From: Nitrospirota bacterium
GTDB lineage: Bacteria > Nitrospirota > UBA9217
NCBI GenBank assembly: GCA_963663225.1
Contig: OY760142.1
Location: forward strand, 1,536,001 to 1,600,000
Length of the DNA stretch: 64,000 bases
Direction of reading: 5' to 3'
Position 1 is the stretch's first letter. Each line of letters opens with the position of its first letter. This document shows positions 1 to 64,000 of the stretch, piece by piece. A program made the translations under genes and the position numbers. The notes beneath the pieces are model-generated. The model ran no database searches, had not been told where the DNA came from, and was given only the letters and a program-made list of their open reading frames with translations.

Positions 1-95
1 TCGTAGCATCAAACACCAGCGGTTTCAAGGATAAATATTTTTACAAAATGAAATTTTGTTTTGTAACTCGTGCTGTTTTGAGCGTCAGCCTCTGG

Positions 96-1826
96 TCATC
101 GGCCTCGCTGGCCTTTTGTCGCAGCAGAGAGTCTCACCCGAATCGCAGGAGAGCGGTTTACTGCGCTCGCGACGGCCTTGAATGATGCAACGGAAATGTT
201 CGAATCAATGCCGACCCCGAAAAACTTCTTGTTGTCGATATCCTCAATCTGGATATATGCTGCTGCCAGTGAGTCCGATCCTTGTTCAAGAGCGTGCTCA
301 TGGTAAGAGACCAGCGTGAAGTCAATGTTCAACTCTTTTTTAACGGCATGACAAAACGCGTCCACCGGGCCGTTTCCCGTCCCGGCTATCCGGCATTCCG
401 CACCGTTTACCAAGACGGAAGCCTTTATTTCGGATACGCGTGGATGCTCTTTTTCTTTCGGCACCGGCCGCTCCCTGATTTCACATGTTTTAAACAGCAG
501 CGGTCCGTTCGACGCAAGATATTCCTGCTCAAAAACCTCAAGGATTGCCTGGGGCGGAACCTCACTGCCTGTTTTATCTGAAACTGCCTGAATAATCCGT
601 CCGAATTCCGGGTGCATTTCCTTCGGGAGAATAAAACCGAACTCCTTCTCCATTATGTAGGCGATGCCGCCCTTTCCCGACTGGCTGTTGATTCTGATAA
701 TGGCCTCAAAAGTCCTGCCCACATCCGTGGGGTCAATAGGTAAATAGGGAACTTCCCAAATCGGGCTCCGACTATCCTGATAGTTTTTTATTCCCTTATT
801 GATTGCATCCTGGTGGGAGCCGGAAAAAGCCGTATATACCAATTCTCCTGCATAAGGCTGACGTGCATGAATCTGCATCTTGGTGCATTGCTCGTAGACA
901 TCAACAATCCTGCCGATATTATGAAAGTCAAGCTTTGGGTCAATACCCTGTGAGAACAGATTTAAGGCAAGCGTCACGATATCAACATTGCCTGTTCTCT
1001 CGCCATTTCCGAACAGTGTTCCCTCGACCCGGTCTGCGCCTGCCATCAGGGCGAGTTCGGTGGCGGCGACCGCCGTCCCTCTGTCATTATGAGCGTGGAG
1101 GCTCATCTCAAGCGTGTCGCGGTTTTGAAGATGTCTGCACATCCATTCGATTTGATCGGCATACACATTGGGTGTTGCCATTTCGACAGTGGAGGGAAGG
1201 TTCAGGATCATTTTGTTGTCGCGCGTAGGCTGCCAGACGTCCATCACGGCCCGGGAAATTTCCAGGGCAAACTCCAGCTCGGTTCCGGTAAAACTTTCCG
1301 GTGAATACTCGTAGAAAATCTTTGTGCCGGAAATTTTTTTCGTCTCGTCCCTGATCAGACGGGCGCCCTGCACCGCGATATTCAGAATTTCCGATTTTTC
1401 CCGGCGAAATACAACCCGGCGCTGCAGCTCAGACGTCGAATTATAGAGATGCACAATAACTTTATTTGCCCCGCGGACTGCCTCGAATGTTCTTGTAATC
1501 AGGTGCTCCCGTGCCTGGGTCAATACCTGTATGCACACATCATCAGGAACAAGTTTTTTTTCAATGAGCAGCCGGGTAAAATCATATTCAACTTGCGATG
1601 CTGAGGGAAATCCGACTTCTATTTCCTTGAATCCCATCTGCACAAGCAGATTGAACATGTCCAGCTTTTCGTTGAGGCTCATCGGGGTGGCTATTGCCTG
1701 ATTGCCGTCCCTGAGGTCCACACTGCACCAGCGTGGCGGGTGCGTAATGGTATTGGAAGGCCATTGCCGGTTCGGGAGGTCAACCTGAGGAGCCGGCTTA
1801 TATTTGCGAGCTGACATGTTATTCAT
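96..1826 (-). CDS. leuA: 2-isopropylmalate synthase (yeast/mycobacterial LeuA type)
   Basis: Motifs VDLRDGNQA, HAHNDRG, GNGERTGN, IRINSQSGKGG and a C-terminal regulatory domain (GNGPVDA). Start moved to ATG 1826, which follows a GAGAGG SD; the ORF-track extension runs through the attenuator. Confidence 0.95.
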   Translation of the reverse strand: MNNMSARKYKPAPQVDLPNRQWPSNTITHPPRWCSVDLRDGNQAIATPMSLNEKLDMFNLLVQMGFKEIEVGFPSASQVEYDFTRLLIEKKLVPDDVCIQVLTQAREHLITRTFEAVRGANKVIVHLYNSTSELQRRVVFRREKSEILNIAVQGARLIRDETKKISGTKIFYEYSPESFTGTELEFALEISRAVMDVWQPTRDNKMILNLPSTVEMATPNVYADQIEWMCRHLQNRDTLEMSLHAHNDRGTAVAATELALMAGADRVEGTLFGNGERTGNVDIVTLALNLFSQGIDPKLDFHNIGRIVDVYEQCTKMQIHARQPYAGELVYTAFSGSHQDAINKGIKNYQDSRSPIWEVPYLPIDPTDVGRTFEAIIRINSQSGKGGIAYIMEKEFGFILPKEMHPEFGRIIQAVSDKTGSEVPPQAILEVFEQEYLASNGPLLFKTCEIRERPVPKEKEHPRVSEIKASVLVNGAECRIAGTGNGPVDAFCHAVKKELNIDFTLVSYHEHALEQGSDSLAAAYIQIEDIDNKKFFGVGIDSNISVASFKAVASAVNRSPAIRVRLSAATKGQRGR

Positions 1827-1881
1827 AATGCCTCTCTTTAAAAGAAATCGTACAAGGTTAATAATCAAACGTACTGAGTGC

Positions 1882-1916
1882 AAATAAAAAAGCCACGGTA
1901 ATTTTCCGTGGCTTTT
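1882..1916 (-). terminator. Intrinsic terminator (attenuator) upstream of leuA
   Basis: Minus strand reads AAAAGCCACGG-AAAATTA-CCGTGGCTTTTTTATTT: a GC-rich stem followed by a U-tract, between the leader ORF and leuA. Confidence 0.85.
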
Positions 1917-1942
1917 GTAGGGAATCCAGTGTTTTATTTCTA

Positions 1943-2038
1943 TCAGCACAAGTGAATAGAATTTCTCCCCAGCCACGGCAAGTTGAGTTCTGCCGCCAAA
2001 CGAGCGAGTTTAAGATTGAGGAGGAATACATCTATCAT
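1943..2038 (-). CDS. Leu-rich leader peptide (31 aa, MIDVFLLNLKLARLAAELNLPWLGRNSIHLC)
   Basis: Translated by hand: 9 Leu in 31 codons. It contains GCCGTGGCT, complementary to the 5' arm of the terminator, and lies directly upstream of leuA. Confidence 0.75.
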   Translation of the reverse strand: MIDVFLLNLKLARLAAELNLPWLGRNSIHLC

Positions 2039-2044
2039 AAGTTG

Positions 2045-2073
2045 ATATTAAGGCAACGCATGACTGGTGTCAA
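2045..2073 (-). promoter_or_regulatory. sigma70-type promoter for leader-leuA
   Basis: TTGACA (2073-2068), a 17-nt spacer, then TAATAT (2050-2045). The leader ATG begins at the 7th nt after the -10 box. Confidence 0.75.
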
Positions 2074-2173
2074 GAAAAATATGCCTTCATCGGAGCAAAA
2101 ATCATAAAGCGAGTTGTCGCACGTCCGAAAAAAAGCAATCCTGTGCATGCAACGAAAATGCATCCGTACTCAA

Positions 2174-2818
2174 TCATTGAACCTGAGGAAGCAGTTTTTG
2201 GACGTCATGAAAAAGCTTTGCTGTAAAGCCTGCTTTGCTTGCCGGAAAGGGGACGAGACAGGTCAATGTGCCGCCGGACAGCAGGGAGTACCCGAGAAAG
2301 ATAGAAGCCATGTCCTCATGAATATATTCGGCAACATGGCTTGGGATATCAGAGCGCTGAGAATTATGGCTTATGATTTTTTCACGAGACAACTCATCTA
2401 TAAACCGTTCTGCAAATGAATAACAAGGTCCGTACCCGTGAAACTCCAGATCAGCAGTAACAACATAAGTCAAGAAGGTCCATGGCAGAGTGGCAGCCGA
2501 TTCTACTCGTTCAGTAAATTTCCCCAGGCGTAATTCAGAAAGCAGCAGCTTGCCGATTGCCTTGATTTCGCTGCAAGTATTTCGCGTGGACAGGAGGAGG
2601 TCCAGCGCTTTGACGGGCTGTGCTTCTAATCCGTGATCTGCAATACAGTCTTTGATTTTTTGGATTTCGATGGTGTCGAAACCGTTCGCTTCCCGCTGGT
2701 TTACCGCATCCATCGCCTGGTATGCATCAAGATAAAAGTTGATATTTCTGGCAGGAATATGTCCTGCCAATTCGAGTAAATATTGCCCGGAGTTCATAAT
2801 TTTTACCAATCTGTGCAA
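2174..2818 (-). CDS. hypothetical protein (start uncertain, possibly ATG 2797)
   Basis: 214-aa ORF filling an intergenic gap; no motif recognised. Confidence 0.5.
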   Translation of the reverse strand: MHRLVKIMNSGQYLLELAGHIPARNINFYLDAYQAMDAVNQREANGFDTIEIQKIKDCIADHGLEAQPVKALDLLLSTRNTCSEIKAIGKLLLSELRLGKFTERVESAATLPWTFLTYVVTADLEFHGYGPCYSFAERFIDELSREKIISHNSQRSDIPSHVAEYIHEDMASIFLGYSLLSGGTLTCLVPFPASKAGFTAKLFHDVQKLLPQVQ

Positions 2819-3460
2819 ATAACGAAGCTGCCGTAGCTTGCCTGTTCAGTGCAGGAAAAGTTTGAAATTGATCATCCGTTATGATCGAGATTGCGAGATA
2901 CTCCGGAATCAGTTATATAGCAGTTGTTTCTCTAGAGATGAAGGGAGCTCACATGATAAATGAATTTTCTAATCTTACAAGGAGGAGTTTTTTCTGTCAA
3001 GAAGTTTAAGCATAGATTGACACACTGCCTGCTCAAAGTAGCAGCATATTGCATTAGTATGTAAATAATTTCAAATTATAACATTATGCAATACTGGCAA
3101 ATTGGTTTTTAGGTGAATACTGATTTAAAAAAACTGTCAGATATTCAGGGAGAAACCCGCCAGTGAATACATAAAACTGCGAGTCATTCTTTCAAGTTAT
3201 ATTATCAATAATTTTCTTCCTGTCTTCCACACTTATCATGGCTGAGGAGTTTTAGTAATCGTTACACAGTAAATCTTAAATTCATTAATGTAATATTATG
3301 CAATCTTCTGTAGACAAAAAATTTCAATGTAAATATAAACTTTGGCTTGCAACTTTTTTTACGCTGTGCTAGTTTTCATAGAGGTATACTTATATGCAAA
3401 GTTATAGTAAATTGATAAAACAGTACACGCTTATTCAATTCAATTATTTGGAGGAGAGAA

Positions 3461-5557
3461 ATGTTGGGATCATTCATAATGAATTTTGTGTATGTATTGA
3501 TTATTGCTGCAGGCATCGTTCTGATCTGGCAGGCAATTATTGTCGTTCGCGGGATAGAAATTGCTGTTGTTGAGCGCAGGCTTTTCGGTAAGAAGATGGA
3601 GCCCGGCAGGGTCGTCGCATTGTCGAATGAAGTAGGCATTCAGGCCAGAACGCTCGGCCCAGGTCTCCACTTCTTGATACCCTTTCTTTATAAAGCAAAA
3701 AAATATCCGTTTACTATAATAGCGGATAATGAGGTTGGTATTATAGAATCCATTGATGGCGACCCGATTCTACCCGGCAAAATATTCGCGAAGGTAGTGA
3801 GTGGCCATAATTCCTTTCAGGACGGTGAAACGTTTATGAAAAATGGCGGGCAGAAAGGCCCCCAAATAGAAATTTTGCCGCCAGGTAACTATCGTATCAA
3901 CACGGTTCTTTTTAAAACAATAAAACAGCCAGCTGTTGTGATTAACCGTGGAAAGATTGGTCTTGTTACTTCCATGGATGGTACCCCTATTTCACCTGGA
4001 CGTCTTCTGGCAAAAAAAGTAAATGGCCACTCGAACTTTGAAGATGGACAGGCCTTTTTGAACAACGGCGGGCAGAAAGGCCCCCAAATCGAAATCCTTT
4101 TGCCGGGGACTTACCGCATTAATACGGACCTTTTTCGTATTGAAATACAGGATGCAACAGTTATTCCCGCCAATAAGATTGGATTGGTCACTGCACTTGA
4201 TGGGCAGCCGTTGCCGGAAGAAGAATATGTGGCTAAATCCGTTTCCGGACATAACGATTTTCAGGATGCATCAACATTCCTGGCGGCCGGCGGGGAACGC
4301 GGTCCTCAGTTTGATGTGCTGAAACCCGGAACCTATTATATCAATCCGCTGATATTCAAGGTTGAGCTGGATGATGTGGCAGTTGTAGAACGCGGTCAGG
4401 TTGCGGTAGTTGTATCAAATGTGGGAGAAGAACCGGTCCAGATTAGAAGCCTCATTGAACAGACCGCAAAGAAGGAAAACGTCTCAACTGGAAGCGATTC
4501 ATATAAAGAAATAGAAAACCGTTTCAATGTAGGGATAGAGCGATACGTTGTGCCAAAAGGATTCCGCGGCATCCAGCAGGAAGTGGCTGGTCCGGGCATC
4601 TATTACCTCAATAGACGCGCTTATATCGTTTATGTCGTCGATACGACCAACATAACTATAGACTGGGACGACTCAAAGGACACTCGCTTCGATCCGCTTA
4701 AAGTTATTTCCCGGGATGGGTTTGAAATCAGCGTATCTGTGAAGGTCGTGATACGAGTAAGGCCGGACCAGGCACCGTATATGGTCGCGAAGATCGGGTC
4801 CATAGAAAACCTGGTTCTTCATGTTATTCACCCAATGATAGATTCCAGTTTCCGGAACCAGGCTTCGTCCACGTCAGCCATGAATTTCATGCAGGACCGG
4901 CAGGATGAGCAGCGCAAAGCAGAAGACCGGGCGCGAGCGGAACTTGAACGATATCACGTAGAGTGCGTTTCTGTGCTGATTTGCCAGATCAATCTCCCAC
5001 AGGAGCTGATGGATACACAGACGAAGAAGATAATCGCTCAGCAACAACAGGCAATGTATCAGGACCAGCAAAAGGCAGAGCAGGCCAGAATTGCGATGGA
5101 AAAAACCCGCGCAGAGGCTGAACAGCAGACAAATCTTGTGGAAGCTGAAATCGGCGTAAAAATTTCCGAGCAGAATAAAATGAAGGCAATCAGGATCGCC
5201 GAAGGAGATGCTGAAAGCATTAGATTACGTGCGGAAGGTCAGGCGAAGGGAATTAAGGCTACCGGTGAAGCCGAGGGAGCAAAAATTCTCGCCATGGGCC
5301 AAGCCACTGCCAAGGCGTACGAGCTTCAAAACAAAGCTGTCGGACAGCAAGGGGTCACTGCTATTGAAATTGCGAAGCAAATTTCCGCGGGTAATGTAAA
5401 AGTCACTCCCGATTTTCTGATCCAAGGCGACGGCAATTTGGGAGGACTTCTTTCTGCCTTTCTGACGGGGAAAATTTCTAGCATGTCCAAGCAAGCACTT
5501 CCACAACCAGCGAAAAGCGGGGATAAAGTTGCTTCAGATGAGCCAATGGATAGTTGA
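3461..5557 (+). CDS. SPFH/band-7 (flotillin-like) protein with three 74-aa internal repeats
   Basis: N-terminal TM helix, tandem repeats, SPFH domain (SRDGFEISVSV...) and a coiled-coil AEGDAE/AEGQA/AEGA tail; GGAGG SD. Confidence 0.85.
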   Translation: MLGSFIMNFVYVLIIAAGIVLIWQAIIVVRGIEIAVVERRLFGKKMEPGRVVALSNEVGIQARTLGPGLHFLIPFLYKAKKYPFTIIADNEVGIIESIDGDPILPGKIFAKVVSGHNSFQDGETFMKNGGQKGPQIEILPPGNYRINTVLFKTIKQPAVVINRGKIGLVTSMDGTPISPGRLLAKKVNGHSNFEDGQAFLNNGGQKGPQIEILLPGTYRINTDLFRIEIQDATVIPANKIGLVTALDGQPLPEEEYVAKSVSGHNDFQDASTFLAAGGERGPQFDVLKPGTYYINPLIFKVELDDVAVVERGQVAVVVSNVGEEPVQIRSLIEQTAKKENVSTGSDSYKEIENRFNVGIERYVVPKGFRGIQQEVAGPGIYYLNRRAYIVYVVDTTNITIDWDDSKDTRFDPLKVISRDGFEISVSVKVVIRVRPDQAPYMVAKIGSIENLVLHVIHPMIDSSFRNQASSTSAMNFMQDRQDEQRKAEDRARAELERYHVECVSVLICQINLPQELMDTQTKKIIAQQQQAMYQDQQKAEQARIAMEKTRAEAEQQTNLVEAEIGVKISEQNKMKAIRIAEGDAESIRLRAEGQAKGIKATGEAEGAKILAMGQATAKAYELQNKAVGQQGVTAIEIAKQISAGNVKVTPDFLIQGDGNLGGLLSAFLTGKISSMSKQALPQPAKSGDKVASDEPMDS
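3803..4289 (+). repeat. 222-bp-period intragenic repeat in the SPFH gene
   Basis: GHNSFQDG, GHSNFEDG and GHNDFQDA start at 3803, 4025 and 4247. An identical 23-mer GGCGGGCAGAAAGGCCCCCAAAT occurs at 3845 and 4067. Confidence 0.85.
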
Positions 5558-5927
5558 TCAGAGATTGGATGGTTTGGGCTAAGCCGAATATGTCGTGCAG
5601 ACGCTGAGGATGCATGATATGCATGTTTCTATCGTAAATAGAATATATATCATCCTGTTGCATAGAAGACGAAACATGTTTGATCTTAAGTAAAAACATG
5701 AGCTGTTTTTCATTATTTTACGATTCAGTGGAATTAGAGATGCGCGAGGATATTAGGGAGAATAGATAGCAAATAAACTTTAGCGATAAATTAAGTAATG
5801 AAAACTTCCTGTTTTATACAAATATTAAGACCAAGTGGCAAATATAGTTATCGAACAGCATCCTATAAAGCTAGAAATTATCATTTCAATAGTAAGTCAA
5901 TTCAAAAAGAGAGGAGAGACCATAGGT

Positions 5928-6323
5928 ATGAACGATCAACAGATTGAAGTAAAAAAATCACTTCGTGCCAATAAAAAACTTTTTACACAATTGTTTGGTA
6001 TCGGTATTATCTGTTTATTTATTTTGCATTACGTTTATGGATTTATCCAAACTCCTGATAAGCTATTAGAAAATGCCATTCAACGCGGCATGTCGGCAAC
6101 CTCTGTAAAAGCTGGCTATGCTTTTGGTATATTTTGTATATTTGCGTTGCCAATTCCCATGGCGGTTTCTTTTTTATCGTTATTAATAAAATCAAAAAGA
6201 ACCCTATCATCATTCATAAAGATATTATTTTACAGTCTCGTTCTTACGTTCATAGCAAGCATAGTGGTTGGGCTTGTATGTGTACCACGAGCCGTACAGC
6301 AGATCAATTTTAATACTTTATAA
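5928..6323 (+). CDS. hypothetical membrane protein (about 3 TM)
   Basis: Hydrophobic segments; GAGGAG upstream of ATG 5928; AT-rich sequence. Confidence 0.6.
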   Translation: MNDQQIEVKKSLRANKKLFTQLFGIGIICLFILHYVYGFIQTPDKLLENAIQRGMSATSVKAGYAFGIFCIFALPIPMAVSFLSLLIKSKRTLSSFIKILFYSLVLTFIASIVVGLVCVPRAVQQINFNTL

Positions 6324-6556
6324 AAGCTTTTCGTTTGTTAGTAGCATGTATCAATTTCTTTCTGTATTCGCGAGTTACAAGATTTTGGCTATTGTGTAAT
6401 TTTTCATATAGAGGATTATGCAATGCACTTCGGGAGAGCAATTTTCTAAATAAATTGCGAGTTGCTTATGGTCTTTTTATCGAATAATCAATTCCTTATG
6501 AATAGGCAACTTTAAGAGCTTTCCAGTAATGTGAGTGAAAGGTTCTTGTTATTGCT

Positions 6557-7063
6557 ATGGTAAAGAATAATGAATTAATTATAGTTGGCACGAAATCAAA
6601 GGTTGTTTTTTTTATTGTAAACTACCCGTTGTTAGTCATGATAATTATTGTTGGTTCTTTTGAGGTATTTGCTTTCTTTTATGGAGAAGATGTTACTCAC
6701 ATGCTCAGAGGTTTGATGTTGTTGCCTGCCGTTCTTTTGCCACAAGTCATGCTACTTTATATATTATCAAATAAGTGGTGCTATAAAATAGAAATAGATA
6801 AAACAAATAATACTATAAATTTTTATCGTATATGCAATAGGGCCATGCGTACCTTTTTGACGAAAAAGATGAAAGTAGCTATTGGTGCTTATTGCCATAT
6901 ATATATTAATAATGCTGATTTCATTTTGCCTGAAGCATATATACATGAGTTAGTATCGTATTTACCAAAAGATACTGTTGTTGAATACAAAGGTGCTCTT
7001 GGAAAATCCAAGAAAAAGTATTGGATTAAAATTAATAAGCCACTCATCCCTGACAGACGATAA
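6557..7063 (+). CDS. hypothetical membrane protein (2 TM plus soluble domain)
   Basis: 168-aa ORF in AT-rich DNA with two hydrophobic segments. Confidence 0.6.
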   Translation: MVKNNELIIVGTKSKVVFFIVNYPLLVMIIIVGSFEVFAFFYGEDVTHMLRGLMLLPAVLLPQVMLLYILSNKWCYKIEIDKTNNTINFYRICNRAMRTFLTKKMKVAIGAYCHIYINNADFILPEAYIHELVSYLPKDTVVEYKGALGKSKKKYWIKINKPLIPDRR

Positions 7064-7527
7064 AAGCTGCACTTAAGTTAATGTCATTTTCTTCATTTAG
7101 CGGTTATACAAGTTATAAACTGTATCCTGCATAGGATTTTTGCAAAAGCTGATGCAAAAAAGTAGGTACATCATTGATATCTGTTTAAATTAGGACATTA
7201 ATGGTCAGGTTGAAGTATTGACCATACTGATTGTTCCTGTTAGAGGTGAAGGAAGAAACGAAAGAATCGGAACAGTGGCAGCTTTAGAGGAGAATATAGG
7301 GCCGATTTCATGCAGAATGGACGACTGTACGCTTCGTAATATTGTGGTTAAATCAATTCGTTGTCTGTCGCCGCAGCTATACAAGCAGGCTCAAGAGTTA
7401 TTTTTAATAAATCCTCAAAGGTATTGCGCAGTACTCATTCTTTCAAGCACAGGGTGACGTAGTTAAATAAATCGGCTTGCGATTAGGATTTGAGCAGCCA
7501 GCTTGAGTTTAGAATGAAAGACATTCA

Positions 7528-8436
7528 TCAAGGTGGGCATTTTGCGCATACCGAGGCAAATAACGATGTGCTGAGATAACGGTCGCCCCGATCAGGGAGG
7601 ATGACAACAACGACACCTGTTTTCATCTCTTGTATTTTTTGGAGAGCGCCTTGCACGGCGGCGCCGCTGCTCATACCCACAAACAGACCTTCTTCGACTG
7701 CTAGCCGGCGTGTAATGGTAAATGCGCTGTCATCATCCACGGTTCTGATCTCATCCAGTAAACTCGGATTGTAAATTTTGGGCACTATGGCTTCTGACAT
7801 GTTCTTGAGCCCTTGTATCTTATGGCCGACGGTTGGTTCCATGCCGACAATGGTGATTGACCGGTTGTATTCCTTGAGCCTGCGGCTGCAGCCCATAAGG
7901 GTGCCGGTTGTGCCCATGCCCGCAACAAGGACGCTTATCGTGCCGTCTGTTTGAGTATAAATTTCTTTTCCGGTGGTTTCATAATGTGCGGCTATATTAG
8001 CCGGATTGTCAAACTGGTTCGGCATGAAATAAGCATCCGGATTTTCATTGTACAGTTTATGGGCGAGACGGATTGCGCCATCTGTTGCCTCCGCCCCGGG
8101 GCTGAGCACCAGTTCAGCGCCAAACGCTTCCAGAATTTTTCTTCGCTCCAGACTGACGCACCCCGGCATCACGAGCTTGACTTTATAGCCTCTGGCGGCG
8201 CCTACCATGGCGAGGCCGATTCCCGTGTTTCCGGATGTCGCTTCGAGAATAGTGGATCCTTTTTTAAGTCGCCCTTCCTGTTCCGCGATCTTTATCATGA
8301 ACCAGGCAACGCGGTCCTTTATTGATCCGCCGGGGTTGCTCCCCTCAAGTTTGGCGAGGAGCGCAACGTGCGGATTGGGGTTGATTTTATCCAGTTTCAC
8401 CAGCGGTGTATTGCCGATGGAATCGAGTATGCTCAT
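7528..8436 (-). CDS. cysM: cysteine synthase (CysM-like, PLP-dependent)
   Basis: IGNTPLV, NPGGSIKDR (PLP lysine), ATSGNTG, GMGTTGT, GMSSGAA; C-terminal CAKCPP. Start set at ATG 8436. Confidence 0.9.
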   Translation of the reverse strand: MSILDSIGNTPLVKLDKINPNPHVALLAKLEGSNPGGSIKDRVAWFMIKIAEQEGRLKKGSTILEATSGNTGIGLAMVGAARGYKVKLVMPGCVSLERRKILEAFGAELVLSPGAEATDGAIRLAHKLYNENPDAYFMPNQFDNPANIAAHYETTGKEIYTQTDGTISVLVAGMGTTGTLMGCSRRLKEYNRSITIVGMEPTVGHKIQGLKNMSEAIVPKIYNPSLLDEIRTVDDDSAFTITRRLAVEEGLFVGMSSGAAVQGALQKIQEMKTGVVVVILPDRGDRYLSTSLFASVCAKCPP

Positions 8437-8699
8437 GTGCGGTATTCTCCCGGTGTTGTATAAATTTGAGCACTGAGTATAATAAATTCTTTGACGATAC
8501 GCAACCTCAATGTGACTCCGTGCATTTGCCGGCAAATGGCAAGACCATACCATCGCGCCTATATGCTCCGCACACCGCAGGGGTTCCCTAAAACCGGATA
8601 TTTCTATCGGGGGTTGACAAGGCAAACAAAATATCTTGTTTTTTTATTTTGTTTATACTATATTTTTTGTGCAGATCGTCTGTCGGGAGAAAAACAACC

Positions 8700-10001
8700 A
8701 TGAAACAGTATTTTGAGTTTGCCAAATACAATACCAGTTATCGGCAGGAAACGCTGGCGGGGATTACGACTTTTCTTACCATGGCTTACATTATCATCGT
8801 CAACCCGGCGATTCTCGAAGTAGCCGGAATGCCAAAAGGGCCGTCCATGACCGCAACAATCCTGTCTGCAGCATTTGGAACACTGATCATGGGTTTCTAC
8901 GCAAAACGACCTTTTGCCATCGCTCCCTACATGGGCGAGAATGCCTTCATAGTTTTCACCGTCGTAAAGGTGCTCGGCTATTCCTGGCAGACTGCGCTCG
9001 GCGCGATTTTCATAGCCGGAGTTTTGTTTACCATACTCACGCTGCTGAAAGTGCGGGGATGGATGGCGGATACTCTTCCGCAATCGCTTAAATACAGTTT
9101 TGCCGTCGGAATAGGCCTTTTTCTCGCATTCGTTGGGTTGAATGAAACAAGGATCGTATCTCTTGGCGTACCGGACGCTCCTGTCAGCCTTGGCGCGGTT
9201 TCACAGCCGCCCGTGTTGCTGGCGATTTTCGGTTTTTTCCTCATCGTTTGGCTTATGATGAAAAGGATACATGGCGCGATCATCATCGGTATTATTGCGA
9301 TAACCGTGATCTCATTTTTCGCGGGAATAACGAGTGTACCGCATTCGTGGATTGGTTTGCCGCCTGATCCGACCCCTCTTTTCGGCCAGTTGGATATCGC
9401 GGGAGCACTGACGATCAAAAATCTGCCGGTTGTTCTTATTATTTTTGTCATGGCATTCGTTGACACGGTGGGGACGCTGATCGGCCTGTCTGCGCGCGGC
9501 AATTTGCTGGATGAAAACGGCAATCTGCCGCAGATTGAAAAGCCGATGCTCGCCGATGCGCTGGCGAACCTTATCAGCCCGCTGCTCGGCACAACTACAT
9601 CGGGTGCTTACATAGAATCGGCGGCTGGAATTGAGGAGGGAGGTCACACGGGTTTTGTGGCCCTGGTGGTCGTTGGACTGTTTCTGTTCGCGTTGTTTTT
9701 CGCTCCGATTCTGACTGTGGTTCCACCCCATGCGTACGGTGCTGCGCTCATTGTGATCGGTTTGTTAATGATCAGTCCTATTACAAAAATTGATTTCAGC
9801 GATTACACTGAATTTATACCGGCCTTTCTCACGATAATCCTGATGGTCTTCACGTTTAACATAGGCGTTGGCTTGACGGCCGGATTGCTGGCGTATCCCG
9901 TTCTCAAAGTGCTCTCCGGCCGGTACCGGGAAGTCCCCGCAGGGATGTGGCTCTTTGCCGCATTGTCGCTGATATTTTACATCGTCTATCCCTACAAGTA
10001 G
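8700..10001 (+). CDS. NCS2/AzgA-family nucleobase (purine) permease
   Basis: LAGITTFLTMAYII, APYMGENAF, YIESAAGI; many TM helices. Confidence 0.9.
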   Translation: MKQYFEFAKYNTSYRQETLAGITTFLTMAYIIIVNPAILEVAGMPKGPSMTATILSAAFGTLIMGFYAKRPFAIAPYMGENAFIVFTVVKVLGYSWQTALGAIFIAGVLFTILTLLKVRGWMADTLPQSLKYSFAVGIGLFLAFVGLNETRIVSLGVPDAPVSLGAVSQPPVLLAIFGFFLIVWLMMKRIHGAIIIGIIAITVISFFAGITSVPHSWIGLPPDPTPLFGQLDIAGALTIKNLPVVLIIFVMAFVDTVGTLIGLSARGNLLDENGNLPQIEKPMLADALANLISPLLGTTTSGAYIESAAGIEEGGHTGFVALVVVGLFLFALFFAPILTVVPPHAYGAALIVIGLLMISPITKIDFSDYTEFIPAFLTIILMVFTFNIGVGLTAGLLAYPVLKVLSGRYREVPAGMWLFAALSLIFYIVYPYK

Positions 10002-10136
10002 ATAGTGCCTCCAACCGTCCGATTTCGTGTGCTGCGCGTATGCTATAATAACAAGTGGCACCGGTTTTGCCCTTTTCTAAGCACGCTGATTGCGTAATAG
10101 GACGTGGTGCCACATTCCACTTCCGGGAGGTGCTGT

Positions 10137-10718
10137 ATGGCCGCAAAAAAAATCCTGATGCTTGTCGGCGATTTTGTGGAAGACTATGAAGTTATGGTGC
10201 CATTCCAGGCGCTGCAAATGGTAGGGCACACCGTCCACGCTGTCTGCAGCGGCAAGAAGGCCGGTGAAAAGGTCCGCACCGCGGTGCATGACTTCGAGGG
10301 GGATCAAACGTATTCTGAAAAACCCGGCCACAATTTCACGCTAAACGCGACGTTCTCAGAAGTAAAGCCGGAAAACTACGACGCACTTGTTCTTCCCGGC
10401 GGGCGGGCGCCTGAGTACATTCGTCTGGATGAAAAGGTGCTGAGCATAGTGCAACACTTTGCAAAAGCAAACAAGCCGATTGCTGCGATCTGTCATGGAG
10501 CCCAGGTCCTGGCGGCAGCGGGCATACTCCAGGGACGCAGCTGCTCCGCCTATCCTGCTGTGGGACCGGATGTTACCAGAGCCGGCGGAAAGTACATAGA
10601 CATTCCGGTAAGCCAGGCCTATGTGGACGGCAATCTCGTGTCCGCGCCTGCCTGGCCGGCACATCCCGAATGGCTTGCGAAATTCCTTGACGTTTTGGGA
10701 ACAAAAATCACCCTGTAA
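10137..10718 (+). CDS. DJ-1/PfpI family protein
   Basis: [21 protein letters not shown] nucleophile elbow; GGGAGG SD. Confidence 0.9.
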
Positions 10719-11005
10719 TCAGGGTAATCCGCAGCGCGGAATCCCTGGATGTCAGCATGTACGCGATTTATAAAAACGGCGGCATTGTTTTGTCTTTTTA
10801 TCGGTGTGAGTGTCTAAAAGCTGTGACTGATGCATGCAGTTTATCCGTACGTATTCTCTGATCTGTTTCACCGGAAAGCGGGGTGATTACAAACTGTTGC
10901 TGCTATTCTGACGTGCGAAATGCAAAGGGGAAGGACGCACGGACCATTTCAGACGATGTTCCGCACCGCTAAAACGACCTGAACCGGAAAAAAGGACCAG
11001 CGTTT

Positions 11006-12361
11006 ATGAACAGCACGAACCTGAAGAAAATACTCATTGCCTGCATTATTTGTTCAGTATCCATCCTGGCACTGCCTGCTTATGCGGAAGATGAACCTCT
11101 TGCGTACTCCCTGTCCTTCACGGACGCAGAACTGGATGACCTGCTTGCGCCTATCGCGCTCTATCCCGATCCCTTGCTGGCGCAGATGCTGCCTGCTTCC
11201 ACGTATCCAACAGAAATAATTGACGCGGATGAATGGCTTCGAAGCGGAGGCACGGTGGCAGGTATTGACGGCCAGAACTGGGACGAATCCGTCAAGGCAA
11301 TTGCCCACTATCCCGACGTCCTGAGGATGATGGCCGACAATATGGACTGGACCGCCAATCTGGGCGATGCTTTTTTGAACCAACCTGAGGATGTGTCAAG
11401 ATCAATCCAGCATCTGAGGCGGCAGGCAAGAGACATGGGCAACCTGTCCAGTAATGATAAACAGAGTGTGGACATTCTTGAAGAAGGCAACATCGAAATC
11501 ATTCCTGCTCAGCCGCAGTATGTGTATGTCCCGGTGTATGATCCTACCGTCGTGTATTTCAGGCGGCCGTCGCTGAGCATTCCGCCATTTATACTCTTCG
11601 GTCCTCCATTTCTCCTCGGCGGATGGCTCATCATGGATTTTAACTGGGGGCACCATGAGGTGATTTATCATGGCTGGAACCGTCCCGGCTGGGTCAATCA
11701 TGCAAGACCGTATGTACACGTGACGAATGTATATGTTAACAGAAGCAGGCCCGCCATTCAGCAGCGATGGAGGCATGATGCATCTCACGGCGACCCTGCA
11801 AAATATCTTATGACGCGGCCCAGTGGTCCGAAAGCAGACAGCTACTCCCGTATCGGCGAAGTCAGGGGAAAAGCCGTTGTTACACAACCCAAACCGGCCG
11901 GAAGGCTGTTCGATTCCAAGTCCGGTGTTCACACATATAGTAATCGCGGCAGGGAGAGCCGCGGCATAGTGCAGCAGCAAACGTCTCCATCGGCAATGCC
12001 CGGCACCAGTCCGCGAAGGACCATTCCGACGCCCCGCGTGAACGAGCGACCGACGGCACCTGCTCCCGCAGTTAGTCAACCGGTCCAGAAACCTGCTCAG
12101 CAGAGACCGGCAGGAATCAGCAGTGATAAAAAAATGACGAGCGGCACCGGACCTGCTCGTGAGGCACCACAAACCATAAAGCGGCCTTCGACCGCTTTCG
12201 GAGGTTACCGCGGTGCAGACGAGGCCAGAGCACAGAGTATGCGCGGCCAGACCAGCCGTCAGAGCAGCGCAGGCGGTGCTTCATCTACCGTCCACCCGCC
12301 AAATCGGGGCGGCAATCCTCCCGCAGGCGGGCATTCATCGGGAGAAAAGCAACGTCGATAA
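11006..12361 (+). CDS. DUF3300-family exported protein with low-complexity C-terminal tail
   Basis: Signal peptide; LAPIALYPDPLLAQ, WDESVKA and YVPVYDP motifs; Pro/Arg/Ser-rich tail. Confidence 0.85.
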   Translation: MNSTNLKKILIACIICSVSILALPAYAEDEPLAYSLSFTDAELDDLLAPIALYPDPLLAQMLPASTYPTEIIDADEWLRSGGTVAGIDGQNWDESVKAIAHYPDVLRMMADNMDWTANLGDAFLNQPEDVSRSIQHLRRQARDMGNLSSNDKQSVDILEEGNIEIIPAQPQYVYVPVYDPTVVYFRRPSLSIPPFILFGPPFLLGGWLIMDFNWGHHEVIYHGWNRPGWVNHARPYVHVTNVYVNRSRPAIQQRWRHDASHGDPAKYLMTRPSGPKADSYSRIGEVRGKAVVTQPKPAGRLFDSKSGVHTYSNRGRESRGIVQQQTSPSAMPGTSPRRTIPTPRVNERPTAPAPAVSQPVQKPAQQRPAGISSDKKMTSGTGPAREAPQTIKRPSTAFGGYRGADEARAQSMRGQTSRQSSAGGASSTVHPPNRGGNPPAGGHSSGEKQRR

Positions 12362-12413
12362 GAAATGTGAACGTTGGTAAAAGGATATTTTTTGCAGAGA
12401 AAGGAAGCATATT

Positions 12414-13382
12414 ATGGCGACAAAGACCGGCAAGAAAACATTCCAGAATACTGCGCACGCGGTTGCTTTATTTATAATATGTGCGGCAATAATCACGATC
12501 GGGAGCATGTCGGTTACAGCGCAACCAACGCAGCAGGTATTCTCGTCTCCGGAGGATGCATTGAAAGAATTGGCAGCGGCAGTTAAAACGAAAGACAAAA
12601 CCGCGCTTGCCCGCATATTCGGGCCGTCCGGAGAAGAACTGCGCGCTACTGACGCGGTGCAGGCTGCCGCTGAATTCGAAGAATTTTCGAAATTATTGAC
12701 GATGAAGGCAAGCTTGGTTAAAGAGAATGAGTCGAAAGTGGTCCTTTATATAGGAAATGAAAACTGGCCGTTTCCAATCCCGCTGATTAAAACGAACAAT
12801 CAGTGGGTTTTTGATACAGAAGCAGGGAAAGAAGAAATTTTGAACCGCAGAATTGGCGAGAACGAGCTGACGGCCATCCTGGTTTGCCGTTCCTATGTAA
12901 AAGCCCAGCGTGAGTACGTACTGAAAGACTGGGATGGTGATGGAATTTTGGCGTACGCACAGAAGCTCCGGAGCGATCCGAACAAAAAGAACGGCCTCTT
13001 CTGGAAACGGGTTCCGGGCGAACCGGTAAGCCCTCTTGGTGAACTCGTGGCGCAGGCCCGGATGGAGGGATACCGGAAGGAAAAGTCGTTATTTAAAGAA
13101 GAGCCGGTGCCTTTTCACGGCTATTACTTTAACATCCTCACGAAACAGGGCAAACGCGCACCGGGAGGGAAATATAGTTACATTGTAAATGGAAATATGG
13201 TCGGGGGATTTGCTCTTGTTGCCTTTCCGGCGGACTGGGGCAAATCGGGAGTAATGACTTTTATTGTGAATCAACAAGGCAAGGTGTACCAGAAAAATCT
13301 CGGAGAAGAAACTCTGAAGATGGCCTCGAAAATGAAGATATACGATCCTGACGAGACATGGGCACTCGTTAAGGGCCAATAA
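12414..13382 (+). CDS. DUF2950-family protein
   Basis: WPFPIPL, RRIGENE, PFHGYYF and GVMTFIVN motifs; usual partner of DUF3300. Confidence 0.85.
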   Translation: MATKTGKKTFQNTAHAVALFIICAAIITIGSMSVTAQPTQQVFSSPEDALKELAAAVKTKDKTALARIFGPSGEELRATDAVQAAAEFEEFSKLLTMKASLVKENESKVVLYIGNENWPFPIPLIKTNNQWVFDTEAGKEEILNRRIGENELTAILVCRSYVKAQREYVLKDWDGDGILAYAQKLRSDPNKKNGLFWKRVPGEPVSPLGELVAQARMEGYRKEKSLFKEEPVPFHGYYFNILTKQGKRAPGGKYSYIVNGNMVGGFALVAFPADWGKSGVMTFIVNQQGKVYQKNLGEETLKMASKMKIYDPDETWALVKGQ

Positions 13383-13625
13383 TTTTTTGAACTCTGTTTT
13401 GTCCGAACAGGGTTTTTCGAAATAAAGATTGGTTTAGCTGGAGTTTTCCGCAAGAAAGACCTAAAGGGGTCTGCGTTTATAAAACTACCGCAAATTCTGA
13501 ACTCGTTCAATATCAACATGCTCGAAACCTATCGCCGGTAGTTGTTCGCATCTTTTCCCTCACGTTTTCCCCCCTATTACAGCAAAGATCGTATTTACTA
13601 TTTAATTTAGCGGTTTAGAATATTA

Positions 13626-13654
13626 TTGACATTATAATTTCCCTTTGCTACCTT
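13626..13654 (+). promoter_or_regulatory. putative sigma70 promoter of the cytochrome-rhodanese operon
   Basis: TTGACA-17 nt-TACCTT. Confidence 0.5.
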
Positions 13655-13665
13655 ATACCTAAGCA

Positions 13666-13688
13666 GTATGTGCGCTTGACGCACATAC
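13666..13688. repeat. perfect 9-5-9 inverted repeat (operator or 5' UTR hairpin)
   Basis: GTATGTGCG-CTTGA-CGCACATAC. Confidence 0.6.
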
Positions 13689-13826
13689 AAAACTAAACAG
13701 CTCTTATTAATTCAAAATCCAACGTCAATTTAAGAATAAAACTCATACTGCCAATTGATTAAAAAGTTCCGAGCTTCTTTGACAGGTGGCCTTTAAGAAG
13801 CTACAATTTCCCCTAAAGGAGGTATT

Positions 13827-15083
13827 ATGAGGAAAATCGTCATATGCGCCAGCCTGCTGTTCGTAATCCTTCTTGCGTATTCTGCTTCCCCTGCCTACTC
13901 AAAGTCAAGCCAGCCCCAAATTAACGCTTGTGTTGCGTGTCATACCAGCGACCAAACCTTAAAGAAGCTGTTCATACCCCCCAAGGTCCAGGCCTCGGAA
14001 GGAGAAGGGTGAGCAGGGGTGCCACCGTCAGTTCCGGCGGAACTGATGTACAAGGCGTTCCTGGTTGACAAGGATTTGCTTGATCAGGACGCGCATTTTT
14101 CAGAAGGTTGCAGCCCGTGCCACAAAGGCAATGAAAAAGGAAAAGGCAAGGAAGGGGCACACCGCGGCATGGTAAAACGGCCGTCAGATAATCTTGCTGT
14201 CTGCGGAAAATGCCATGAGGATACTTCGCAGCATTACAAAACAGCTCTTCACTATACCTCAGCAGGCCAGATGCATGGAGTCAAGGCGAGATTCAATGAG
14301 AAGGAATTCAAAGCATTTGATCAGAAAGTCTTTGGAAAATCCTGCAGGAGCTGCCATGCATCCTGCGGAGATTGCCATGTAAAATCTCCATCCATAGGAG
14401 GCATCGGAACAGGATTTATCAAGGGGCACCAGTTCGTAAAACGTGATGAAGGAAAAACATGCGGTATCTGCCACGGAGGCAGAGTGTATCCGGAATACAC
14501 CGGCGACTATGGCGGCTCAGCAGACGTCCATTACCAGAAAGGAATGCTCTGTCTGGACTGCCATAAAAAATCGGAACTGCATGGCAATGGTACGGCTTAT
14601 CAAGGAAGAAAGGAAGTCCAGGGACGGCCTGCCTGCGTTCAATGCCATCCCCGGGGCAGTGAAAAAACGGACACCTCGAAGACCGCCCATGTCCAGCATG
14701 GAGACAAGGTGAGTTGCTATGCGTGCCATTCAGGGGGAACCTACAGAAACTGCTACGACTGCCACCTTGGGAAGGGTGCATCATCAAAACCCGGCTTTAT
14801 CCTGGGAATAGATCCACAGAATAAAAAAACCGTTACTACCCTGAGACTGATACCAACCGTACGGGACACATTCAAACCGGCAGGAATTTCTATGGCAGGT
14901 TTTGATGCGCTCCCGAACTACTGGGGCACGTCGCCTCACAATATCAAAAAGCGCACCGAACGCACCCGGTCGTGTGACGTGTGCCATCAGGAGCACAAGG
15001 ATTTTCTGACAAAAGAAGGATTGATACCAAACGGTTCCAAGGCGAATGAAGGCCTAATTTATGACTTTAAACTCAATAAATAA
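13827..15083 (+). CDS. exported multiheme c-type cytochrome (11 CxxCH) with predicted selenocysteine at residue 62 (TGA 14010-14012)
   Basis: ORFs 13827-14012 and 14019-15083 share a frame. The signal peptide and 1 CxxCH lie before the TGA, and 10 CxxCH with no signal peptide lie after it. A SECIS-like hairpin follows the TGA; AAGGAGG SD. Confidence 0.8.
14013..14051 (+). promoter_or_regulatory. bacterial SECIS-like stem-loop
   Basis: CGTCAGTTCC (14026-14035), GGC loop, GGAACTGATG (14039-14048). The G-containing apical loop starts about 24 nt after the UGA; a lower GTGC/GTAC stem is possible. Confidence 0.7.
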
Positions 15084-15096
15084 AAGGAGGATGCTT

Positions 15097-15993
15097 ATGA
15101 TCAGGAAACGTATGCTGCAAATGCTGGTGTTGGTTCTTATTGTGATGCTGGTGCCCGTGGTGGCGGCAGCACGGGATGCCGCCCCGATTGTATCAACAGA
15201 CTGGCTCGAAAAGAACCTGAAAAACAACAATGTGGTGATTATCGATATTCGGAAGGTGGAAGAATACAAGGCAGGCCACATTCCCGGAGCGGTTAATGCG
15301 GTCTATGGAACATGGGCGATTATGAAGGGTGGCCTGAGAAATGAGCTGCCCGCAGCAGATGACTTGTTTGATGCAATTGGTGCCGCAGGTATTGAGCCGA
15401 CATCAAGCGTGGTTGTCGTAGGGAATGTTGAAACAACACCCGATCGCACCGATGTTACGAGAGTTGCTTGGACACTCAAGTACGCAGGCATTGAAAATGT
15501 TGCACTGCTCGATGGTGGTTATAAAAAATGGTTGGCGGATAAAAAGACGATATCTACCGACGTGGTGAAAGCAAAAACAAAAACATACAAAGGAAAAATC
15601 AATGCCAATCTTTTTACGAACAAAGACTATGTGTTAAGCCAACTTGGTAAGGCAACAATTGTCGATGTCAGGGAAAAAGATTTTTACGAGGGCAAGAAAA
15701 AATTCGATTTTGTAGCTAAAGCAGGAAGAGTCCCCGGCGCAAAGAATTTGCCCACCTCACTTCCTTATACAAAAGAGGGGACATTCAAGGACAAAGCAGA
15801 ACTTACTGCGATTGCGGCGAATGTTGTGGGAACCGATGTATCAAAAGAAATAATCACCTATTGTGATACAGGCAAAGTATGTTCAGCCTGGACATTCTTG
15901 CTGTCTGAAGTCCTTGGATACAAGAATGTAAAGGATTACGACGGTTCTATGGAAGAATGGACAAAAGATCCTAAGGCTCCGTTCGAACCGTAA
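15097..15993 (+). CDS. exported tandem-domain rhodanese/sulfurtransferase
   Basis: Signal peptide; GHIPGA, LLDGG, active-site YCDTG, YDGSMEEW. Its AGGAGG SD abuts the cytochrome stop codon. Confidence 0.92.
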   Translation: MIRKRMLQMLVLVLIVMLVPVVAAARDAAPIVSTDWLEKNLKNNNVVIIDIRKVEEYKAGHIPGAVNAVYGTWAIMKGGLRNELPAADDLFDAIGAAGIEPTSSVVVVGNVETTPDRTDVTRVAWTLKYAGIENVALLDGGYKKWLADKKTISTDVVKAKTKTYKGKINANLFTNKDYVLSQLGKATIVDVREKDFYEGKKKFDFVAKAGRVPGAKNLPTSLPYTKEGTFKDKAELTAIAANVVGTDVSKEIITYCDTGKVCSAWTFLLSEVLGYKNVKDYDGSMEEWTKDPKAPFEP

Positions 15994-16004
15994 GCAGTCT
16001 TACG

Positions 16005-16037
16005 AAAACGGGCAGAATTTTTCTGCCCGTTTTTTTA
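16005..16037 (+). terminator. intrinsic terminator
   Basis: AAAACGGGCAGAA-TTT-TTCTGCCCGTTTTTTT after the rhodanese gene. Confidence 0.85.
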
Positions 16038-16238
16038 TTCCACCTGCGCTTAGTCCTCAGCGCCATCCTTCTCCGTGTCTTTTGCCACGATGCTTTCCAG
16101 CCCCAAAATACGCCTTTTATAGCCGAAACAGGTATTGCACAAGAAAAATTAAAGTATTAAATACCCATTTCGGGCGATTTACTTTCACGGAAGACTATGG
16201 TATGTCATCTGTTAACGATATTGAAGAGGGCATACGAG

Positions 16239-17012
16239 ATGAAAAATGATGGTGAATTTACGCAAGACGGTACCGAACAAAGAAAACATACCCTGCTAAT
16301 TCTCGACAGAGAGCCGCAAGAACTTATTCGAATGTCAAAGCTCTTTGAGCGAATAGGTTATCAAACCGCTACAGCTAGGATGGGTTGCGAGGCATTCAAG
16401 ACAGTAAAGAAGATAATTCCAAACCTGATTCTTACTGCGATGGACCTTGAAGATATGAGTGGAATTGCATTCATTAGTCAGCTCAGCCAAAACAGAAAAA
16501 CAGAACATATTCCAATCGTTGTTTTGAAAGGTCCCCAGGATCTTGCCAGGGAACAAGATTATCTTGGCGCTGGCGCAGCGGTTTGCCTGTGTAAGTCGTC
16601 TTCGATCGAAACGATGTATCAAACAATGCAGAGACTCCAGAAGAAAGAATTGCGGGAAAAAATCCGCATTCAAACGCATCACCCTGTTAAGATTGAGACT
16701 GCCCCGTTCTGCGATCATTATGGCATGCACACACTGACGTTATCGGAACGGGGGATGTTTCTTTTCAGCAGGGTGCATGCCCCTGAAAATACCAGGCTTG
16801 CGCTCCGTATTAATCTACAAGGACTTATCATTGCGGCCGAAGCCAGGGTTTTGTACAATGGCCGGTCACGACGTAGTTCTCATCAGGAGCCCGGGTTAGG
16901 GCTTGAATTTATTACTATTGGACCTCAAGACCGGGAATGCATACGGACATTCATAAACAATGAAATAATGAAAGACATTCAGCCGAAAATTAGCCTGCAG
17001 CTATCTGCTTGA
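16239..17012 (+). CDS. pseudo-receiver plus PilZ domain protein
   Basis: REC-like N-terminus lacking the phospho-Asp (LILTAMDL); PilZ REKIR...LSERG...GLGLEF. Confidence 0.75.
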   Translation: MKNDGEFTQDGTEQRKHTLLILDREPQELIRMSKLFERIGYQTATARMGCEAFKTVKKIIPNLILTAMDLEDMSGIAFISQLSQNRKTEHIPIVVLKGPQDLAREQDYLGAGAAVCLCKSSSIETMYQTMQRLQKKELREKIRIQTHHPVKIETAPFCDHYGMHTLTLSERGMFLFSRVHAPENTRLALRINLQGLIIAAEARVLYNGRSRRSSHQEPGLGLEFITIGPQDRECIRTFINNEIMKDIQPKISLQLSA

Positions 17013-17040
17013 TAATTTTTCCAGTTAATTTTTTCAATAT

Positions 17041-17640
17041 GTGAACAATGGTTGGAATTTTGATATAATCATGACTAAAAGCGGCCTACAAATGGAGACC
17101 TTAGCTATGCAGAGGGTACGCGGTACAGCCTTTATAATTATCCTGACATTTTTTGCAACGCTTCAGGCTTGTGTAGCGGGTGTTCATCTCCTGCCGAAAT
17201 CGGCAGACCCGTCGGAAATTAAAGGAACTTATACGCTTATACTCTATGGATGCCGGTACGCAGATGATTTGGAGAACGTGGCTGTTCTTGTAGACGCAAA
17301 AAACAAGTATAAATTTGAAGTTTATGCGCTTGAAAACATGTATAAAGTAAAAAAAGAAGTTTCGGGTTCAGAGGCAATTCGTGAAGCAAACGCATTTATC
17401 AACTGCAGCATGCATACCGTATGGCAGACGGTGCTGCGCAGAATTTCCGATGCCGACGGCAGAACCATCGCATACGAACTGAAACCATTATACAGGCCAT
17501 GGGAATTTAAGATTTCAGAAGTACTGTTGTCTTCGTACGTGTTGCACGACGACACGGTGACGGCTTACTTTACGCTTGATCCGTCGGTGAAAATGGACGA
17601 TGGACCTTTAATCTGGCCAAGAACCCTGAGACGTTATTAG
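17041..17640 (+). CDS. hypothetical exported or lipoprotein (start possibly 17107)
   Basis: Hydrophobic N-terminus ending LQAC (possible lipobox). Confidence 0.6.
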   Translation: MNNGWNFDIIMTKSGLQMETLAMQRVRGTAFIIILTFFATLQACVAGVHLLPKSADPSEIKGTYTLILYGCRYADDLENVAVLVDAKNKYKFEVYALENMYKVKKEVSGSEAIREANAFINCSMHTVWQTVLRRISDADGRTIAYELKPLYRPWEFKISEVLLSSYVLHDDTVTAYFTLDPSVKMDDGPLIWPRTLRRY

Positions 17641-17699
17641 AGTACGGCACGCTGTTCACAATGGCTGCAGTTTGTATCCAAGCAAGAGGAGAGACAAGT

Positions 17700-18104
17700 A
17701 TGCTTCAAAATAAGATCGTAGCCCGCTACCAGGATGGCCGTGTAATAAAAGGATTCACCAGCGATTTTATGCCTGGAAAAAATATGCTGCACCTCAGTGT
17801 CTTCGGCGCACAGCCGAATTCGAAGCCCATACCTGTTTCTGTTCAGGAGTTAAAAGCGATTTTTTTTGTCAAGGACTTTACGGGAAATCCTGCGTATCAG
17901 GACAAAAGAGAATTCGATCCGGAGAAACCGGTTGCAGGTCGGAAGATTAAGGTGATTTTTAAAGATGGAGAGCTTTTGGTAGGAACTACACAAGGGTACC
18001 AACCAGGCCGGATAGGATTTTTTGTCTTCCCGATAGACCCGAAATCGAATAATGACCGCTGCTTTGTTGTCTCTCCCGCCACAAAAGGTATCTGGCTCGT
18101 CTGA
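17700..18104 (+). CDS. conserved hypothetical protein (DUF6982-like)
   Basis: KIVARYQDGRVIKG, LKAIFFVKDF, FKDGELLVG and GFFVFP motifs; GAGGAG SD. Confidence 0.7.
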   Translation: MLQNKIVARYQDGRVIKGFTSDFMPGKNMLHLSVFGAQPNSKPIPVSVQELKAIFFVKDFTGNPAYQDKREFDPEKPVAGRKIKVIFKDGELLVGTTQGYQPGRIGFFVFPIDPKSNNDRCFVVSPATKGIWLV

Positions 18105-18162
18105 TCACAAGCCAGACATCCGAAAAAATGGAATGGATAATTGTTTCTGACCAAAATCCCTG

Positions 18163-19098
18163 TCAATATCCTGCAAGAATCATTTCAAGGAGTGCCATGC
18201 GGACATACAATCCGTTTTCGGCTTGTTCGAAGTACTTGGCCCTCGGATCACGATCAACGGCAAAGCTGATTTCAGTCACGCGCGGCAGGGGATGCATAAG
18301 GATGGAGTTTTTTTTCATCAGGTCGAGAATCTCAGTATTGATGGTAAAGCGTTCACTCTCCTTCACTACCTCTTCGTACGTGCTTTGCGGGTCATCTTGA
18401 AAGCGTTCTCGCTGCACTCTTGTCTGGTAAATAACATCCGCAACTGGGGCGACTGCCCGCAAATCATCCGTTTCGCTCCAGGAAATCCGGTGTTCATCAA
18501 GGTATGCCTTAATGTCTTCGCCCATCTTTGTCTGGACCGGTGAAACGAAGATAATACGGTTATCGGGAAAATGTTTTGCGAGAAAATACGAAAGAGAGCG
18601 AACCGTGCGTCCGTGCGCGAGGTCGCCGACCATCGCCACCGTAAGCCCCTGGATCCCCGCGAACGACTTGCGTATGGTGTACAAATCGAGGAGCGCCTGA
18701 GTCGGGTGCTGGCCTTTGCCGTCTCCGGCGTTGATTACCGGTACTTTTGAAAATCGCTGGGCCCGTTCTGCGCCGCCTTCCTTATGGTAGCGAAGAACGA
18801 TCACGTCGCAATACGTACTGATGACACGAATGGAATCTTCAAGGCTTTCACCTTTTGCTTTTGAGGAAAACTGCTGCGCATTTTCCGTGCTGATGACATC
18901 CCCGCCCAGGTGTTTCATGGCCGCCTCAAAACTTAACCGAGTTCTGGTGCTCGGTTCATAAAATAACGAGGACATAAGCTTTCCATGGAGGACGCGCTGG
19001 ACCGGTTTTCGTTCCATTTTTTCTGCGACGCTGAAAATAGTATTTAAGGTATCTGCATCAAATTGTTGCGCTTCGATGACCCCGCCTAATTTTTTCAT
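18163..19098 (-). CDS. pyrB: aspartate carbamoyltransferase catalytic subunit
   Basis: FYEPSTRTRLSFE, NAGDG-HPTQ, MHPLPR; AGGAG SD before ATG 19098. Confidence 0.95.
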   Translation of the reverse strand: MKKLGGVIEAQQFDADTLNTIFSVAEKMERKPVQRVLHGKLMSSLFYEPSTRTRLSFEAAMKHLGGDVISTENAQQFSSKAKGESLEDSIRVISTYCDVIVLRYHKEGGAERAQRFSKVPVINAGDGKGQHPTQALLDLYTIRKSFAGIQGLTVAMVGDLAHGRTVRSLSYFLAKHFPDNRIIFVSPVQTKMGEDIKAYLDEHRISWSETDDLRAVAPVADVIYQTRVQRERFQDDPQSTYEEVVKESERFTINTEILDLMKKNSILMHPLPRVTEISFAVDRDPRAKYFEQAENGLYVRMALLEMILAGY

Positions 19099-19709
19099 GA
19101 ACAGTCTCCTTAAAAAGTTTCTGAAGAATGGTTCGGCAGCAGCATAAAAACCGACTGTAATCCGATCGATTATAACATATTTCAAATTGTCGTATACCAG
19201 AAAATCATAAATATACAGATAACCTGATAATAACAAGTATTGCGGGAATGATTAAAGTAGACTATAATTAAGCGTTCTATCGTTCCGAAGCATTATAGGG
19301 TACCATGCAGCGTATCGAATTGTAACCCAAAATAAGTAAGAGCTGTCAAGCATAGCCAACAGATAAAAAGAAAGGTGGCCTTATGCTCAGTTCAAACGTG
19401 CTGCTGCGAATTCCTATTCCCGCGTTTTTTCTCTCTCCGGACTGCTTGCCGGAGCAGTCCACGGGGAATCAATCTCACCTGACGAAGAAATTATCATTAT
19501 CGGCGGCAATCGAAACTATCCTCTATTATACGAATTCCTTCAACAAAGTAATGCCTGATCCAAAAGTGGCGCATACCTTGCTCGATAGGGGGAGATATGC
19601 CTTCACAAGCGAATAGCCGTCATAAAAAGAGCTATAATAAGTAACAAGTATCTAGCGTATCGAGGCCCACCGCATTCATGGTTAACTTCATGGACAAAAG
19701 GAGAAAAAA

Positions 19710-20696
19710 ATGAAAAGTCTGGTAAGCGTGCTTTGCATTGTAGTGCTCACAGTTGTTTTTACCGTACCTTCATTTGCAGCGGACAAGGACCAATATCCTT
19801 CTAAGGTAATAACAATCATTGTGCCATTCTCCGCTGGGGGACCGTCAGACACGGTAGCCCGTCTGCTCGCTCAGGCCATGGGACCGGTCCTCAAGACGCA
19901 GATTATTGTTGAAAATGTCGGTGGTGCGGGTGGAACCATTGGAGCCGCCAGGGTTGCCCAGGCTTCGCCCGATGGATATACGCTCTTTGTGCATCATATC
20001 GGTCATTCCACGGCCCCGGCACTTTATCGCAAACTGCCTTACGACCCTATCAGGGATTTTGAACCGATCGGACTGGTCAATGATGGAGCAATGGCTCTGG
20101 TGGCCAGAAAAAATTTTCCTGCAGACAACCTCAAGGAACTGATCACCTATGTAAAAGCCAACAAGGACAAAGTCAATCTGGCCAATGCGGGCGTAGGCTC
20201 CGCTTCGCATTTGTGCGGGATACTTTTTATGTCCGCCATCCAGACGGACTTCATGACTATTCCGTATAAGGGAACGGGACCGGCCATGAACGACCTTCTC
20301 GGCGGCCAGGTGGATTTCATGTGCGACCAGACGACGAATGCCACGAGCCATATCAAAGCCGGAAAAGTCAGGGTGTATGGCGTGACCACGAAAAAACGAA
20401 TCGATTCCATGCCGAATGTTCCTACGATGAGTGAGGCGGGCCTTCCGAATTTTACGATAACCGTCTGGCATGCCCTGTATGCACCGAAAGGCACGCCAAA
20501 ACCGATTATTGCGAAGCTCTCAAAGGCTTTGCAGGAGGCACTGAAGAACCCCGTCTTAAAACAACGGTACGCCGATCTGGGCTCCGAACCTGTTGCGCAG
20601 AACCGCGCGACTCCCGAGGCCCTCAGAGCTCATCTCAAGGCTGAAATCAATAAATGGGGACCGATCATAAAAAAAGCAGGTGTGTTCGCAGATTGA
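19710..20696 (+). CDS. tctC: tripartite tricarboxylate transporter substrate-binding protein (TctC/Bug)
   Basis: Signal peptide; IVPFSAGGPSD, ENVGGAGG, PDGYT, PYKG. Confidence 0.9.
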   Translation: MKSLVSVLCIVVLTVVFTVPSFAADKDQYPSKVITIIVPFSAGGPSDTVARLLAQAMGPVLKTQIIVENVGGAGGTIGAARVAQASPDGYTLFVHHIGHSTAPALYRKLPYDPIRDFEPIGLVNDGAMALVARKNFPADNLKELITYVKANKDKVNLANAGVGSASHLCGILFMSAIQTDFMTIPYKGTGPAMNDLLGGQVDFMCDQTTNATSHIKAGKVRVYGVTTKKRIDSMPNVPTMSEAGLPNFTITVWHALYAPKGTPKPIIAKLSKALQEALKNPVLKQRYADLGSEPVAQNRATPEALRAHLKAEINKWGPIIKKAGVFAD

Positions 20697-20711
20697 TCTG
20701 GGGAGGGTGGT

Positions 20712-21173
20712 TTGAGACATATAGTGCGCAACACAAAAGATTTCTGGATCGGCCTCATCTATATCGCTATCGGATCTGCTGCCCTCATAATCAGCAGAGA
20801 CTATGGCATGGGTACGGCGGTGAGGATGGGGCCGGCCTATTTCCCCATCATACTCAGCGTTCTTTTGGTTACGATCGGGATAATTTCACTTATTCGTTCA
20901 TTTCTTAAACCAGGCGGTCCTGTCGGCGACTTTGCATGGAAAGGCTTTTTCTTCGTCATCGCGTCGACCATCCTGTTCGGTTTTATCGTTCGGGGAGCAG
21001 GATTGCTTATTGCGTTGCCTCTCCTGATAATCATCAGCTCCTGCGCAAGCACCCGTTTTCGCTGGCAGTACTCGCTGGCGTTGGCAGCCGGTGTGACCGT
21101 ATTTTGCATTTTGGTATTTCAAAAAGGGCTGGGAGTTCCGATTCCCATTGTGGGGCCATGGTTCGGACAATAG
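20712..21173 (+). CDS. tctB: tripartite tricarboxylate transporter TctB
   Basis: MGPAYFP motif, 4 TM helices, located between tctC and tctA. Confidence 0.88.
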   Translation: MRHIVRNTKDFWIGLIYIAIGSAALIISRDYGMGTAVRMGPAYFPIILSVLLVTIGIISLIRSFLKPGGPVGDFAWKGFFFVIASTILFGFIVRGAGLLIALPLLIIISSCASTRFRWQYSLALAAGVTVFCILVFQKGLGVPIPIVGPWFGQ

Positions 21174-21304
21174 CATTGGGAGGAGGACGCTCCGGCCAGC
21201 ATCGGGATTTTAACTTAAAGCATGGACAGCTGGATTTTTTGAAAAATTAAAAACTGGACGCTCGTGAAAATTCTAAGCGGAAGTGCTGAACGTAGCGAGG
21301 GACT

Positions 21305-22804
21305 ATGGATCTGATTGCCAATATTGGTTTGGGTCTGTCGACCGCATTAACGCCGACCAATCTGCTGTATTGTCTTATAGGTGTTTTTCTCGGAACCCTG
21401 ATTGGGGTGCTGCCAGGACTTGGGCCGACCGCAACGATTGCGATGCTGCTGCCTGTCACCTTTACGTTGCCGCCGGTTTCCGCACTCATCATGCTTGCTG
21501 GCATCTATTACGGCTCCCAATACGGTGGGTCTACAACATCCATTCTGGTCAATGTTCCGGGAGAGGCCGCTTCCGTAGTCACAGCGCTCGACGGATATCA
21601 GATGGCGCGCAAGGGACGTGCCGGAGTTGCCTTGGCTACCGCAGCAATCGGTTCCTTCTTTGCCGGCACGGTTTCGACAATCATCCTCGCTCTGTTTGCC
21701 CCGCCTCTGGCTGCTATTGCGCTTAAGTTTGGTCCTGCGGAATTTTTCTCTCTCATGGTTCTGGGACTCCTCGCTTCGATGGTCCTTGCGAGGGGATCGC
21801 TGCTGCATGCTACCGGAATGGTTGTTCTGGGACTGCTTCTGGGGCTGGTTGGGGCGGATGTCAACACCGGCACCCAGCGGTTTACCTTTGGCATACCGCA
21901 ACTTGCTGATGGCATCGGATTTGTGGTGGTTGCCATGGGCATGTTCGGCCTCGCGGAGATCATCCGCAACCTGGAGCATGAGGAGCAGCGATCAACAATC
22001 GTGAACAAAATTTCGAGTCTGATGCCGACCAGAGAGGACTGGAAACGCATCGTAGGTCCGATTCTGCGCGGAACCGGGATCGGGTCAGCGCTCGGCATAC
22101 TTCCCGGTAGCGGTTCCATTCTGGGGTCGTTTGCAGCGTATGCCATAGAAAAAAAAGTTTCGAAGCACGGCAAGGAATTCGGAACAGGGGCGATTGAGGG
22201 TGTTGCTGCACCGGAGTCGGCGAACAATGCCGGGGCCCAGACTTCCTTCATCCCGATGCTTACCCTGGGCATTCCTTCGAATCCTGTGATGGCGCTCATG
22301 ATTGGAGCGATGATCATTCAGGGGATTCAGCCCGGTCCTTCCGTGATCAACGAACAGCCGGTATTGTTTTGGGGCATCATCGTTTCCATGTGGATCGGCA
22401 ACCTCTTTCTTGTCATTCTTAACCTGCCTATGATCGGCATGTGGGTGCGCATTGTAAGCGTGCCCTATCAACTCCTTTTTCCGGCGATCCTGGTGTTCTG
22501 CGGCATCGGCGTATTCAGTTTGAATAATACCGAATTCGATATTTACCTCATGGCGTTGTTCGGCCTGCTCGGCTATATCTTCGTCAAATTGGACTGCGAG
22601 CCTGCTCCCATGCTGCTGGCGTTCATTCTTGGTCCGTTGATGGAGGAGTATATGCGCCGGGCGTTGCTGCTCTCGCGCGGCGATCCGATGATATTCCTTA
22701 CGCGTCCGATCAGCGCTACGCTGCTCGCGCTCGGCGCGCTCGCAATCGTTGCGGCCAGCCTCCCGATTTTTTATAAAAAACGCGAAGAAACATTTCGTGA
22801 ATAG
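21305..22804 (+). CDS. tctA: tripartite tricarboxylate transporter TctA
   Basis: GVLPGLGP, YYGSQYGGS, APESANNA, LTLGIP. Confidence 0.93.
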   Translation: MDLIANIGLGLSTALTPTNLLYCLIGVFLGTLIGVLPGLGPTATIAMLLPVTFTLPPVSALIMLAGIYYGSQYGGSTTSILVNVPGEAASVVTALDGYQMARKGRAGVALATAAIGSFFAGTVSTIILALFAPPLAAIALKFGPAEFFSLMVLGLLASMVLARGSLLHATGMVVLGLLLGLVGADVNTGTQRFTFGIPQLADGIGFVVVAMGMFGLAEIIRNLEHEEQRSTIVNKISSLMPTREDWKRIVGPILRGTGIGSALGILPGSGSILGSFAAYAIEKKVSKHGKEFGTGAIEGVAAPESANNAGAQTSFIPMLTLGIPSNPVMALMIGAMIIQGIQPGPSVINEQPVLFWGIIVSMWIGNLFLVILNLPMIGMWVRIVSVPYQLLFPAILVFCGIGVFSLNNTEFDIYLMALFGLLGYIFVKLDCEPAPMLLAFILGPLMEEYMRRALLLSRGDPMIFLTRPISATLLALGALAIVAASLPIFYKKREETFRE

Positions 22805-23029
22805 TAAACAATTTCTTTAAGTCCTCCCAGATGATCGTATTGTCTCATAAGTCTTCCGGTTTCATTTTTTTCAGAAAAAAACTCTTAAAATCCATCTAAC
22901 GCTTTGGCACTATTTTTGATCATTCTTTGTCTTTAGATCCTCCTCCCTGAGAATATTTACGATATAATAATAACCATAAACAACATCAGACAGACGAAAC
23001 TTCTGTTATGTTTCCCGAAAGGAAATGCC

Positions 23030-23464
23030 ATGAAAATACTGACAACGCCCAGAATGGAACGGTGCATCGGGTGCCATTCCTGCTCCCTGGCCTGTGCACG
23101 GCTGGTACACAAACGGCTGTCCTGGGACACTGCCGGTATTCGCATATCCTCATCCGGAGGACTCTCAACGGGATTTGAGGCCCGGACGTGCGTTGCCTGT
23201 GACCCAGCGCCGTGCGCCGCAGCCTGCCCTACAGGTGCATACTCGCAACGGAAAGACGGTGGCGTCATCGTGCGGAAAAATCTCTGCATACGATGCGGTG
23301 CATGCGAACGGGCCTGCCCCGTGGACGCGATTTACCGTGATTTCACCGGCGAGCCTTTTGTGTGCATCCACTGCGGCCGCTGCGTTCCGTTCTGTCCGCA
23401 CGACTGCCTTGAGTTGGGGGAAGCCGGAACCAGAACAGCGGCGGAGAAGGGGGCGGCGTCATGA
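23030..23464 (+). CDS. 4Fe-4S dicluster ferredoxin-like subunit
   Basis: Four Cys-cluster motifs (CIGCHSC, CVAC-PC, CIRCGAC, CIHCGRC); ATGA overlap with the AOR gene. Confidence 0.9.
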   Translation: MKILTTPRMERCIGCHSCSLACARLVHKRLSWDTAGIRISSSGGLSTGFEARTCVACDPAPCAAACPTGAYSQRKDGGVIVRKNLCIRCGACERACPVDAIYRDFTGEPFVCIHCGRCVPFCPHDCLELGEAGTRTAAEKGAAS

Positions 23465-25200
23465 TCAGAAATCAATTCAGGGTGCTTGTTGTTGATCTGG
23501 CCACCGGGAAGGGCAACATCATCATGGTTGACGGAAGAGACAGCGTGGCCGGCGGCAGCGGACTTGCGGCGCTTTTGTTCGGCAAGTATGGCTATCCGGA
23601 TCGTCCGTGGAGCGACGCGGAACAGCCGCTTATTTTTGCTATCGGTCCGCTTACCGGCTACTTTCCGCTCATGAGCAAGACCGTATGTGCGTTCAAGTCG
23701 CCATATCACGACCAGTATGCCGAAAGCCACGGCGGCGGCCGTTCCGCACTTTCACTCCGTTTTGCCGATCTGGACGCGCTCGTGATTACGGGCAAGGCCG
23801 CGCGACCGTCCGCCTTGTCGGTGGGATCACGGCACTTGGAAGTAAAAGAAGTCCACTATCTCTGGGGCAAGGATCTTTTTTATACCGGGAAAATGCTGCG
23901 CAAAATGTTCACCGGTACAGGACATCGGAGCATTCTGCGCATCGGACCCGCGGGTGAGACCGGCTCTGCCATGGCAGGCATCAATGTGGATTCCTACCGC
24001 CATTTCGGCAGGCTCGGCGGCGGCGCGGTCATGGGCAACAAGAACCTGAAAGCTATTGTGATACAGGGTGACGGAAGTTTTCCTCTCATGGACTCCACGG
24101 AGTATCCGAAGCTGTTCCAAGAAGTCCATACCAAACTGACGGATACGGACATGATGAGCAAATACCACAATCTCGGTACGCCGGTGAATGTTGCGGTGCT
24201 GAATCAGATCAAGGCGCTCCCTATCCGCAACCTTCAGCAGACTTTCGATCCGGACATCGGCGGTATTACCGGAGAAAAGTTTGCAGAGGCGGCGCTGCTC
24301 AGAAATGCCGCGTGTTCCGGCTGCCCTGTGGGGTGCATTCATATTGGTTTTGTCCGGGAACGATTCCAGGAAGAGAACCAGTATCTCTACCGTCAGGTTC
24401 CGTATGACCATGAACCGATTTTTGCCGTGGGAGCCATGCTTTCGGTTAAAAACTGCTTTGCAGTGCTCGGGCTTCTTGACGTGGTGGAGAAGATGGGGCT
24501 CGATGTAATGTCTGCCGGCGTAGCGCTTGCGTGGGCGACGGAAGCCATGGAAAAAGCCCTCATCACCACGCGGGAGACCATCGTTCCTCTTGCATTCGGC
24601 AACACGGAAGGATACAAAAAAGCAGTGGAGCATCTCGCGTACGGTTCGAATGAGTTTTATCGGATTCTCGCGCAGGGAACTCTGAAGGCGGCAGAACACT
24701 ATGGCGGAAAAGATTTTGCCTGTGTCCTTGGGCAAGAAATGGGCGGATACGCAACCGGCGAGGTTTTCTTTACATCTCAGGCGCTCGGGTTCCGGCACTC
24801 CCATCTCGACACGGCTGGATATACATACGATCAGAAGCAGACGGACAAAGATGTTCCGAAAGCTGTGGACTTTTTGATCAAAGACGAGCAGGGCCGAGTG
24901 TTTCTTACGTCCATGGTTTCCTGTCTTTTTGCCCGCAATGTATATTCAGATGATTTGCTCGCAGCCTGCTTAAAATCAGTAGGCTACAGCACGCTTGCTG
25001 ACAACATCGGTGCGGTCTCACGAAGCATACAGGCGCTCCGCTGGAAGACTCGTTTAGCGACCGGGTTCAAACCGGAAACAGTGACTATACCAAAACGTTT
25101 TTCAGAACTGACTACCTGGAAAGGGTCGATTGATACTGCGTACATGCAGGGACTCATGAATGCCTATAGCCAGCGTATTCTTGCGTTGGGCAGGGAGTAA
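23461..25200 (+). CDS. aldehyde:ferredoxin oxidoreductase family (W/Mo-pterin) protein
   Basis: AIGPLTG, KSP, IGPAGE, GRLGGGAVMGNKNLKA, CSGCPVGC, GLDVMSAG. Confidence 0.9.
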   Translation: MIRNQFRVLVVDLATGKGNIIMVDGRDSVAGGSGLAALLFGKYGYPDRPWSDAEQPLIFAIGPLTGYFPLMSKTVCAFKSPYHDQYAESHGGGRSALSLRFADLDALVITGKAARPSALSVGSRHLEVKEVHYLWGKDLFYTGKMLRKMFTGTGHRSILRIGPAGETGSAMAGINVDSYRHFGRLGGGAVMGNKNLKAIVIQGDGSFPLMDSTEYPKLFQEVHTKLTDTDMMSKYHNLGTPVNVAVLNQIKALPIRNLQQTFDPDIGGITGEKFAEAALLRNAACSGCPVGCIHIGFVRERFQEENQYLYRQVPYDHEPIFAVGAMLSVKNCFAVLGLLDVVEKMGLDVMSAGVALAWATEAMEKALITTRETIVPLAFGNTEGYKKAVEHLAYGSNEFYRILAQGTLKAAEHYGGKDFACVLGQEMGGYATGEVFFTSQALGFRHSHLDTAGYTYDQKQTDKDVPKAVDFLIKDEQGRVFLTSMVSCLFARNVYSDDLLAACLKSVGYSTLADNIGAVSRSIQALRWKTRLATGFKPETVTIPKRFSELTTWKGSIDTAYMQGLMNAYSQRILALGRE

Positions 25201-25337
25201 AAATAAAGTTGTGCCGGTGATGTGCCACTATGTCGTGTGGCTATCCCTGCCTTGACTTGCAGCCTATATGACTGCCTAAAGAAATCGTTGTTTGCCTAAT
25301 AACTCAATTGATGCTTTGTATCACAAGCCTCTTGCTG

Positions 25338-25721
25338 TTATTGAGCATACTGTGCGATGCCGTTGCCGAATGACCAGTTCTCTTTCTTGACTTCAACAAG
25401 GTTGATCAGGACATCTTCCATCCGTACGCCCAGTTCAGCGTGCAATCGCTCGGCAATGATTTTATACAGAGCCTTTTTTGCCTCTGTAGTGCGTCCTTCA
25501 TTCAATGTTATTTGTACTACTATGATTCCGTCAGTGCGCCGAATATCAAGATAGCCAGGATCATAGATCAGGCTGTCTGCATCGTGTTCCGTAATGATCT
25601 GAAAATGGTCGTTTCGGGGAACGTTGATTGTTTCGAGCATGGCATTGTAGACGATTTCTCCGGCCTTCCTGCCGAATGAATGCGGTTTTCCCTTCCTGAG
25701 CGAAATGTGAACGAGCGGCAT
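25338..25721 (-). CDS. tautomerase superfamily protein (MSAD-like, catalytic Pro1)
   Basis: M-PLVHISL start, GRTTEAK, ENWSFGNG; GGAGG SD. Confidence 0.88.
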   Translation of the reverse strand: MPLVHISLRKGKPHSFGRKAGEIVYNAMLETINVPRNDHFQIITEHDADSLIYDPGYLDIRRTDGIIVVQITLNEGRTTEAKKALYKIIAERLHAELGVRMEDVLINLVEVKKENWSFGNGIAQYAQ

Positions 25722-25977
25722 TTTCAACCTCCTGTCTGAAATAATATATTGTCAAATAGAGATTATCTGAGCATATTTTTTCTGTACATGCACAAGTGCT
25801 TGCGATTTTTTCATTGTTAACACTATAGCACAAAATGAACGGTTCGACGTCGCTCGGGCACTATTTTGAACTTGCGTTTTGGAAATAAATAGACTATTTT
25901 TTTATCAAAGCATGCGCAGGCTCAAAATTTCCGAACACTGGTCGGGTTGAATTCTATTCAGGGATAGAGGGATTCGT

Positions 25978-27348
25978 ATGAAATCAAAGATTAAAACCGT
26001 TTATGTGTGCCAGTCCTGCGGAACCCAGTCGCCGCGATGGATGGGAAAGTGCCCGGATTGCGGCCAGTGGAACACCATGGTAGAGGAGCGTTTTGAGAAA
26101 CCTAAGGACGTTGGTGCTGCAAAGCAAGGAAATGGTTCGGAACCGCTTCTTCTGGGTGATATTCAGGCTCGCGACGAAGACCGGTTTGTTACGAGAATCG
26201 GTGAGCTTGACCGGGTGCTGGGCGGTGGAATAGTTTCCGGTTCGGTGGTGCTGGTCGGCGGCGATCCCGGAATAGGGAAATCCACGCTTGTGCTCCAGAT
26301 GCTGAGACAGGTATCCGAGCTTCGGGGCAAGGCGCTTTATGTTTCCGGCGAAGAATCGCCCGCACAGATCAAAATGCGCGCACTGCGGCTCGGTGTGAAA
26401 ACGGACAATCTCTATATACTTGCGGAAACACAGCTTGAAGACATTCTGCATGCCGCGGACGGACTGCAGCCGCAGGTGCTTGTTGTCGATTCCGTGCAGA
26501 CGGTTTATACATCCGAGCTTCCCTCGGCGCCGGGCAGTGTGGGACAGGTGCGCGAAGTATCAGGCCGGCTTATGCTGTATGCAAAACGCACGGGCGTCCC
26601 GACCTTTCTGATCGGACATGTGACCAAAGACGGCGCCATTGCCGGACCACGCGTGCTGGAGCACATCGTCGACACGGTCTTGTATTTTGAGGGAGACAAG
26701 GGACATTCCTTCCGCATTCTGCGCGCGGTGAAAAACCGTTTTGGCTCCACGAACGAGATCGGTGTTTTTGAAATGAAGGAAAGCGGACTTGCGGAAGTTG
26801 CAAATCCGTCGGAGATATTTCTCGCCGAACGTCCGGCGGACGCCACCGGCTCGGTGGTGGTTTCCTCGCTGGAAGGGAGCCGCCCCATCCTGGCCGAACT
26901 GCAGGCGCTGGTTGCGCCGTCAAAACTTGCGATGCCGCGCAGGACCTGCATCGGAGTGGATTTCAACCGGGTTTCGCTCCTGCTGGCAGTCCTGGAAAAA
27001 CGCATAGGCATGCATCTTATGGGCATGGACGTGTTCGTAAACGTGGTGGGCGGACTTGCGGTTGACGAGCCCGCGGTTGATCTCGGCATCGTCGCCGCGA
27101 TTGCATCAAGCTTTCGTGAGAAGCCCATTCACGCGCAAACCGTGGTCATGGGGGAAGTTGGCCTGACGGGTGAAATACGCGGAATCAGCCAGGCTGAAGC
27201 AAGAATCAAGGACGCGGCAAAGCTGGGATTTACGCGATGCATTCTGCCGGCGCTGAATGTGGAAAAAATGGAAAAATCCGCTGCGTTAAAAAAAATGGAA
27301 CTTCTCGGGGTTCGCTCCGTGGAAGAAGCCATGGAGCGTCTGTTTTAG
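25978..27348 (+). CDS. radA: DNA repair protein RadA/Sms
   Basis: Zn finger CxxC...CxxC, Walker A GDPGIGKS, KNRFG motif, Lon-like C-terminus. Confidence 0.97.
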   Translation: MKSKIKTVYVCQSCGTQSPRWMGKCPDCGQWNTMVEERFEKPKDVGAAKQGNGSEPLLLGDIQARDEDRFVTRIGELDRVLGGGIVSGSVVLVGGDPGIGKSTLVLQMLRQVSELRGKALYVSGEESPAQIKMRALRLGVKTDNLYILAETQLEDILHAADGLQPQVLVVDSVQTVYTSELPSAPGSVGQVREVSGRLMLYAKRTGVPTFLIGHVTKDGAIAGPRVLEHIVDTVLYFEGDKGHSFRILRAVKNRFGSTNEIGVFEMKESGLAEVANPSEIFLAERPADATGSVVVSSLEGSRPILAELQALVAPSKLAMPRRTCIGVDFNRVSLLLAVLEKRIGMHLMGMDVFVNVVGGLAVDEPAVDLGIVAAIASSFREKPIHAQTVVMGEVGLTGEIRGISQAEARIKDAAKLGFTRCILPALNVEKMEKSAALKKMELLGVRSVEEAMERLF

Positions 27349-27361
27349 CAAAGGCAACCGT

Positions 27362-29278
27362 ATGAGCAAAATCACTTTTTTCATTCCTTACCCGGAAATT
27401 ATTCCCGTCGTGGAAGATGTTTTCCAGGAGCAGGGCACGGACGGCTGGGAGCTGGAAATTGTTTTGTCCAAGTTTGTGCGTGAAATCGCGGACTGGAAAG
27501 ACACGGGCACGGACGTTTTGATCGCCCGCGGCGTGACAGCCGCCGCCCTGAAAAAGATCGTGCGGGGCACGCCTGTGGTGGAGTTGCCGGTAAGCGGCTA
27601 CGAAGTAATGCGGGCCATTTGGGAATGTCAGAAAAAATACGCGCCCCGGAAGATTGCGATCGTCGGTTCCCGCGACATGATCTACGGTGTCAAGAAGATC
27701 GAAGAAATAATCGGAATAGAACTTATGGTGGTGGAAGTGCAGCATGAAGATGAGGCCGAGTCGGTCCTTCAGGCGGTAAAGGACAGCGGTGTTTCGGTAA
27801 TTATCGGCGGAGTCATGTCCACCTGGGTGGCAAAACGGATCGGTCTGCAGGCAGAGTTCATTCAGATAGGACAGGACGCAATATACCGGGCCTTGAGCGA
27901 AGCGAAGAGGGTTGCGCTCGTGCGACGGCAGGAACAGGAGCGGGGAGAGCAGTTTCGCGCGATTCTGGAGTATTCAACCGAAGGTGTTGTCGCCGTCGAT
28001 GCGGACGGCGTCATTAATCTGATCAACGCGGCAGCCGTGAAATTGGCGAATGTGAACGAAGAGGCGGTCGGCCTCCCCGTGGACAATGTTTTTCCGCAAC
28101 TGGGCCTGACGAAAGCTCTGGAGTCCGGGCGCGCGGAATTGGGAGAAATTGAAACAATAAACGGACAGCCGATGGCTGTTAATCGGGTCCCGTTTTCCAT
28201 CGGCGGCCAGGCGGTCGGCGCGGTGGCAACATTTCAGCCGGTGAGCGTGATCCAGGAACTGGAAGGCAAGATCCGGCGAAAGGTCTATCAGCGCGGCCAT
28301 GTGGCGAAACTGACCGCATCCAACATTCTGGGCAAAAGTCCTGCGATACAGCGCGCAATAGCCATTGCAAAAGAGTTCAGTGATATAAACTCAACCGTGC
28401 TTATTATGGGAGAAACAGGCACGGGCAAGGAAATATTTGCCCAAAGCATTCACAATGCAAGCGGCCGCAAAAAAGGCCCGTTTGTTGCTGTCAACTGCGC
28501 GGCCCTGCCGGAAAATCTTCTGGAGAGCGAATTGTTCGGTTACACGGAGGGGGCTTTTACCGGGGCGGCGCGCGGCGGAAAAATCGGCCTGTTTGAATTG
28601 GCCCATATGGGGACGATATTCCTGGATGAAATTTCGGAAATATCGCATAAGCTACAGGGCCGTTTGCTGCGGGTGCTGCAGGAACGGGAAATAATGCGCC
28701 TTGGCGACGACAAGCTGATCCCGATCAATGTGCGTGTTATTGCTGCCACGAACCAGGACTTGTATCGCTTGATGCGGAAAGGTCTTTTTCGCGAAGATCT
28801 TTATTACCGGGTTGATATCCTCCGGCTTGTTCTGCCGCCGCTCAGGGAGCGCCGTGAGGACATTATTCCGCTGCTGCATCATTTTTTGAAAGAATATTGC
28901 CACCACTTCAATAAAAAATTCCGGGATATCAGCCCAGAAGCCCAGCGGCTGTTTCAAGACTATTACTGGCCGGGCAATGTCAGAGAACTGCGGAATGTCG
29001 CGGAGCGCCTGGCGGCGCTCAGCCGGAGCGGCGTGATAGAGCCTGAAGATGTCGAGGGGATGTTCGCACAATCACCCGATCAAGCGCATGCCGCTGTGCC
29101 GGTGTCCGGGGTTGAATCCGCGTTGATGTACACGGCCGGCGGCACGGACCTGAACCGTACGCTGCTCATGAAGGCTCTGGAAGAGTCTCATTATCATTAC
29201 GGAAAAGCCGCGGCTAAACTGGGTATCAGCAGAACCACTCTCTGGCGTCGACTTAAAGAAAACGATTCTCGGAAGTAG
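27362..29278 (+). CDS. sigma54-dependent activator (PrpR-N, PAS, AAA+, Fis HTH)
   Basis: PrpR-like N-terminus (IARGVTA, IIGG), GETGTGKE, ESELFG-GAFTGA, WPGNVREL, LGISRTTLWR. Confidence 0.92.
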   Translation: MSKITFFIPYPEIIPVVEDVFQEQGTDGWELEIVLSKFVREIADWKDTGTDVLIARGVTAAALKKIVRGTPVVELPVSGYEVMRAIWECQKKYAPRKIAIVGSRDMIYGVKKIEEIIGIELMVVEVQHEDEAESVLQAVKDSGVSVIIGGVMSTWVAKRIGLQAEFIQIGQDAIYRALSEAKRVALVRRQEQERGEQFRAILEYSTEGVVAVDADGVINLINAAAVKLANVNEEAVGLPVDNVFPQLGLTKALESGRAELGEIETINGQPMAVNRVPFSIGGQAVGAVATFQPVSVIQELEGKIRRKVYQRGHVAKLTASNILGKSPAIQRAIAIAKEFSDINSTVLIMGETGTGKEIFAQSIHNASGRKKGPFVAVNCAALPENLLESELFGYTEGAFTGAARGGKIGLFELAHMGTIFLDEISEISHKLQGRLLRVLQEREIMRLGDDKLIPINVRVIAATNQDLYRLMRKGLFREDLYYRVDILRLVLPPLRERREDIIPLLHHFLKEYCHHFNKKFRDISPEAQRLFQDYYWPGNVRELRNVAERLAALSRSGVIEPEDVEGMFAQSPDQAHAAVPVSGVESALMYTAGGTDLNRTLLMKALEESHYHYGKAAAKLGISRTTLWRRLKENDSRK

Positions 29279-29383
29279 TTTAAACCAAATCCCTATAATC
29301 TTTCCTGGACTTACCTCTCTTCCTTTTTCAGGGTACCTGCCGCCTATGGATTGTCTTTAGTAAAGATATATTTGCTGAATACT

Positions 29384-29420
29384 TTTCATGAGTAATGAAA
29401 CATTTGAAACATATGAAACG
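29384..29420. promoter_or_regulatory. putative enhancer (UAS) for the PrpR-like activator
   Basis: TTTCAT-N5-ATGAAA inverted repeat plus TGAAAC[A/G] three times at 9-bp spacing (29396, 29405, 29414). Confidence 0.55.
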
Positions 29421-29503
29421 TAATCATTTTGCTGTTTCTGTAAAAAGTACGTATGGCCAGATATTTTTGTAATATATTCAAATAGTTATGTATGTATCTG
29501 GAT

Positions 29504-29519
29504 TGGTATTGTTTTTGCT
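29504..29519 (+). promoter_or_regulatory. sigma54 (-24/-12) promoter
   Basis: TGGTATTGTTTTTGCT, i.e. GG-N10-GC, about 45 nt upstream of GTG 29563 and downstream of a bEBP gene. Confidence 0.65.
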
Positions 29520-29562
29520 CATACAGGAATGGCATCAAGCTATTGCAGAAAGGAGAAAAGCA

Positions 29563-30309
29563 GTGAAAGTAGACGAAACCAAATGCGTAGGATGTGGTCG
29601 TTGCGTTGCATACTGCACCATGGGAGCAATCGGTTTTACCAGTGACAACCATGGCCGGATATGCGCTCGCGTTGATCAGGAAGAATGCGTGGACTGCGGC
29701 GTATGCTATCGGGCCGAGGTTTGTACAGGCAAGGCACTTTACGAACCGATGCCGGAATGGCCCCGGTCCGTACGCGGTACTTTCAGCAATCCGCTTGTGG
29801 AGCACAAGGAAACTCGAGTGCCCGGGCGGGGAACCGAGGAAATGAAAACCAATGACATTACCGGCCGTTTTAAGTTTGGGGAAGCCGGAATGGCGATTGA
29901 GATGGGACGGCCGAGCACAGGGGCGCGTTTTTCCGACATCGAGAAGGTTGCCATGGCTATCGCATCGCTGGGAGGCATAGTTTTCGAACCGAGGAATCCC
30001 GTGACGACGCTCATGGTTGATAAAAACGCCGGCAAGATGAATCCGGAAATCATGAATGAAAAAGTTTTGTCCGCAATTATCGAGATGACCGTTCCCCTGG
30101 GACGGGTCCAGGAGATAATTGCAGCCGTAAAAAAAGTGACGAAGGAGATTTCCACGGTATGCAGTTTTGACCTCACTTGCAAGGTTCATCAGGGAGATGC
30201 GACTCCTGCTTTTGACCTGGCCCTGGCAGCCGGTGTGAAGCCGACGCCCAACGGAAAAACGAACATCGGGCTCGGGAAACCGTTCTTTGTTGAGGAGGCA
30301 GCGCGATGA
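29563..30309 (+). CDS. uncharacterised 2[4Fe-4S] ferredoxin-domain protein
   Basis: CVGCGRCVAYC and CVDCGVCYRAEVC, then a domain containing GRGTEEMKTND; AGGAG SD before the GTG. Confidence 0.8.
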   Translation: MKVDETKCVGCGRCVAYCTMGAIGFTSDNHGRICARVDQEECVDCGVCYRAEVCTGKALYEPMPEWPRSVRGTFSNPLVEHKETRVPGRGTEEMKTNDITGRFKFGEAGMAIEMGRPSTGARFSDIEKVAMAIASLGGIVFEPRNPVTTLMVDKNAGKMNPEIMNEKVLSAIIEMTVPLGRVQEIIAAVKKVTKEISTVCSFDLTCKVHQGDATPAFDLALAAGVKPTPNGKTNIGLGKPFFVEEAAR

Positions 30310-30947
30310 GCCATACATTACATCGGCGGGGAACACGGGAGAGTCTGAAGAAAGATTTTGTTCTGTTTGCCATGTCGGCAAAAGGCATTAACGAAGTGGG
30401 GTCCAATACGAAGCTGAAACGGTTCCTTGAAATCGTGAGCGAATATGGCCCGGTGAATGTCGGCGACATGAGAACGGGAAACAGCTTTATAACCCCCCAG
30501 CAGGAGATTGTCAACAAGACACGCGATACATCCATCGTGCATGGCGTATTCGACAACCGGGAGTCGCTCATCAAGGCGATGAAGGCGTTGAAAGATGAAG
30601 ATCTGGGCATCTCCGTGATCGTGTCCGGCCTTTTCGACGAGGTCCAGGAGTGCTGCAAGCAGGCCGGCGTCAAACGGCATACGTGCGAAACGTCTCTCGG
30701 CATTTGGGGGAAGACGGAGCGGCTGCCCGACGAAGATATTCTTCGGTTCACGACTATGTGCGGGCATGGCCAGGTGCCGTTTAATCTGGTCAGAAAGATG
30801 ATTGCCGATATCAAAGAAGGTAAACGGACGGTTCAGGAGGCGGCGGTGGAGTTGGCAAAACCCTGCCAGTGTGGAGTCCTTAATCCCAATCGCGCCGCAG
30901 AGATGCTTGAAGAAATACTGTGCCTGTGGGGCATACGGGTCTCTTAA
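30306..30947 (+). CDS. conserved hypothetical protein with Cys motifs
   Basis: ATGA overlap with the upstream gene; SHTLHR, TMCGHG and CQCG motifs. Confidence 0.8.
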   Translation: MSHTLHRRGTRESLKKDFVLFAMSAKGINEVGSNTKLKRFLEIVSEYGPVNVGDMRTGNSFITPQQEIVNKTRDTSIVHGVFDNRESLIKAMKALKDEDLGISVIVSGLFDEVQECCKQAGVKRHTCETSLGIWGKTERLPDEDILRFTTMCGHGQVPFNLVRKMIADIKEGKRTVQEAAVELAKPCQCGVLNPNRAAEMLEEILCLWGIRVS

Positions 30948-30980
30948 GAGCAAGGCGACTGTTTACAGGTGGAGGGAATA

Positions 30981-31535
30981 ATGAAACGTATCTGGGTGGA
31001 CCGGGAAAAATGCCTGGGTTGTAAAACTTGCGAATTGCAGTGCGCAGTGGAGCGAAATTCAGTAACCAAAAAGCTGTTCGACGCGGTACGGGAGAACCCA
31101 AAGCCGGTAGCGCGTGTCGGGGTTTTCGGACCGAGCGGGGCGAGTTTTCCGCTCCAGTGTCGCCATTGTCAGGACGCCACCTGCTTGATGGCCTGCCCTG
31201 CGGGCGCAATGCAGCGGGATCCGGAAACAGGGACGACGTTCGTTGCCCAGGACAAGTGCAGGGGCTGCTGGATGTGTGTTATGTCCTGCCCCTTCGGCAC
31301 GGTAACTCCGTCGGCAAAATACAAAGTAGCGATGAAATGTGATGCCTGTGCGCATATGGAGCAGCCTGCCTGCGTCGCGTCCTGTCCGACCGGCGCGCTC
31401 GTCTATGGCGATGAGGAGGCGTATGCGAAGGTACTGGCTGTAAAGCGGGGCAACATAGCTGTTTTCGTCAATTCGACAGCGCCGCAAGGGCGGTCGAAGG
31501 CGCTCAGTTTGGACTTTTCAAAGGAGGATAAATAA
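30981..31535 (+). CDS. CooF-like 4x[4Fe-4S] electron-transfer protein
   Basis: CLGCKTC, CRHC-C-CP, CRGCWMC-CP, KCDAC-CP; immediately upstream of the CooS-like gene. Confidence 0.88.
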   Translation: MKRIWVDREKCLGCKTCELQCAVERNSVTKKLFDAVRENPKPVARVGVFGPSGASFPLQCRHCQDATCLMACPAGAMQRDPETGTTFVAQDKCRGCWMCVMSCPFGTVTPSAKYKVAMKCDACAHMEQPACVASCPTGALVYGDEEAYAKVLAVKRGNIAVFVNSTAPQGRSKALSLDFSKEDK

Positions 31536-31539
31536 TCTT

Positions 31540-32988
31540 ATGAAAGAAGTTCGGAAAAAATCGTTTGATGCGGCCACCAATGAGATGCTTATCAAGGCCC
31601 ATCGCTCAAAGACGGAAGTGATCTGGGACCGTGCTGACGCAATGCAGCCCCAGTGTGGTTTTGGACGCATGAACATCTGCTGCAGCGACTGTTCTGAAGG
31701 TCCCTGCCGGGTGAACCCGTTTGCCGACGTTCCGCAGCAGACGATATGCGGACGGACGCAGGCAGATCTGGTTTCCGGAAGTTTTCTGAAGCAGGCTGCG
31801 GACGGAGCGGTTGCTTTTGCCGGCCTGGGACTTGAGTTTAATGCAAAGCTGGACGCTCGTGCGCTGCAGACGGTATGCACGACCAGGGACAGTATGCTCG
31901 CTCCCGCGGATTATTCCTTCCGGGTATCGGAAATCGGCCAGACGGTTGCAAAGACATTGCAGGCGATCCGTGAGGTCAAGGAACAGGTATATGGAAAAAC
32001 GGAACCCAAGGTTGTGGCAGCAAATATGGGCGCGCTGAAAGCCGATGCCGCAAACATTGTGCTGCTCGGCCATACGGCGCCCCAGCTTGTTCAGGCGGTC
32101 GTGAATGCCGCTTCAAAGCATGCGGTCCCGTGTAATGTCGTGGCTCTGTGCGGTGGTGAAGCGAACGGCGGGCTTCCGGTATTGACGAATTACGACTCGC
32201 AGGAAATGCCGCTGCTGACTGGAGCGGTTGATCTGCTGATTACCGGTTCGCAGTGTGTCATGCCGGCGACCGTGTCCTTGGCGAAAACCAGGAAGGTGGC
32301 ACTGCTCGCTGCATCCGCATTGAATGATGAAAAGAAAATTAAAGAAGCTGTTGAAACGGCCGCACAGGCTTTCCAGCAGCGGCGTGGAAAAGATGTTCAA
32401 ATTCCGGGTGCAGTGGAGCAGGTGAACTCGGGATTCACGGCGGCGAACAGCAAACAGGCATTTAAAGCATTGCAAACGGCAACCGCCAAGGGTGCTCTCA
32501 AGGGAATGGTCTATCTCGGCGGATGCGGTAATATCGCGCAGACCCAGGATGCCCGGATCGTCCAGACGGCCGAAAAACTGCTCGCGGATGGATATGTGCT
32601 TGTTACCGCCGGCTGTGCGGGCGCAGCTCTGGCAAAGGCGGGCATGTGCCGTCAGGAATATGCGGCGAGGGAAGGATTGAAGAACATCGCGGAGCTCAAT
32701 CTTCCTCCGGTGCTTCATATCGGGGCTTGCCACGATGCCGATTGGTTCCTTGAGATGGCCAGGGACGCTAAAACAAACGGCGTGCCTGTTTTTGTCGTTC
32801 TGCAGGAAATCAACCACAACAAGGTTCTGGCAACTGCCGTTGCCTTTGCCTCACAGGGATTAAAAACCTATGTTGATATGGGCGAAGCGGCAAGCCTTCC
32901 CGGGCTGAAACTGCCGGGGGAATTGCTTCCGCTGGCAGAATTGCCGCAGTTGATGCCGAAGCCGGCAGCCGTTGCCGCCGCACGATAA
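31540..32988 (+). CDS. divergent, shortened CooS (Ni-CODH/HCP superfamily)-like protein
   Basis: QPQCGFG...CCxxC-GPC...ICG (D/B cluster Cys) plus LGH, ALCG, QCVMP, GGCGN, TAGC and GACHD; 482 aa. Confidence 0.85.
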   Translation: MKEVRKKSFDAATNEMLIKAHRSKTEVIWDRADAMQPQCGFGRMNICCSDCSEGPCRVNPFADVPQQTICGRTQADLVSGSFLKQAADGAVAFAGLGLEFNAKLDARALQTVCTTRDSMLAPADYSFRVSEIGQTVAKTLQAIREVKEQVYGKTEPKVVAANMGALKADAANIVLLGHTAPQLVQAVVNAASKHAVPCNVVALCGGEANGGLPVLTNYDSQEMPLLTGAVDLLITGSQCVMPATVSLAKTRKVALLAASALNDEKKIKEAVETAAQAFQQRRGKDVQIPGAVEQVNSGFTAANSKQAFKALQTATAKGALKGMVYLGGCGNIAQTQDARIVQTAEKLLADGYVLVTAGCAGAALAKAGMCRQEYAAREGLKNIAELNLPPVLHIGACHDADWFLEMARDAKTNGVPVFVVLQEINHNKVLATAVAFASQGLKTYVDMGEAASLPGLKLPGELLPLAELPQLMPKPAAVAAAR

Positions 32989-33003
32989 CGCTGGAGGATG
33001 CGC

Positions 33004-34218
33004 ATGTATATTATCATTGGTCAGGGGATAGCGGGCGCCACGGCCGCCATGACGCTGCGAAAACTGGACCCCCGGACTCCCGTGACAATTATTACCGATG
33101 AACATGATTATTTGTACAGCCGGATAGATTTGCCGGATATTATAGCCGGAAAACTGAAGCCGATTGACGCCATGCTCCAACAGGTGGAAAACCTTGCAAA
33201 CGACAACGTAATCTGCATCATGGGAGACAAGGTTGCGGCAGTGACTCCTGCGCAAAAAACAGTAGAGCTCGCTTCAGGAACGCTCCTGAAATACACGAAA
33301 CTGCTTTTTGCCACGGGATCCGCACCCATCATGCCGTCTCTTCCCGGCATTGACTCTCCCGGCGTGTACAGTTTGTGGACGATGCGTCAGGCAAAAGAGA
33401 TCGTTCATGCCGCTGAACGTGCTCAGAGTGCCGTGGTGGTCGGGGCGGGCTTGATCGGGCTTAAAACAGCGCTTGCGCTGAAAGCGCGCGGCTTGAAGAC
33501 AACGATTGTTGAAAAACTGCCCCGCGTACTGCCGCGCCAGCTTGATGATGCATCCTCAGACATGCTGGCGGACAAAGTCCGAAGCAAAGGCGTTGATGTT
33601 CTGGTCAATACGACGGTTGAGGGTATCGCGGTCTCTCAGGGGGCCGTGAGCGGCGTGCGTTTGTCCGGCGGTGTTCTTCCTGCCGAAATGGTCGTCATGG
33701 CCATCGGAGTAAAGCCGAACAAGGAGCTTGCTGCTGCAACAGGGATTAAAACGGGGCGCGGCATCATTGTCAATGAATTCCAGGAAGCATCCATGCCGGA
33801 TATGTATGCCGCAGGGGATGCCGCAGAAGTACTTGATCCTCTTACCGGGGAATTGACGGTACCGGCCATCTGGCCGGTTGCTGTGGAGCAGGGCCGGATT
33901 GCCGCAAGCAACATGGCCGGTTTCAAGGAAACATACGACGGCACTGCCGCCATGAATGCTGTTGAAATCGGCGGCATGCCGCTGGTGTCGATAGGCGATA
34001 TTGAAGGGAAAGCGGGCGACGTCTGCCTGATTGCGCAGAAATATGATGCCTACCGGAAAGTCGTTGTGCGCGATACTATTGTCAAGGGTGTGCTCTGCCT
34101 GGGAGACATTCGCCAGGCGGGGGTGATCGGCAGACTGGTATCGCATCCCGTGGACATCAAAGAGGTTGAAAGGCTGATCTCTCCGTACTTCAGCTATGCA
34201 GATTTAATAGCCGTGTAG
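33004..34218 (+). CDS. FAD/NAD(P)-dependent oxidoreductase (NirB/rubredoxin-reductase-like, FNOR)
   Basis: GxGxAG, ATGS, GAGLIG, YAAGD; GGAGG SD. Confidence 0.9.
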   Translation: MYIIIGQGIAGATAAMTLRKLDPRTPVTIITDEHDYLYSRIDLPDIIAGKLKPIDAMLQQVENLANDNVICIMGDKVAAVTPAQKTVELASGTLLKYTKLLFATGSAPIMPSLPGIDSPGVYSLWTMRQAKEIVHAAERAQSAVVVGAGLIGLKTALALKARGLKTTIVEKLPRVLPRQLDDASSDMLADKVRSKGVDVLVNTTVEGIAVSQGAVSGVRLSGGVLPAEMVVMAIGVKPNKELAAATGIKTGRGIIVNEFQEASMPDMYAAGDAAEVLDPLTGELTVPAIWPVAVEQGRIAASNMAGFKETYDGTAAMNAVEIGGMPLVSIGDIEGKAGDVCLIAQKYDAYRKVVVRDTIVKGVLCLGDIRQAGVIGRLVSHPVDIKEVERLISPYFSYADLIAV

Positions 34219-34283
34219 TTTGCGATAAAACCGGCTTGCTCTCACAAAGGCGAGCTGATACAATGGACGCAAGGAGGTTGGCC

Positions 34284-35270
34284 ATGTCTATTAAAACGAA
34301 AGCAGCCCTGCTGAAAGGGCCTTACGACATTGATCTTATGGACCGCGAGCTGGTTTGCGGCGAAGATGAGGTTATCGTAAAGAACCATTTAATAGGGATT
34401 TGCGGGTCAGATAAGAGCTTTTACCGCGGACAGCTTCCGCCTAAAACAGCCGAATTCAGACAGGAGCCGAAATTTCCCTTCTACCTGGGCCACGAAAGCG
34501 GCGGCACTGTTGTTGAAATCGGTTCAAAAGTGAGGGATTTCAAAGTCGGCGACAAGGTCATCTGTTTTGGCTGGAACAACAATTATGCGACATACTTCCT
34601 TGCAAAGGACTTCCAGTTGCAGCCAGTTCCGGACGGTCTGGAAATGGATTTTGCCGCTCTTGGTGAACCCATATCGTGCGCCATGTATTCCGGTCTTCAT
34701 TCAGGGGTTCAGTTGGGAGACGTTGTTGTCGTCATGGGCGGCGGGTTTGCCGGGCAGATCATTGCGCAATGCGCAAAACAAAAGGGCGCCTATAACGTGA
34801 TCGTGGCCGATGTTCTTGATGGAAAACTGAAACTGGCCAAACAATTGGGTGCTGATATAACGGTGAATCTGAAAAAAGACAACCTTGCGGCAGTCGTGTC
34901 GGATCTTACAAAAGGCCGGGGTGCAGACGTGGTTGTGGAGGCGGCCGGATCGGAAAGCTCGTTCAACACAGCCTCTGAAATCATCAAGCATAACGGCAAA
35001 TTTGTTTTTTACAGCTGGGTGACACAGCCCGTTACCCTGAACATCAGCCGCTGGCATGACGACGGACTGGAATTTGTGAATACCTGCCTGGTCCATCATA
35101 CCTGGCGGGAGCGGTATGTCTGGACTCCCGCAACGCTCCGCCCCGTCATTCAGGGGCAGGTCCAGATCCGGCCGCTTATAACGAACGAGTTCAAGCTGGA
35201 GGATATCAAGGCCGGCTTTGATCTCGCCGACAAGGATGATACCGCGATCAAGATCGTTTTCAGAATCTAA
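34284..35270 (+). CDS. Zn-dependent medium-chain alcohol dehydrogenase family protein
   Basis: GICGSD, GHE, EP, GGGFAG; no structural-Zn Cys4 loop; AAGGAGG SD. Confidence 0.9.
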   Translation: MSIKTKAALLKGPYDIDLMDRELVCGEDEVIVKNHLIGICGSDKSFYRGQLPPKTAEFRQEPKFPFYLGHESGGTVVEIGSKVRDFKVGDKVICFGWNNNYATYFLAKDFQLQPVPDGLEMDFAALGEPISCAMYSGLHSGVQLGDVVVVMGGGFAGQIIAQCAKQKGAYNVIVADVLDGKLKLAKQLGADITVNLKKDNLAAVVSDLTKGRGADVVVEAAGSESSFNTASEIIKHNGKFVFYSWVTQPVTLNISRWHDDGLEFVNTCLVHHTWRERYVWTPATLRPVIQGQVQIRPLITNEFKLEDIKAGFDLADKDDTAIKIVFRI

Positions 35271-35314
35271 GAGCGGATTGCACAGTAAGACCGCTGTGAT
35301 ATGAAGGAACTGAG

Positions 35315-35366
35315 GGGGACGTTTTTGCCGCATGATTCTGCGGTGTAAACGTCCCCGCCTATTTTT
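35315..35366 (+). terminator. hairpin, probable terminator after the CooS-like operon
   Basis: GGGGACGTTT...AAACGTCCCC with inner CCGCA/TGCGG, followed by TATTTTT. Confidence 0.5.
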
Positions 35367-35555
35367 GTGGCTGCAAAGAGCTGTTGATACCAGCGGTGAG
35401 AAGACAATTTTTTCTTTCCCTTGTCCATAAAGAAATCCTTGACAACCCCTTGAATAAGCCCTACCCTTAAGCAAGAAATCAGATGTTATGCAGAAGATTA
35501 TGGGCGTTCTATTGCCGGAATACCGCTGCTTCCACGACCAGAAGGACGAATATCT

Positions 35556-36026
35556 ATGCAGAGTCCTATGAAAAAGCTAATCTCCATCTTTCTGCCGGTG
35601 GTCTTGCTTTTTCTGGCTGCTGTTGCAGCTGTAGCCGTACTAGCGAACAATCTGAACAAAGAGAGCAAGCTGTTTGTGGACGCTGCTGTTCCTGCTATTA
35701 TAGCGGATTGGGACGTAAGGGAAATTCAAAAACGCGCCAGCCCCGAATTCAATGCAACCGTCGACTATGACGATATGCTGCAGATGTTTGACATCCTGCG
35801 AGACTTGGGGGATTTGCAGGAATATTACGAAGCTGCGGGCGAGTCGAAGATAACGATTTCTTTTGAAAGCGGCCTTGTGATTACCGCTTTGTATGAAGCA
35901 AGCGCTGATTTTGAAGAAGGGTCTGCCGACATACAGATATCCCTCATCAGGCATGGCGGACAATGGCAAATCCTCGGTTTTAAGGTCGCTCCCGGTGAAC
36001 GGGAAGAAAGAAAAAACATCATCTGA
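35556..36026 (+). CDS. hypothetical membrane-anchored protein
   Basis: N-terminal TM helix; stop overlaps the next ATG (TGATG). Confidence 0.7.
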   Translation: MQSPMKKLISIFLPVVLLFLAAVAAVAVLANNLNKESKLFVDAAVPAIIADWDVREIQKRASPEFNATVDYDDMLQMFDILRDLGDLQEYYEAAGESKITISFESGLVITALYEASADFEEGSADIQISLIRHGGQWQILGFKVAPGEREERKNII

Positions 36027-36637
36027 TGAACACGCTTATCAGTACGATTGAAATACTGGGAATCATTGCTTTTGCGCTCACCGGAATTTACGAGGCGCGG
36101 AAAAAAGGGATGGATATAATCGGCGTTTACGCCGTGGCGATGATAACGGCCTTCGGCGGCGGGTCATTGCGGGACATCATTTTGAACCGTCATCCGCTCT
36201 TCTGGATCGAACATTCTCAGTATGCCATTTTGCTGCTGCTGATATCTCTTATATCGGTTGCGATCATGAAAGACAAGTTGAACCGCAAAGGAACGGTCAC
36301 GCTTGTGCTGGCGCTCGATGCGCTCGGATTGGGGTTGTTCAGCGCGTCGGGTGCCTCGGTGGCCCACCAAGCCGGATGTACTGCATTCGTTTCGTCGCTG
36401 CTCGGGGTCATCACCGGCGTGTTCGGTGGGGTCATGCGCGACACCATCTGCAATGAAATCCCCTATGTATTTCAAAGGACTGAGCTGTATGCCACATGTT
36501 CCTTTATCGGCGCCTGGGCGTATCTGCTGATGACGCAGGGCATGGTGAACGAAATTGCGGCGGTTCTTGCGTGCATACTGATCACATTTTTCTTGAGAAT
36601 GCTGGCAATACGATATAAAATCAGACTTCCCATATAG
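36026..36637 (+). CDS. TRIC/YadS-family membrane protein
   Basis: Duplicated TAFGGGSLRD / TGVFGGVMRD motifs and DALGLG. Confidence 0.9.
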   Translation: MNTLISTIEILGIIAFALTGIYEARKKGMDIIGVYAVAMITAFGGGSLRDIILNRHPLFWIEHSQYAILLLLISLISVAIMKDKLNRKGTVTLVLALDALGLGLFSASGASVAHQAGCTAFVSSLLGVITGVFGGVMRDTICNEIPYVFQRTELYATCSFIGAWAYLLMTQGMVNEIAAVLACILITFFLRMLAIRYKIRLPI

Positions 36638-36713
36638 TCGAGTACGGCAGCACAGCGGCGCGAAGCGCGCGACGGCTTTGTGTAGCACTGTTTGCCCGCC
36701 AAGGAGGTTGGTA

Positions 36714-37502
36714 ATGGAGGCTGTGAATATGCACAGCAACGGAGTGGTTCAGAACTCGGAACGCGAGAAGCGCCTCGTAGTTGTTGTCGATGGTGAAGGG
36801 GCGCACCTGTATTATACCAGCATGCTGCTCCAGCGTCTCGAATACAATATTCATACGTCAAAATCCGCGGAAGACGCACTGGAGGTCGTGAATGTCGCAG
36901 AACCCGCGCTGGTGCTGACGGAAATGAACCTGCCGGGAATGAACGGCCTCGAACTCCTGAAAACACTTAAACGGAACCCGCAAACGCACAAGGTGCCGGT
37001 AATCATTCTTACCTCTTCAAAGGACCAGTCCATAAAAAGCGCCTGTCTGGAAGAAGGGTGTGCGGCTTATTTTTACAAACCGGTGGACGCAGATATGCTG
37101 TATGCGGCAATCCAGAAGGCCTCAGAAACCACACCGCGCCAGTTTATCCGCCTCCAGACTTGTTTAAACGTAATGATCGGCGACGACAAGACTGCAGCCC
37201 ATACCGTGATCTCCGATTATGTAACTGCCTTGTCCGAACAAGGCATGTATGTGAGCACCTCGCAGCCCAAACCGGTGGGCCTCCAGATCCCCATCACAAT
37301 TTTCCTGGAGGATGCGCAAATAAAAGTGGAGGGGATGGTCTTGTACAGTTTCAAACGTGAAGAAGGGCCCTTAAAAACCTCAGGGATGGGAATTAAATTC
37401 GTCCAAATCAAACCGGAAGACCAGCGACTGATCAAGTCCTTCATCAAAAAAGCGATTACCAAAGGCCTTACTATGGGGCAGATGGGCGGCACGATCCTCT
37501 GA
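36714..37502 (+). CDS. receiver-like plus PilZ domain protein
   Basis: REC with Glu at the phospho-Asp site (LVLTEMNLPG), KP; PilZ RQFIR...LSEQG...GMGIKF. Confidence 0.85.
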   Translation: MEAVNMHSNGVVQNSEREKRLVVVVDGEGAHLYYTSMLLQRLEYNIHTSKSAEDALEVVNVAEPALVLTEMNLPGMNGLELLKTLKRNPQTHKVPVIILTSSKDQSIKSACLEEGCAAYFYKPVDADMLYAAIQKASETTPRQFIRLQTCLNVMIGDDKTAAHTVISDYVTALSEQGMYVSTSQPKPVGLQIPITIFLEDAQIKVEGMVLYSFKREEGPLKTSGMGIKFVQIKPEDQRLIKSFIKKAITKGLTMGQMGGTIL

Positions 37503-37617
37503 TGCGACTGGCGGAAAAATGCCGGAGGCCGTAAAGAAATAGGATGCTTCGTGCTTCTCTCGTTAGACGCAATAAATCTCCCCTCACGCATCACGAGACC
37601 CCCCGCTTCTCAGGAAG

Positions 37618-37890
37618 GTGAAAATGCTTTGTCGTGCTGATTGCGGCGCGTGCTGTATTGCACCGTCGGTCTCCTCTCCAATACCGGGAATGCCCGAAGG
37701 AAAATCAGCAGGCGCCAGATGTATCCAACTTACCCCGGACAACCGCTGCCGCTTATACGGCAGGCCTGAACGCCCTGCCGTCTGCTTATCGTACCGGCCG
37801 ACCATGGAATTTTGCGGATCAGATCAAAGCGAGGCCTTGCTGCTGCTGGAACGGCTTGAGAGGATGACACGCAGTTCACGCAAAAAATGA
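37618..37890 (+). CDS. YkgJ-family cysteine-cluster protein
   Basis: CRADCGACC, C...CRLY...RPAVC. Confidence 0.88.
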   Translation: MKMLCRADCGACCIAPSVSSPIPGMPEGKSAGARCIQLTPDNRCRLYGRPERPAVCLSYRPTMEFCGSDQSEALLLLERLERMTRSSRKK

Positions 37891-37903
37891 CGTGGGGTTG
37901 CCC

Positions 37904-38667
37904 ATGGCGGACACCATCTCCAGAACCTGGGAGTCTCTGGTCCACAACAGGAAAAAGCGCATTCTTTTTATTGTCGATGACGATCCCTCCGCTCTTTATT
38001 ACACCGGGATGCTTCTTCAGCGTCTTGATTACAGTGTGTATACAACCCGCATGGCGGAAGAGGTGCTTGAGATAGTAAAGTTTGCCGTGCCGCTGCTGAT
38101 CCTGACGGAGGTCAACTTGGGAGGCATGGATGGGATTACATTTCTGAAGCGCATTAAAAAAGATCCAAAAACGGCATCAGTGCCGGTCATTGTTTACACG
38201 GCATCTGCCGATCCGTCGTTGAAGCACTCCTGCCAGGAGAGCGGATGCAGCGTTTTCTCAGAAAGCCATTCGATCCGGCTGAGCTCTATGCGGCAGTTCA
38301 GAAAGCAACGGAGGAAAAGCCGCGACGGTACATACGCCTTCGCGCCTGCTTGCCGGTCCTGCTTGGGGAAGACAACGGGCAGGAACGCGCGCAGATGGAT
38401 TGCATAACGGCCTTGTCGGAAGAAGGGATGTATGTGAGCATGTTCAAGCCGCTGCCGGTCGGGACACAGCTCCCAATGGTTCTTTTTCTGGGCAAGGCAC
38501 GGATTCGGATCCAGGGAACAGTCCTGTATAGTTTTGACACCGGGAGCGGACCGCTGCACACATTCGGGATGGGAGTGAAGTTTACGCGGATTAAACAGGA
38601 ATACAGAATTCTTATAAGAGCTTTTATCAAAAAAGAGCTTACTCAGGATATTGCTCTGGATGTGTAA
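37904..38667 (+). pseudogene. frameshifted receiver-like plus PilZ paralogue (real lesion or sequencing error)
   Basis: REC half in ORF 37892-38407, PilZ half in ORF 38245-38667. Adding one T to TTTT at 38253-38256 gives ...ESGCSVFLRKPFD..., colinear with the paralogue's EEGCAAYFYKPVD. Confidence 0.8.
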
Positions 38668-38732
38668 AAAGGGTAAACGCGGACACTATACCTGATGAGC
38701 TTTCCGCCGTTTCTATTCACGTTGGACAAACA

Positions 38733-39236
38733 TTACTTTGATTGTGCGGGTGGAGCAGTCGGCTGCGGGACCGGTGTTTGCTGCTCTGCAGCGGATGGCG
38801 TGGGACTGGTTTTCAAGGATTCCTGCTGGTTTGCCGGGATCTGGGCTTCGGACGGTGTTTTATCTTGTGATGGTTCGCCCGGATGCACGGGTTCCGTCGT
38901 CTTGTATCTGGTTGGAGAAAAATTCGGGTCTATTTCGTACGCTCTGGCAAAATTCTCGCGGGATTTCTGGCGCGCGTCCACGTCGCCGGACCTTCCCTTA
39001 AGATAGTAAGCATAGCCAAGATAATAATAGGACTCAGCGTCGGGATTAATCGAGGCAGCTTCTTCAAATTCCCGAGCGGCCGCATCGAATTTTTTTGCCT
39101 TGAGAAGAAGAAAACCCTGCTCCATGTGTTTTACTGCTGCAGCCGAATCAAAAAGTTCCTCTGCCGGAAACGCCGGCGTGGCAATCAGAATCACAAGAAC
39201 CGCCGCTATTAAAATCAGCACAGGATTTTTTTTCAT
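38733..39236 (-). CDS. exported TPR protein with Pro/Gln-rich tail
   Basis: Signal peptide; TPR pattern (AESYYYLGYAY...AYEIDP). Confidence 0.8.
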   Translation of the reverse strand: MKKNPVLILIAAVLVILIATPAFPAEELFDSAAAVKHMEQGFLLLKAKKFDAAAREFEEAASINPDAESYYYLGYAYYLKGRSGDVDARQKSRENFARAYEIDPNFSPTRYKTTEPVHPGEPSQDKTPSEAQIPANQQESLKTSPTPSAAEQQTPVPQPTAPPAQSK

Positions 39237-39342
39237 GAGTTTTTCCTCCCTTGGCAACTATTCATAACCATAGCATAGTGTTTACATCCGTGTCAACTGG
39301 AATGAAAGGAGGCATAGCGCTCAAAGGCGCGTGTATTCCATA

Positions 39343-40287
39343 TCATGGCCACCAGAGGTACAGAAAAGAAACTCCGGGCTGTATCAGCCCGCCTGTGTCA
39401 ATGTTGACAAGATTCGCAGAGTATATGGTGGGACGGTATTCGCCCGGCCGGGCATAGAATACTACGGAGGCCTGTTCGAGATGCGCAGCTTTTTTAACCT
39501 CATCGAGAGCATCGCCAAGATAGGTGGTGCCGTCGATGAGGCCCGCGGCCTGTGCCTCTTGGCTTGTGTAGATGCGTCCGTCGGCAAGTTTTGCGACCGT
39601 ATCACGGTTTAATTTTCGCGCGGACGACACGGTGTTTACAAAGCGGTCCTGCATGCTGTTCACCACAGACTGAAAAATACCACGCTCCTCCGCAGAAAGC
39701 TGTCGAAATGGTGAACCCATTCCCTTTTTGTCACCCGATGATATTTCAAAGGCCTGCAGCCCGATTTTTTGCATCAAACCGGTTGCGTCAAAACGGATCA
39801 TGATCACGCCGATACTGCCGACGATGCTTGTCGGCTGTGCCGTAATGCGGTCGGCTGCCAGGGCAGCATAGTATGCGCCTGATGTGCCCATGTCCATGAT
39901 ATGGGCAAACACCGGTATACCGGTGTCCTTTTTGAATTTCTTTATTTCATGGTACAGCATATCAGATGCGGTTACGCCGCCCCCGGGGCTGTTGATTCTG
40001 AGCAGCAATGCCTTAATATTTCTATCTTTTCGCGCGCGGTCCAGTTGCTCGCGCGCCAGAGCAAGAATCCCCGGCTGTTTTCTGCTGCTGAATAAGGACT
40101 GGCTTTCATCGGCGCTGATGACGCCCGAGATGTCCATGACGAGGATTTTGTCGTTGCCATAGCCGGAAATTACTTGCTCCGTGAGAGGCTGCATTTCTTC
40201 AACCAGAGAAATTCTGAACAGGGTGCAGCCAGTCAGGAAAAACAGTGTAAGAATCAGAACGCATATTGCAGCAAAAATTCTTTTCAT
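39343..40287 (-). CDS. sppA: signal peptide peptidase SppA (36K type)
   Basis: INSPGG, SGAYY, GSIGV, DGRIYT; lipobox LTGC. Confidence 0.92.
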   Translation of the reverse strand: MKRIFAAICVLILTLFFLTGCTLFRISLVEEMQPLTEQVISGYGNDKILVMDISGVISADESQSLFSSRKQPGILALAREQLDRARKDRNIKALLLRINSPGGGVTASDMLYHEIKKFKKDTGIPVFAHIMDMGTSGAYYAALAADRITAQPTSIVGSIGVIMIRFDATGLMQKIGLQAFEISSGDKKGMGSPFRQLSAEERGIFQSVVNSMQDRFVNTVSSARKLNRDTVAKLADGRIYTSQEAQAAGLIDGTTYLGDALDEVKKAAHLEQASVVFYARPGEYRPTIYSANLVNIDTGGLIQPGVSFLYLWWP

Positions 40288-40347
40288 GATGGCCTCCTCT
40301 GCTGGCAGAACTGCGCAATTTTTTATACAGCAACGCTCAGGGGGTGA

Positions 40348-41064
40348 TTAGATCTCGAACGTTAAGCCGAGTTCGCTGCTGAAACCCTTGAGCACAGCAT
40401 CGATGATCTCTTCGATCGACACCTTACGCGAAAGCACCTGATTGACTGATGTGGCCAGGTCACCGGTGCCTGCGCCGGGGATTACCTCGGCCTCGAGGCG
40501 GGGGTCTAAATCGATCAAAACAGAGCCGTGCTGAAGAAAAGCGCCCGAGAGCCTGCGCTGCGCACTCCCGATGATTTTTTTGTTCCCGACCATGATTTCA
40601 TACCACGAAGGAGAGGAAAAACATGCTGGATTTTTTGGTCTTTTTTTTACTAAATCCGCAAGCATGCTGTTGTGTGAGACTGCTTCCGCGGCGATGCCGA
40701 GATTGCGGAGGCCGGTAATCAAACACGAAGCAATAATTTTGTATGTCCCGAGAACAGCGGGAGGGAACAGGGGATTGTCGGTGCGGGCGATAATGCTGTA
40801 TGTCAACTCATGACAATGGAATACTGCTCTGCCGCCGGTGATGCGGCGAATGACGTCAATGCCTCGCCTTTTACACGCTTCAAGGTTGACAGCCGTCTCA
40901 GCTTTTTGGAAACGGCCGAGCGATACTGCAGGTGGATTCCACGCGTAGAAGCGGAGTACCGGGGTTTGCTCGCCTGCCTGGGCACGCGCAAGCAGTTCCT
41001 CGTCCACGGCCATGTTATAGGCGCCGAAGTTGGCACCCGTTCTGAGCAGTTTCCAAGTAGTCAT
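40348..41064 (-). CDS. lipoate-protein ligase/octanoyltransferase (LipM-like)
   Basis: NMAVDE, RRITGGRAVFH, KIIGSAQ, LQHGS. Confidence 0.9.
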   Translation of the reverse strand: MTTWKLLRTGANFGAYNMAVDEELLARAQAGEQTPVLRFYAWNPPAVSLGRFQKAETAVNLEACKRRGIDVIRRITGGRAVFHCHELTYSIIARTDNPLFPPAVLGTYKIIASCLITGLRNLGIAAEAVSHNSMLADLVKKRPKNPACFSSPSWYEIMVGNKKIIGSAQRRLSGAFLQHGSVLIDLDPRLEAEVIPGAGTGDLATSVNQVLSRKVSIEEIIDAVLKGFSSELGLTFEI

Positions 41065-41169
41065 GGTGTGCGCCTCTGTGTTGATAAAGTTATGTTATCT
41101 GAAACAGAGAAAGGAGAGCAGTCGAATCAGAACGCATGCGGCAAAAAATAAACAGCCGTCGGATGCAAT

Positions 41170-41826
41170 TTACCGCTTCAACTTGTCGACGATATCAACG
41201 ATAAATCGCGCGGTTATTCCCCATATGGGACCCTGTTCGACAGTATAAAAATGAATGACGTATTTAACACCACCCCAGGATTTCCAGTATTTTTCCGGTA
41301 ACCCCAGTTCTCTGGCAGGGAACAAAACAATTTCTTTTCCCGTTGCTTCATCTGTAACAGTTGGATGGACATTCAGCATTGCCTCGTATTTCCGAGGTGC
41401 ATGTGCTTCAAAAAACGAAACCGGAACGCTGAAAACATGTTCCACTTCGTCCCGATTGGGAACGAGTTCATCAAGATCTTTGATATCCGCGATCCCCACG
41501 AAGGCGTTGACCACGACTCCCAAGGGAGCCACCATGGTATCGAGAGGGCCGATGACCTTTATTTTTCCAGCAGGAATGCCCATTTCTTCCACGGTTTCCC
41601 TGACCGCAGCTTGCTCATAGGTGCCGTCCTGTCGATGATAGACACCGCCGGGGAAGCATATTTCCCCGCCCTGCCGGATGTTCGGCCCTCTTTTTTGGAA
41701 TACAAAGTGGTATTCCCCGTTGAGAAAAGCCAAGAGGACAAGAATGGCGGTGTGTACATATTCTTCCCGCTCCTGGATTGCAGGGTATACAGGCAGGTTG
41801 TTTTGCAGTTCTTCAATCTGTTTCAA
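41170..41826 (-). CDS. Nudix hydrolase, CoA pyrophosphatase-like
   Basis: GEICFPGG, RETVEEMG Nudix box, IWGITA. Confidence 0.88.
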   Translation of the reverse strand: MKQIEELQNNLPVYPAIQEREEYVHTAILVLLAFLNGEYHFVFQKRGPNIRQGGEICFPGGVYHRQDGTYEQAAVRETVEEMGIPAGKIKVIGPLDTMVAPLGVVVNAFVGIADIKDLDELVPNRDEVEHVFSVPVSFFEAHAPRKYEAMLNVHPTVTDEATGKEIVLFPARELGLPEKYWKSWGGVKYVIHFYTVEQGPIWGITARFIVDIVDKLKR

Positions 41827-42219
41827 AAAAAATCCTTTCCCGGCGGGAAAGATGCCATTTCGCTTTTGAGCGATTTACCGGGTTGAATCAATAATGCCTG
41901 TTCCAGGTGGCCTCGAGAAATGCCAATGAAGCGTGTACCCTACAGAGCGAAGGTTGGATGGTAAAACAGGCATGGAGGGCTCACTCAGGAATCCAGGGAG
42001 ACTTCGTGTTATAATACTCACCATAAAAAAAATCGTCAAGAGAAAACGCCGGATAAAAATACTTGGCAGCTACAGACATTATGGTATAATATTTAAAATT
42101 TTACAGAGATTAAAAAACAGCGGATATTCGTTGAAAAACCGATATTCTCTTTCACTGAGTATAAAACCACACTATTTCAGGCCGCGTTCCGGGGGAGCGA
42201 GGGTCTGAAGGAGGTTGCA

Positions 42220-43944
42220 GTGCAGAAGGAAATGAACGGCGCGGAGATCATGGTCAAAAGTCTTGAGGATCTGGGAGTGACGCATGTTTTCGGCTATACC
42301 GGCGCAACCATACTTCCGGTGTATCATGCTTTGGGACAGAGTTCCATTGCGCTGACGGTCAACTCCAATGAACAGGCATGCGCTTTCAGCGCCGCCGGCT
42401 ACTCCCGGGCTGGCGACAAAGTCGGCGTTACCATCGTGACGTCAGGCCCGGCGATCACCAACACACTCACGGCGGTTGCGGATTCACACGCGGATTCGAT
42501 TCCGTTGCTTGTTTTTGCGGGGCAGGTTTTGCAAAGCAGGCTTGACACCGACGAGTTTCAACATGTTAATGTAAAAGAAGTTTTTGCCATGGCCACGAAG
42601 AAAGTTTTGTTGATTAACGACAGCTCCAATATAGAGGAAACGATTAAAGACGCATATTTTTTTGCAAAATCCGGCAAACCGGGCCCGGTCGTCATCGATT
42701 TCCCCTACGATGTACAGCGCAAGAAGGGTATTTATCGCGCCCTAGATATTGAACGGTACCGTTTAAAATACGATCAAGAGACGCATCTGGGCGGACACCA
42801 GTGCAGAAAATTTTTTGACCTGCTCAAGAACTCCAAGCGGCCGCTTCTGTATATCGGCGGCGGGCTTAATTCCCGGAAAGCCAGCGATAAGATCCGTGCA
42901 TTTGACCGGATGTTCAATATTCCCTCCATCAACAGCCTCATGGGAAAAGGCATTCTTGATGAATCGCTCGGAACGTCTCTCGGCATGCTCGGCATGTTCG
43001 GCACTCCGTATGCCAACATGGCCATTCAGGAGACGGACCTGTTCGTCGCGCTGGGCGTCAGGTGGAATGACCGGGTGGTCCAGAAGGTCGGTGAGTCAGG
43101 CCTCAAGGCGGAAATTGCCTATATCGACATTAATGCGGAGAAAGTGCAGGAAGTGCGGGTGACCCGCAACCCGAAGTTTTCCTTCATTGGCGATGCGAGC
43201 ACGGTCCTCGAAGATTTGATAGAATACGCGCAAAAAAACCAGATCAAGCTGGATATCGGCGAATGGCAGAAGCGTACCGCTTCCCTGAAACGGCGGTTTC
43301 CGCTCAACTACAACAGACGCGCAGCGGATATTCAGGCCGCGGAGGTGTTGGATCTTCTGTCACAGAACATGACGGAGGATACCAAGATCACGACAGGGGT
43401 CGGCAATCATCAGATGCTTGCCGCCCAATATCTGAAGACGGCGCGCCCGAAATCGTTTATGACCGCCGGAGCATTCGGGTCCATGGGTTTTTCCCTGCCT
43501 GTTGCCATCGGCGTGCATTTCGCAAATCCCACGTCACGGGTGATCGCCATTGATGGAGACAGCAGCATTAAAATGAACATGGGAGAGATCCATACCATCG
43601 GGGCCCTAGGGATTCCCATAAAAGTGCTGCTTCTGAACAACAGGGTGGATGGCATGGTGCGGACCATTCAGGCGGTGTTTTATGACCGCCAGTTTACCGC
43701 AACAGAGCGTGACTTTGACGCGAACTTTGCGAATATTGCCAAAGAGTGCGGTTTTCAATGGTGCCGCAAAATCCGGAAGCATGAAGAATTGGAGCCTTCT
43801 CTCAAAGAATTTCTGGCTGCGGAAGGCCCCTGCTTTCTCGAAGTCATCACCGACCGGGATGAAGGAGTTTATCCGGTGATTCCGCAGGGCAAGGGGTATA
43901 AAGACATGGTCCTTGGCGATTATATCAAAGAAGTTAAGGAGTGA
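42220..43944 (+). CDS. ilvB: acetolactate synthase large subunit-like ThDP enzyme
   Basis: TSGP, GKPGPV, MLGMFG, GVGNHQM, GSMGF, ThDP motif GDSS...NN. Confidence 0.85.
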   Translation: MQKEMNGAEIMVKSLEDLGVTHVFGYTGATILPVYHALGQSSIALTVNSNEQACAFSAAGYSRAGDKVGVTIVTSGPAITNTLTAVADSHADSIPLLVFAGQVLQSRLDTDEFQHVNVKEVFAMATKKVLLINDSSNIEETIKDAYFFAKSGKPGPVVIDFPYDVQRKKGIYRALDIERYRLKYDQETHLGGHQCRKFFDLLKNSKRPLLYIGGGLNSRKASDKIRAFDRMFNIPSINSLMGKGILDESLGTSLGMLGMFGTPYANMAIQETDLFVALGVRWNDRVVQKVGESGLKAEIAYIDINAEKVQEVRVTRNPKFSFIGDASTVLEDLIEYAQKNQIKLDIGEWQKRTASLKRRFPLNYNRRAADIQAAEVLDLLSQNMTEDTKITTGVGNHQMLAAQYLKTARPKSFMTAGAFGSMGFSLPVAIGVHFANPTSRVIAIDGDSSIKMNMGEIHTIGALGIPIKVLLLNNRVDGMVRTIQAVFYDRQFTATERDFDANFANIAKECGFQWCRKIRKHEELEPSLKEFLAAEGPCFLEVITDRDEGVYPVIPQGKGYKDMVLGDYIKEVKE

Positions 43945-44018
43945 GGTGCAGAATTAAAGCAGCGCAGCACGCAGCAGGAGTGGAAAAGAGCAGAGGTTCA
44001 TTGTTGCCAGGGGAAAGC

Positions 44019-44570
44019 ATGAAAAGAGGCTTGTATGTTGTCATTATTTTGAGCGTGCTATTTTTTCTGCATGATTTGTCGCATGCTGCTACTGCCGTTC
44101 AGGAATATCACAAGGCCAACAAGCTGTTTACCGCTGGAAATTATTCGAAAGCGATCACACTGTACCAATCGCTGCTTGCCGGTCCTCCCCGCGGCGTCTC
44201 GACAAGCGTCCTTCATACGCGAATCGCAGACTGCTATTTCCGGCTTGAAGACTATCGAAATGCACGGGAATCGTATCGCAAGGCCCTCACCGAACAGGAT
44301 GAGGCAGAGCGGCCGGCCACTCAGTACTGGATCGGGTTCAGCACGCTTTTAATGGGAAAAGACGCTGAAGCGCTGGACGAATTTTTGAAAATTCCCGAAC
44401 AATATCCCGATTCCGGCATGTGGGTCAGCACCGCCTACTATTGGGCCGGCAGAGTATGCGACCGCATGGGAAAGAAGAAACAGGCGAAAGACTATTTTCG
44501 AAAAGCGGGTGGACGCGGCAAGTCCGCGCAGGAACGGTTTGCGTTGGAAAAATCTAAAGCAGCAGAATAA
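44019..44570 (+). CDS. exported TPR protein
   Basis: Signal peptide; TPR repeats (QYWIG, AYYWAG). Confidence 0.8.
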   Translation: MKRGLYVVIILSVLFFLHDLSHAATAVQEYHKANKLFTAGNYSKAITLYQSLLAGPPRGVSTSVLHTRIADCYFRLEDYRNARESYRKALTEQDEAERPATQYWIGFSTLLMGKDAEALDEFLKIPEQYPDSGMWVSTAYYWAGRVCDRMGKKKQAKDYFRKAGGRGKSAQERFALEKSKAAE

Positions 44571-44643
44571 ATCTGAACACCTGCAAGGGACAAGGACAGC
44601 ACACCGCGTTTCTGCGGGTTTTTGAACAAGGCCTTGGGTTATT

Positions 44644-46344
44644 ATGCTGAAAGAGCTGAATATAAAAAACTTTGCCATTATTGAAGAACTGCGGGTATCG
44701 TTTACGCCCGGACTGAATGTGTTCACCGGCGAGACCGGCGCCGGTAAGTCCATTGTAGTGGACGCTCTCAACCTTGTGCTGGGAGAGCGCGCAAGCGCCG
44801 ACCTTATACGCACCGGATGTCCGGAGTCGGTAGTCGAAGCGGCATTTGAGCTGAACCGGGCCGTTGCCGGGGAAATCCGGGGTCTGCTTGCAGAGCAGGG
44901 GATTGCCGCGGATCCCCAGGAAGACCTTATTGTACGCCGGGTGCTTTCAGCTTCGGGAAAGAACAAGGTCTATATCAACGGGAGCATGGCCACGCTTGCA
45001 ACGCTTGCGGCTCTGGGGTCAATCCTGGCCGACATTCACGGCCAGCATGAACACCAGTCATTGCTTTCCCTTGAACGGCAGATGGCGATGCTTGATTCTT
45101 TTGGCGGGCTTGCGCCTCTCCGGGAGACACTGGCCGCTGCCTACTACCGGCTGCAAGACCTTCGGGTGGAACTTGCCGGACTGGAAGCTGGCGAGCGGGA
45201 TCGCGCGCAGCGGGAAGACATGCTGCGATACCAGAAAAACGAAATCGAAGCCGCAGCGCTCAAACCCGGTGAAGACGAGCAACTCGCCCTGGAGCAGAAA
45301 GTGCTGGCAAATTCGGAAAAGCTCGCCGGCCTTTCCCGCGCCGCGGACGAGGCGCTCTATGCGTCCGATGAATCGGCCCTGGCCTGTTTGAAGAAGGCGA
45401 TGACCAGTCTTCGGGAGATTGCCGCGATTGACGCCCGCCTTGCTCCGGTCCTTGAACTCTGCGAAGCAGGCCGCGCGCAGATCGAGGAAGCAGCGCGCGA
45501 AGTTTCCTCGTACGCGGACCGGGTGGAATTTGATCCCGACCGGCTGGAGATGATCGGAGACCGCCTGGATCTGCTCCAAAAACTCAAAAGAAAATACGGC
45601 GCCACCGTCGAGGACGTCATCGCTTTTGGCAACAAGACAACTGCCGAACTCGAGCGCATGGAGCGCAGCACCGAGAAGATTGAACAATTGAAATCGGATA
45701 TCCGGACAGCGAAGGCCGGTTTGACCGGCATGGCGCAGGAGCTTACGCAACGCCGCACGGCCGCTGCGCGGGATCTTGAGAAAAAAGTTGGTGCGGAACT
45801 CGCCCAACTTGGTATGAAGAACACAAGACTGAACATCGCAATCACGCAGGGACCGGGTGACGATACGCTTGACGGTCACGCGCTCGGGCCGCGCGGCGCG
45901 GATCGGGTGGAATTTCTTATCGCGCCGAACCCGGGAGAGGATCCGAGGCCGCTTGCGAAAATCGCCTCAGGAGGAGAGCTTTCCCGCATCATGCTCGCCC
46001 TTAAAACCATTCTCGTGGAGGGTGACGGAATACCCACCCTTGTTTTTGACGAGGTGGACGCCGGAATCGGGGGCGCTGTCGCAGAAGAAGTCGGAAAAAA
46101 ATTGAAGCGTGTCGCGTCGAACCATCAAGTTTTCTGCATTACGCACCTGCCCCAGATCGCGAGTATGGCATCAAGCCATTACGGGGTAATGAAATTTGTA
46201 AAAAAGGAACGCACGCATACCGAGGTACGCTTGCTGGGCAGGAAGGATCGAGTAGACGAGATCGCGCGCATGCTTGGCGGCAAGACCATCACGGAAGCGA
46301 CTTTAAAACACGCCGAAGAAATGATCGTCCAAGGATCTGAGTGA
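44644..46344 (+). CDS. recN: DNA repair protein RecN
   Basis: TGETGAGKS, IHGQH, ASGGELSR, FDEVDAG, ITHLPQ. Confidence 0.97.
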   Translation: MLKELNIKNFAIIEELRVSFTPGLNVFTGETGAGKSIVVDALNLVLGERASADLIRTGCPESVVEAAFELNRAVAGEIRGLLAEQGIAADPQEDLIVRRVLSASGKNKVYINGSMATLATLAALGSILADIHGQHEHQSLLSLERQMAMLDSFGGLAPLRETLAAAYYRLQDLRVELAGLEAGERDRAQREDMLRYQKNEIEAAALKPGEDEQLALEQKVLANSEKLAGLSRAADEALYASDESALACLKKAMTSLREIAAIDARLAPVLELCEAGRAQIEEAAREVSSYADRVEFDPDRLEMIGDRLDLLQKLKRKYGATVEDVIAFGNKTTAELERMERSTEKIEQLKSDIRTAKAGLTGMAQELTQRRTAAARDLEKKVGAELAQLGMKNTRLNIAITQGPGDDTLDGHALGPRGADRVEFLIAPNPGEDPRPLAKIASGGELSRIMLALKTILVEGDGIPTLVFDEVDAGIGGAVAEEVGKKLKRVASNHQVFCITHLPQIASMASSHYGVMKFVKKERTHTEVRLLGRKDRVDEIARMLGGKTITEATLKHAEEMIVQGSE

Positions 46345-46452
46345 TCGCCTGATCCGCAAAATCTTTTCTTGACAAAATACGGTTTTTCAGCAACTATTCA
46401 AGTTCCCGCATAAAACGGGAATATCGGATGGCAGAGAAGGGCAATCCCTACC

Positions 46453-47910
46453 ATGAGCAAAACTATTAAAAAAGTTCTTATCGCCAATCGCGGCGTTCCT
46501 GCTGTACGGATCATGCATACGTGCAGGGACAGAAAAATTCCGACTACTGCTGTTTACAGCACTCCCGACAGGCTTGCGCATCACGTGTTTTTCGCGGACA
46601 GCGCCGTGCACATCGGGGAAGCGCCGCCTGTCGAGTCCTATCTGAACATGGACAAAATTATCGAGGCGGCGCTCCGCAGCAAGGCCGATGCAATCCATCC
46701 GGGATGGGGCTTTCTTTCCGAGAACGATGCGTTTGCGCAGCGGGTCATTGATGCTGGACTGACGTGGATCGGACCGTCTCCTGAAGTGATCCACAAGATG
46801 GGGGACAAAATTCAGGCCAAGCTGCTTGCCCAGAAGGCCCATGTCCCCACCATCCCCGGGATCAGCGATGTCACGACCGGAGACCAGATTGAACAATGGA
46901 TGAAGCAGGAAAAAATTTCCTTTCCTATTATGATCAAGGCCGCGGCAGGCGGCGGCGGGAAAGGCATGGTCAAGGTTGAGCACAAGGGGCAGATAGAACA
47001 GGCCCTTACCCAGGCGCGGTCGGAGGCTAAAAAATCTTTCGGTTCTGAAACTGTTCTGGTGGAAAAATACATAGAGCGCGGACGGCATATTGAGGTTCAA
47101 ATTGTCGCCGACACGCACGGAAATGTAGCGCATCTCTTTGAACGGGAATGCACCATCCAGAGGAGACACCAGAAAATCATCGAAGAAGCGCCTTCGCCCA
47201 CGCTCGATGACGGACTCCGCCAGGAAATCTGCTCCACTGCGGTGCGGCTTATGAAGGAAATCGGATACACGTCGGCAGGCACCGTCGAATTTCTGTTTGA
47301 TTCGGCAACGAGAAAATTTTATTTCATCGAGGTCAATACCCGGCTGCAGGTGGAGCATGGCATCACCGAGCTGACGATCGGCATGGACATTGTCGGGATC
47401 ATGCTTGATGTCGCCATGGGAAAGAAACTGCCGTTCAAACAGTCTGACGTGCACCGCAACCGGTGGGCCTTGGAAGTGCGTCTGAATGCCGAGCATCCGC
47501 GGACTTTCAGCCCGTCCTTCGGCACCATTACGCGGCTTGAGATCCCCGTCGGGCCGGGCGTTCGCGTGGCATCCGGAGTATACGAGGGGGCTGACATTCC
47601 GCCGTATTATGACTCCCTGTTCATGCTGCTTATGACTACGGGCCCGGACCGCAAAGAAGCGATACAAGCCATGGACCGCTCCATGAGCCGGGGGCTTCGA
47701 GTGGAAGGAATTCATACCCTGGCCCCACTGCTGCACAGCATTATCCGGCACCCCCAGTTTATCTCCGGCGAGTTTTCCACCCGGTTTATAGAAGAACATA
47801 TGGGAGAATTGATAGCCATGTTCCCCGAAAAGAGCAGCGAAGACGAAGTCCTGAAAATTGCGCGATATGTTGCTGAAATATCCGCGCAAGGACCTCAGGA
47901 TTGGATGTGA
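46453..47910 (+). CDS. biotin carboxylase subunit (pyruvate carboxylase subunit A-like)
   Basis: LIANRG, HPGWGFLSEN, GGGGKGM, QRRHQK, EVNTRLQVEH, PYYDS. Confidence 0.92.
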   Translation: MSKTIKKVLIANRGVPAVRIMHTCRDRKIPTTAVYSTPDRLAHHVFFADSAVHIGEAPPVESYLNMDKIIEAALRSKADAIHPGWGFLSENDAFAQRVIDAGLTWIGPSPEVIHKMGDKIQAKLLAQKAHVPTIPGISDVTTGDQIEQWMKQEKISFPIMIKAAAGGGGKGMVKVEHKGQIEQALTQARSEAKKSFGSETVLVEKYIERGRHIEVQIVADTHGNVAHLFERECTIQRRHQKIIEEAPSPTLDDGLRQEICSTAVRLMKEIGYTSAGTVEFLFDSATRKFYFIEVNTRLQVEHGITELTIGMDIVGIMLDVAMGKKLPFKQSDVHRNRWALEVRLNAEHPRTFSPSFGTITRLEIPVGPGVRVASGVYEGADIPPYYDSLFMLLMTTGPDRKEAIQAMDRSMSRGLRVEGIHTLAPLLHSIIRHPQFISGEFSTRFIEEHMGELIAMFPEKSSEDEVLKIARYVAEISAQGPQDWM

Positions 47911-47918
47911 GGAACACG

Positions 47919-49982
47919 ATGAAAAATCCCATCTTTGTGAAACCGGGGATGTCGGCCCGGGAAATTGTCAAGGCGGTCCGTTCTCTCAAGTGCGTGTCGT
48001 TCACATCGGTCAGCATGCGGGACGCCAGCCAGTCCGATTTTAAAAGCCGGATTCGGAGCTACGATTTAAAAACCCTTGCCGCCCATTACAACAACATGGG
48101 GCTGTTCAGCGCGGAGTGCCACGGCGGAGCCCGCTGGCATGTGGGCATCATGAGCAGAAAAGAAAGCCCTTTTGAAGAGACCGCCATTTTCCGGAAGCAC
48201 ATGCCGAATGTGCTGCAACAGACCCTTATCCGGGAGACGAACCTGTGGGGGTATCGCCCCTATCCGAAAAACGTCATCGAACATGTGGTCTCACAGGTGG
48301 ACATTGATGTATGGCGCTGTTTCTCGTTCCTGAACGACGTGCGCAACATGCGCACCGTGGCGGAAGTGGTGATGAAGCGGGGAAAGCTGTTCGAACCGAC
48401 CATAGCGTTCACGGTGGCGGATTGGGCGACCAACGAGTATTACCTCGGCGTCGTGCGGGACATCGTCAGCCTTTGCGGGGGCACCGATGAAATCGTGCTG
48501 TGCATTAAGGACATGGCGGGTGTGGGCGATGTCTGCCGGGTCGGCAACCTGGTAGATGCGATCAAACAAGCGTATCCGGACGTGGTCATCAATTATCACC
48601 GGCACATTACGGACGGCCTTGCGATTCCGGCGTTCCTTTCGGCAGCGCGTGCCGGAGCGATGATTTTCGATGTTGAAGAGGATTCTCTCGTTCGGTTTTA
48701 CGGACATTCGCCGGTGCTCGCGGTGAACGCGATATTTCGGGAGGCCGGAATTCCGGTGCATCTCAACCTGCCGGAAGCGGAAGCAGCCGTGCAAAAAGTC
48801 AGGGAATGGATCGGGCATTATGAATGGGCGGAATCGCCCTTCAAAGGGCTTGACTATACGGTAACGCATCACAGAATGCCGGGTGGCGCCTTCGCCAGTT
48901 CTTTCGAACAGGCGAACAAGGGCGAGTTTCTGCCGCTTATGCCCGCCATCCTGAAGTTTATGTCGCTGTACAACAAAATCGTAAAGTATTTCGACGTTAC
49001 GCCCGGCTCGCAGATTACCTGGGTGACCTGCGGCGGGATCGTGAACCGGTATGCAAAAGAACGGGGTGAAGCGGGGGTCAACCATATTATTGACCTGCTG
49101 AGCCGGTTTGTTGAAGAAAAAAATCAGAATTTTGCCGCCCTGAGCCAAGACGAGCAGGAAGAAATGCTTCAATTGTTCCGGAATGCGCCGGGTGATTTTA
49201 AAAACCTGCTGCTCGGAGATTACGGGAAACTGCCCAGCGGCTGGCCTGCGGACTGGGTCTATCAGAGCACGTTCAACGATGAATGGAAAACGCGCATACA
49301 GGAGCGAACAGAGCTTTCCCCGCTTGAGGCTGTGCCGGATGATGATTTGGACAAGATCCGGCAGGAATTGACCGCCAGAATCGGAAGGGCGGCAACCGAG
49401 GAAGAATTTATTCTCTATTTGATGCATCCGAAAGATTCCCTGGAATTCATTGCCTTCAAGGGGAGCTTCGGCGAAGCACCGCTGGTGCTGCCAACCAATG
49501 TCTGGAGATCGGGCCTGCACAAGCCGGGGGACAGGGTTGATTTCGAGCTTTGGGGAAAACCGTACACCATAGAACTTGTCTCGGTCGGTACGGAGCACGC
49601 GGGCATCATTCATGTCGTGATGAGGATCAACAACAAAACGAAAGTGTATCTTGTTGAGACGCCCCGGGCAAAGAAATCCGAGATACGGATGGCCAAAGGG
49701 CCGCTTGACATCGGGGCGCCGATCAACGGCAGTGTCTGGAGAATCGGCAACGCGGCGCGCGGCGCGGTCAAGGTGGGAGACATCGTGCGCAAGGGAGAAG
49801 AGATCGCGAATCTTGAGGCGATGAAAATGGAAAACGTGATTCTTGCGCCCATTGACGGCCATATCGCAGAAGTCTGTGTTAAGCTGAACGACACGGTACA
49901 GGAAGGCCAGCTTCTCTTTGTGATTGAGAAAAACGCGGGCAAAGCAAAGCTTTCCGAAGAAGAGTGCGTTGTGCAGATGTAA
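47919..49982 (+). CDS. carboxyltransferase plus biotin carrier subunit (pyruvate carboxylase subunit B-like)
   Basis: RDASQS, IKDMAG, HxH, MPGG, VTPGSQ, biotinylation site EAMKM. Confidence 0.88.
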   Translation: MKNPIFVKPGMSAREIVKAVRSLKCVSFTSVSMRDASQSDFKSRIRSYDLKTLAAHYNNMGLFSAECHGGARWHVGIMSRKESPFEETAIFRKHMPNVLQQTLIRETNLWGYRPYPKNVIEHVVSQVDIDVWRCFSFLNDVRNMRTVAEVVMKRGKLFEPTIAFTVADWATNEYYLGVVRDIVSLCGGTDEIVLCIKDMAGVGDVCRVGNLVDAIKQAYPDVVINYHRHITDGLAIPAFLSAARAGAMIFDVEEDSLVRFYGHSPVLAVNAIFREAGIPVHLNLPEAEAAVQKVREWIGHYEWAESPFKGLDYTVTHHRMPGGAFASSFEQANKGEFLPLMPAILKFMSLYNKIVKYFDVTPGSQITWVTCGGIVNRYAKERGEAGVNHIIDLLSRFVEEKNQNFAALSQDEQEEMLQLFRNAPGDFKNLLLGDYGKLPSGWPADWVYQSTFNDEWKTRIQERTELSPLEAVPDDDLDKIRQELTARIGRAATEEEFILYLMHPKDSLEFIAFKGSFGEAPLVLPTNVWRSGLHKPGDRVDFELWGKPYTIELVSVGTEHAGIIHVVMRINNKTKVYLVETPRAKKSEIRMAKGPLDIGAPINGSVWRIGNAARGAVKVGDIVRKGEEIANLEAMKMENVILAPIDGHIAEVCVKLNDTVQEGQLLFVIEKNAGKAKLSEEECVVQM

Positions 49983-50362
49983 GCGGTGACTTCTTCTCAA
50001 TTCAATATCACCCGGTATCCTGATGCCGTTTACCAGGTCGCCTGTTACGGGGTGAGAAACAGGAAAAATAAGACTACAGGACCGATAAGCTGCTATACCC
50101 TGTACCGAATAAACGGTATACCAGCAGTTGCAGTACCACATTTTATCCAAAGCAGACAACAACGAAGCCTTCTCTAGTCATGTCTTACGCTGTGAAAACA
50201 ACCCCACCTGGTGGCGCCACCAGACGTGATATCTGCCGGTGAAAGAAGGATTTCCGCCCGTTTTTTGCAGAATCTCCCCTTTACTTTTATTTTTTAATCG
50301 TGCATAATGCATCCTACCTTTTAAGGATAGATTTCCTGTTGTGATTATCGAGGAGGATAGTT

Positions 50363-52024
50363 ATGGCAACCGTGAACAGGTTACCCAGATCTCCCTGGCG
50401 GGCAACAATCGAAAGCGCTTTTTTTGCGAACTCGGTGCGCAAGACAACCATGGGGGACCTTTATAAACTGGCACTTCAGCAGCCGGAAGTGATGGCGACA
50501 TCGCATCCTTTTTACAAACCTTCCCAATTCGGCCTGCCGAAAGATGCAAAAGTGCTTGTCTCAAATGATGGCGGCATTGTCGGCAGAACTGCCCGCGCCC
50601 GCAGGCTGGTGCGCTCAATGGGCAAGGACAGGGACAAATTCCTGCGCATCCTGAGCGAGGTGACGTATCAACTCAACAAACGAGAGTGCCTGTGCCTGGA
50701 AGCAATTGTCGGGATACACAAAGACTTTATGGTAAAAGCGCATCTCCTGAGTCCCGCCACCGATGCGAAGAACATGCTGGACTGGGGATGTAATTTTACG
50801 CCTTGGATGAAACCCTGGAGTGAGACGTACAAAAAATCAAAAAAAATCGACGAACCGGACATCCTGGTGTTAACCGATCCGCAGTGGGCGGACCCTGAGT
50901 TCCCGAACGGGCTTGTGATCATCGACGAGGAGGAAAATTGTATTGCCATCCTCGGGCTTCGCTATTTCGGTGAACGGAAAAAAGGGACGCTCACACTGGC
51001 CTGGACGATCGGCGTCAGGCAGAACATGGTGGCGTGCCACGGCGGCATTAAAACCATCGGCAACCATCCGCCCGTAGCAGTGTTCGGCCTTTCAGGTTCC
51101 GGGAAGTCATCCATTACGAACAGCAGCGACCACGAGGGGACCCTGAAGCCGAGCGAAAAAGTGACGATTATCCATGATGACGCGTTTCTTATCGCCCTGG
51201 ATGATAATATTACCGTAGCGCTTGAGCCCAGCCTGTTCGACAAGACCGATTCCGTGGTATTCCGGGATTCCATCATAAAGTATTTTTATTCCGCACAGAA
51301 CGTGGCCGTGACGGACCTCGGGAGCGGAAAACGCGAGATCGTCGGCCAGGACATCAGAAACGACAACGGTCGTTGCATCAAGTCCCGCGACATGTTTACT
51401 ACCGCCGATTCGTGCAGCAGGCCCAAGCAACTCATCTGGCTTCAGAAAGATCAGTCGCTGCCGCCGGTCATGAAAGTGGCCGACAACGGACTTGCCGTGG
51501 CAATGGGGGCGTCGCTCGCCACGCTCCGAGCGAAGGGTGTTGAAAATGTACCCAAAGAGGAGTTGGCGAAGCTGGTGATCGAACCGTTTGCAAATCCCTT
51601 CCGTGTCCATTCACTGGAAGAGGATTGCCGGCAGTTCTTGAAGCTCTTTAAGCTCGGCACCGAATGTTATATTATGAACACGGGCCATTTCGGTCTGCCG
51701 GGTGAGGAAGTCGATATTCCCAAAAAGCTTTCCCTGAACATTGTCACCCAGGTGGTGCGCGGAAAGATTGAATGGCGTGAATGGAAATCCTTCCCGGGTC
51801 TTTTGCTTCCGGCCAACGGGGTTGATCTCTTCGGCCAGGACTATGACAAAAACTACAAGCCCTCAAAACGGCCTGAATATCTTCAGTTCCTCCGGCACCG
51901 CATGCAGGACCGCATCACGTTTTTGTCGAACAAGCGGGACATCGATCACGACATGGACAGCGCATTTATCGATCCGCTTGTGGCAGCAAGAACCGTGATC
52001 GACAGAACACTGAACCCGTTGTAG
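50363..52024 (+). CDS. phosphoenolpyruvate carboxykinase (ATP), divergent
   Basis: YFGERKKG, CHGG, GLSGSGKS, IHDD, NPF, MNTG. Confidence 0.85.
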   Translation: MATVNRLPRSPWRATIESAFFANSVRKTTMGDLYKLALQQPEVMATSHPFYKPSQFGLPKDAKVLVSNDGGIVGRTARARRLVRSMGKDRDKFLRILSEVTYQLNKRECLCLEAIVGIHKDFMVKAHLLSPATDAKNMLDWGCNFTPWMKPWSETYKKSKKIDEPDILVLTDPQWADPEFPNGLVIIDEEENCIAILGLRYFGERKKGTLTLAWTIGVRQNMVACHGGIKTIGNHPPVAVFGLSGSGKSSITNSSDHEGTLKPSEKVTIIHDDAFLIALDDNITVALEPSLFDKTDSVVFRDSIIKYFYSAQNVAVTDLGSGKREIVGQDIRNDNGRCIKSRDMFTTADSCSRPKQLIWLQKDQSLPPVMKVADNGLAVAMGASLATLRAKGVENVPKEELAKLVIEPFANPFRVHSLEEDCRQFLKLFKLGTECYIMNTGHFGLPGEEVDIPKKLSLNIVTQVVRGKIEWREWKSFPGLLLPANGVDLFGQDYDKNYKPSKRPEYLQFLRHRMQDRITFLSNKRDIDHDMDSAFIDPLVAARTVIDRTLNPL

Positions 52025-52080
52025 CACGCAGTACGAGTTTTATTGTACGGCAGAATGACATTGGGTGCATGAAAGAATGA

Positions 52081-52108
52081 GGCCGGGGAGAATTCCCCGG
52101 CCTTTGTT
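52081..52108 (+). terminator. hairpin, probable terminator after PEPCK
   Basis: GGCCGGGGA-GAAT-TCCCCGGCC-TTTGTT. Confidence 0.6.
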
Positions 52109-52154
52109 GCTGAAAACGCACCCCTATCCCTTGAACGGGCGGGAGAACATTCCG

Positions 52155-52598
52155 ATGAAATTCTCAGAGGCAAAACAAGGACGCATATTTATACTCCGGC
52201 TGGAAAATGGTGACGTGCTGCATGAGAGTATTGAATCGTTTGCCCGCGAACAGCATATCAACGCGGCGGCTCTCATCGTGCTGGGCGGCGCAGACGCTGA
52301 CAGCAGGCTGGTCGTGGGTCCTGAGCAGAGATGTGCTCATCCCGTTGTTCCCATGGAAACGATGCTCAAGAATGTTCACGAAATTGCGGGGACCGGCACT
52401 CTTTTCCCCGACGCAACAGGCCAGCCGGTTTTGCATATGCACATTGCCGCGGGCCGGGAAGAAAAAACCATAACCGGATGCGTGCGCCGGGGAGTGACTG
52501 CGTGGCATGTGATGGAAGTTGTGCTGTGGGAACTGACGGAAACCACAGGAAAACGGCTCATGGATTCCGCAATAGGTTTTGAGTTGCTGCAGCCGTAG
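52155..52598 (+). CDS. PPC/DUF296 domain protein
   Basis: ILRLENG, EIAGTG, LHMH motif. Confidence 0.85.
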   Translation: MKFSEAKQGRIFILRLENGDVLHESIESFAREQHINAAALIVLGGADADSRLVVGPEQRCAHPVVPMETMLKNVHEIAGTGTLFPDATGQPVLHMHIAAGREEKTITGCVRRGVTAWHVMEVVLWELTETTGKRLMDSAIGFELLQP

Positions 52599-52681
52599 AA
52601 ATACCATGACTGATTGCCTGTCTGAGCCACGCCGCGGCGTGTGCGCGGCAGCGCGATAAAGAATTTGAACATGCTGGAGAG

Positions 52682-53212
52682 GTGAAGGTGGATACTAAAC
52701 TTGACATTGTGAATCATCCGGAGAAAATACACGCAACGGCATTTGTTGCTCCTGGTGCTGTCGTGATCGGAAATGTGACCATTGAGGCCGAAGCAAGCCT
52801 GTGGTTTGGCGCGGTCGTCCGGGCCGATACGGACGCGATCGTGATCGGCGAACAAGCCAATGTGCAGGATGGGTGCATCCTGCACGTCGACCGGGGATCG
52901 CCCTGCATTCTGGGCAAACGGGTCACCCTGGGGCATGGCGCTGTTGTGCATGGGGCCACAATCGAAGATGATGTGCTGATCGGCATCAAAGCCATTGTGC
53001 TGAACGGCGCCCGCATAGGACGCGGCAGCGTTATTGCTGCCGGAGCTCTTGTCGCACCGGGAACCATCATTCCGCCGAAGTCCTTGGTAATGGGAGTTCC
53101 GGGAAAGGTGGTCCGTCCGGCAAACGAGTCGGATGCATTGAGAATTAAAACTGCCACCGAGCATTATTGCGCCTATGCGCGCGAATATGCGGTAAAATAC
53201 CCGCGGAGCTGA
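52682..53212 (+). CDS. gamma-class carbonic anhydrase family protein
   Basis: Hexapeptide repeats, NVQDGCILH, GHGAVVHG. Confidence 0.9.
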   Translation: MKVDTKLDIVNHPEKIHATAFVAPGAVVIGNVTIEAEASLWFGAVVRADTDAIVIGEQANVQDGCILHVDRGSPCILGKRVTLGHGAVVHGATIEDDVLIGIKAIVLNGARIGRGSVIAAGALVAPGTIIPPKSLVMGVPGKVVRPANESDALRIKTATEHYCAYAREYAVKYPRS

Positions 53213-53255
53213 GAACAGATATCTGCGGCGTCGTGTTTTCAGCGATCCTTCGCCG

Positions 53256-54725
53256 TTATTTTTTCTGAAGCTCCGGATCGCAGTTCAAATCTCGCAACCC
53301 TTTCTGTGCAAACCAGGTGCATACCTGCTTTAAAATAGGGACTCCACCTTCTCCCTGATCGAGATATATGAGATGGTGCGCTGTTCTGAACAAGTGTTCC
53401 TGCAAGGCGTGACTGCTGAGATGAGAGGCATCACTCGGTCCTTCTCCGGTCAGCTTATAGCGCGTGGGGATTGAATTAACCACATCTGCCAGGTCCCGGA
53501 TTTCTTTTTTGAGGGCGCCGTCGTTCTTGACTGCGCTGCCGCCGAAATCCTCAGCGTAGAGGCGCTGCAGGCTCAGGTGCCAGACCGCACATTCAGCCTG
53601 AAGGTAGTCATACGGATCCGGCATGATGGCATCCGGTCCGACGTTGGGCTGAAACGGGTCGATGCCGGCCTCGAGCGGATAAATATTCAGCTGATTCAGC
53701 AAATCGAGCCTGCGGGCGCTCAACAGGGCGTCGGATGCAGCCGACACATTCCGGGCGTAAAAAAAATCGAATAATTGGCGGGTGTCGACAAGATGTCTCA
53801 GTTCAGGGTTTACACGCGCCGGATACGCGTCAACAACAAATAAAAAACATCCCTTGGGTTTTTCCTTGCTGCGGTATAGTTGCGCCACCATATCAAGCAG
53901 GGTGGTGGTTCCGAGGTTGTCGGATGGCCCGGCGTCGATGATATGTTCATATGTTTCCCGGCCGCCCGCGGAGTGGTTCTTCAGCGTCATATCGTGAAAT
54001 GCGCCGGGGTAAGCGCTCGATGACATGACGGCGTTTGCTACGGGAAATGTATCAAGCCTTGAGTTCAAGCCCTGAAACCGCTCCTCGCTGAAAACAAACC
54101 GCTTTCCTTCGGCCAGAGTCGTGGCATTTATAAGAATGCGGGGCCTGCCGCTGCCCATGTCCTCAAAGGTCCTGCCGTGGAACAGGTTGGCGTCCAGCAC
54201 TTCCTTCATAATGTCACTGCGGTTAAAATTTGTATACCAGTACAGGAGAATGTTCTGAGGAAGCAGCCAGCGGCCGAACCATCGTATTTCAAAATCCTTT
54301 CCCATCTGTCTGCGCACGAAATCAGGATTCCAGTATTGTGCGCTGTGACCGTACAGACCGTAATAGGCCGCAGGAAGAGCGCTGCCAGAGACAGACGATA
54401 TGGCCGTAGCTTTGCTGAGGATGCCCAACTTGTCCAGTTCAAGCAAAACGGCAGACGAGAAATTTGCGGCACGGCTACCGCCGCCGGAAAGCGCGATCCC
54501 GATAAAAATACCATCCGGCAATTCTGCGGTCGTTATGGTTTCCACCGCGCGGGTCTTTTGAGGTGGCTCGCCGGAAGCAAGCGGCTGATTGTGCATGGTG
54601 TCGATTGTCGTAACTAAAATTGAGCAACCGGCCATATCCGCCAGGAACAGCAGGATCAGCAGAAACTTTCCGGTTTTTGCGCAGACACGTTGCAGCGATT
54701 TTCCGTTTTTCTCTGTGAACGTCAT
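53256..54725 (-). CDS. patatin-like phospholipase family lipoprotein
   Basis: ALSGGGSRAA, SSVSGS, SSAYPG, DAG; possible lipobox MAGC. Confidence 0.82.
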   Translation of the reverse strand: MTFTEKNGKSLQRVCAKTGKFLLILLFLADMAGCSILVTTIDTMHNQPLASGEPPQKTRAVETITTAELPDGIFIGIALSGGGSRAANFSSAVLLELDKLGILSKATAISSVSGSALPAAYYGLYGHSAQYWNPDFVRRQMGKDFEIRWFGRWLLPQNILLYWYTNFNRSDIMKEVLDANLFHGRTFEDMGSGRPRILINATTLAEGKRFVFSEERFQGLNSRLDTFPVANAVMSSSAYPGAFHDMTLKNHSAGGRETYEHIIDAGPSDNLGTTTLLDMVAQLYRSKEKPKGCFLFVVDAYPARVNPELRHLVDTRQLFDFFYARNVSAASDALLSARRLDLLNQLNIYPLEAGIDPFQPNVGPDAIMPDPYDYLQAECAVWHLSLQRLYAEDFGGSAVKNDGALKKEIRDLADVVNSIPTRYKLTGEGPSDASHLSSHALQEHLFRTAHHLIYLDQGEGGVPILKQVCTWFAQKGLRDLNCDPELQKK

Positions 54726-54939
54726 GGAGATGGTCCCTCCTTAGATAGTGCTACTATAACCATACGCTTATTTTTCGTCAAGAGACATGAAGAACAGTTG
54801 CGTATAAGGGAGGGGCTTCCGCATGTGAGCAGGATCACACAGGGATTCTCCGCGCGGTGAATATTCACTTTACTTTTTTTTGAATAATGAATATAGTTAA
54901 TCTCGTTATCACTTCAAAGAATATTGAGGAGGATTGTTT

Positions 54940-55356
54940 ATGGAGAGGACCTTCGGCATTATCAAGCCGGATGCAGTCAGCAGGAACATCACGGGAAAAA
55001 TTATTTCAAAAATTGAAGAAAACGGTTTTACCGTTGTTGCCATGAAGAAACTTTGGCTCACCAAAAAACAGGCCGGAGGTTTTTATGCCGTGCACAAGGA
55101 CAAACCCTTTTTCCACGACTTGACGGAGTACATGTCTTCAGGGCCGTGCATCGCCATGGTGCTTGAGAAGAATGATGCCATTGCCGCATGGCGAAAGCTT
55201 ATGGGGGCCACGAACCCTGCAAAAGCCGATCCCGGTACAATCCGGAAGGAGTTTGCGGTTGATCTTGAAAAAAACAGTGTTCATGGCTCTGATGCGCCGG
55301 AGACAGCAGCGTTTGAAATCGCCTATTTCTTCAATAATCTTGAAATGACAGCCTGA
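54940..55356 (+). CDS. ndk: nucleoside diphosphate kinase
   Basis: [22 protein letters not shown]. Confidence 0.97.
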
Positions 55357-55440
55357 CCCAGGGCCTTGTATCGGCTCCGCTGTGCAATGGCTATGCTGCT
55401 GTTTGCAATAATTTCTGCGTTGACAAAAAGGAGGTTTGTT

Positions 55441-56430
55441 ATGAGAGCAGTTCTTTTTAGACTTCTACTCATCACAGTGCTTGTCGGCCTGATGGCAGGA
55501 TGCTCTTCCGTGACTCCGAAATATACGTTTACGATCAATGAACCGATTGTATCCAATATCAAGTATGACGTCGGCCAGAAAAAACCGGTTGTATTGAAAA
55601 TCGTCGATCAACGAGCGAATAAAACGTTTCACACAGAGATGGGCATGTTATCGGCTGCGCAGGTTTCTCTGGTGAATGCCACAGATCCGATTGCCTGGTT
55701 CTCACAGGCATTGGAAAAAGAATTCGCAGCGCGCGATATCCCTGTGAAAGTTGTAGACAAAAACTCATCCATAACAGCGGATGTGGTTCTCACCATTAAA
55801 CGATACCAGATTACCAGCCGTTTAGTTGCCTGGCTGACCCCCTGGGAATCATACCATTCTTTTCTTGGAGAGCTCGCCTCAGAGGGCAAGACTTATGGAA
55901 TTCGCTCATACTTCTTTAACGGAAAAGTATATGGTGGCGGGCTGAAGGAAATTGAAGATGCGATCTATAATACACCCATGTCGATTCTGGTTAAGGATAT
56001 TGCATCGAAAATAAACCGGTATGCGCTGCAGTATTCTGCAAGCGACGCCAAAATCAGCGAAATCCAGCTTCGCACGCAAAAAAAGATAAAATCACAGGAT
56101 GATGATGCATACCGGCTGGTGCTCGAACTGGGAAATTCGAATAATCCGAATGCGGTAAAATCCCTAGTTGCGTTTTCTGCAATTGAAGATCGGTTTGCCA
56201 GGGCATGTGCTCTTTCCGGCATAGGGACCCTTGGGGCCCAGGACCAGCTCGGATTTCTTAAAAAGAAATACGCAGAACTGAACGGAATTGACAAATTTAT
56301 GGCGCTCAAAGCAATCGGCGATATAGACACCGCTGATGCGATTGATTATGTAAGAAGAATGAGGCACGATCCGATGTACAGCAGTGAGGACGGCTTAAAG
56401 TATGCAGTAGATATATATCTCGAACGATAA
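55441..56430 (+). CDS. lipoprotein with C-terminal HEAT-like repeats
   Basis: Lipobox MAGC; ALSGIG and ALKAIG helical repeats; AGGAGG SD. Confidence 0.75.
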   Translation: MRAVLFRLLLITVLVGLMAGCSSVTPKYTFTINEPIVSNIKYDVGQKKPVVLKIVDQRANKTFHTEMGMLSAAQVSLVNATDPIAWFSQALEKEFAARDIPVKVVDKNSSITADVVLTIKRYQITSRLVAWLTPWESYHSFLGELASEGKTYGIRSYFFNGKVYGGGLKEIEDAIYNTPMSILVKDIASKINRYALQYSASDAKISEIQLRTQKKIKSQDDDAYRLVLELGNSNNPNAVKSLVAFSAIEDRFARACALSGIGTLGAQDQLGFLKKKYAELNGIDKFMALKAIGDIDTADAIDYVRRMRHDPMYSSEDGLKYAVDIYLER

Positions 56431-56566
56431 TATATATTAGTCCGCATGAGCATTCTCTCTGCGTCTGCTCATGGCTGAACTTGATATATCCGCGGAAGTC
56501 TATCCTTAGGTTCCATTCCTAGCAGCAAGCTAATAAATTGCCTGACAATAAAAAAGGAGAAAGAGA

Positions 56567-57454
56567 ATGACCAACTTGGGTTTTGTAGGTCTCGGAATAA
56601 TGGGCAAACCTATGGCAGGACATTTGGCAGCAGCAGGACATACCGTGCACGTTTTTAACCGAACACCAAAAACAGCCCAGGAACTGGGGACAAAAAACTT
56701 TGTTGTGTGCAAGTCAAGCCGTGAAGTTGCTGAGAAATCCGACGTGGTATTTACCATGGTCTCGGACACGCCGGATGTGGAAAAAGTAATTTTCGGCCCT
56801 GAGGGGCTGTTCGATGGGCTCAAACACAGCTCCGTTGTTATTGATATGAGCACAATTTCACCGGTTGCGACAAAGGATTTTGCAAAGCGGCTGTCCGCCA
56901 GGAAAGTCCATATGCTTGATGCACCAGTCTCCGGCGGCCAGGCGGGCGCGGAACAGGCCACCCTTTCCATTATGGTGGGAGGGGAAGCACCGGTATTTGA
57001 GCGCGTGAAACCGTATTTTGATCTGATGGGGAAAAATGTTATTTATATCGGAACAAACGGCGCGGGCCAGACCTGCAAACTGGCAAACCAGATCCTTGTC
57101 GCTGCCACACTGGAAGGAGTGAGCGAGGCGCTTGTCTTTGCATCAAAAGCAGGTGTGGATCCGTCAAAGGTGCGGCAGGCGCTGCTGGGCGGAGCTGCAC
57201 AGAGCCGCATTCTCGATGTTCATGGCAAACGGATGATTGACAGGAACTTTGTACCCGGATTTAAAATAAGTCTCCAGCAAAAAGATCTCAACCTTGTTCT
57301 GCAAACTGCGCGCAGCATGGGAGTCAGTGTCCCTTCAACCGCGATTGCGCAGGAATTCTATAATTCACTGGCAGGACAAGGCTGTGGTGATCTTGATAAT
57401 TCCGCACTTGTGCAGGTCTTAGAAAAACTGGCAGGGAAAATAGTAGAGGAGTAA
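56567..57454 (+). CDS. 2-hydroxy-3-oxopropionate reductase / beta-hydroxyacid dehydrogenase
   Basis: GLGIMG, DAPVSGG, KLANQ, PGF...KDL. Confidence 0.9.
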   Translation: MTNLGFVGLGIMGKPMAGHLAAAGHTVHVFNRTPKTAQELGTKNFVVCKSSREVAEKSDVVFTMVSDTPDVEKVIFGPEGLFDGLKHSSVVIDMSTISPVATKDFAKRLSARKVHMLDAPVSGGQAGAEQATLSIMVGGEAPVFERVKPYFDLMGKNVIYIGTNGAGQTCKLANQILVAATLEGVSEALVFASKAGVDPSKVRQALLGGAAQSRILDVHGKRMIDRNFVPGFKISLQQKDLNLVLQTARSMGVSVPSTAIAQEFYNSLAGQGCGDLDNSALVQVLEKLAGKIVEE

Positions 57455-57496
57455 ATACGAATCAGCCAGGTTCCGGGTCGCCGGACAGAAGCGCAG

Positions 57497-58600
57497 CTAT
57501 TCAGTGCCGCCTGTCAACTCAGCCATAAGCGCCTTGACAGAAAGGACCTGATCAATACGCGCAGCACTGGTCCCGACCGTGTAGAGGGCCTCTTCCTTGT
57601 CCGTATTATAACCGCCTGAGCTCAGCAAACCGTTGCAGATGCAGAAGTGGCTTTCGTTGCTCTCTTTTGCAGGGCAAATCGTGAAATTGCCTTCGGCATC
57701 TTTCAGAAGCACATAGCCTTTATCACATTTGGGTGCGCGCAGCCGTTTAAGAGCGGAGACATACATCGGGGACTGTTTAATTACGCGGAACGGCAGGCCG
57801 CAGGGTGACCCCGGCCGATGCGCGACAACGATGTCCGCTTCCGTTGCATTAACGACGGCCTGTTTATACGCAGGAGTTGCGCTGCTTTCCTCGGTTGCAA
57901 GAAAGCGGGTCCCCATTTGAACGCCGTCTGCCCCCAGCTCCATGAATCGCACGATATCATCGTGTGAATAAATTCCTCCCGCAATAATCACGGGGAAATC
58001 ACCACACTTTAGCGCCAGATCTTTTACCGGTGGAAGAAGATTTTCAAGACGGTTGGATTCAAGATCAACCTGGTCGATCCGGAAACCCAGATGGCCGCCC
58101 GCAAGCGGCCCTTCCAAAACCACTGCGTCAGGCCGGTACCCCAGTTTTTCCCATTTTTTGCAGATGATATCCAGCGCGCGGGCAGATGAAACAATCGGAA
58201 TGAGGGCCGTTTCTTTCGGCGGCTGTATGGCCGGAAGGCCCAGAGGAAGTCCTGCTCCAGAAATAATTGCATCAGCCCCGGCATCGAGGGCTCCTTTTAC
58301 TGAATCGCTATAATCACGGACAAGAGCTGCCATGATGTTAATGCCAACAAACCCTTCTCTGACTTTGGAAAGAGAAATTTCTTCATAGGCGGCTTCATAG
58401 GTGCTTGTTTTCTTATCGTTTCTTTTTGAAACAAGCCTGTCAAGGCAAGCGCTGGAAATAATTCCGAGACCGCCTTCCTGGGCAACTGCTTTTGCCAGTG
58501 GGTGCAGTGACACACCTACCCCCATGCCACCTTGTATGATCGGAACAGAGATTCTTTTTCCTTTTACAATGAGTGGTTTTAGTTTTTTCTGAGAGTTCAA
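57497..58600 (-). CDS. nitronate monooxygenase/FabK-FabX family flavoprotein
   Basis: PIIQGGMGVG, EGPLAGGH, AGGI, GVQMGTRF; Cys-rich C-terminus. Confidence 0.88.
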   Translation of the reverse strand: MNSQKKLKPLIVKGKRISVPIIQGGMGVGVSLHPLAKAVAQEGGLGIISSACLDRLVSKRNDKKTSTYEAAYEEISLSKVREGFVGINIMAALVRDYSDSVKGALDAGADAIISGAGLPLGLPAIQPPKETALIPIVSSARALDIICKKWEKLGYRPDAVVLEGPLAGGHLGFRIDQVDLESNRLENLLPPVKDLALKCGDFPVIIAGGIYSHDDIVRFMELGADGVQMGTRFLATEESSATPAYKQAVVNATEADIVVAHRPGSPCGLPFRVIKQSPMYVSALKRLRAPKCDKGYVLLKDAEGNFTICPAKESNESHFCICNGLLSSGGYNTDKEEALYTVGTSAARIDQVLSVKALMAELTGGTE

Positions 58601-58839
58601 ATCTCCCCCTATCGCGTTTTACACAAACCGGGCATCAGGCAGGTTTGGGCAGGCGTGATAATTACCGCAGGCAATGCAGATAGATACAGATAAAGAAAAC
58701 AATAAATTGTCGATTTTTGTTACTATACCATAAGAAAAGTCTATATTCAACCATTAATCGGTACGGCTAGATTGAATCCAGCTGCAACTTGAAACCGACG
58801 TTGACAATTTTGTCTCACTATGAGATTATTTCAGCTCCT

Positions 58840-59787
58840 ATGAAGATTATCAGGGACTTAAAAAGTCTTACGGAAAAATTTCAGAACCCCGTGCTTACGC
58901 TCGGAAACTTTGACGGCGTCCATCTTGGCCACCAGGCGCTATTCAGGAAAATCGTCTCGCGTGCGCGGAAGATCCACGGTACCAGCATTGTGTTTACATT
59001 CGAACCCCATCCGCTTAAAGTACTTGCTCCAGACCGGGCCCCCAAGCTGTTAAACACCTTCCCTAGCAAGATGAACCTGTTTGCCGATGCTGGAATTGAC
59101 GTTGTTATTTGTGCGGAATTTACCCGCGCCTTTTCCGAACAAAGTCCGGAGGATTTTGCACAAAAAATCCTGCACGAGCAACTAGGGGTAAAGGAAGTAT
59201 ACGTTGGATATGACTATGCTTTCGGCAAAAGGCGGGAAGGCGGAATAGAAGCCCTGAAGAAAGCAGGGGAAACATGCGGGTTTTTTGTAAGCATGGTTGA
59301 TGCAGTCCGGGTAAACGGTGTCGTGGCCAGCAGCTCCGCTGTCCGCGATCTGATCGCGAGCGGAAAAGTGCGCGAGGCATCGGAGCTTCTCGGCAGAAAT
59401 TATACGATCGAAGGAACGGTTGTGCATGGTTCACATCGTGGCCATACGCTTGGGTTCCCCACCGCCAATCTGAACACGCAAAACGAATTAATTCCCGCAT
59501 ATGGCGTGTATGCCGTGACCGCCCAGGTTGACGCATGCCGCTATCAAGGAGTGGCGTCCATCGGAGTAAGGCCTACATTCGAATTGGGGCCTGTTTCCAT
59601 CGAGATTTTTCTTTTTGATTTTGACGGAGATCTGTACGGAAAACAGATGGAAGTTGCTTTTGTCCAGTATTTGCGTAAAGAAAAAAAATTCCCCGATGTC
59701 CAATCACTGGTATTGCAAATGCAAAAAGATGTTCACGAAGCAAAAATACTTCTTCATCATCTACCAATTGCCGGAAAAAATGCGTAA
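58840..59787 (+). CDS. ribF: bifunctional riboflavin kinase/FAD synthetase
   Basis: GNFDGVHLGH, FEPHP, GFPTAN, RPTF. Confidence 0.96.
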   Translation: MKIIRDLKSLTEKFQNPVLTLGNFDGVHLGHQALFRKIVSRARKIHGTSIVFTFEPHPLKVLAPDRAPKLLNTFPSKMNLFADAGIDVVICAEFTRAFSEQSPEDFAQKILHEQLGVKEVYVGYDYAFGKRREGGIEALKKAGETCGFFVSMVDAVRVNGVVASSSAVRDLIASGKVREASELLGRNYTIEGTVVHGSHRGHTLGFPTANLNTQNELIPAYGVYAVTAQVDACRYQGVASIGVRPTFELGPVSIEIFLFDFDGDLYGKQMEVAFVQYLRKEKKFPDVQSLVLQMQKDVHEAKILLHHLPIAGKNA

Positions 59788-60007
59788 GCTTTCAGACGAT
59801 ATTTATGCTGAATATAGTATTATCGAGCTGTTTTTTCCAAACGCCGGATATAGCAAGCCTTTAATAAAAATCTAACGCATTGTAAAATAGTGGAATTTTT
59901 TCAGAAAGCTGTTTGGTCTGGAAGGTAAAAATCCGGTTTGACGCAACAGAAAGAACCTTGATATGCTTACTAATCATAGCAGCCTTTTATGTCAGGCACA
60001 AAAAGTA

Positions 60008-60037
60008 TTGACAATAAAATGAGCGCTATGCTATAAC
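60008..60037 (+). promoter_or_regulatory. putative sigma70 promoter upstream of DUF1015-gap-pgk
   Basis: TTGACA-18 nt-TATAAC with a TGn extension. Confidence 0.55.
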
Positions 60038-60209
60038 AAGACTTTTTAAAGGATTACTTCCCAGATACGCTGTCTTTACAAGGAATTAGTATGGTGCAAG
60101 AAGCTTTCCGGGACATCATAATAATTTCTGCAGCCGAAACGTCGCTCTACACGTACCACGCGCTAAGTGCTTTGAAATTTTTCTAATTTTTTCTATGGGA
60201 AATTAATAT

Positions 60210-61535
60210 ATGGCGAAAATAGCTCCGTTCCGAGGGGTTCTTTATAACAAGGAAAAAGCGGGCGTGATGACGGATCTTGTTTGCCCGCCCTATGACATCA
60301 TTTCACCGTCCGGACAGAAAGAACTATACAGGAAAAGCCCCTATAATATTGTACGGCTCGAATACGGCCAGGAAAATCCCACAGACACGGATACAGACAA
60401 CCGTTATACTCGCGCCTCGGCCCTTTTAGACGAGTGGCTCAAAGAAGATATTTTACATCAGGAGCAGGTGCCGGCACTGTATATTTACGAAATGGAATAT
60501 GTTGCAGGCAAAATACCGAAAAGACTGCGCGGATTTGTATGCAGAGTCAAGATTGAAGAGTATCAGGAAGGTACTATCAAACCGCATGAAACGACACTCT
60601 CCGGGCCGAAGACGGACCGGCTGAACCTCTTGCGTGCGTGCAGGTCCGGTTTCAGCCAAATCTACGCTCTCTTTTCTGACCCGCAGGGGACAATAACAGG
60701 GATGCTTGCGGATGTCAGCGGGGCTCCAATGAAAGAAGTAACGGGCAGCGACTCGGTGATACACCGTATCTGGTCGGTAACCGACACGAATCTTGTAGAA
60801 CGTATTGTCCGTGAAATGGCTGACAAGCACCTTTACATAGCCGATGGACACCATCGCTACGATACAGCGCTTAAGTACAGAAACGAGCGCCGCGAAGCAT
60901 CAGGAACATCAGGCGGAGAAGAATCATACGACTATACGGCTATGTTCCTGGCCGGACTTGAAGACCCGGGAATTACCATCCTTCCTGCGCACCGTGCGGT
61001 ATTCAACCTGCAGAATTTTGAACCGCGCCGATTTATAGACAGCCTCAAAGAGTACTTCGGCATTGAACGCATTGACTTTACCGGGAAGACGGAAACCAAG
61101 GATCTGGAAACAATCCTGGATACCATGAAACACCGTGCCGGCCATGCTCATATATTCGGCATGCGGATCAAGGGGAAAAACAGTTATTATCTCCTGACGT
61201 TGCGGAATGAATCGGTTATGGATACGATTCTCTCAGACAAATCACCGGCATACAGGAGATTGGATGTTTCCATCCTGCATCATCTGATTATTGATATGCT
61301 GATGGGCATCAGGATGGACACCCACAAGCTGGGACGCAATATCGAATACATCAAGGACGCACGGGAGGCTGTTGATCGTGTTTCCGATGGATCGGCCGAT
61401 GTTGTTCTCCTGATGAACCCGACCAAGGTGGAAGAAGTAAAGAGCATTGCATTGGCAGGCGAATGCATGCCTCAGAAAGCCACCTATTTCTATCCCAAAC
61501 TTGTAACGGGACTGGTTATGCACAAATTGGACTAG
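60210..61535 (+). CDS. DUF1015 family protein
   Basis: PPYDII, PHETT, IADGHHRY, MPQKATYFYPK. Confidence 0.9.
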   Translation: MAKIAPFRGVLYNKEKAGVMTDLVCPPYDIISPSGQKELYRKSPYNIVRLEYGQENPTDTDTDNRYTRASALLDEWLKEDILHQEQVPALYIYEMEYVAGKIPKRLRGFVCRVKIEEYQEGTIKPHETTLSGPKTDRLNLLRACRSGFSQIYALFSDPQGTITGMLADVSGAPMKEVTGSDSVIHRIWSVTDTNLVERIVREMADKHLYIADGHHRYDTALKYRNERREASGTSGGEESYDYTAMFLAGLEDPGITILPAHRAVFNLQNFEPRRFIDSLKEYFGIERIDFTGKTETKDLETILDTMKHRAGHAHIFGMRIKGKNSYYLLTLRNESVMDTILSDKSPAYRRLDVSILHHLIIDMLMGIRMDTHKLGRNIEYIKDAREAVDRVSDGSADVVLLMNPTKVEEVKSIALAGECMPQKATYFYPKLVTGLVMHKLD

Positions 61536-61627
61536 GAGAGGATGTTCGTTTGTGAATTAAAAAAACATGCGGGCTCCGGACTTATTGCCCGGCCAAGGCG
61601 GCTTTGCTGCATGTTTTGCTGACGTAA

Positions 61628-62662
<1,035 letters not shown>

Positions 62663-62803
62663 CAACCGAGCGCATCGGATCAACCATTGCCAGTGCTGTA
62701 CAGTCCTGATGTGTGAACGCGCTGAAAAATCGGCCCGGACGTGATAATCGGTTTGAGCGGACAGTGCGTGCGCTGCTTGGAAATTATTTTGCCAGAGGGG
62801 GCT

Positions 62804-63997
62804 ATGAACAAAAAAACCATAGACCAGGTTGACATCAAGGGGAAAAAAGTTTTTATCCGTGCGGACTTCAATGTGCCGTTTGATGAGAACGGCAACATCT
62901 CCGACGACGGCAGGATCCGTTCCACGCTTCCGACAATCAACTTCGCGCTGGATGCCGGGGCAAAAGTGATTCTCGCATCGCATCTGGGCCGGCCAAAAGG
63001 CAAGCGTGACCCGAAATACAGCCTTGCTCCGGTGGCAATCCGGCTGAACCGCCTGCTCAACAAGGAAGTAAAATTTGCCAAGGACTGCATCGGTCCGGAT
63101 GTGGAGCACCTGGTGGCCGGAATGCGGCCCGGAGACGTGATTCTTCTGGAGAACCTGCGGTTTCATGCCGAAGAGGAAAAAAATGACGACGGTTTTTCCC
63201 AGGCGCTTGCCGCGCTCGCTGATGTGTATGTAAACGATGCCTTCGGCACGTCACACCGGGCGCACGCCTCCACGTACGGCATTACCAAGCATATGAAACA
63301 GTCCGTGGCCGGTTTTCTTATGAAAAAGGAGATAGATTATCTTCAAAAGACCGTCGCAAACCCGGTGCGGCCGTTCGTCGCCATTCTCGGCGGATCCAAG
63401 GTGTCGGGGAAAATCGGCGTGATCGAGAACCTGAAAAACAAAGTGGACAAAATAATCGTCGGTGGCGCCATGGCCTGTACTTTCAGCAAGGCAAACGGCG
63501 AAGAAGTAGGGGCCTCGCTTGTCGAACAGGACATGCTTACCATGGCCGAGCATCTTCACAAGGGCGTTCGTGAGAAAGGGGTCAAGTTCTATCTTCCGGT
63601 GGATTTTGTGGTCGCGGAAAATATGAACGAAGGAGCACAAACAAAGATTGTGACTTCCCAGGAAATACCGAAAGGATGGATGGCCCTTGATATCGGCCCT
63701 GCCACCGTCCGGCTTTTTAGCGAGGCAATCCAAGACGCCAAGACCATCATCTGGAACGGTCCCATGGGTATGTTTGAAAAGGACGCCTATTCGCGCGGTA
63801 CTTTTGCTATCGCTCATTCGGTTGCCGATGCATATGCAACGACCATTGTGGGCGGCGGCGACACCGATGTGGCGGTGCATCGCGCCGGAGTGTCCGACAG
63901 CATCACCTTTATCTCTACAGGCGGCGGAGCGTCCCTCGAACTTCTTGAAGGAAAAGAACTGCCCGGGCTTGCTGCGCTGACGAATGAATCAGACTAG
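62804..63997 (+). CDS. pgk: phosphoglycerate kinase
   Basis: RADFNVP, SHLGRP, LENLRF, GGSKVSGK, STGGGA. Confidence 0.98.
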   Translation: MNKKTIDQVDIKGKKVFIRADFNVPFDENGNISDDGRIRSTLPTINFALDAGAKVILASHLGRPKGKRDPKYSLAPVAIRLNRLLNKEVKFAKDCIGPDVEHLVAGMRPGDVILLENLRFHAEEEKNDDGFSQALAALADVYVNDAFGTSHRAHASTYGITKHMKQSVAGFLMKKEIDYLQKTVANPVRPFVAILGGSKVSGKIGVIENLKNKVDKIIVGGAMACTFSKANGEEVGASLVEQDMLTMAEHLHKGVREKGVKFYLPVDFVVAENMNEGAQTKIVTSQEIPKGWMALDIGPATVRLFSEAIQDAKTIIWNGPMGMFEKDAYSRGTFAIAHSVADAYATTIVGGGDTDVAVHRAGVSDSITFISTGGGASLELLEGKELPGLAALTNESD

Positions 63998-64000
63998 CAA

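Follow-up and report, generated by a model that had tools for sequence, protein, structure and literature searches.

An exported 11-heme cytochrome with a probable selenocysteine and its rhodanese partner: a candidate molybdenum-free periplasmic sulfane-sulfur reductase

The window analyzed here, i.e., a stretch of 64,000 nucleotides from the genome of a Nitrospirota bacterium, contains a compact operon encoding an exported 11-heme c-type cytochrome, in which an in-frame TGA at codon 62 very probably encodes selenocysteine (Sec62), and an exported two-domain rhodanese. The TGA codon, the hairpin following it and the gene pair are all conserved to a degree far above chance expectation. From sequence and gene context we infer that the pair might act as a molybdenum-free periplasmic reductase of sulfane sulfur with the rhodanese as substrate carrier, a function to which we assign an even chance. 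In the literature searched, one multiheme selenoprotein has been characterized, namely MccSep (2026), which is identical to ExtKL (GSU2937-2936) of Geobacter sulfurreducens and is described as a homotetrameric polysulfide reductase that uses Sec and heme and also reduces selenite, although less well (PMC13510729). The pairing of a rhodanese (ExtH) with a multiheme selenoprotein in the ext cluster, on which the sequence-only reading had drawn, is a real precedent, as ExtH appears in the reference list of the same paper as a rhodanese-like lipoprotein of this cluster (PMC13510729).

Organization of the operon and its expression signals

All features are located on the forward strand. As proposed from the sequence, the locus has the layout of a two-gene operon, in which the cytochrome gene (13827–15083, 418 amino acids with TGA translated as U, stop codon TAA at 15081–15083) is followed by the rhodanese gene (15097–15993, 298 amino acids) and a strong terminator. 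The open reading frames 13827–14012 and 14019–15083 share one frame, with the TGA (14010–14012) between them. Both genes are preceded by the Shine-Dalgarno sequence AAGGAGG, at 13816–13822 for the cytochrome, 4 nt upstream of the ATG at 13827 and kept in the two closest relatives, L014 and L015, and at 15084–15090 for the rhodanese, 6 nt upstream of the ATG at 15097. The TAA of the cytochrome directly abuts the latter, as had been noted earlier, and the stop codon is separated from the rhodanese start by 13 bases.

Two promoter-like motifs, both kept in L014 and L015, precede the operon. The distal one (13627–13655) consists of a perfect TTGACA with a poor −10 element; the TTGACA and the downstream GCTAC(C/G)TTAT are the parts kept in both relatives, and the motif may act as a weak promoter or as the site of a regulator. 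The proximal one (13779–13807, TTGACA-17-TACAAT) matches at 11 of 12 positions, and in L015 both hexamers are kept while the spacer has diverged. It is the top site of the promoter scan, being a consensus match only, in a scan that found 6 sites compared to 4.2 ± 2.3 by chance, i.e., no excess. Of the promoter suggested earlier at 13626–13654 the perfect and conserved TTGACA stands, whereas the −10 element is poor, the scan did not report the motif and the proximal site scores better.

Downstream of the rhodanese gene a predicted intrinsic terminator is located (16004–16041), composed of a 14-bp hairpin (16004–16034) and a U run, with a folding energy of −20.3 kcal/mol and a z-score of −6.25; none of 200 shuffled sequences was equally stable, in agreement with the strong terminator of the sequence-only reading. 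The hairpin is absent from the list returned by a simple terminator scan. The genes flanking the operon encode DUF3300, DUF2950, a response regulator-PilZ protein and DUF6982. The earlier statement that neither a porin nor a quinol-interacting subunit is encoded at the locus holds for the neighboring genes and, as to the quinol-interacting subunit, for the window; relatives do encode such a subunit. Genomes of the genus that lack the operon retain DUF3300/DUF2950 and differ in the downstream context, and no clean insertion boundary was found in this comparison. Three runs labeled as RNA-Seq, which are probably DNA, yielded no contig bridging the cytochrome and the rhodanese genes.

The selenocysteine codon

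The TGA at 14010–14012 is part of the motif GEG-U-AG-x-PP-x-V and is strongly conserved: it is found in 79 of 80 related loci (the best 80 of 307 relatives), and in a sample of 201 genomes 94 of the 96 matches spanning residue 62 have an in-frame TGA. Moreover, the coding sequence on either side of the TGA is conserved in frame among the related loci. The same genome encodes a tRNA-Sec as well as the proteins for Sec synthesis and insertion, i.e., SelB (375.9 bits), SelA (597.1 bits) and SelD (372.2 bits), all scoring above the NCBIfam cut-offs. A SECIS-like hairpin with a 5-bp stem and a 6-nt loop (14025–14040) starts 12 nt 3′ of the TGA. In the consensus structure derived from 81 sequences, the stem is formed by columns 16–20 and 27–31, compensatory changes are present at 3 of 8 pairs, and the loop bases G22 and U23 are unchanged in all 81 sequences. 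The local fold has an energy of −28.2 kcal/mol (z-score −3.43), and at the Pro-Pro codons the synonymous third positions (T15, G18) are conserved to at least 90%. In L060, the only locus with CGA at the Sec position, column 31 has changed from G to C as well, which affects one half of the 16:31 stem pair.

The TGA might instead be a true stop codon or a defect, leaving two genes, a pseudogene or readthrough with an amino acid other than Sec. This would agree with the fact that the gene is broken at this position by most gene callers. However, the part downstream of the TGA has no signal peptide, although the attachment of c-type hemes takes place outside the cytoplasm. Together with the in-frame conservation of both flanks, the hairpin with its invariant loop bases and the complete Sec machinery, this makes a true stop hardly conceivable. 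On the side of Sec, most of the 579 cytochrome homologues found in the database search are 5′-truncated at the TGA. The homologues are almost always misannotated as truncated “cytochrome c3 family protein”, and three of them (P0056, P0060, P0093) are misnamed thiosulfate sulfurtransferase.

Forms lacking Sec are rare and carry Arg, Trp, Tyr, Ser or Ala at position 62 (the codons CGA for Arg and TGG for Trp were seen). Cysteine was found at this position in none of six distinct Sec-less forms, a small sample obtained with a weak N-terminal search, although bacterial selenoproteins usually have Cys homologues. A word-index search with the N-terminal 83 residues for full-length, Sec-less or Cys-type relatives resulted in three truncated matches. 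With the same residues, the search of a representative library yielded ten matches, comprising five N-terminal fragments of 54–72 amino acids that end directly before the TGA, the partial Sec-less protein P0125, two open reading frames starting just past the TGA and two long proteins that match repeatedly over short stretches. Because these searches gave so few matches, the absence of Cys forms rests on few sequences.

The cytochrome and the rhodanese

All 11 CxxCH motifs of the cytochrome and nine further histidines are conserved across 60 sequences. With nine conserved histidines outside the motifs for 11 hemes, two hemes would not be bis-His ligated by conserved histidines. All cysteines of the protein are located within CxxCH motifs except for C7 in the signal peptide, and no other cysteine is conserved in the 60 sequences. 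Residues 1–25 (13827–13901) probably form a signal peptide that might be cleaved after AYS: the N-terminus, MRKIVICASLLFVILLAYSASPAYS, resembles a Sec-type signal peptide as judged by eye, and relatives have equivalent hydrophobic N-termini. Against NCBIfam the cytochrome gave only weak matches to the heme motifs of ExtM/N/O (at most 37.8 bits), and no chain among the PDB sequences matched below an E-value of 0.01. An AlphaFold2 model from a 46-sequence alignment is of low confidence (pLDDT 60.3, pTM 0.48; Sec loop 54–69 below 50), and a Foldseek search of the PDB with this model returned no match at E ≤ 0.001.

The rhodanese contains two tandem PF00581 domains (E-value 5.9e-36) and aligns over its full length with solved two-domain sulfurtransferases (3aax, E-value 4.6e-32). 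The predicted catalytic Cys256 (codon 15862–15864) is located in the second domain within the loop Y-C-D-[TS]-G-[KR]. The signal peptide and the CDTGKVC loop read from the sequence were both recovered: the N-terminus is hydrophobic, the loop is YCDTGKVCS and C256 aligns with the catalytic cysteine of 3aax/3hwi. Among 35 partner rhodaneses Y255, C256 and G259 show no exchange, whereas D257 is conserved to at least 90%. The aspartate next to the catalytic cysteine, compared to a basic residue in 3aax (YCRIGERSS), suggests that the substrate may differ. The protein scores 95.1 bits against the SseA model NF008557, below its equivalog cut-off of 250, and 69.3 bits against the ExtH model NF040901, which is the second-best NCBIfam match and below its cut-off of 200. 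No lipobox cysteine was found by eye in the N-terminus, MIRKRMLQMLVLVLIVMLVPVVAAARD. Rhodanese paralogues of the same type are also encoded elsewhere in the carrier genomes.

Conservation of the gene pair and its variants

Of 375 pattern-matched stretches in a collection of 185,579 species genomes, 307 encode a relative of the cytochrome; the best 80 of these loci were analyzed, 79 of which had room to score the neighboring genes. In 67 of these 79 loci a rhodanese gene on the same strand directly adjoins the cytochrome gene; it lies downstream in 64, with its start 5–92 nt away, and upstream in three. Five further loci encode another rhodanese-domain protein within the cluster. The adjacent rhodanese is also present beside a cytochrome homologue of 34% identity (G017). 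The gene-neighborhood survey suggested along with the sequence-only reading thus shows the rhodanese to be co-conserved with the cytochrome. In 11 of the 79 loci, however, the TGA is kept without an adjacent rhodanese, suggesting that the partner is common and not obligatory in cis. A hand-tallied sample of 201 genomes of one order contains 74 genomes with both genes, 21 with the cytochrome only, 7 with the rhodanese only and 99 with neither. The carriers are mostly labeled as Syntrophales, Syntrophorhabdaceae and similar anaerobes, the closest relatives of the window as Nitrospiraceae; Geobacter sp. OR-1 and Desulfonema magnum are also among them. The cytochrome-rhodanese pair was not found in the family libraries or in the literature searched.

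Two further lines of evidence were not relied on. A natural cytochrome-rhodanese fusion occurs once (P0069, one contig with one member) and as a single case is weak evidence for binding. The identities of the cytochromes and of the rhodaneses correlate over 64 loci (Spearman 0.53), which was not counted as co-evolution because related genomes are not independent.

A sister group of membrane-anchored cytochromes with 13 hemes has no adjacent rhodanese. Instead, a PF01292 cytochrome b gene lies immediately downstream in 12 of 12 loci, suggesting that the Sec site is tied to the quinone pool. This group and the loci with TGA and without rhodanese indicate that the Sec site may work without a rhodanese encoded in cis. 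It was considered that in the 13-heme proteins a cysteine about 10 residues before Sec replaces the rhodanese cysteine; this was rejected as the cysteine is present in just 4 of the 12 loci. Expanded clusters of relatives contain several other multiheme cytochromes, and their terminal gene encodes a c-type protein with nine hemes and a fused PF01292-like domain (24.8–31.7 bits, three of four below the cut-off of 30.1). The quinol-interacting subunits in relatives strengthen a respiratory reading.

These variants also bear on the possibility that the cytochrome serves mainly to carry or conduct electrons, in which case Sec62 would be a heme axial ligand or a redox switch and the rhodanese would act separately, e.g., in periplasmic persulfide stress. 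The Sec-less variants with residues other than cysteine suggest that the rest of the protein can be maintained without a chalcogen at this position, and the two hemes without a conserved distal histidine as well as the additional multiheme cytochromes of the expanded clusters would fit a wire. However, that a Sec codon, costly as it is, and its SECIS-like element are kept almost universally points to a catalytic need, and the same-strand spacing of 5–92 nt in 64 loci points to a function shared with the rhodanese, which makes a pure wire improbable.

Chalcogen oxyanions as substrates, i.e., a selenite/tellurite reductase or detoxification system in which selenium would be bound to the rhodanese as perselenide, with the Sec cytochrome as electron source, appear rather unlikely. 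In support, the unusual acidic aspartate would be atypical for a thiosulfate site, NCBIfam labels the Geobacter ext genes as “selenite/tellurite reduction operon”, with ExtH as second-best match of the rhodanese, and MccSep accepts selenite, although less well than polysulfide (PMC13510729). The ExtH score is, however, far from its cut-off and the rhodanese has no lipobox. Furthermore, with a cytochrome match in 95 of the 201 sampled genomes, the trait is more common than would be expected for the detoxification of a trace element, and the link to quinol-oxidizing cytochromes suggests respiration of an abundant acceptor.

Proposed mechanism and implications

The preferred reading, a sulfane-sulfur reductase, would place both proteins, the 11-heme cytochrome with Sec62 and the two-domain rhodanese, in the periplasm. 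Cys256 of the rhodanese might accept sulfane sulfur from polysulfide or a similar donor and thereby become a persulfide, and this sulfur would be offered to the Sec62 selenolate, whose attack would result in an Se–S adduct. Electrons of the heme chain would then split the adduct and sulfide would be released. The electrons might be supplied by the periplasmic cytochrome pool in the organism of the window and by a cytochrome b or a CbcL-like quinol oxidase in relatives; selenite might be a side substrate. Of the sulfur/selenium redox module proposed from the sequence, the co-conserved rhodanese and the ext precedent support the idea, whereas a cytochrome outside the MccSep family and 11 loci without an adjacent rhodanese limit this support.

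The same components might also operate in the oxidative direction, with sulfide, persulfide or thiosulfate being oxidized at Sec and the electrons delivered to the cytochrome or quinone pool, as in TsdA/SoxAX-like reactions or in disproportionation. Cytochrome b and multiheme chains work as reversible wires, which would permit such a direction. However, the carriers are mostly labeled as Syntrophales, Syntrophorhabdaceae and similar anaerobes, and to our knowledge such anaerobes have no high-potential acceptor for electrons from sulfur oxidation. The authors of the MccSep study consider its mechanism as perhaps the reverse of the TsdA/SoxAX reactions, and Nitrospirota, the phylum relevant for the relatives labeled Nitrospiraceae, include sulfur disproportionators (PMC13510729). 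The Sec multiheme enzyme characterized there is a reductase, and we regard the oxidative direction as unlikely.

If the family is an independent group of multiheme selenoenzymes, fed by a dedicated rhodanese or wired to a cytochrome b quinol oxidase, about every second genome sampled from one order (labeled Syntrophaceae, Smithella and Syntrophales) would contain an unrecognized molybdenum-free respiratory sink for sulfur (or selenium), and models of electron disposal in syntrophic and methanogenic communities would change. With its wide distribution, its frequent misannotation and its subfamily-specific partners, the family makes the reduction of sulfur or selenium without molybdenum a directly testable proposal for syntrophs, Geobacter relatives, some sulfate reducers and Nitrospirota. 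Moreover, as no Cys-type relatives were seen, the family may be a useful case for understanding why some enzymes need selenium.

Comparison with known systems

The supply of a terminal reductase by a rhodanese is known from the Sud-PsrABC system of Wolinella succinogenes, in which a periplasmic rhodanese-type carrier passes polysulfide sulfur to the reductase. The Psr enzyme contains molybdopterin and has a membrane anchor of its own, and Sud has a single rhodanese domain, whereas the reductase proposed here is a heme/Sec protein and its rhodanese has two domains. At the sequence level this rhodanese has the same fold as the two-domain thiosulfate/3-mercaptopyruvate sulfurtransferases (3aax/3hwi, 1uar, 1e0c; SseA), and it differs from the 3aax type in being exported, in its loop (CD[TS]G[KR] compared to CRIGERS) and in a gene order dedicated to the cytochrome. 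The fusion of nine hemes with a PF01292-like b-type domain, encoded in the expanded clusters of relatives and not in the window, is presumably comparable to the CbcL-type inner-membrane cytochromes of Geobacter. In Dethiobacter alkaliphilus, octaheme SirA/MccA/Otr-like cytochromes are clustered with rhodanese-domain genes and were proposed from genomics as determinants of sulfur reduction; one of these cytochromes was formerly misnamed thiosulfate sulfurtransferase (PMC10376724). They belong to known octaheme families, and the accessible text of that study does not mention Sec, in contrast to the 11-heme Sec protein described here (PMC10376724).

The closest known system is MccSep, the sole relevant match in the literature searched, which holds no description of an 11-heme Sec cytochrome. 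Both are periplasmic multiheme c-type cytochromes whose single Sec is specified by an in-frame UGA with a SECIS-like hairpin, both genes are usually split by gene callers, both have a rhodanese-domain protein nearby in the genome and both occur in Desulfobacterota and Nitrospirota (PMC13510729). By sequence comparison, however, the window cytochrome is not a member of the MccSep/ExtKL family. No similarity to MccSep/ExtKL was detected in NCBIfam or the PDB, libraries in which an ExtKL model and an MccSep chain may be lacking. Data S1/S2 of the MccSep paper do not contain four locus tags that belong to the window family (PMC13510729). MccSep has five CxxCH motifs compared to the 11 conserved here, and its Sec325 is situated in a C-terminal Ig-like domain within the motif D-G-U-P, whereas Sec62 lies in G-E-G-U-A-G, 23 residues past the first heme motif (PMC13510729). 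Furthermore, MccSep has a strictly conserved heme-ligating Cys239, which has no counterpart in the window cytochrome, and Cys-type relatives, of which none were found for the window family, suggesting that the chemistry may differ. The partner is a soluble two-domain rhodanese here and the lipoprotein ExtH there.

The locus would thus represent a second family of multiheme selenoproteins, unrelated in sequence to the first, with 11 or 13 hemes, an N-terminal Sec and a conserved partner that varies by subfamily, being either an exported rhodanese or a cytochrome b. We suggest tentatively, with somewhat less confidence than we place in the reductase function, that these multiheme cytochrome c selenoenzymes form a family with an evolutionary origin of its own, in which Sec may sit on or near a heme lacking bis-His ligation and is either fed with persulfide by a dedicated rhodanese or wired to a cytochrome b quinol oxidase. 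As a sulfane-sulfur reductase, the proposed pair would resemble MccSep in its chemistry and differ from it in the protein family that carries it out.

Probable Selenocysteine Insertion in the Cytochrome

The sequence-only reading had proposed an operon of a selenocysteine (Sec)-containing multiheme cytochrome and an exported rhodanese at 13626–16037, and this observation is confirmed. Two cytochrome open reading frames on the forward strand (13827–14012, encoding 61 aa before the TGA, and 14019–15083) lie in the same frame and are parted by an in-frame TGA at 14010–14012 (+), and reading this codon as U yields one 418-aa cytochrome with U62 and 11 CxxCH heme-binding motifs. Judged by eye, its N-terminus MRKIVICASLLFVILLAYSASPAYS resembles a Sec-type signal peptide, and no own signal peptide was seen in the translation of the stretch 3′ of the TGA. 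A species-genome collection supplied the 80 best related loci; opposite residue 62, 79 of these have TGA and one, L060, has CGA. Of 201 genomes sampled evenly from the order containing one of the related loci, 95 gave a cytochrome match at E ≤ 1e-30; by hand count 96 of 105 match rows span residue 62, the in-frame TGA being present in 94 and absent in two of them. Moreover, the host genome, a single 3.26-Mb contig, contains a tRNA-Sec and matches to selB (375.9 bits), selA (597.1 bits) and selD (372.2 bits), all three above the curated cut-offs. The selD match itself, outside the window at G000:C1:522565-523479 (−), carries one in-frame TGA, and by its sequence SelD of this host is likely a selenoprotein as well.

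The region 3′ of the TGA contains a SECIS-like hairpin. A 5-bp stem (columns 16–20 with 27–31) closed by a 6-nt loop is common to 81 aligned sequences, G22 and U23 of the loop being invariant. Of the stem pairs, 17:30 and 20:27 hold in 81/81 sequences and 16:31 holds in 79/81; 18:29 (5 breaks) and 19:28 (13 breaks) are variable, and some of the changes there are compensatory. Constraint on the RNA itself is indicated by the third positions of both proline codons (T15, G18), where conservation is at least 90%. The window’s own 60 nt fold with −28.2 kcal/mol (z −3.43). In L060, the CGA locus, a G-to-C exchange is also present at column 31, on one side of the stem pair 16:31. Taken from these sequence data, Sec insertion at the TGA is very probable, and the alternative that no Sec is incorporated at this codon is hardly credible.

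The family of 11-heme Sec cytochromes is widespread and systematically mis-annotated. The protein database holds 579 homologues; among the 120 matches listed just 7 reach a query coverage of at least 97%, and the remaining listed homologues are mostly 340–352 aa long and begin just 3′ of the TGA. Database proteins of 54–72 aa have their C-terminal end exactly before it. The truncated cytochrome fragments P0056, P0060 and P0093 bear the source name ‘thiosulfate/3-mercaptopyruvate sulfurtransferase’, apparently passed on from the neighbouring rhodanese. Seven full-length database proteins show R, W, Y, S, A, W and A at the Sec position. For one of these with tryptophan, P0034, the N-terminus is identical to that of locus L089:4163, whose DNA has TGA; a gene caller has most likely translated that TGA as Trp, probably by applying a TGA=Trp code to a short contig, and the database protein P0077 may be the same case. 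Genuine Sec-less codons exist in DNA, i.e., TGG (Trp) in L097 and CGA (Arg) in L060 (L060:4166). Each is one base away from TGA and encodes an amino acid other than Cys, and L060 is without an adjacent rhodanese. Cysteine at the Sec position was not seen in this small sample with its weak searches for N-terminal relatives.

The Rhodanese Partner and the Operon

As the sequence-only reading had described, the cytochrome stop codon TAA (15081–15083, +) runs directly into the Shine-Dalgarno sequence AAGGAGG (15084–15090, +) of the rhodanese gene (15097–15993, +; ATG at 15097), which encodes 298 aa. The protein carries two copies of the Rhodanese domain (PF00581, E 5.9e-36) and a hydrophobic N-terminus, and it aligns over its full length to the solved two-domain sulfurtransferases 3aax/3hwi (E about 5e-32), its loop YCDTGKVCS falling on the catalytic YCRIGERSS. 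Of the active loop CDTGKVC put forward earlier, the first cysteine (C256) is invariant in 35 partner rhodaneses, but the second is not conserved. Y255 and G259 are likewise invariant and D257 nearly so, giving the consensus Y-C-D-[TS]-G-[KR].

Co-conservation of rhodanese and cytochrome, which the earlier interpretation relied on, was borne out: in 64 of the 80 loci a full rhodanese lies directly downstream on the same strand (projected start 5–92 nt past the end of the cytochrome match) and in 3 directly upstream. One locus retains a rhodanese remnant only, one lies on a contig too short for the gene, and in 11 it is absent within the flank; in 5 of these 11, a separate rhodanese-domain gene occurs farther off in the cluster. 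In the 201-genome sample, a hand cross-match placed the rhodanese immediately adjacent in about 56 of 75 full-length close cytochrome matches, and the hand-counted genome tally, in which kin genomes are not independent, was 74 with both genes, 21 with the cytochrome only, 7 with the rhodanese only and 99 with neither. Just one natural cytochrome-rhodanese fusion was found.

The strong intrinsic terminator predicted downstream is confirmed: a 14-bp hairpin followed by a U run occupies 16004–16041 (−20.3 kcal/mol, z −6.25; 0/200 shuffles as stable). It is not among the results of a simple terminator scan. The promoter assigned to 13626–13654 holds in part: it has a perfect TTGACA, but its −10 is weak and it is missing from the promoter scan list. 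The best scan match is TTGACA-17-TACAAT (11/12) at 13779–13807. The two closest relatives retain both motifs, and promoter-like sites in the scan are not above chance (6 found, 4.2 ± 2.3 expected). A 19-nt palindrome, ATGTGCG-CTTGA-CGCACAT (13669–13687), lies between the two motifs and may be either a regulatory site or a chance feature; the related locus L014 has an altered 3′ arm, and conservation of the region does not extend to L015. The operon is flanked by genes for DUF3300, DUF2950, a response regulator-PilZ protein and DUF6982, in agreement with the earlier statement that no porin or quinol-binding subunit is encoded nearby. The DUF3300/DUF2950 pair (11006–13382), directly upstream, is also found in genus members without the operon.

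Distribution and Quinol-Linked Relatives

Within the window’s genus the pair occurs in 2 of 5 other genomes (96% and 85% identity), and among the other 19 genomes of the family a substantial match was found in G017 only. This 34%-identical homologue has 11 hemes, Sec in AIAG-U-GVSAP and a SECIS-like hairpin, and at its locus (L096, G017:C45) two tandem exported rhodaneses follow, the first with the loop YCNSAQQ and the second with YSNQGLQ, in which Ser replaces the catalytic Cys. In 16 sampled genomes from the rest of the phylum, nothing beyond weak heme-motif matches was found. The next-closest sequences (66% identity) stem from records titled Deltaproteobacteria, Syntrophorhabdaceae and Syntrophus. 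This patchy distribution suggests that the two-gene unit was acquired laterally.

Some 23 loci add to the pair a ~665-aa 8-heme protein, a ~250-aa second rhodanese-like protein and a 9-heme cytochrome. Such expanded clusters (L055, L060, L081, L082, L093 and ~18 more) also have a 6-heme c3-like protein. The 9-heme frame continues into a PF01292-like b-type cytochrome domain in 4/4 genomes checked; at scores of 24.8–31.7 bits against a cut-off of 30.1 this assignment is no more than suggestive. The architecture is CbcL-like. The best match to this protein in the window’s own genome, outside the window (G000:C1:2679620-2680490, −), is split across frames with a TAA inside one match and may represent either a disrupted gene or more than one gene.

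Furthermore, there is a sister group of 36–40% identity whose cytochromes contain 13 hemes, carry the motif GEG-U-GG and have a membrane helix at the C-terminus. In 12/12 of its loci (L097-L101, L103-L105, L107-L109, L111) a PF01292 cytochrome b gene follows immediately downstream (Pfam scores of 85.6 and 92.5 bits for the two compared) and the rhodanese is absent. PF01292 cytochrome b is the usual quinol-interacting partner, and the sister locus looks like a complete quinol-linked Sec/heme oxidoreductase. The Sec cytochrome has quinol-linked relatives, and the Sec-bearing protein is therefore the conserved core, with a connection to the quinone pool in certain lineages.

Proposed Mechanism

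Conservation across 60 sequences drawn from both groups covers each of the 11 CxxCH motifs plus nine histidines outside them, and no conserved Met or Lys was found. With 11 motifs but nine further histidines, two hemes are without a conserved distal His, which would leave space for a catalytic or Sec-ligated heme. That the cytochrome is a wire with a non-catalytic Sec appears very unlikely.

The operon encodes a conserved exported Sec/11-heme protein and a conserved exported rhodanese with an intact catalytic Cys, and the earlier interpretation, a rhodanese handing sulfur or selenium to a Sec site wired to the heme chain, is reasonable. The rhodanese would offer its persulfide to the selenolate of Sec62, and electrons arriving through the heme chain, presumably from the periplasmic cytochrome pool, would cleave the resulting Se-S adduct and release sulfide; we give this route an even chance. 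Selenite or tellurite reduction by the pair is unlikely, and operation in the oxidative direction is quite unlikely.

Comparison With Known Systems

The Geobacter ext cluster, cited earlier as precedent, is a sound one: ExtKL (GSU2937-2936), now called MccSep, is a selenoprotein that reduces polysulfide in the periplasm. The enzyme is a homotetramer whose subunits each hold five hemes; Sec325 is located in an Ig-like domain at the C-terminus, Cys239 is the ligand of heme 2, and the family includes Cys-type relatives (PMC13510729). In contrast, the window’s cytochrome contains 11 hemes and carries its Sec at position 62 within another motif, and its only non-CxxCH cysteine, C7, lies in the signal peptide. 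The MccSep sequences in Data S1/S2 of that study are plainly unlike it, and four locus tags of the 11-heme family are absent from these data (PMC13510729). Identity with MccSep was rejected, since each defining feature tested failed. The cytochrome has no match in NCBIfam (best 37.8 bits, ExtN; cut-offs at least 200) or in the PDB (best E 0.01). The rhodanese scores 95.1 bits for SseA (cut-off 250) and 69.3 bits for ExtH, the rhodanese-like protein of the ext cluster (cut-off 200), and lacks a lipobox. Sud-Psr of Wolinella is a functional analogue of the pair. Pairings of octaheme cytochrome and rhodanese genes have been described from Dethiobacter genomics (PMC10376724). No description of an 11-heme Sec cytochrome was found in the literature searched; the family is distinct from MccSep and represents a novel form of this type of system.

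Follow-up and report, generated by a model that had tools for sequence, protein, structure and literature searches.

A predicted 11-heme c-type cytochrome selenoprotein, encoded across an in-frame UGA next to a tandem rhodanese gene in a Nitrospirota bacterium

The cytochrome locus and its neighborhood

The DNA analyzed here (the window) is a stretch of 64,000 nucleotides from a Nitrospirota bacterium (contig OY760142.1, positions 1,536,001 to 1,600,000 of the forward strand). It contains a single reading frame whose sole interruption is a TGA codon and which closes with a TAA at 15081-15083 (Table 1). In the original prediction, two ORFs had been joined across this TGA: a first one of 61 aa ending in GAA GGA GAA GGG TGA, and a second one reached by continuing in the same frame through GCA GGG GTG CCA. 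Both were found as described, and the ORFs at 13827-14012 (61 aa) and 14019-15083 were merged into one cytochrome gene. The joined product comprises 418 aa, with a predicted selenocysteine (Sec, U) at position 62. It begins with a predicted signal peptide and contains 11 CxxCH motifs, all of which had been listed beforehand (CVACH, CSPCH, CGKCH, CRSCH, CGDCH, CGICH, CLDCH, CVQCH, CYACH, CYDCH, and CDVCH). The part downstream of the TGA has no signal peptide of its own, in agreement with the earlier reading. Hydrophobic N-termini ahead of the first CxxCH were also present in the homologous loci. Since CVACH lies upstream of the TGA, it is lost when the gene is called from 14019 or 14047. Its residues C35, C38, and H39 are invariant among 40 full-length sequences, and an in-frame upstream CxxCH was detected in 78 of the 79 TGA loci (the exception being L083).

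Pfam searches matched the protein to Cytochrome_C7, Cytochrom_c3_2, and an MtrC/MtrF domain; the scores for PF14522 (53.5 bits) and PF14537 (35 bits) were both above the cut-offs. With 11 motifs, a hydrophobic N-terminus, and matches to multiheme models, the product has the characteristics of a multiheme c-type cytochrome. Outside the CxxCH motifs it contains no conserved Cys, and only nine conserved non-motif His are available for the 11 hemes. The promoter-like element upstream of the gene is a consensus match only; six such sites occurred in the region, compared with 3.9 ± 1.9 in shuffled sequences.

Table 1. Position of the cytochrome gene, its predicted elements, and the adjacent gene in the window
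Feature	Position	Strand	Basis or remark
Promoter-like TTGACA-17 nt-TACAAT	13779..13807	+	11/12 consensus matches; just upstream of the cytochrome gene
Shine-Dalgarno-like AAGGAGG	13816..13822	+	Sequence reading; 4 nt ahead of the ATG
Coding sequence, predicted 418-aa periplasmic 11-heme c-type cytochrome selenoprotein	13827..15083	+	Frame and TGA conservation, Pfam
Predicted signal peptide, MRKIVICASLLFVILLAYSASPAYS	13827..13901	+	About residues 1-25; cleavage site by eye
First heme motif, CVACH	13929..13943	+	Residues 35-39; upstream of the TGA
UGA codon, predicted to be read as selenocysteine 62	14010..14012	+	E-G-E-G-U-A-G-x-P-P context
Predicted family-conserved SECIS core	14024..14041	+	Pairing, synonymous-site entropy, fold energy
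Earlier-drawn 10-bp hairpin, CGUCAGUUCC-GGC-GGAACUGAUG	14026..14048	+	Fold; window and two close relatives
Exported tandem rhodanese, 298 aa, co-oriented	15097..15993	+	Pfam PF00581, adjacency

Immediately downstream, preceded by a ribosome site (AAGGAGG at 15084-15090), lies a gene for a tandem rhodanese. PF00581 matched its product with 123 bits in two stretches, and the catalytic Cys256 (YCDTG) is located in the second domain. This association is widespread: PF00581 matched 66 of the 77 ORFs found downstream (that of the window among them), and 65 of the 77 encode orthologues at a minimum of 40% identity, all 65 of which retain Cys256. In two further sets of loci, the rhodanese gene adjoined the cytochrome gene in 15 of 17 and in 8 of 14 cases, and its adjacency extends over cytochrome subfamilies sharing only 31-42% identity. 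In the single locus in which Arg replaces Sec (L077, n = 1), no adjacent rhodanese orthologue was found. The link between cytochrome and rhodanese is one of genomic neighborhood only. The neighbors encoding DUF3300, DUF2950, response-regulator/PilZ, and DUF6982 proteins were found by tblastn in only 2 of 79 loci and thus lie outside the conserved module.

Conservation of the TGA, its hairpin, and the selenocysteine machinery

Homologues had been expected to carry TGA at the same column. This was observed in 79 of 80 homologous genome loci, the remaining locus (L077) having CGA (Arg) instead, and in all 45 column-covering matches within an independent sample of 401 genomes from the Desulfobacterota side. 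The window's genome together with 60 relatives yielded five matches, all with TGA, among them two paralogues of about 31% identity in the relatives. Over the 79 and 45 loci, the stop at this column was always TGA and never TAA or TAG. An error, a possibility raised at the outset, is contradicted by two independent public assemblies from other studies, whose contigs (depths 12 and 20) have the same TGA unchanged. Two other public runs, one of them of raw reads, gave no coverage of 13950-14110, and no RNA data set is listed for this stretch.

Protein conservation spans the TGA without a break. The frame and the peptide A-G-x-P-P-x-V, located between the TGA and the candidate downstream starts, are kept in 78 of 78 distinct segments, and the G-U-[AG]-G context persists down to 31% identity. 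The candidate start codons themselves are not conserved: most homologues have an Ala codon (GCN) where the window has GTG, and many have Q, R, K, or Y in place of the M of MYK. The TGA is conserved and not an error, and this TGA-split arrangement is far beyond chance.

Two overlapping hairpins can be drawn just 3′ of the TGA. The one conserved in the family has a stem of 5-6 bp, formed in the window by five pairs (14025-14029 with 14036-14040) around the loop AGUUCC (14030-14035); a sixth pair, 14024/14041, is U-A in 75 of 78 homologues and A-A in the window. Its loop contains an invariant G and U (G28/U29), nt 22-23 counted from the U of UGA. In bacterial SECIS elements, the loop lies about 16-37 nt from the UGA, with G23/U24 in Escherichia coli fdhF. 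Across the 78 distinct segments, 95.3% of cells were paired in this core, compared with 31-57% when the partner strand was slid, and three pairs were changed on both sides. Synonymous-site entropy was 0.00-0.61 bit in the stem versus 1.27-1.97 outside. Part of this conservation follows from the conserved peptide P-P-[SP]-V-x-A-E. A more distant subfamily has its own version, in which the stem has 8 bp, the loop is GUU, and three loci (L134, L136, and L138) show compensatory swaps. These features, i.e. a stem-loop 3′ of the UGA, a G/U-containing loop, and apparent selection as RNA, are those expected of a bacterial SECIS element.

The hairpin drawn originally was a different one. Its 10-bp stem with GGC loop does exist (14026-14035 with 14039-14048), and the minimum-free-energy structure computed for 14005-14070 includes it (−29.2 kcal/mol, z = −2.9, a stability matched by 2 of 200 shuffles). 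As the family SECIS, it was rejected: among the 78 distinct segments, 54.0% of cells were paired, which equals the shuffle mean of 54.1%, and the stem is restricted to the window and two close relatives. Hence the claim of a hairpin with a G in its loop just 3′ of the TGA stands and holds throughout the family, whereas the conserved element is the shorter, overlapping one. The two structures exclude each other. In the window the family hairpin, with 5 bp and −6.9 kcal/mol, is weak and faces competition from the stronger lineage-specific stem (−13.8 kcal/mol). A search of the whole window with Rfam at gathering thresholds returned no families, any applicable SECIS models included, and no tRNA was found in the window.

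The genes selA, selB, selC, and selD had been expected elsewhere in the genome, and all were found: the window's genome encodes tRNA-Sec (anticodon tca), SelA (597.1 bits), SelB (375.9 bits), and SelD (372.2 bits). Its selD is itself of the Sec type, carrying a TGA and its own SECIS with an 8-bp stem and a GUU loop. Among the sampled genomes, selA (E up to 1e-60) was present in 42 of 44 carriers, yet also in 371 of all 401, so that its co-occurrence with the TGA gene is non-discriminating. In two genomes of unstated completeness (G178 and G339), the TGA gene was present without a selA match.

Cys had been expected to replace Sec in other lineages, and this was borne out by distant full-length sequences: among 39 stop-free wider homologues, nine had Cys at the column in a G-x-G-G context (G-C-G-G) and four further ones an adjacent 'CA', making Cys the commonest replacement in the wider superfamily (13/39). 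At this column, the seven close full-length homologues have R, W, Y, S, A, W, and A, and none has Cys. Some of these may be artifacts; W occurred in P0033, P0076, and four distant sequences, and may reflect a TGA read as Trp by the gene caller on short contigs. In the close subfamily, Cys is thus not the usual substitute, and loss of the residue is possible. The R, Y, S, and A forms, named beforehand as a sign against a selenoprotein, are outweighed by the conservation of the TGA and by the Cys forms of the superfamily.

Taken together, the TGA conservation, the hairpin, the Sec machinery, and the Cys forms support the proposal of one 418-aa periplasmic protein with Sec62. Judged from sequence comparison, 13827-15083 is very probably one gene whose UGA is decoded as Sec62 by SelA, SelB, SelD, and tRNA-Sec under the direction of the SECIS hairpin located 12-31 nt downstream, yielding an exported cytochrome with 11 covalently bound hemes. 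With the same high confidence, Sec62 is placed between the first and second heme motifs, within a loop rich in glycine (G-U-A-G).

A crude scan of the window for in-frame TGA junctions gave 14 further candidates, four of which were checked with Pfam; none of the four was selenoprotein-like. The junction at 20694 is the boundary between TctC and TctB, and that at 55354 marks where the NDK gene ends. The minus-strand frames around 63253 and at 48294-50360 matched no Pfam family.

Relation to known proteins and possible function

Among the closest known systems is MccSep (= ExtKL) of Geobacter sulfurreducens. MccSep has five hemes, Sec325, and a heme-ligating partner, Cys239, and a combination of Sec and heme is reported to be able to reduce polysulfide (PMC13510729). 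MccSep and the predicted 11-heme selenoprotein have in common that they are multiheme c-type cytochromes of the periplasm, that an in-frame UGA followed closely by a SECIS specifies their one Sec, and that annotation splits their genes in two. Desulfobacterota and Nitrospirota contain both. Each has a rhodanese encoded nearby (ExtH in the ext cluster for MccSep, the immediately downstream gene here), and reduction of chalcogen-chalcogen bonds may be their shared chemistry. The architecture differs, as anticipated in the original prediction: Sec325 of MccSep lies near the C-terminus (...PDG-U-PTP...), whereas Sec62 of the 11-heme protein lies near the N-terminus (EGEG-U-AG), and this protein has no conserved Cys outside the CxxCH motifs. 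The MccSep/ExtKL model NF040886 matched neither the protein at E up to 10 nor anything in the genome. In a PDB profile search, MccSep (9wt8/9wt9) gave a marginal match (E ~0.01) confined to a stretch of heme motifs (213-295), and it was absent from the 16 chains with Z of at least 2 in a wide structural search.

The best fold match in the wide VIA-align search was octaheme tetrathionate reductase of Shewanella oneidensis (1sp3_A), aligned to model residues 87-418 (Z = 9.8, rmsd 4.3 Å, 254 residues; the next match had Z = 4.5). On the basis of the model, which is without hemes and has a pLDDT of about 62-64 in the Sec62 segment, the two proteins appear to share a core fold. Octaheme tetrathionate reductase is also periplasmic and acts on sulfur compounds, with a lysine-ligated active heme and a cysteine nearby. 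It differs in having eight hemes instead of 11, sequence identity is 18%, and the Sec-bearing N-terminal 86 residues, including heme 1, lie outside the aligned range. At the sequence level, its profile match was weak (E 1e-8, residues 200-292), and TIGR04315, the model for this enzyme, gave no match at E up to 10; Sec forms annotated in GenBank are listed for TIGR04315 (PMC13188914). The PDB sequence-profile search otherwise revealed local multiheme similarities only (best 5ze8, E 7e-11, 46 residues), and Foldseek against the PDB gave no matches at E up to 0.001. Another bacterial selenoprotein containing CxxCH, the GSU2204 family (NF041027), is an outer-membrane beta-barrel of the MtrB/PioB type (PMC13188914); its profile did not match the cytochrome at E up to 10.

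Based on the rhodanese adjacency, the 1sp3-like fold, the MccSep precedent, and the single Arg-bearing locus L077 (n = 1), we propose that the cytochrome may use Sec to reduce sulfane sulfur or selenium. It would partner with the periplasmic tandem rhodanese encoded next to it, whose Cys256 would hold sulfane sulfur (or selenium) as a persulfide. The selenolate of Sec62 would then attack the chalcogen-chalcogen bond on the rhodanese, or alternatively free polysulfide, thiosulfate, or tetrathionate, and the resulting Se-S adduct would be reduced by electrons from the heme chain, with release of sulfide. The cytochrome would thus be an S-S reductase combining Sec and hemes, analogous but non-homologous to MccSep, on a core resembling octaheme tetrathionate reductase. 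We consider a selenoprotein gene with this mechanism the best explanation as a whole (probability roughly 0.8); taken by itself, the mechanism is an even bet. If correct, it would represent a second, independent solution for coupling Sec to a heme wire beside MccSep (2026), with 11 hemes and a dedicated rhodanese.

Possibly, though this is quite unlikely, Sec62 is in addition the distal axial ligand of one heme, forming a natural His/selenolate heme c with a catalytic role like that of the Cys in TsdA. To our knowledge, His/selenolate-ligated heme c exists so far only in engineered proteins. Sec62 would then leave the iron, take sulfane sulfur from the persulfidated rhodanese as Se-S, and be reduced by the heme wire. 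The likeness to the His/Cys-ligated hemes of TsdA (PMC5146829), SoxAX, and DsrJ is conceptual, namely a chalcogen residue on or beside the iron of a heme c that forms covalent sulfur adducts during catalysis; neither a sequence nor a fold relationship of the cytochrome to these three was found. Such a ligand would imply a new class of respiratory or disproportionation enzymes for zero-valent sulfur in syntrophs and sulfate-reducing Nitrospirota.

An unlikely alternative to the reductase is a genuine selenoprotein acting as a pure electron carrier, or as a reductase of other substrates (selenite/tellurite, nitrite, or metals), in which Sec62 would act as axial ligand to a heme or as a redox-tuning residue and the rhodanese would be a mere neighbor. 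The ratio of about 3.9 kDa per heme, a rough figure from protein length, places the cytochrome in the 'peptide-minimised' class and counts against a reductase mechanism: one review equates this class with pure electron carriers, a very low protein-to-heme ratio being typical of electron-transfer cytochromes (PMC7096707). With nine conserved non-motif His, one or two of the 11 hemes need another ligand, and octaheme tetrathionate reductase is called promiscuous in the MccSep paper (PMC13510729). NCBIfam searches gave weak matches to ExtM, ExtN, and ExtO of the Geobacter selenite/tellurite operon (E ~1e-9), but these are far below the cut-offs and reflect generic multiheme similarity. What speaks for catalysis is that the rhodanese stays adjacent while the cytochromes diverge to 31-42% identity, and that Sec is costly and normally kept for catalytic sites.

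That the UGA acts mainly as a translational switch, allowing full-length cytochrome only when selenium and Sec-tRNA are available, with the identity of residue 62 being of minor importance, is very unlikely. Tolerance of R, Y, S, and A in close full-length homologues (with the CGA of L077 confirmed at the DNA level) would fit such a switch, as would a neighboring rhodanese able to handle selenium. However, TGA is retained together with its G-U-[AG]-G context across very deep divergence, to 31% identity, the commonest replacement in the superfamily (13/39) is Cys, the chemical analogue of Sec, and bacterial Sec codons with a regulatory function alone are not known to us. Finally, it is scarcely credible that the TGA is a true stop separating a 61-aa monoheme peptide from a 10-heme protein whose translation begins at GTG 14019 or ATG 14047: gene callers yield precisely these two products, and the purine-rich GAAGGAGAAGGG before the TGA (the E-G-E-G codons) is Shine-Dalgarno-like and might serve re-initiation, but heme c attachment needs export and the downstream part lacks a signal peptide, both starts are unconserved, frame and A-G-x-P-P-x-V are kept in all 78 distinct segments, the codon is TGA and never TAA or TAG in the 79 and 45 loci, and a SECIS and the Sec machinery are present.

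Spread and annotation of the family

A database search with the cytochrome matched 579 clusters of proteins (E ≤ 0.001), and 516 stretches were confirmed when one genome per species was considered. Carriers numbered 44 among the 401 sampled genomes of the Desulfobacterota side. The family ranges over Desulfobacterota, Nitrospirota, and some Spirochaetota MAGs; labelled carriers include Syntrophorhabdaceae, Smithella, Syntrophus, Geobacter sp. OR-1, Desulfonema magnum, and MAGs labelled Nitrospiraceae. Such organisms are important in sediments and anaerobic digesters, settings in which the enzymes behind sulfur cycling and selenium demand are still to be worked out.

No NCBIfam selenoprotein model matched the cytochrome. 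A review table lists three selenoprotein families with heme or CxxCH, none of which is the 11-heme family (PMC13188914). A literature search found no 'undecaheme' selenocysteine protein, although the family may be listed in supplementary tables, either those of selenoproteome surveys or those accompanying the MccSep paper, and the open literature on cytochrome selenoproteins in connection with rhodanese or polysulfide was limited to MccSep, ExtI, and general reviews. With no counterpart in these three sources, the suggestion of an undescribed selenoprotein family is supported.

The family is routinely mis-annotated, since gene callers cut at the TGA. Among the best 120 database matches, 113 span only 77-84% of the query and seven read through the column; the detached 61-aa N-terminal piece is recorded in the database as well, so that pipelines indeed annotate two genes, as had been suspected. 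Nearly all predicted database proteins therefore start too late to include signal peptide, first heme, and Sec, and the protein has been missed by selenoproteome catalogues and by models of electron transfer, whether extracellular or linked to sulfur. Hundreds of public genomes and metagenomes carry the gene for this predicted 11-heme selenoprotein, and the G-U-[AG]-G context in combination with the hairpin provides a simple rule to repair these gene models.

A single gene for a highly probable eleven-heme selenoprotein

The 61-aa product of the ORF at 13827-14012 has a hydrophobic N-terminus and contains a CVACH motif; the ORF closes with GAA GGA GAA GGG TGA. Its frame stays open past this TGA (14010-14012) as far as a TAA at 15081-15083. 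With the TGA read as selenocysteine (U), the product comprises 418 residues, including U62 and eleven CxxCH motifs, as originally predicted. The gene is present as a single copy in the genome. Among the best 120 database matches, 113 span only 77-84% of the query, and most of these are approximately 346 aa long and begin with the Met of MYK or close to it; the other seven span 97-99%. The databases also contain a 61-aa protein with 95% identity to the N-terminal piece. Given these partial matches and the separate N-terminal entry, gene callers split the cytochrome gene, a point already suspected in the original prediction. The segment 13827-15083 is one gene.

A full Sec decoding set was detected in the genome (3.26 Mb), comprising all four genes (selA, selB, selC, selD) whose presence outside the window had been proposed as a check: tRNA-Sec (Rfam, 62.8 bits; classified by ARAGORN as SeC with anticodon tca), selA (597 bits), selB (376 bits), and selD (372 bits). 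Neither tRNAs nor Rfam families were found within the 64-kb window. The selD gene carries its own TGA at the canonical G-A-G-U-A-C-K site, followed by a SECIS whose 8-bp stem bears a GUU loop, 24-26 nt from the UGA. A second Rfam tRNA-Sec match lies outside the window, directly 3′ of selD (G000:C1:522308-522451, minus strand). It scores 48.9 bits, above the gathering score, yet is 144 nt long, and ARAGORN finds no tRNA there. That it sits right behind a selenoprotein gene is curious; the match may reflect a tRNA-Sec copy, degenerate or interrupted, or chance alone.

Conservation of the UGA and its hairpin

Searching one genome per species yielded 516 confirmed relatives, of which the best 80 were retrieved. 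The TGA occupies the identical column in 79 of these 80 loci, in the context E-G-E-G / TGA / A-G-x-P-P-x-V, and the in-frame upstream part (hydrophobic N-terminus plus CxxCH) is present in 78 of the 79 (exception: L083). One locus only, L077, has CGA (Arg) at the Sec column. When the window's genome and 60 relatives were compared, matches occurred in five genomes, each with one TGA; two of the five are paralogues (about 31% identity) whose stop aligns to the same column. An independent sample of 401 genomes, evenly drawn from the phylum of one carrier, gave 46 matches in 44 genomes, with exactly one TGA in 45; the 46th spans residues 159-409 only. These three data sets agree with the prediction that homologues share the TGA at this column. 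No TAA or TAG was found there among the homologous loci and genomes examined. A sequencing error is contradicted by contigs of two other studies, which cover 13950-14110 at depths of 12 and 20 with the TGA intact and differ solely by a synonymous G>A at 14057.

The hairpin was predicted as a 10-bp stem (14026-14035/14039-14048) with a GGC loop. This stem exists and is the dominant element when 14005-14070 is folded (-29.2 kcal/mol, z = -2.9), but it is not conserved in the family. In an indel-free alignment of 78 distinct 54-nt segments around the TGA, it is paired in 54.0% of cells versus a shuffle mean of 54.1%, shows no excess of covariation, and is confined to the window and two close relatives. 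The conserved element is a shorter, mutually exclusive helix of columns 21-26 with 33-38 (14024-14029 with 14036-14041), paired in 95.3% of cells compared with 31-57% after a shift of the 3′ partner by 1-3 columns. Both-sided changes occur in three of its six pairs, and its loop shows no variation at nt 22-23 (G and U), counted from the U of the UGA; the expectation of a hairpin just 3′ of the UGA with a G in the apical loop was thus borne out by this helix. The E. coli fdhF SECIS has the same geometry, with G23/U24 in the loop. Within the window, the conserved helix forms five pairs (-6.9 kcal/mol versus -13.8 kcal/mol for the competing 10-bp helix).

The conserved peptide P-P-[SP]-V-x-A-E accounts for part of the helix conservation. 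Third-position entropy was 0.27, 0.61, 0.17, and 0.00 bit in the four stem codons, and 1.57, 1.97, and 1.89 bits in the three preceding codons, 1.38 and 1.53 bits in the loop, and 1.27 and 1.80 bits after the stem. Synonymous positions thus agree with conservation of the helix despite the conserved peptide. A distant subfamily (36-42% identity; Sec context G-E-G-U-G-G-x-V-A-P-L-E-P) has a hairpin of its own, equally far from the UGA: an 8-bp stem GUGGCUCC-GUU-GGAGCCAU beginning 12 nt past it, with compensatory changes in three loci (L134, L136, and L138). The UGA is conserved, with a hairpin under selection.

Family, fold and proposed function

Pfam returned generic multiheme domains only, and NCBIfam gave weak matches to ExtM, ExtN, and ExtO, far under the cut-off. 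Three haem/CxxCH selenoprotein families are catalogued in the table of a 2026 review: (i) ExtKL (NF040886); (ii) the GSU2204 family (NF041027); and (iii) octaheme tetrathionate reductase (TIGR04315) (PMC13188914). None of the three models matched the cytochrome even at E up to 10, NF040886 had no match in the window's genome, and the review's table does not include the family of the 11-heme cytochrome. MccSep (formerly ExtKL) of Geobacter sulfurreducens has polysulfide reductase activity and forms a tetramer, each subunit of which carries 5 hemes, Sec325, and a Cys239 that ligates heme (PMC13510729). Heme number, Sec position (Sec325 versus Sec62), and Sec context all differ, in line with the predicted departure from ExtKL. 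Judged by sequence, the 11-heme cytochrome is a family separate from ExtKL/MccSep, with another architecture; the parallel would be one of chemistry, not descent. Bacterial multiheme selenoproteins split by annotation are, as a kind, known since ExtKL/MccSep. In the openly searchable literature we found neither an 11-heme selenoprotein nor this cytochrome-rhodanese pair described, although an earlier survey may list them.

Residues replacing Sec were compared in 39 database homologues, chosen deliberately for matches beginning before residue 35; these are stop-free forms only, so Sec forms are excluded by construction. Cys occupies the column in 9 of the 39, always in a G-C-G-G or similar context, and four more have an adjacent 'CA'. 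Sec thus pairs with Cys forms in the superfamily, as is usual and as had been anticipated. Other residues were Y (5), W (4), A (4), R (3), and L, M, S, H, E, V, and P (1-2 each). In the seven close relatives of full length, the column reads R, W, Y, S, A, W, and A, with no Cys (0/7). The R form is confirmed in DNA by the CGA of L077, where the hairpin is still largely there. Codons for R, S, and W are one base from TGA, and the W forms, found on short contigs, may represent TGA translated as Trp by the gene caller. The main finding that speaks against Sec being strictly essential is these non-Cys replacements in close relatives.

An AlphaFold2 model from a 68-row alignment reached pLDDT 84.8 and pTM 0.80, with only about 62-64 in the Sec62 loop (residues 51-70). 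Foldseek returned nothing significant with this model. In a wide structural search, the top hit was octaheme tetrathionate reductase of Shewanella oneidensis (1sp3; Z 9.8, rmsd 4.3 Å, 254 residues aligned), whose core fold resembles modeled residues 87-418; subsequent hits (Z ≤4.5) were hydroxylamine oxidoreductases, OcwA, and an undecaheme S-layer cytochrome. Nine His outside the motifs are fully or almost fully conserved across alignments (H90, H112, H142, H201, H235, H252, H288, H291, and H371), and no Cys is conserved beyond the CxxCH motifs. With nine such His for eleven hemes, one or two hemes must, on this count, be ligated otherwise or leave a coordination site open.

We propose that the cytochrome would be a periplasmic enzyme that reduces sulfane sulfur (polysulfide, thiosulfate, tetrathionate, or rhodanese persulfide) or selenium, with Sec62 as its reactive residue. 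The 11-heme chain would supply the electrons, and the core would resemble octaheme tetrathionate reductase. We put this function at about even odds because of the non-Cys replacements and the low protein-to-heme ratio. By one review's rule of thumb, such a ratio would suggest a pure electron carrier (PMC7096707), and the selenoprotein may accordingly be a carrier, or a reductase of some other substrate. Less probably, the UGA would act as a selenium-sensing switch in the cytochrome gene. A true stop between two separate genes, as annotated, is the weakest reading beside a UGA conserved with its hairpin.

The rhodanese partner and gene neighborhood

Features of the cytochrome locus and related genes
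Feature	Position	Strand	Remark
DUF3300 protein (451 aa) and DUF2950 protein (322 aa)	11006-13382	+	gene pair directly upstream of cytochrome
Promoter-like TTGACA-17-TACAAT	13779-13807	+	consensus match, upstream of cytochrome gene
AAGGAGG	directly ahead of cytochrome gene	+	read from sequence
Exported tandem rhodanese (298 aa)	starts ATG 15097	+	opens 13 bases past cytochrome stop, preceded by second AAGGAGG
Receiver-PilZ response regulator (271 aa), 199-aa ORF, DUF6982 protein (147 aa)	16197-18104	+	downstream of rhodanese
selD	G000:C1:522565-523479	-	outside window; selenoprotein gene itself, context HGAG-U-ACKLG

In 66 of 77 loci (window counted), the next ORF downstream encodes a rhodanese; 65 of these are orthologues (≥40% identity), and the catalytic Cys256 is invariant. 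Among further loci, a rhodanese adjoins the cytochrome gene in 15 of 17 close ones and, for the distant subfamily, in at least 8 of 14. No orthologue adjoins it in L077, the locus with Arg (n = 1). As gene adjacency, the rhodanese is a conserved partner of the cytochrome. The first downstream ORF encodes an Fe/Mn superoxide dismutase in three of the 77 loci and another multiheme cytochrome in three (L053, L065, and L084 are among these).

The DUF3300, DUF2950, receiver-PilZ, and DUF6982 neighbors are common only to the two closest relatives, and the DUF3300/DUF2950 pair is for this reason probably unrelated to the cytochrome-rhodanese module. The 199-aa ORF had no family match. Two other in-frame TGAs were rejected as ordinary gene boundaries: 20694 (within 19686-21170, plus strand), between TctC and TctB of a tripartite tricarboxylate transporter, and 55354 (within 54928-56427, plus strand), at the end of a nucleoside diphosphate kinase gene.

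One predicted metagenomic protein of 632 aa (P0068) combines the C-terminal cytochrome part with a rhodanese domain. A natural fusion would support a functional link between cytochrome and rhodanese; the alternative is an artefact of gene calling or assembly on this 3-kb contig.
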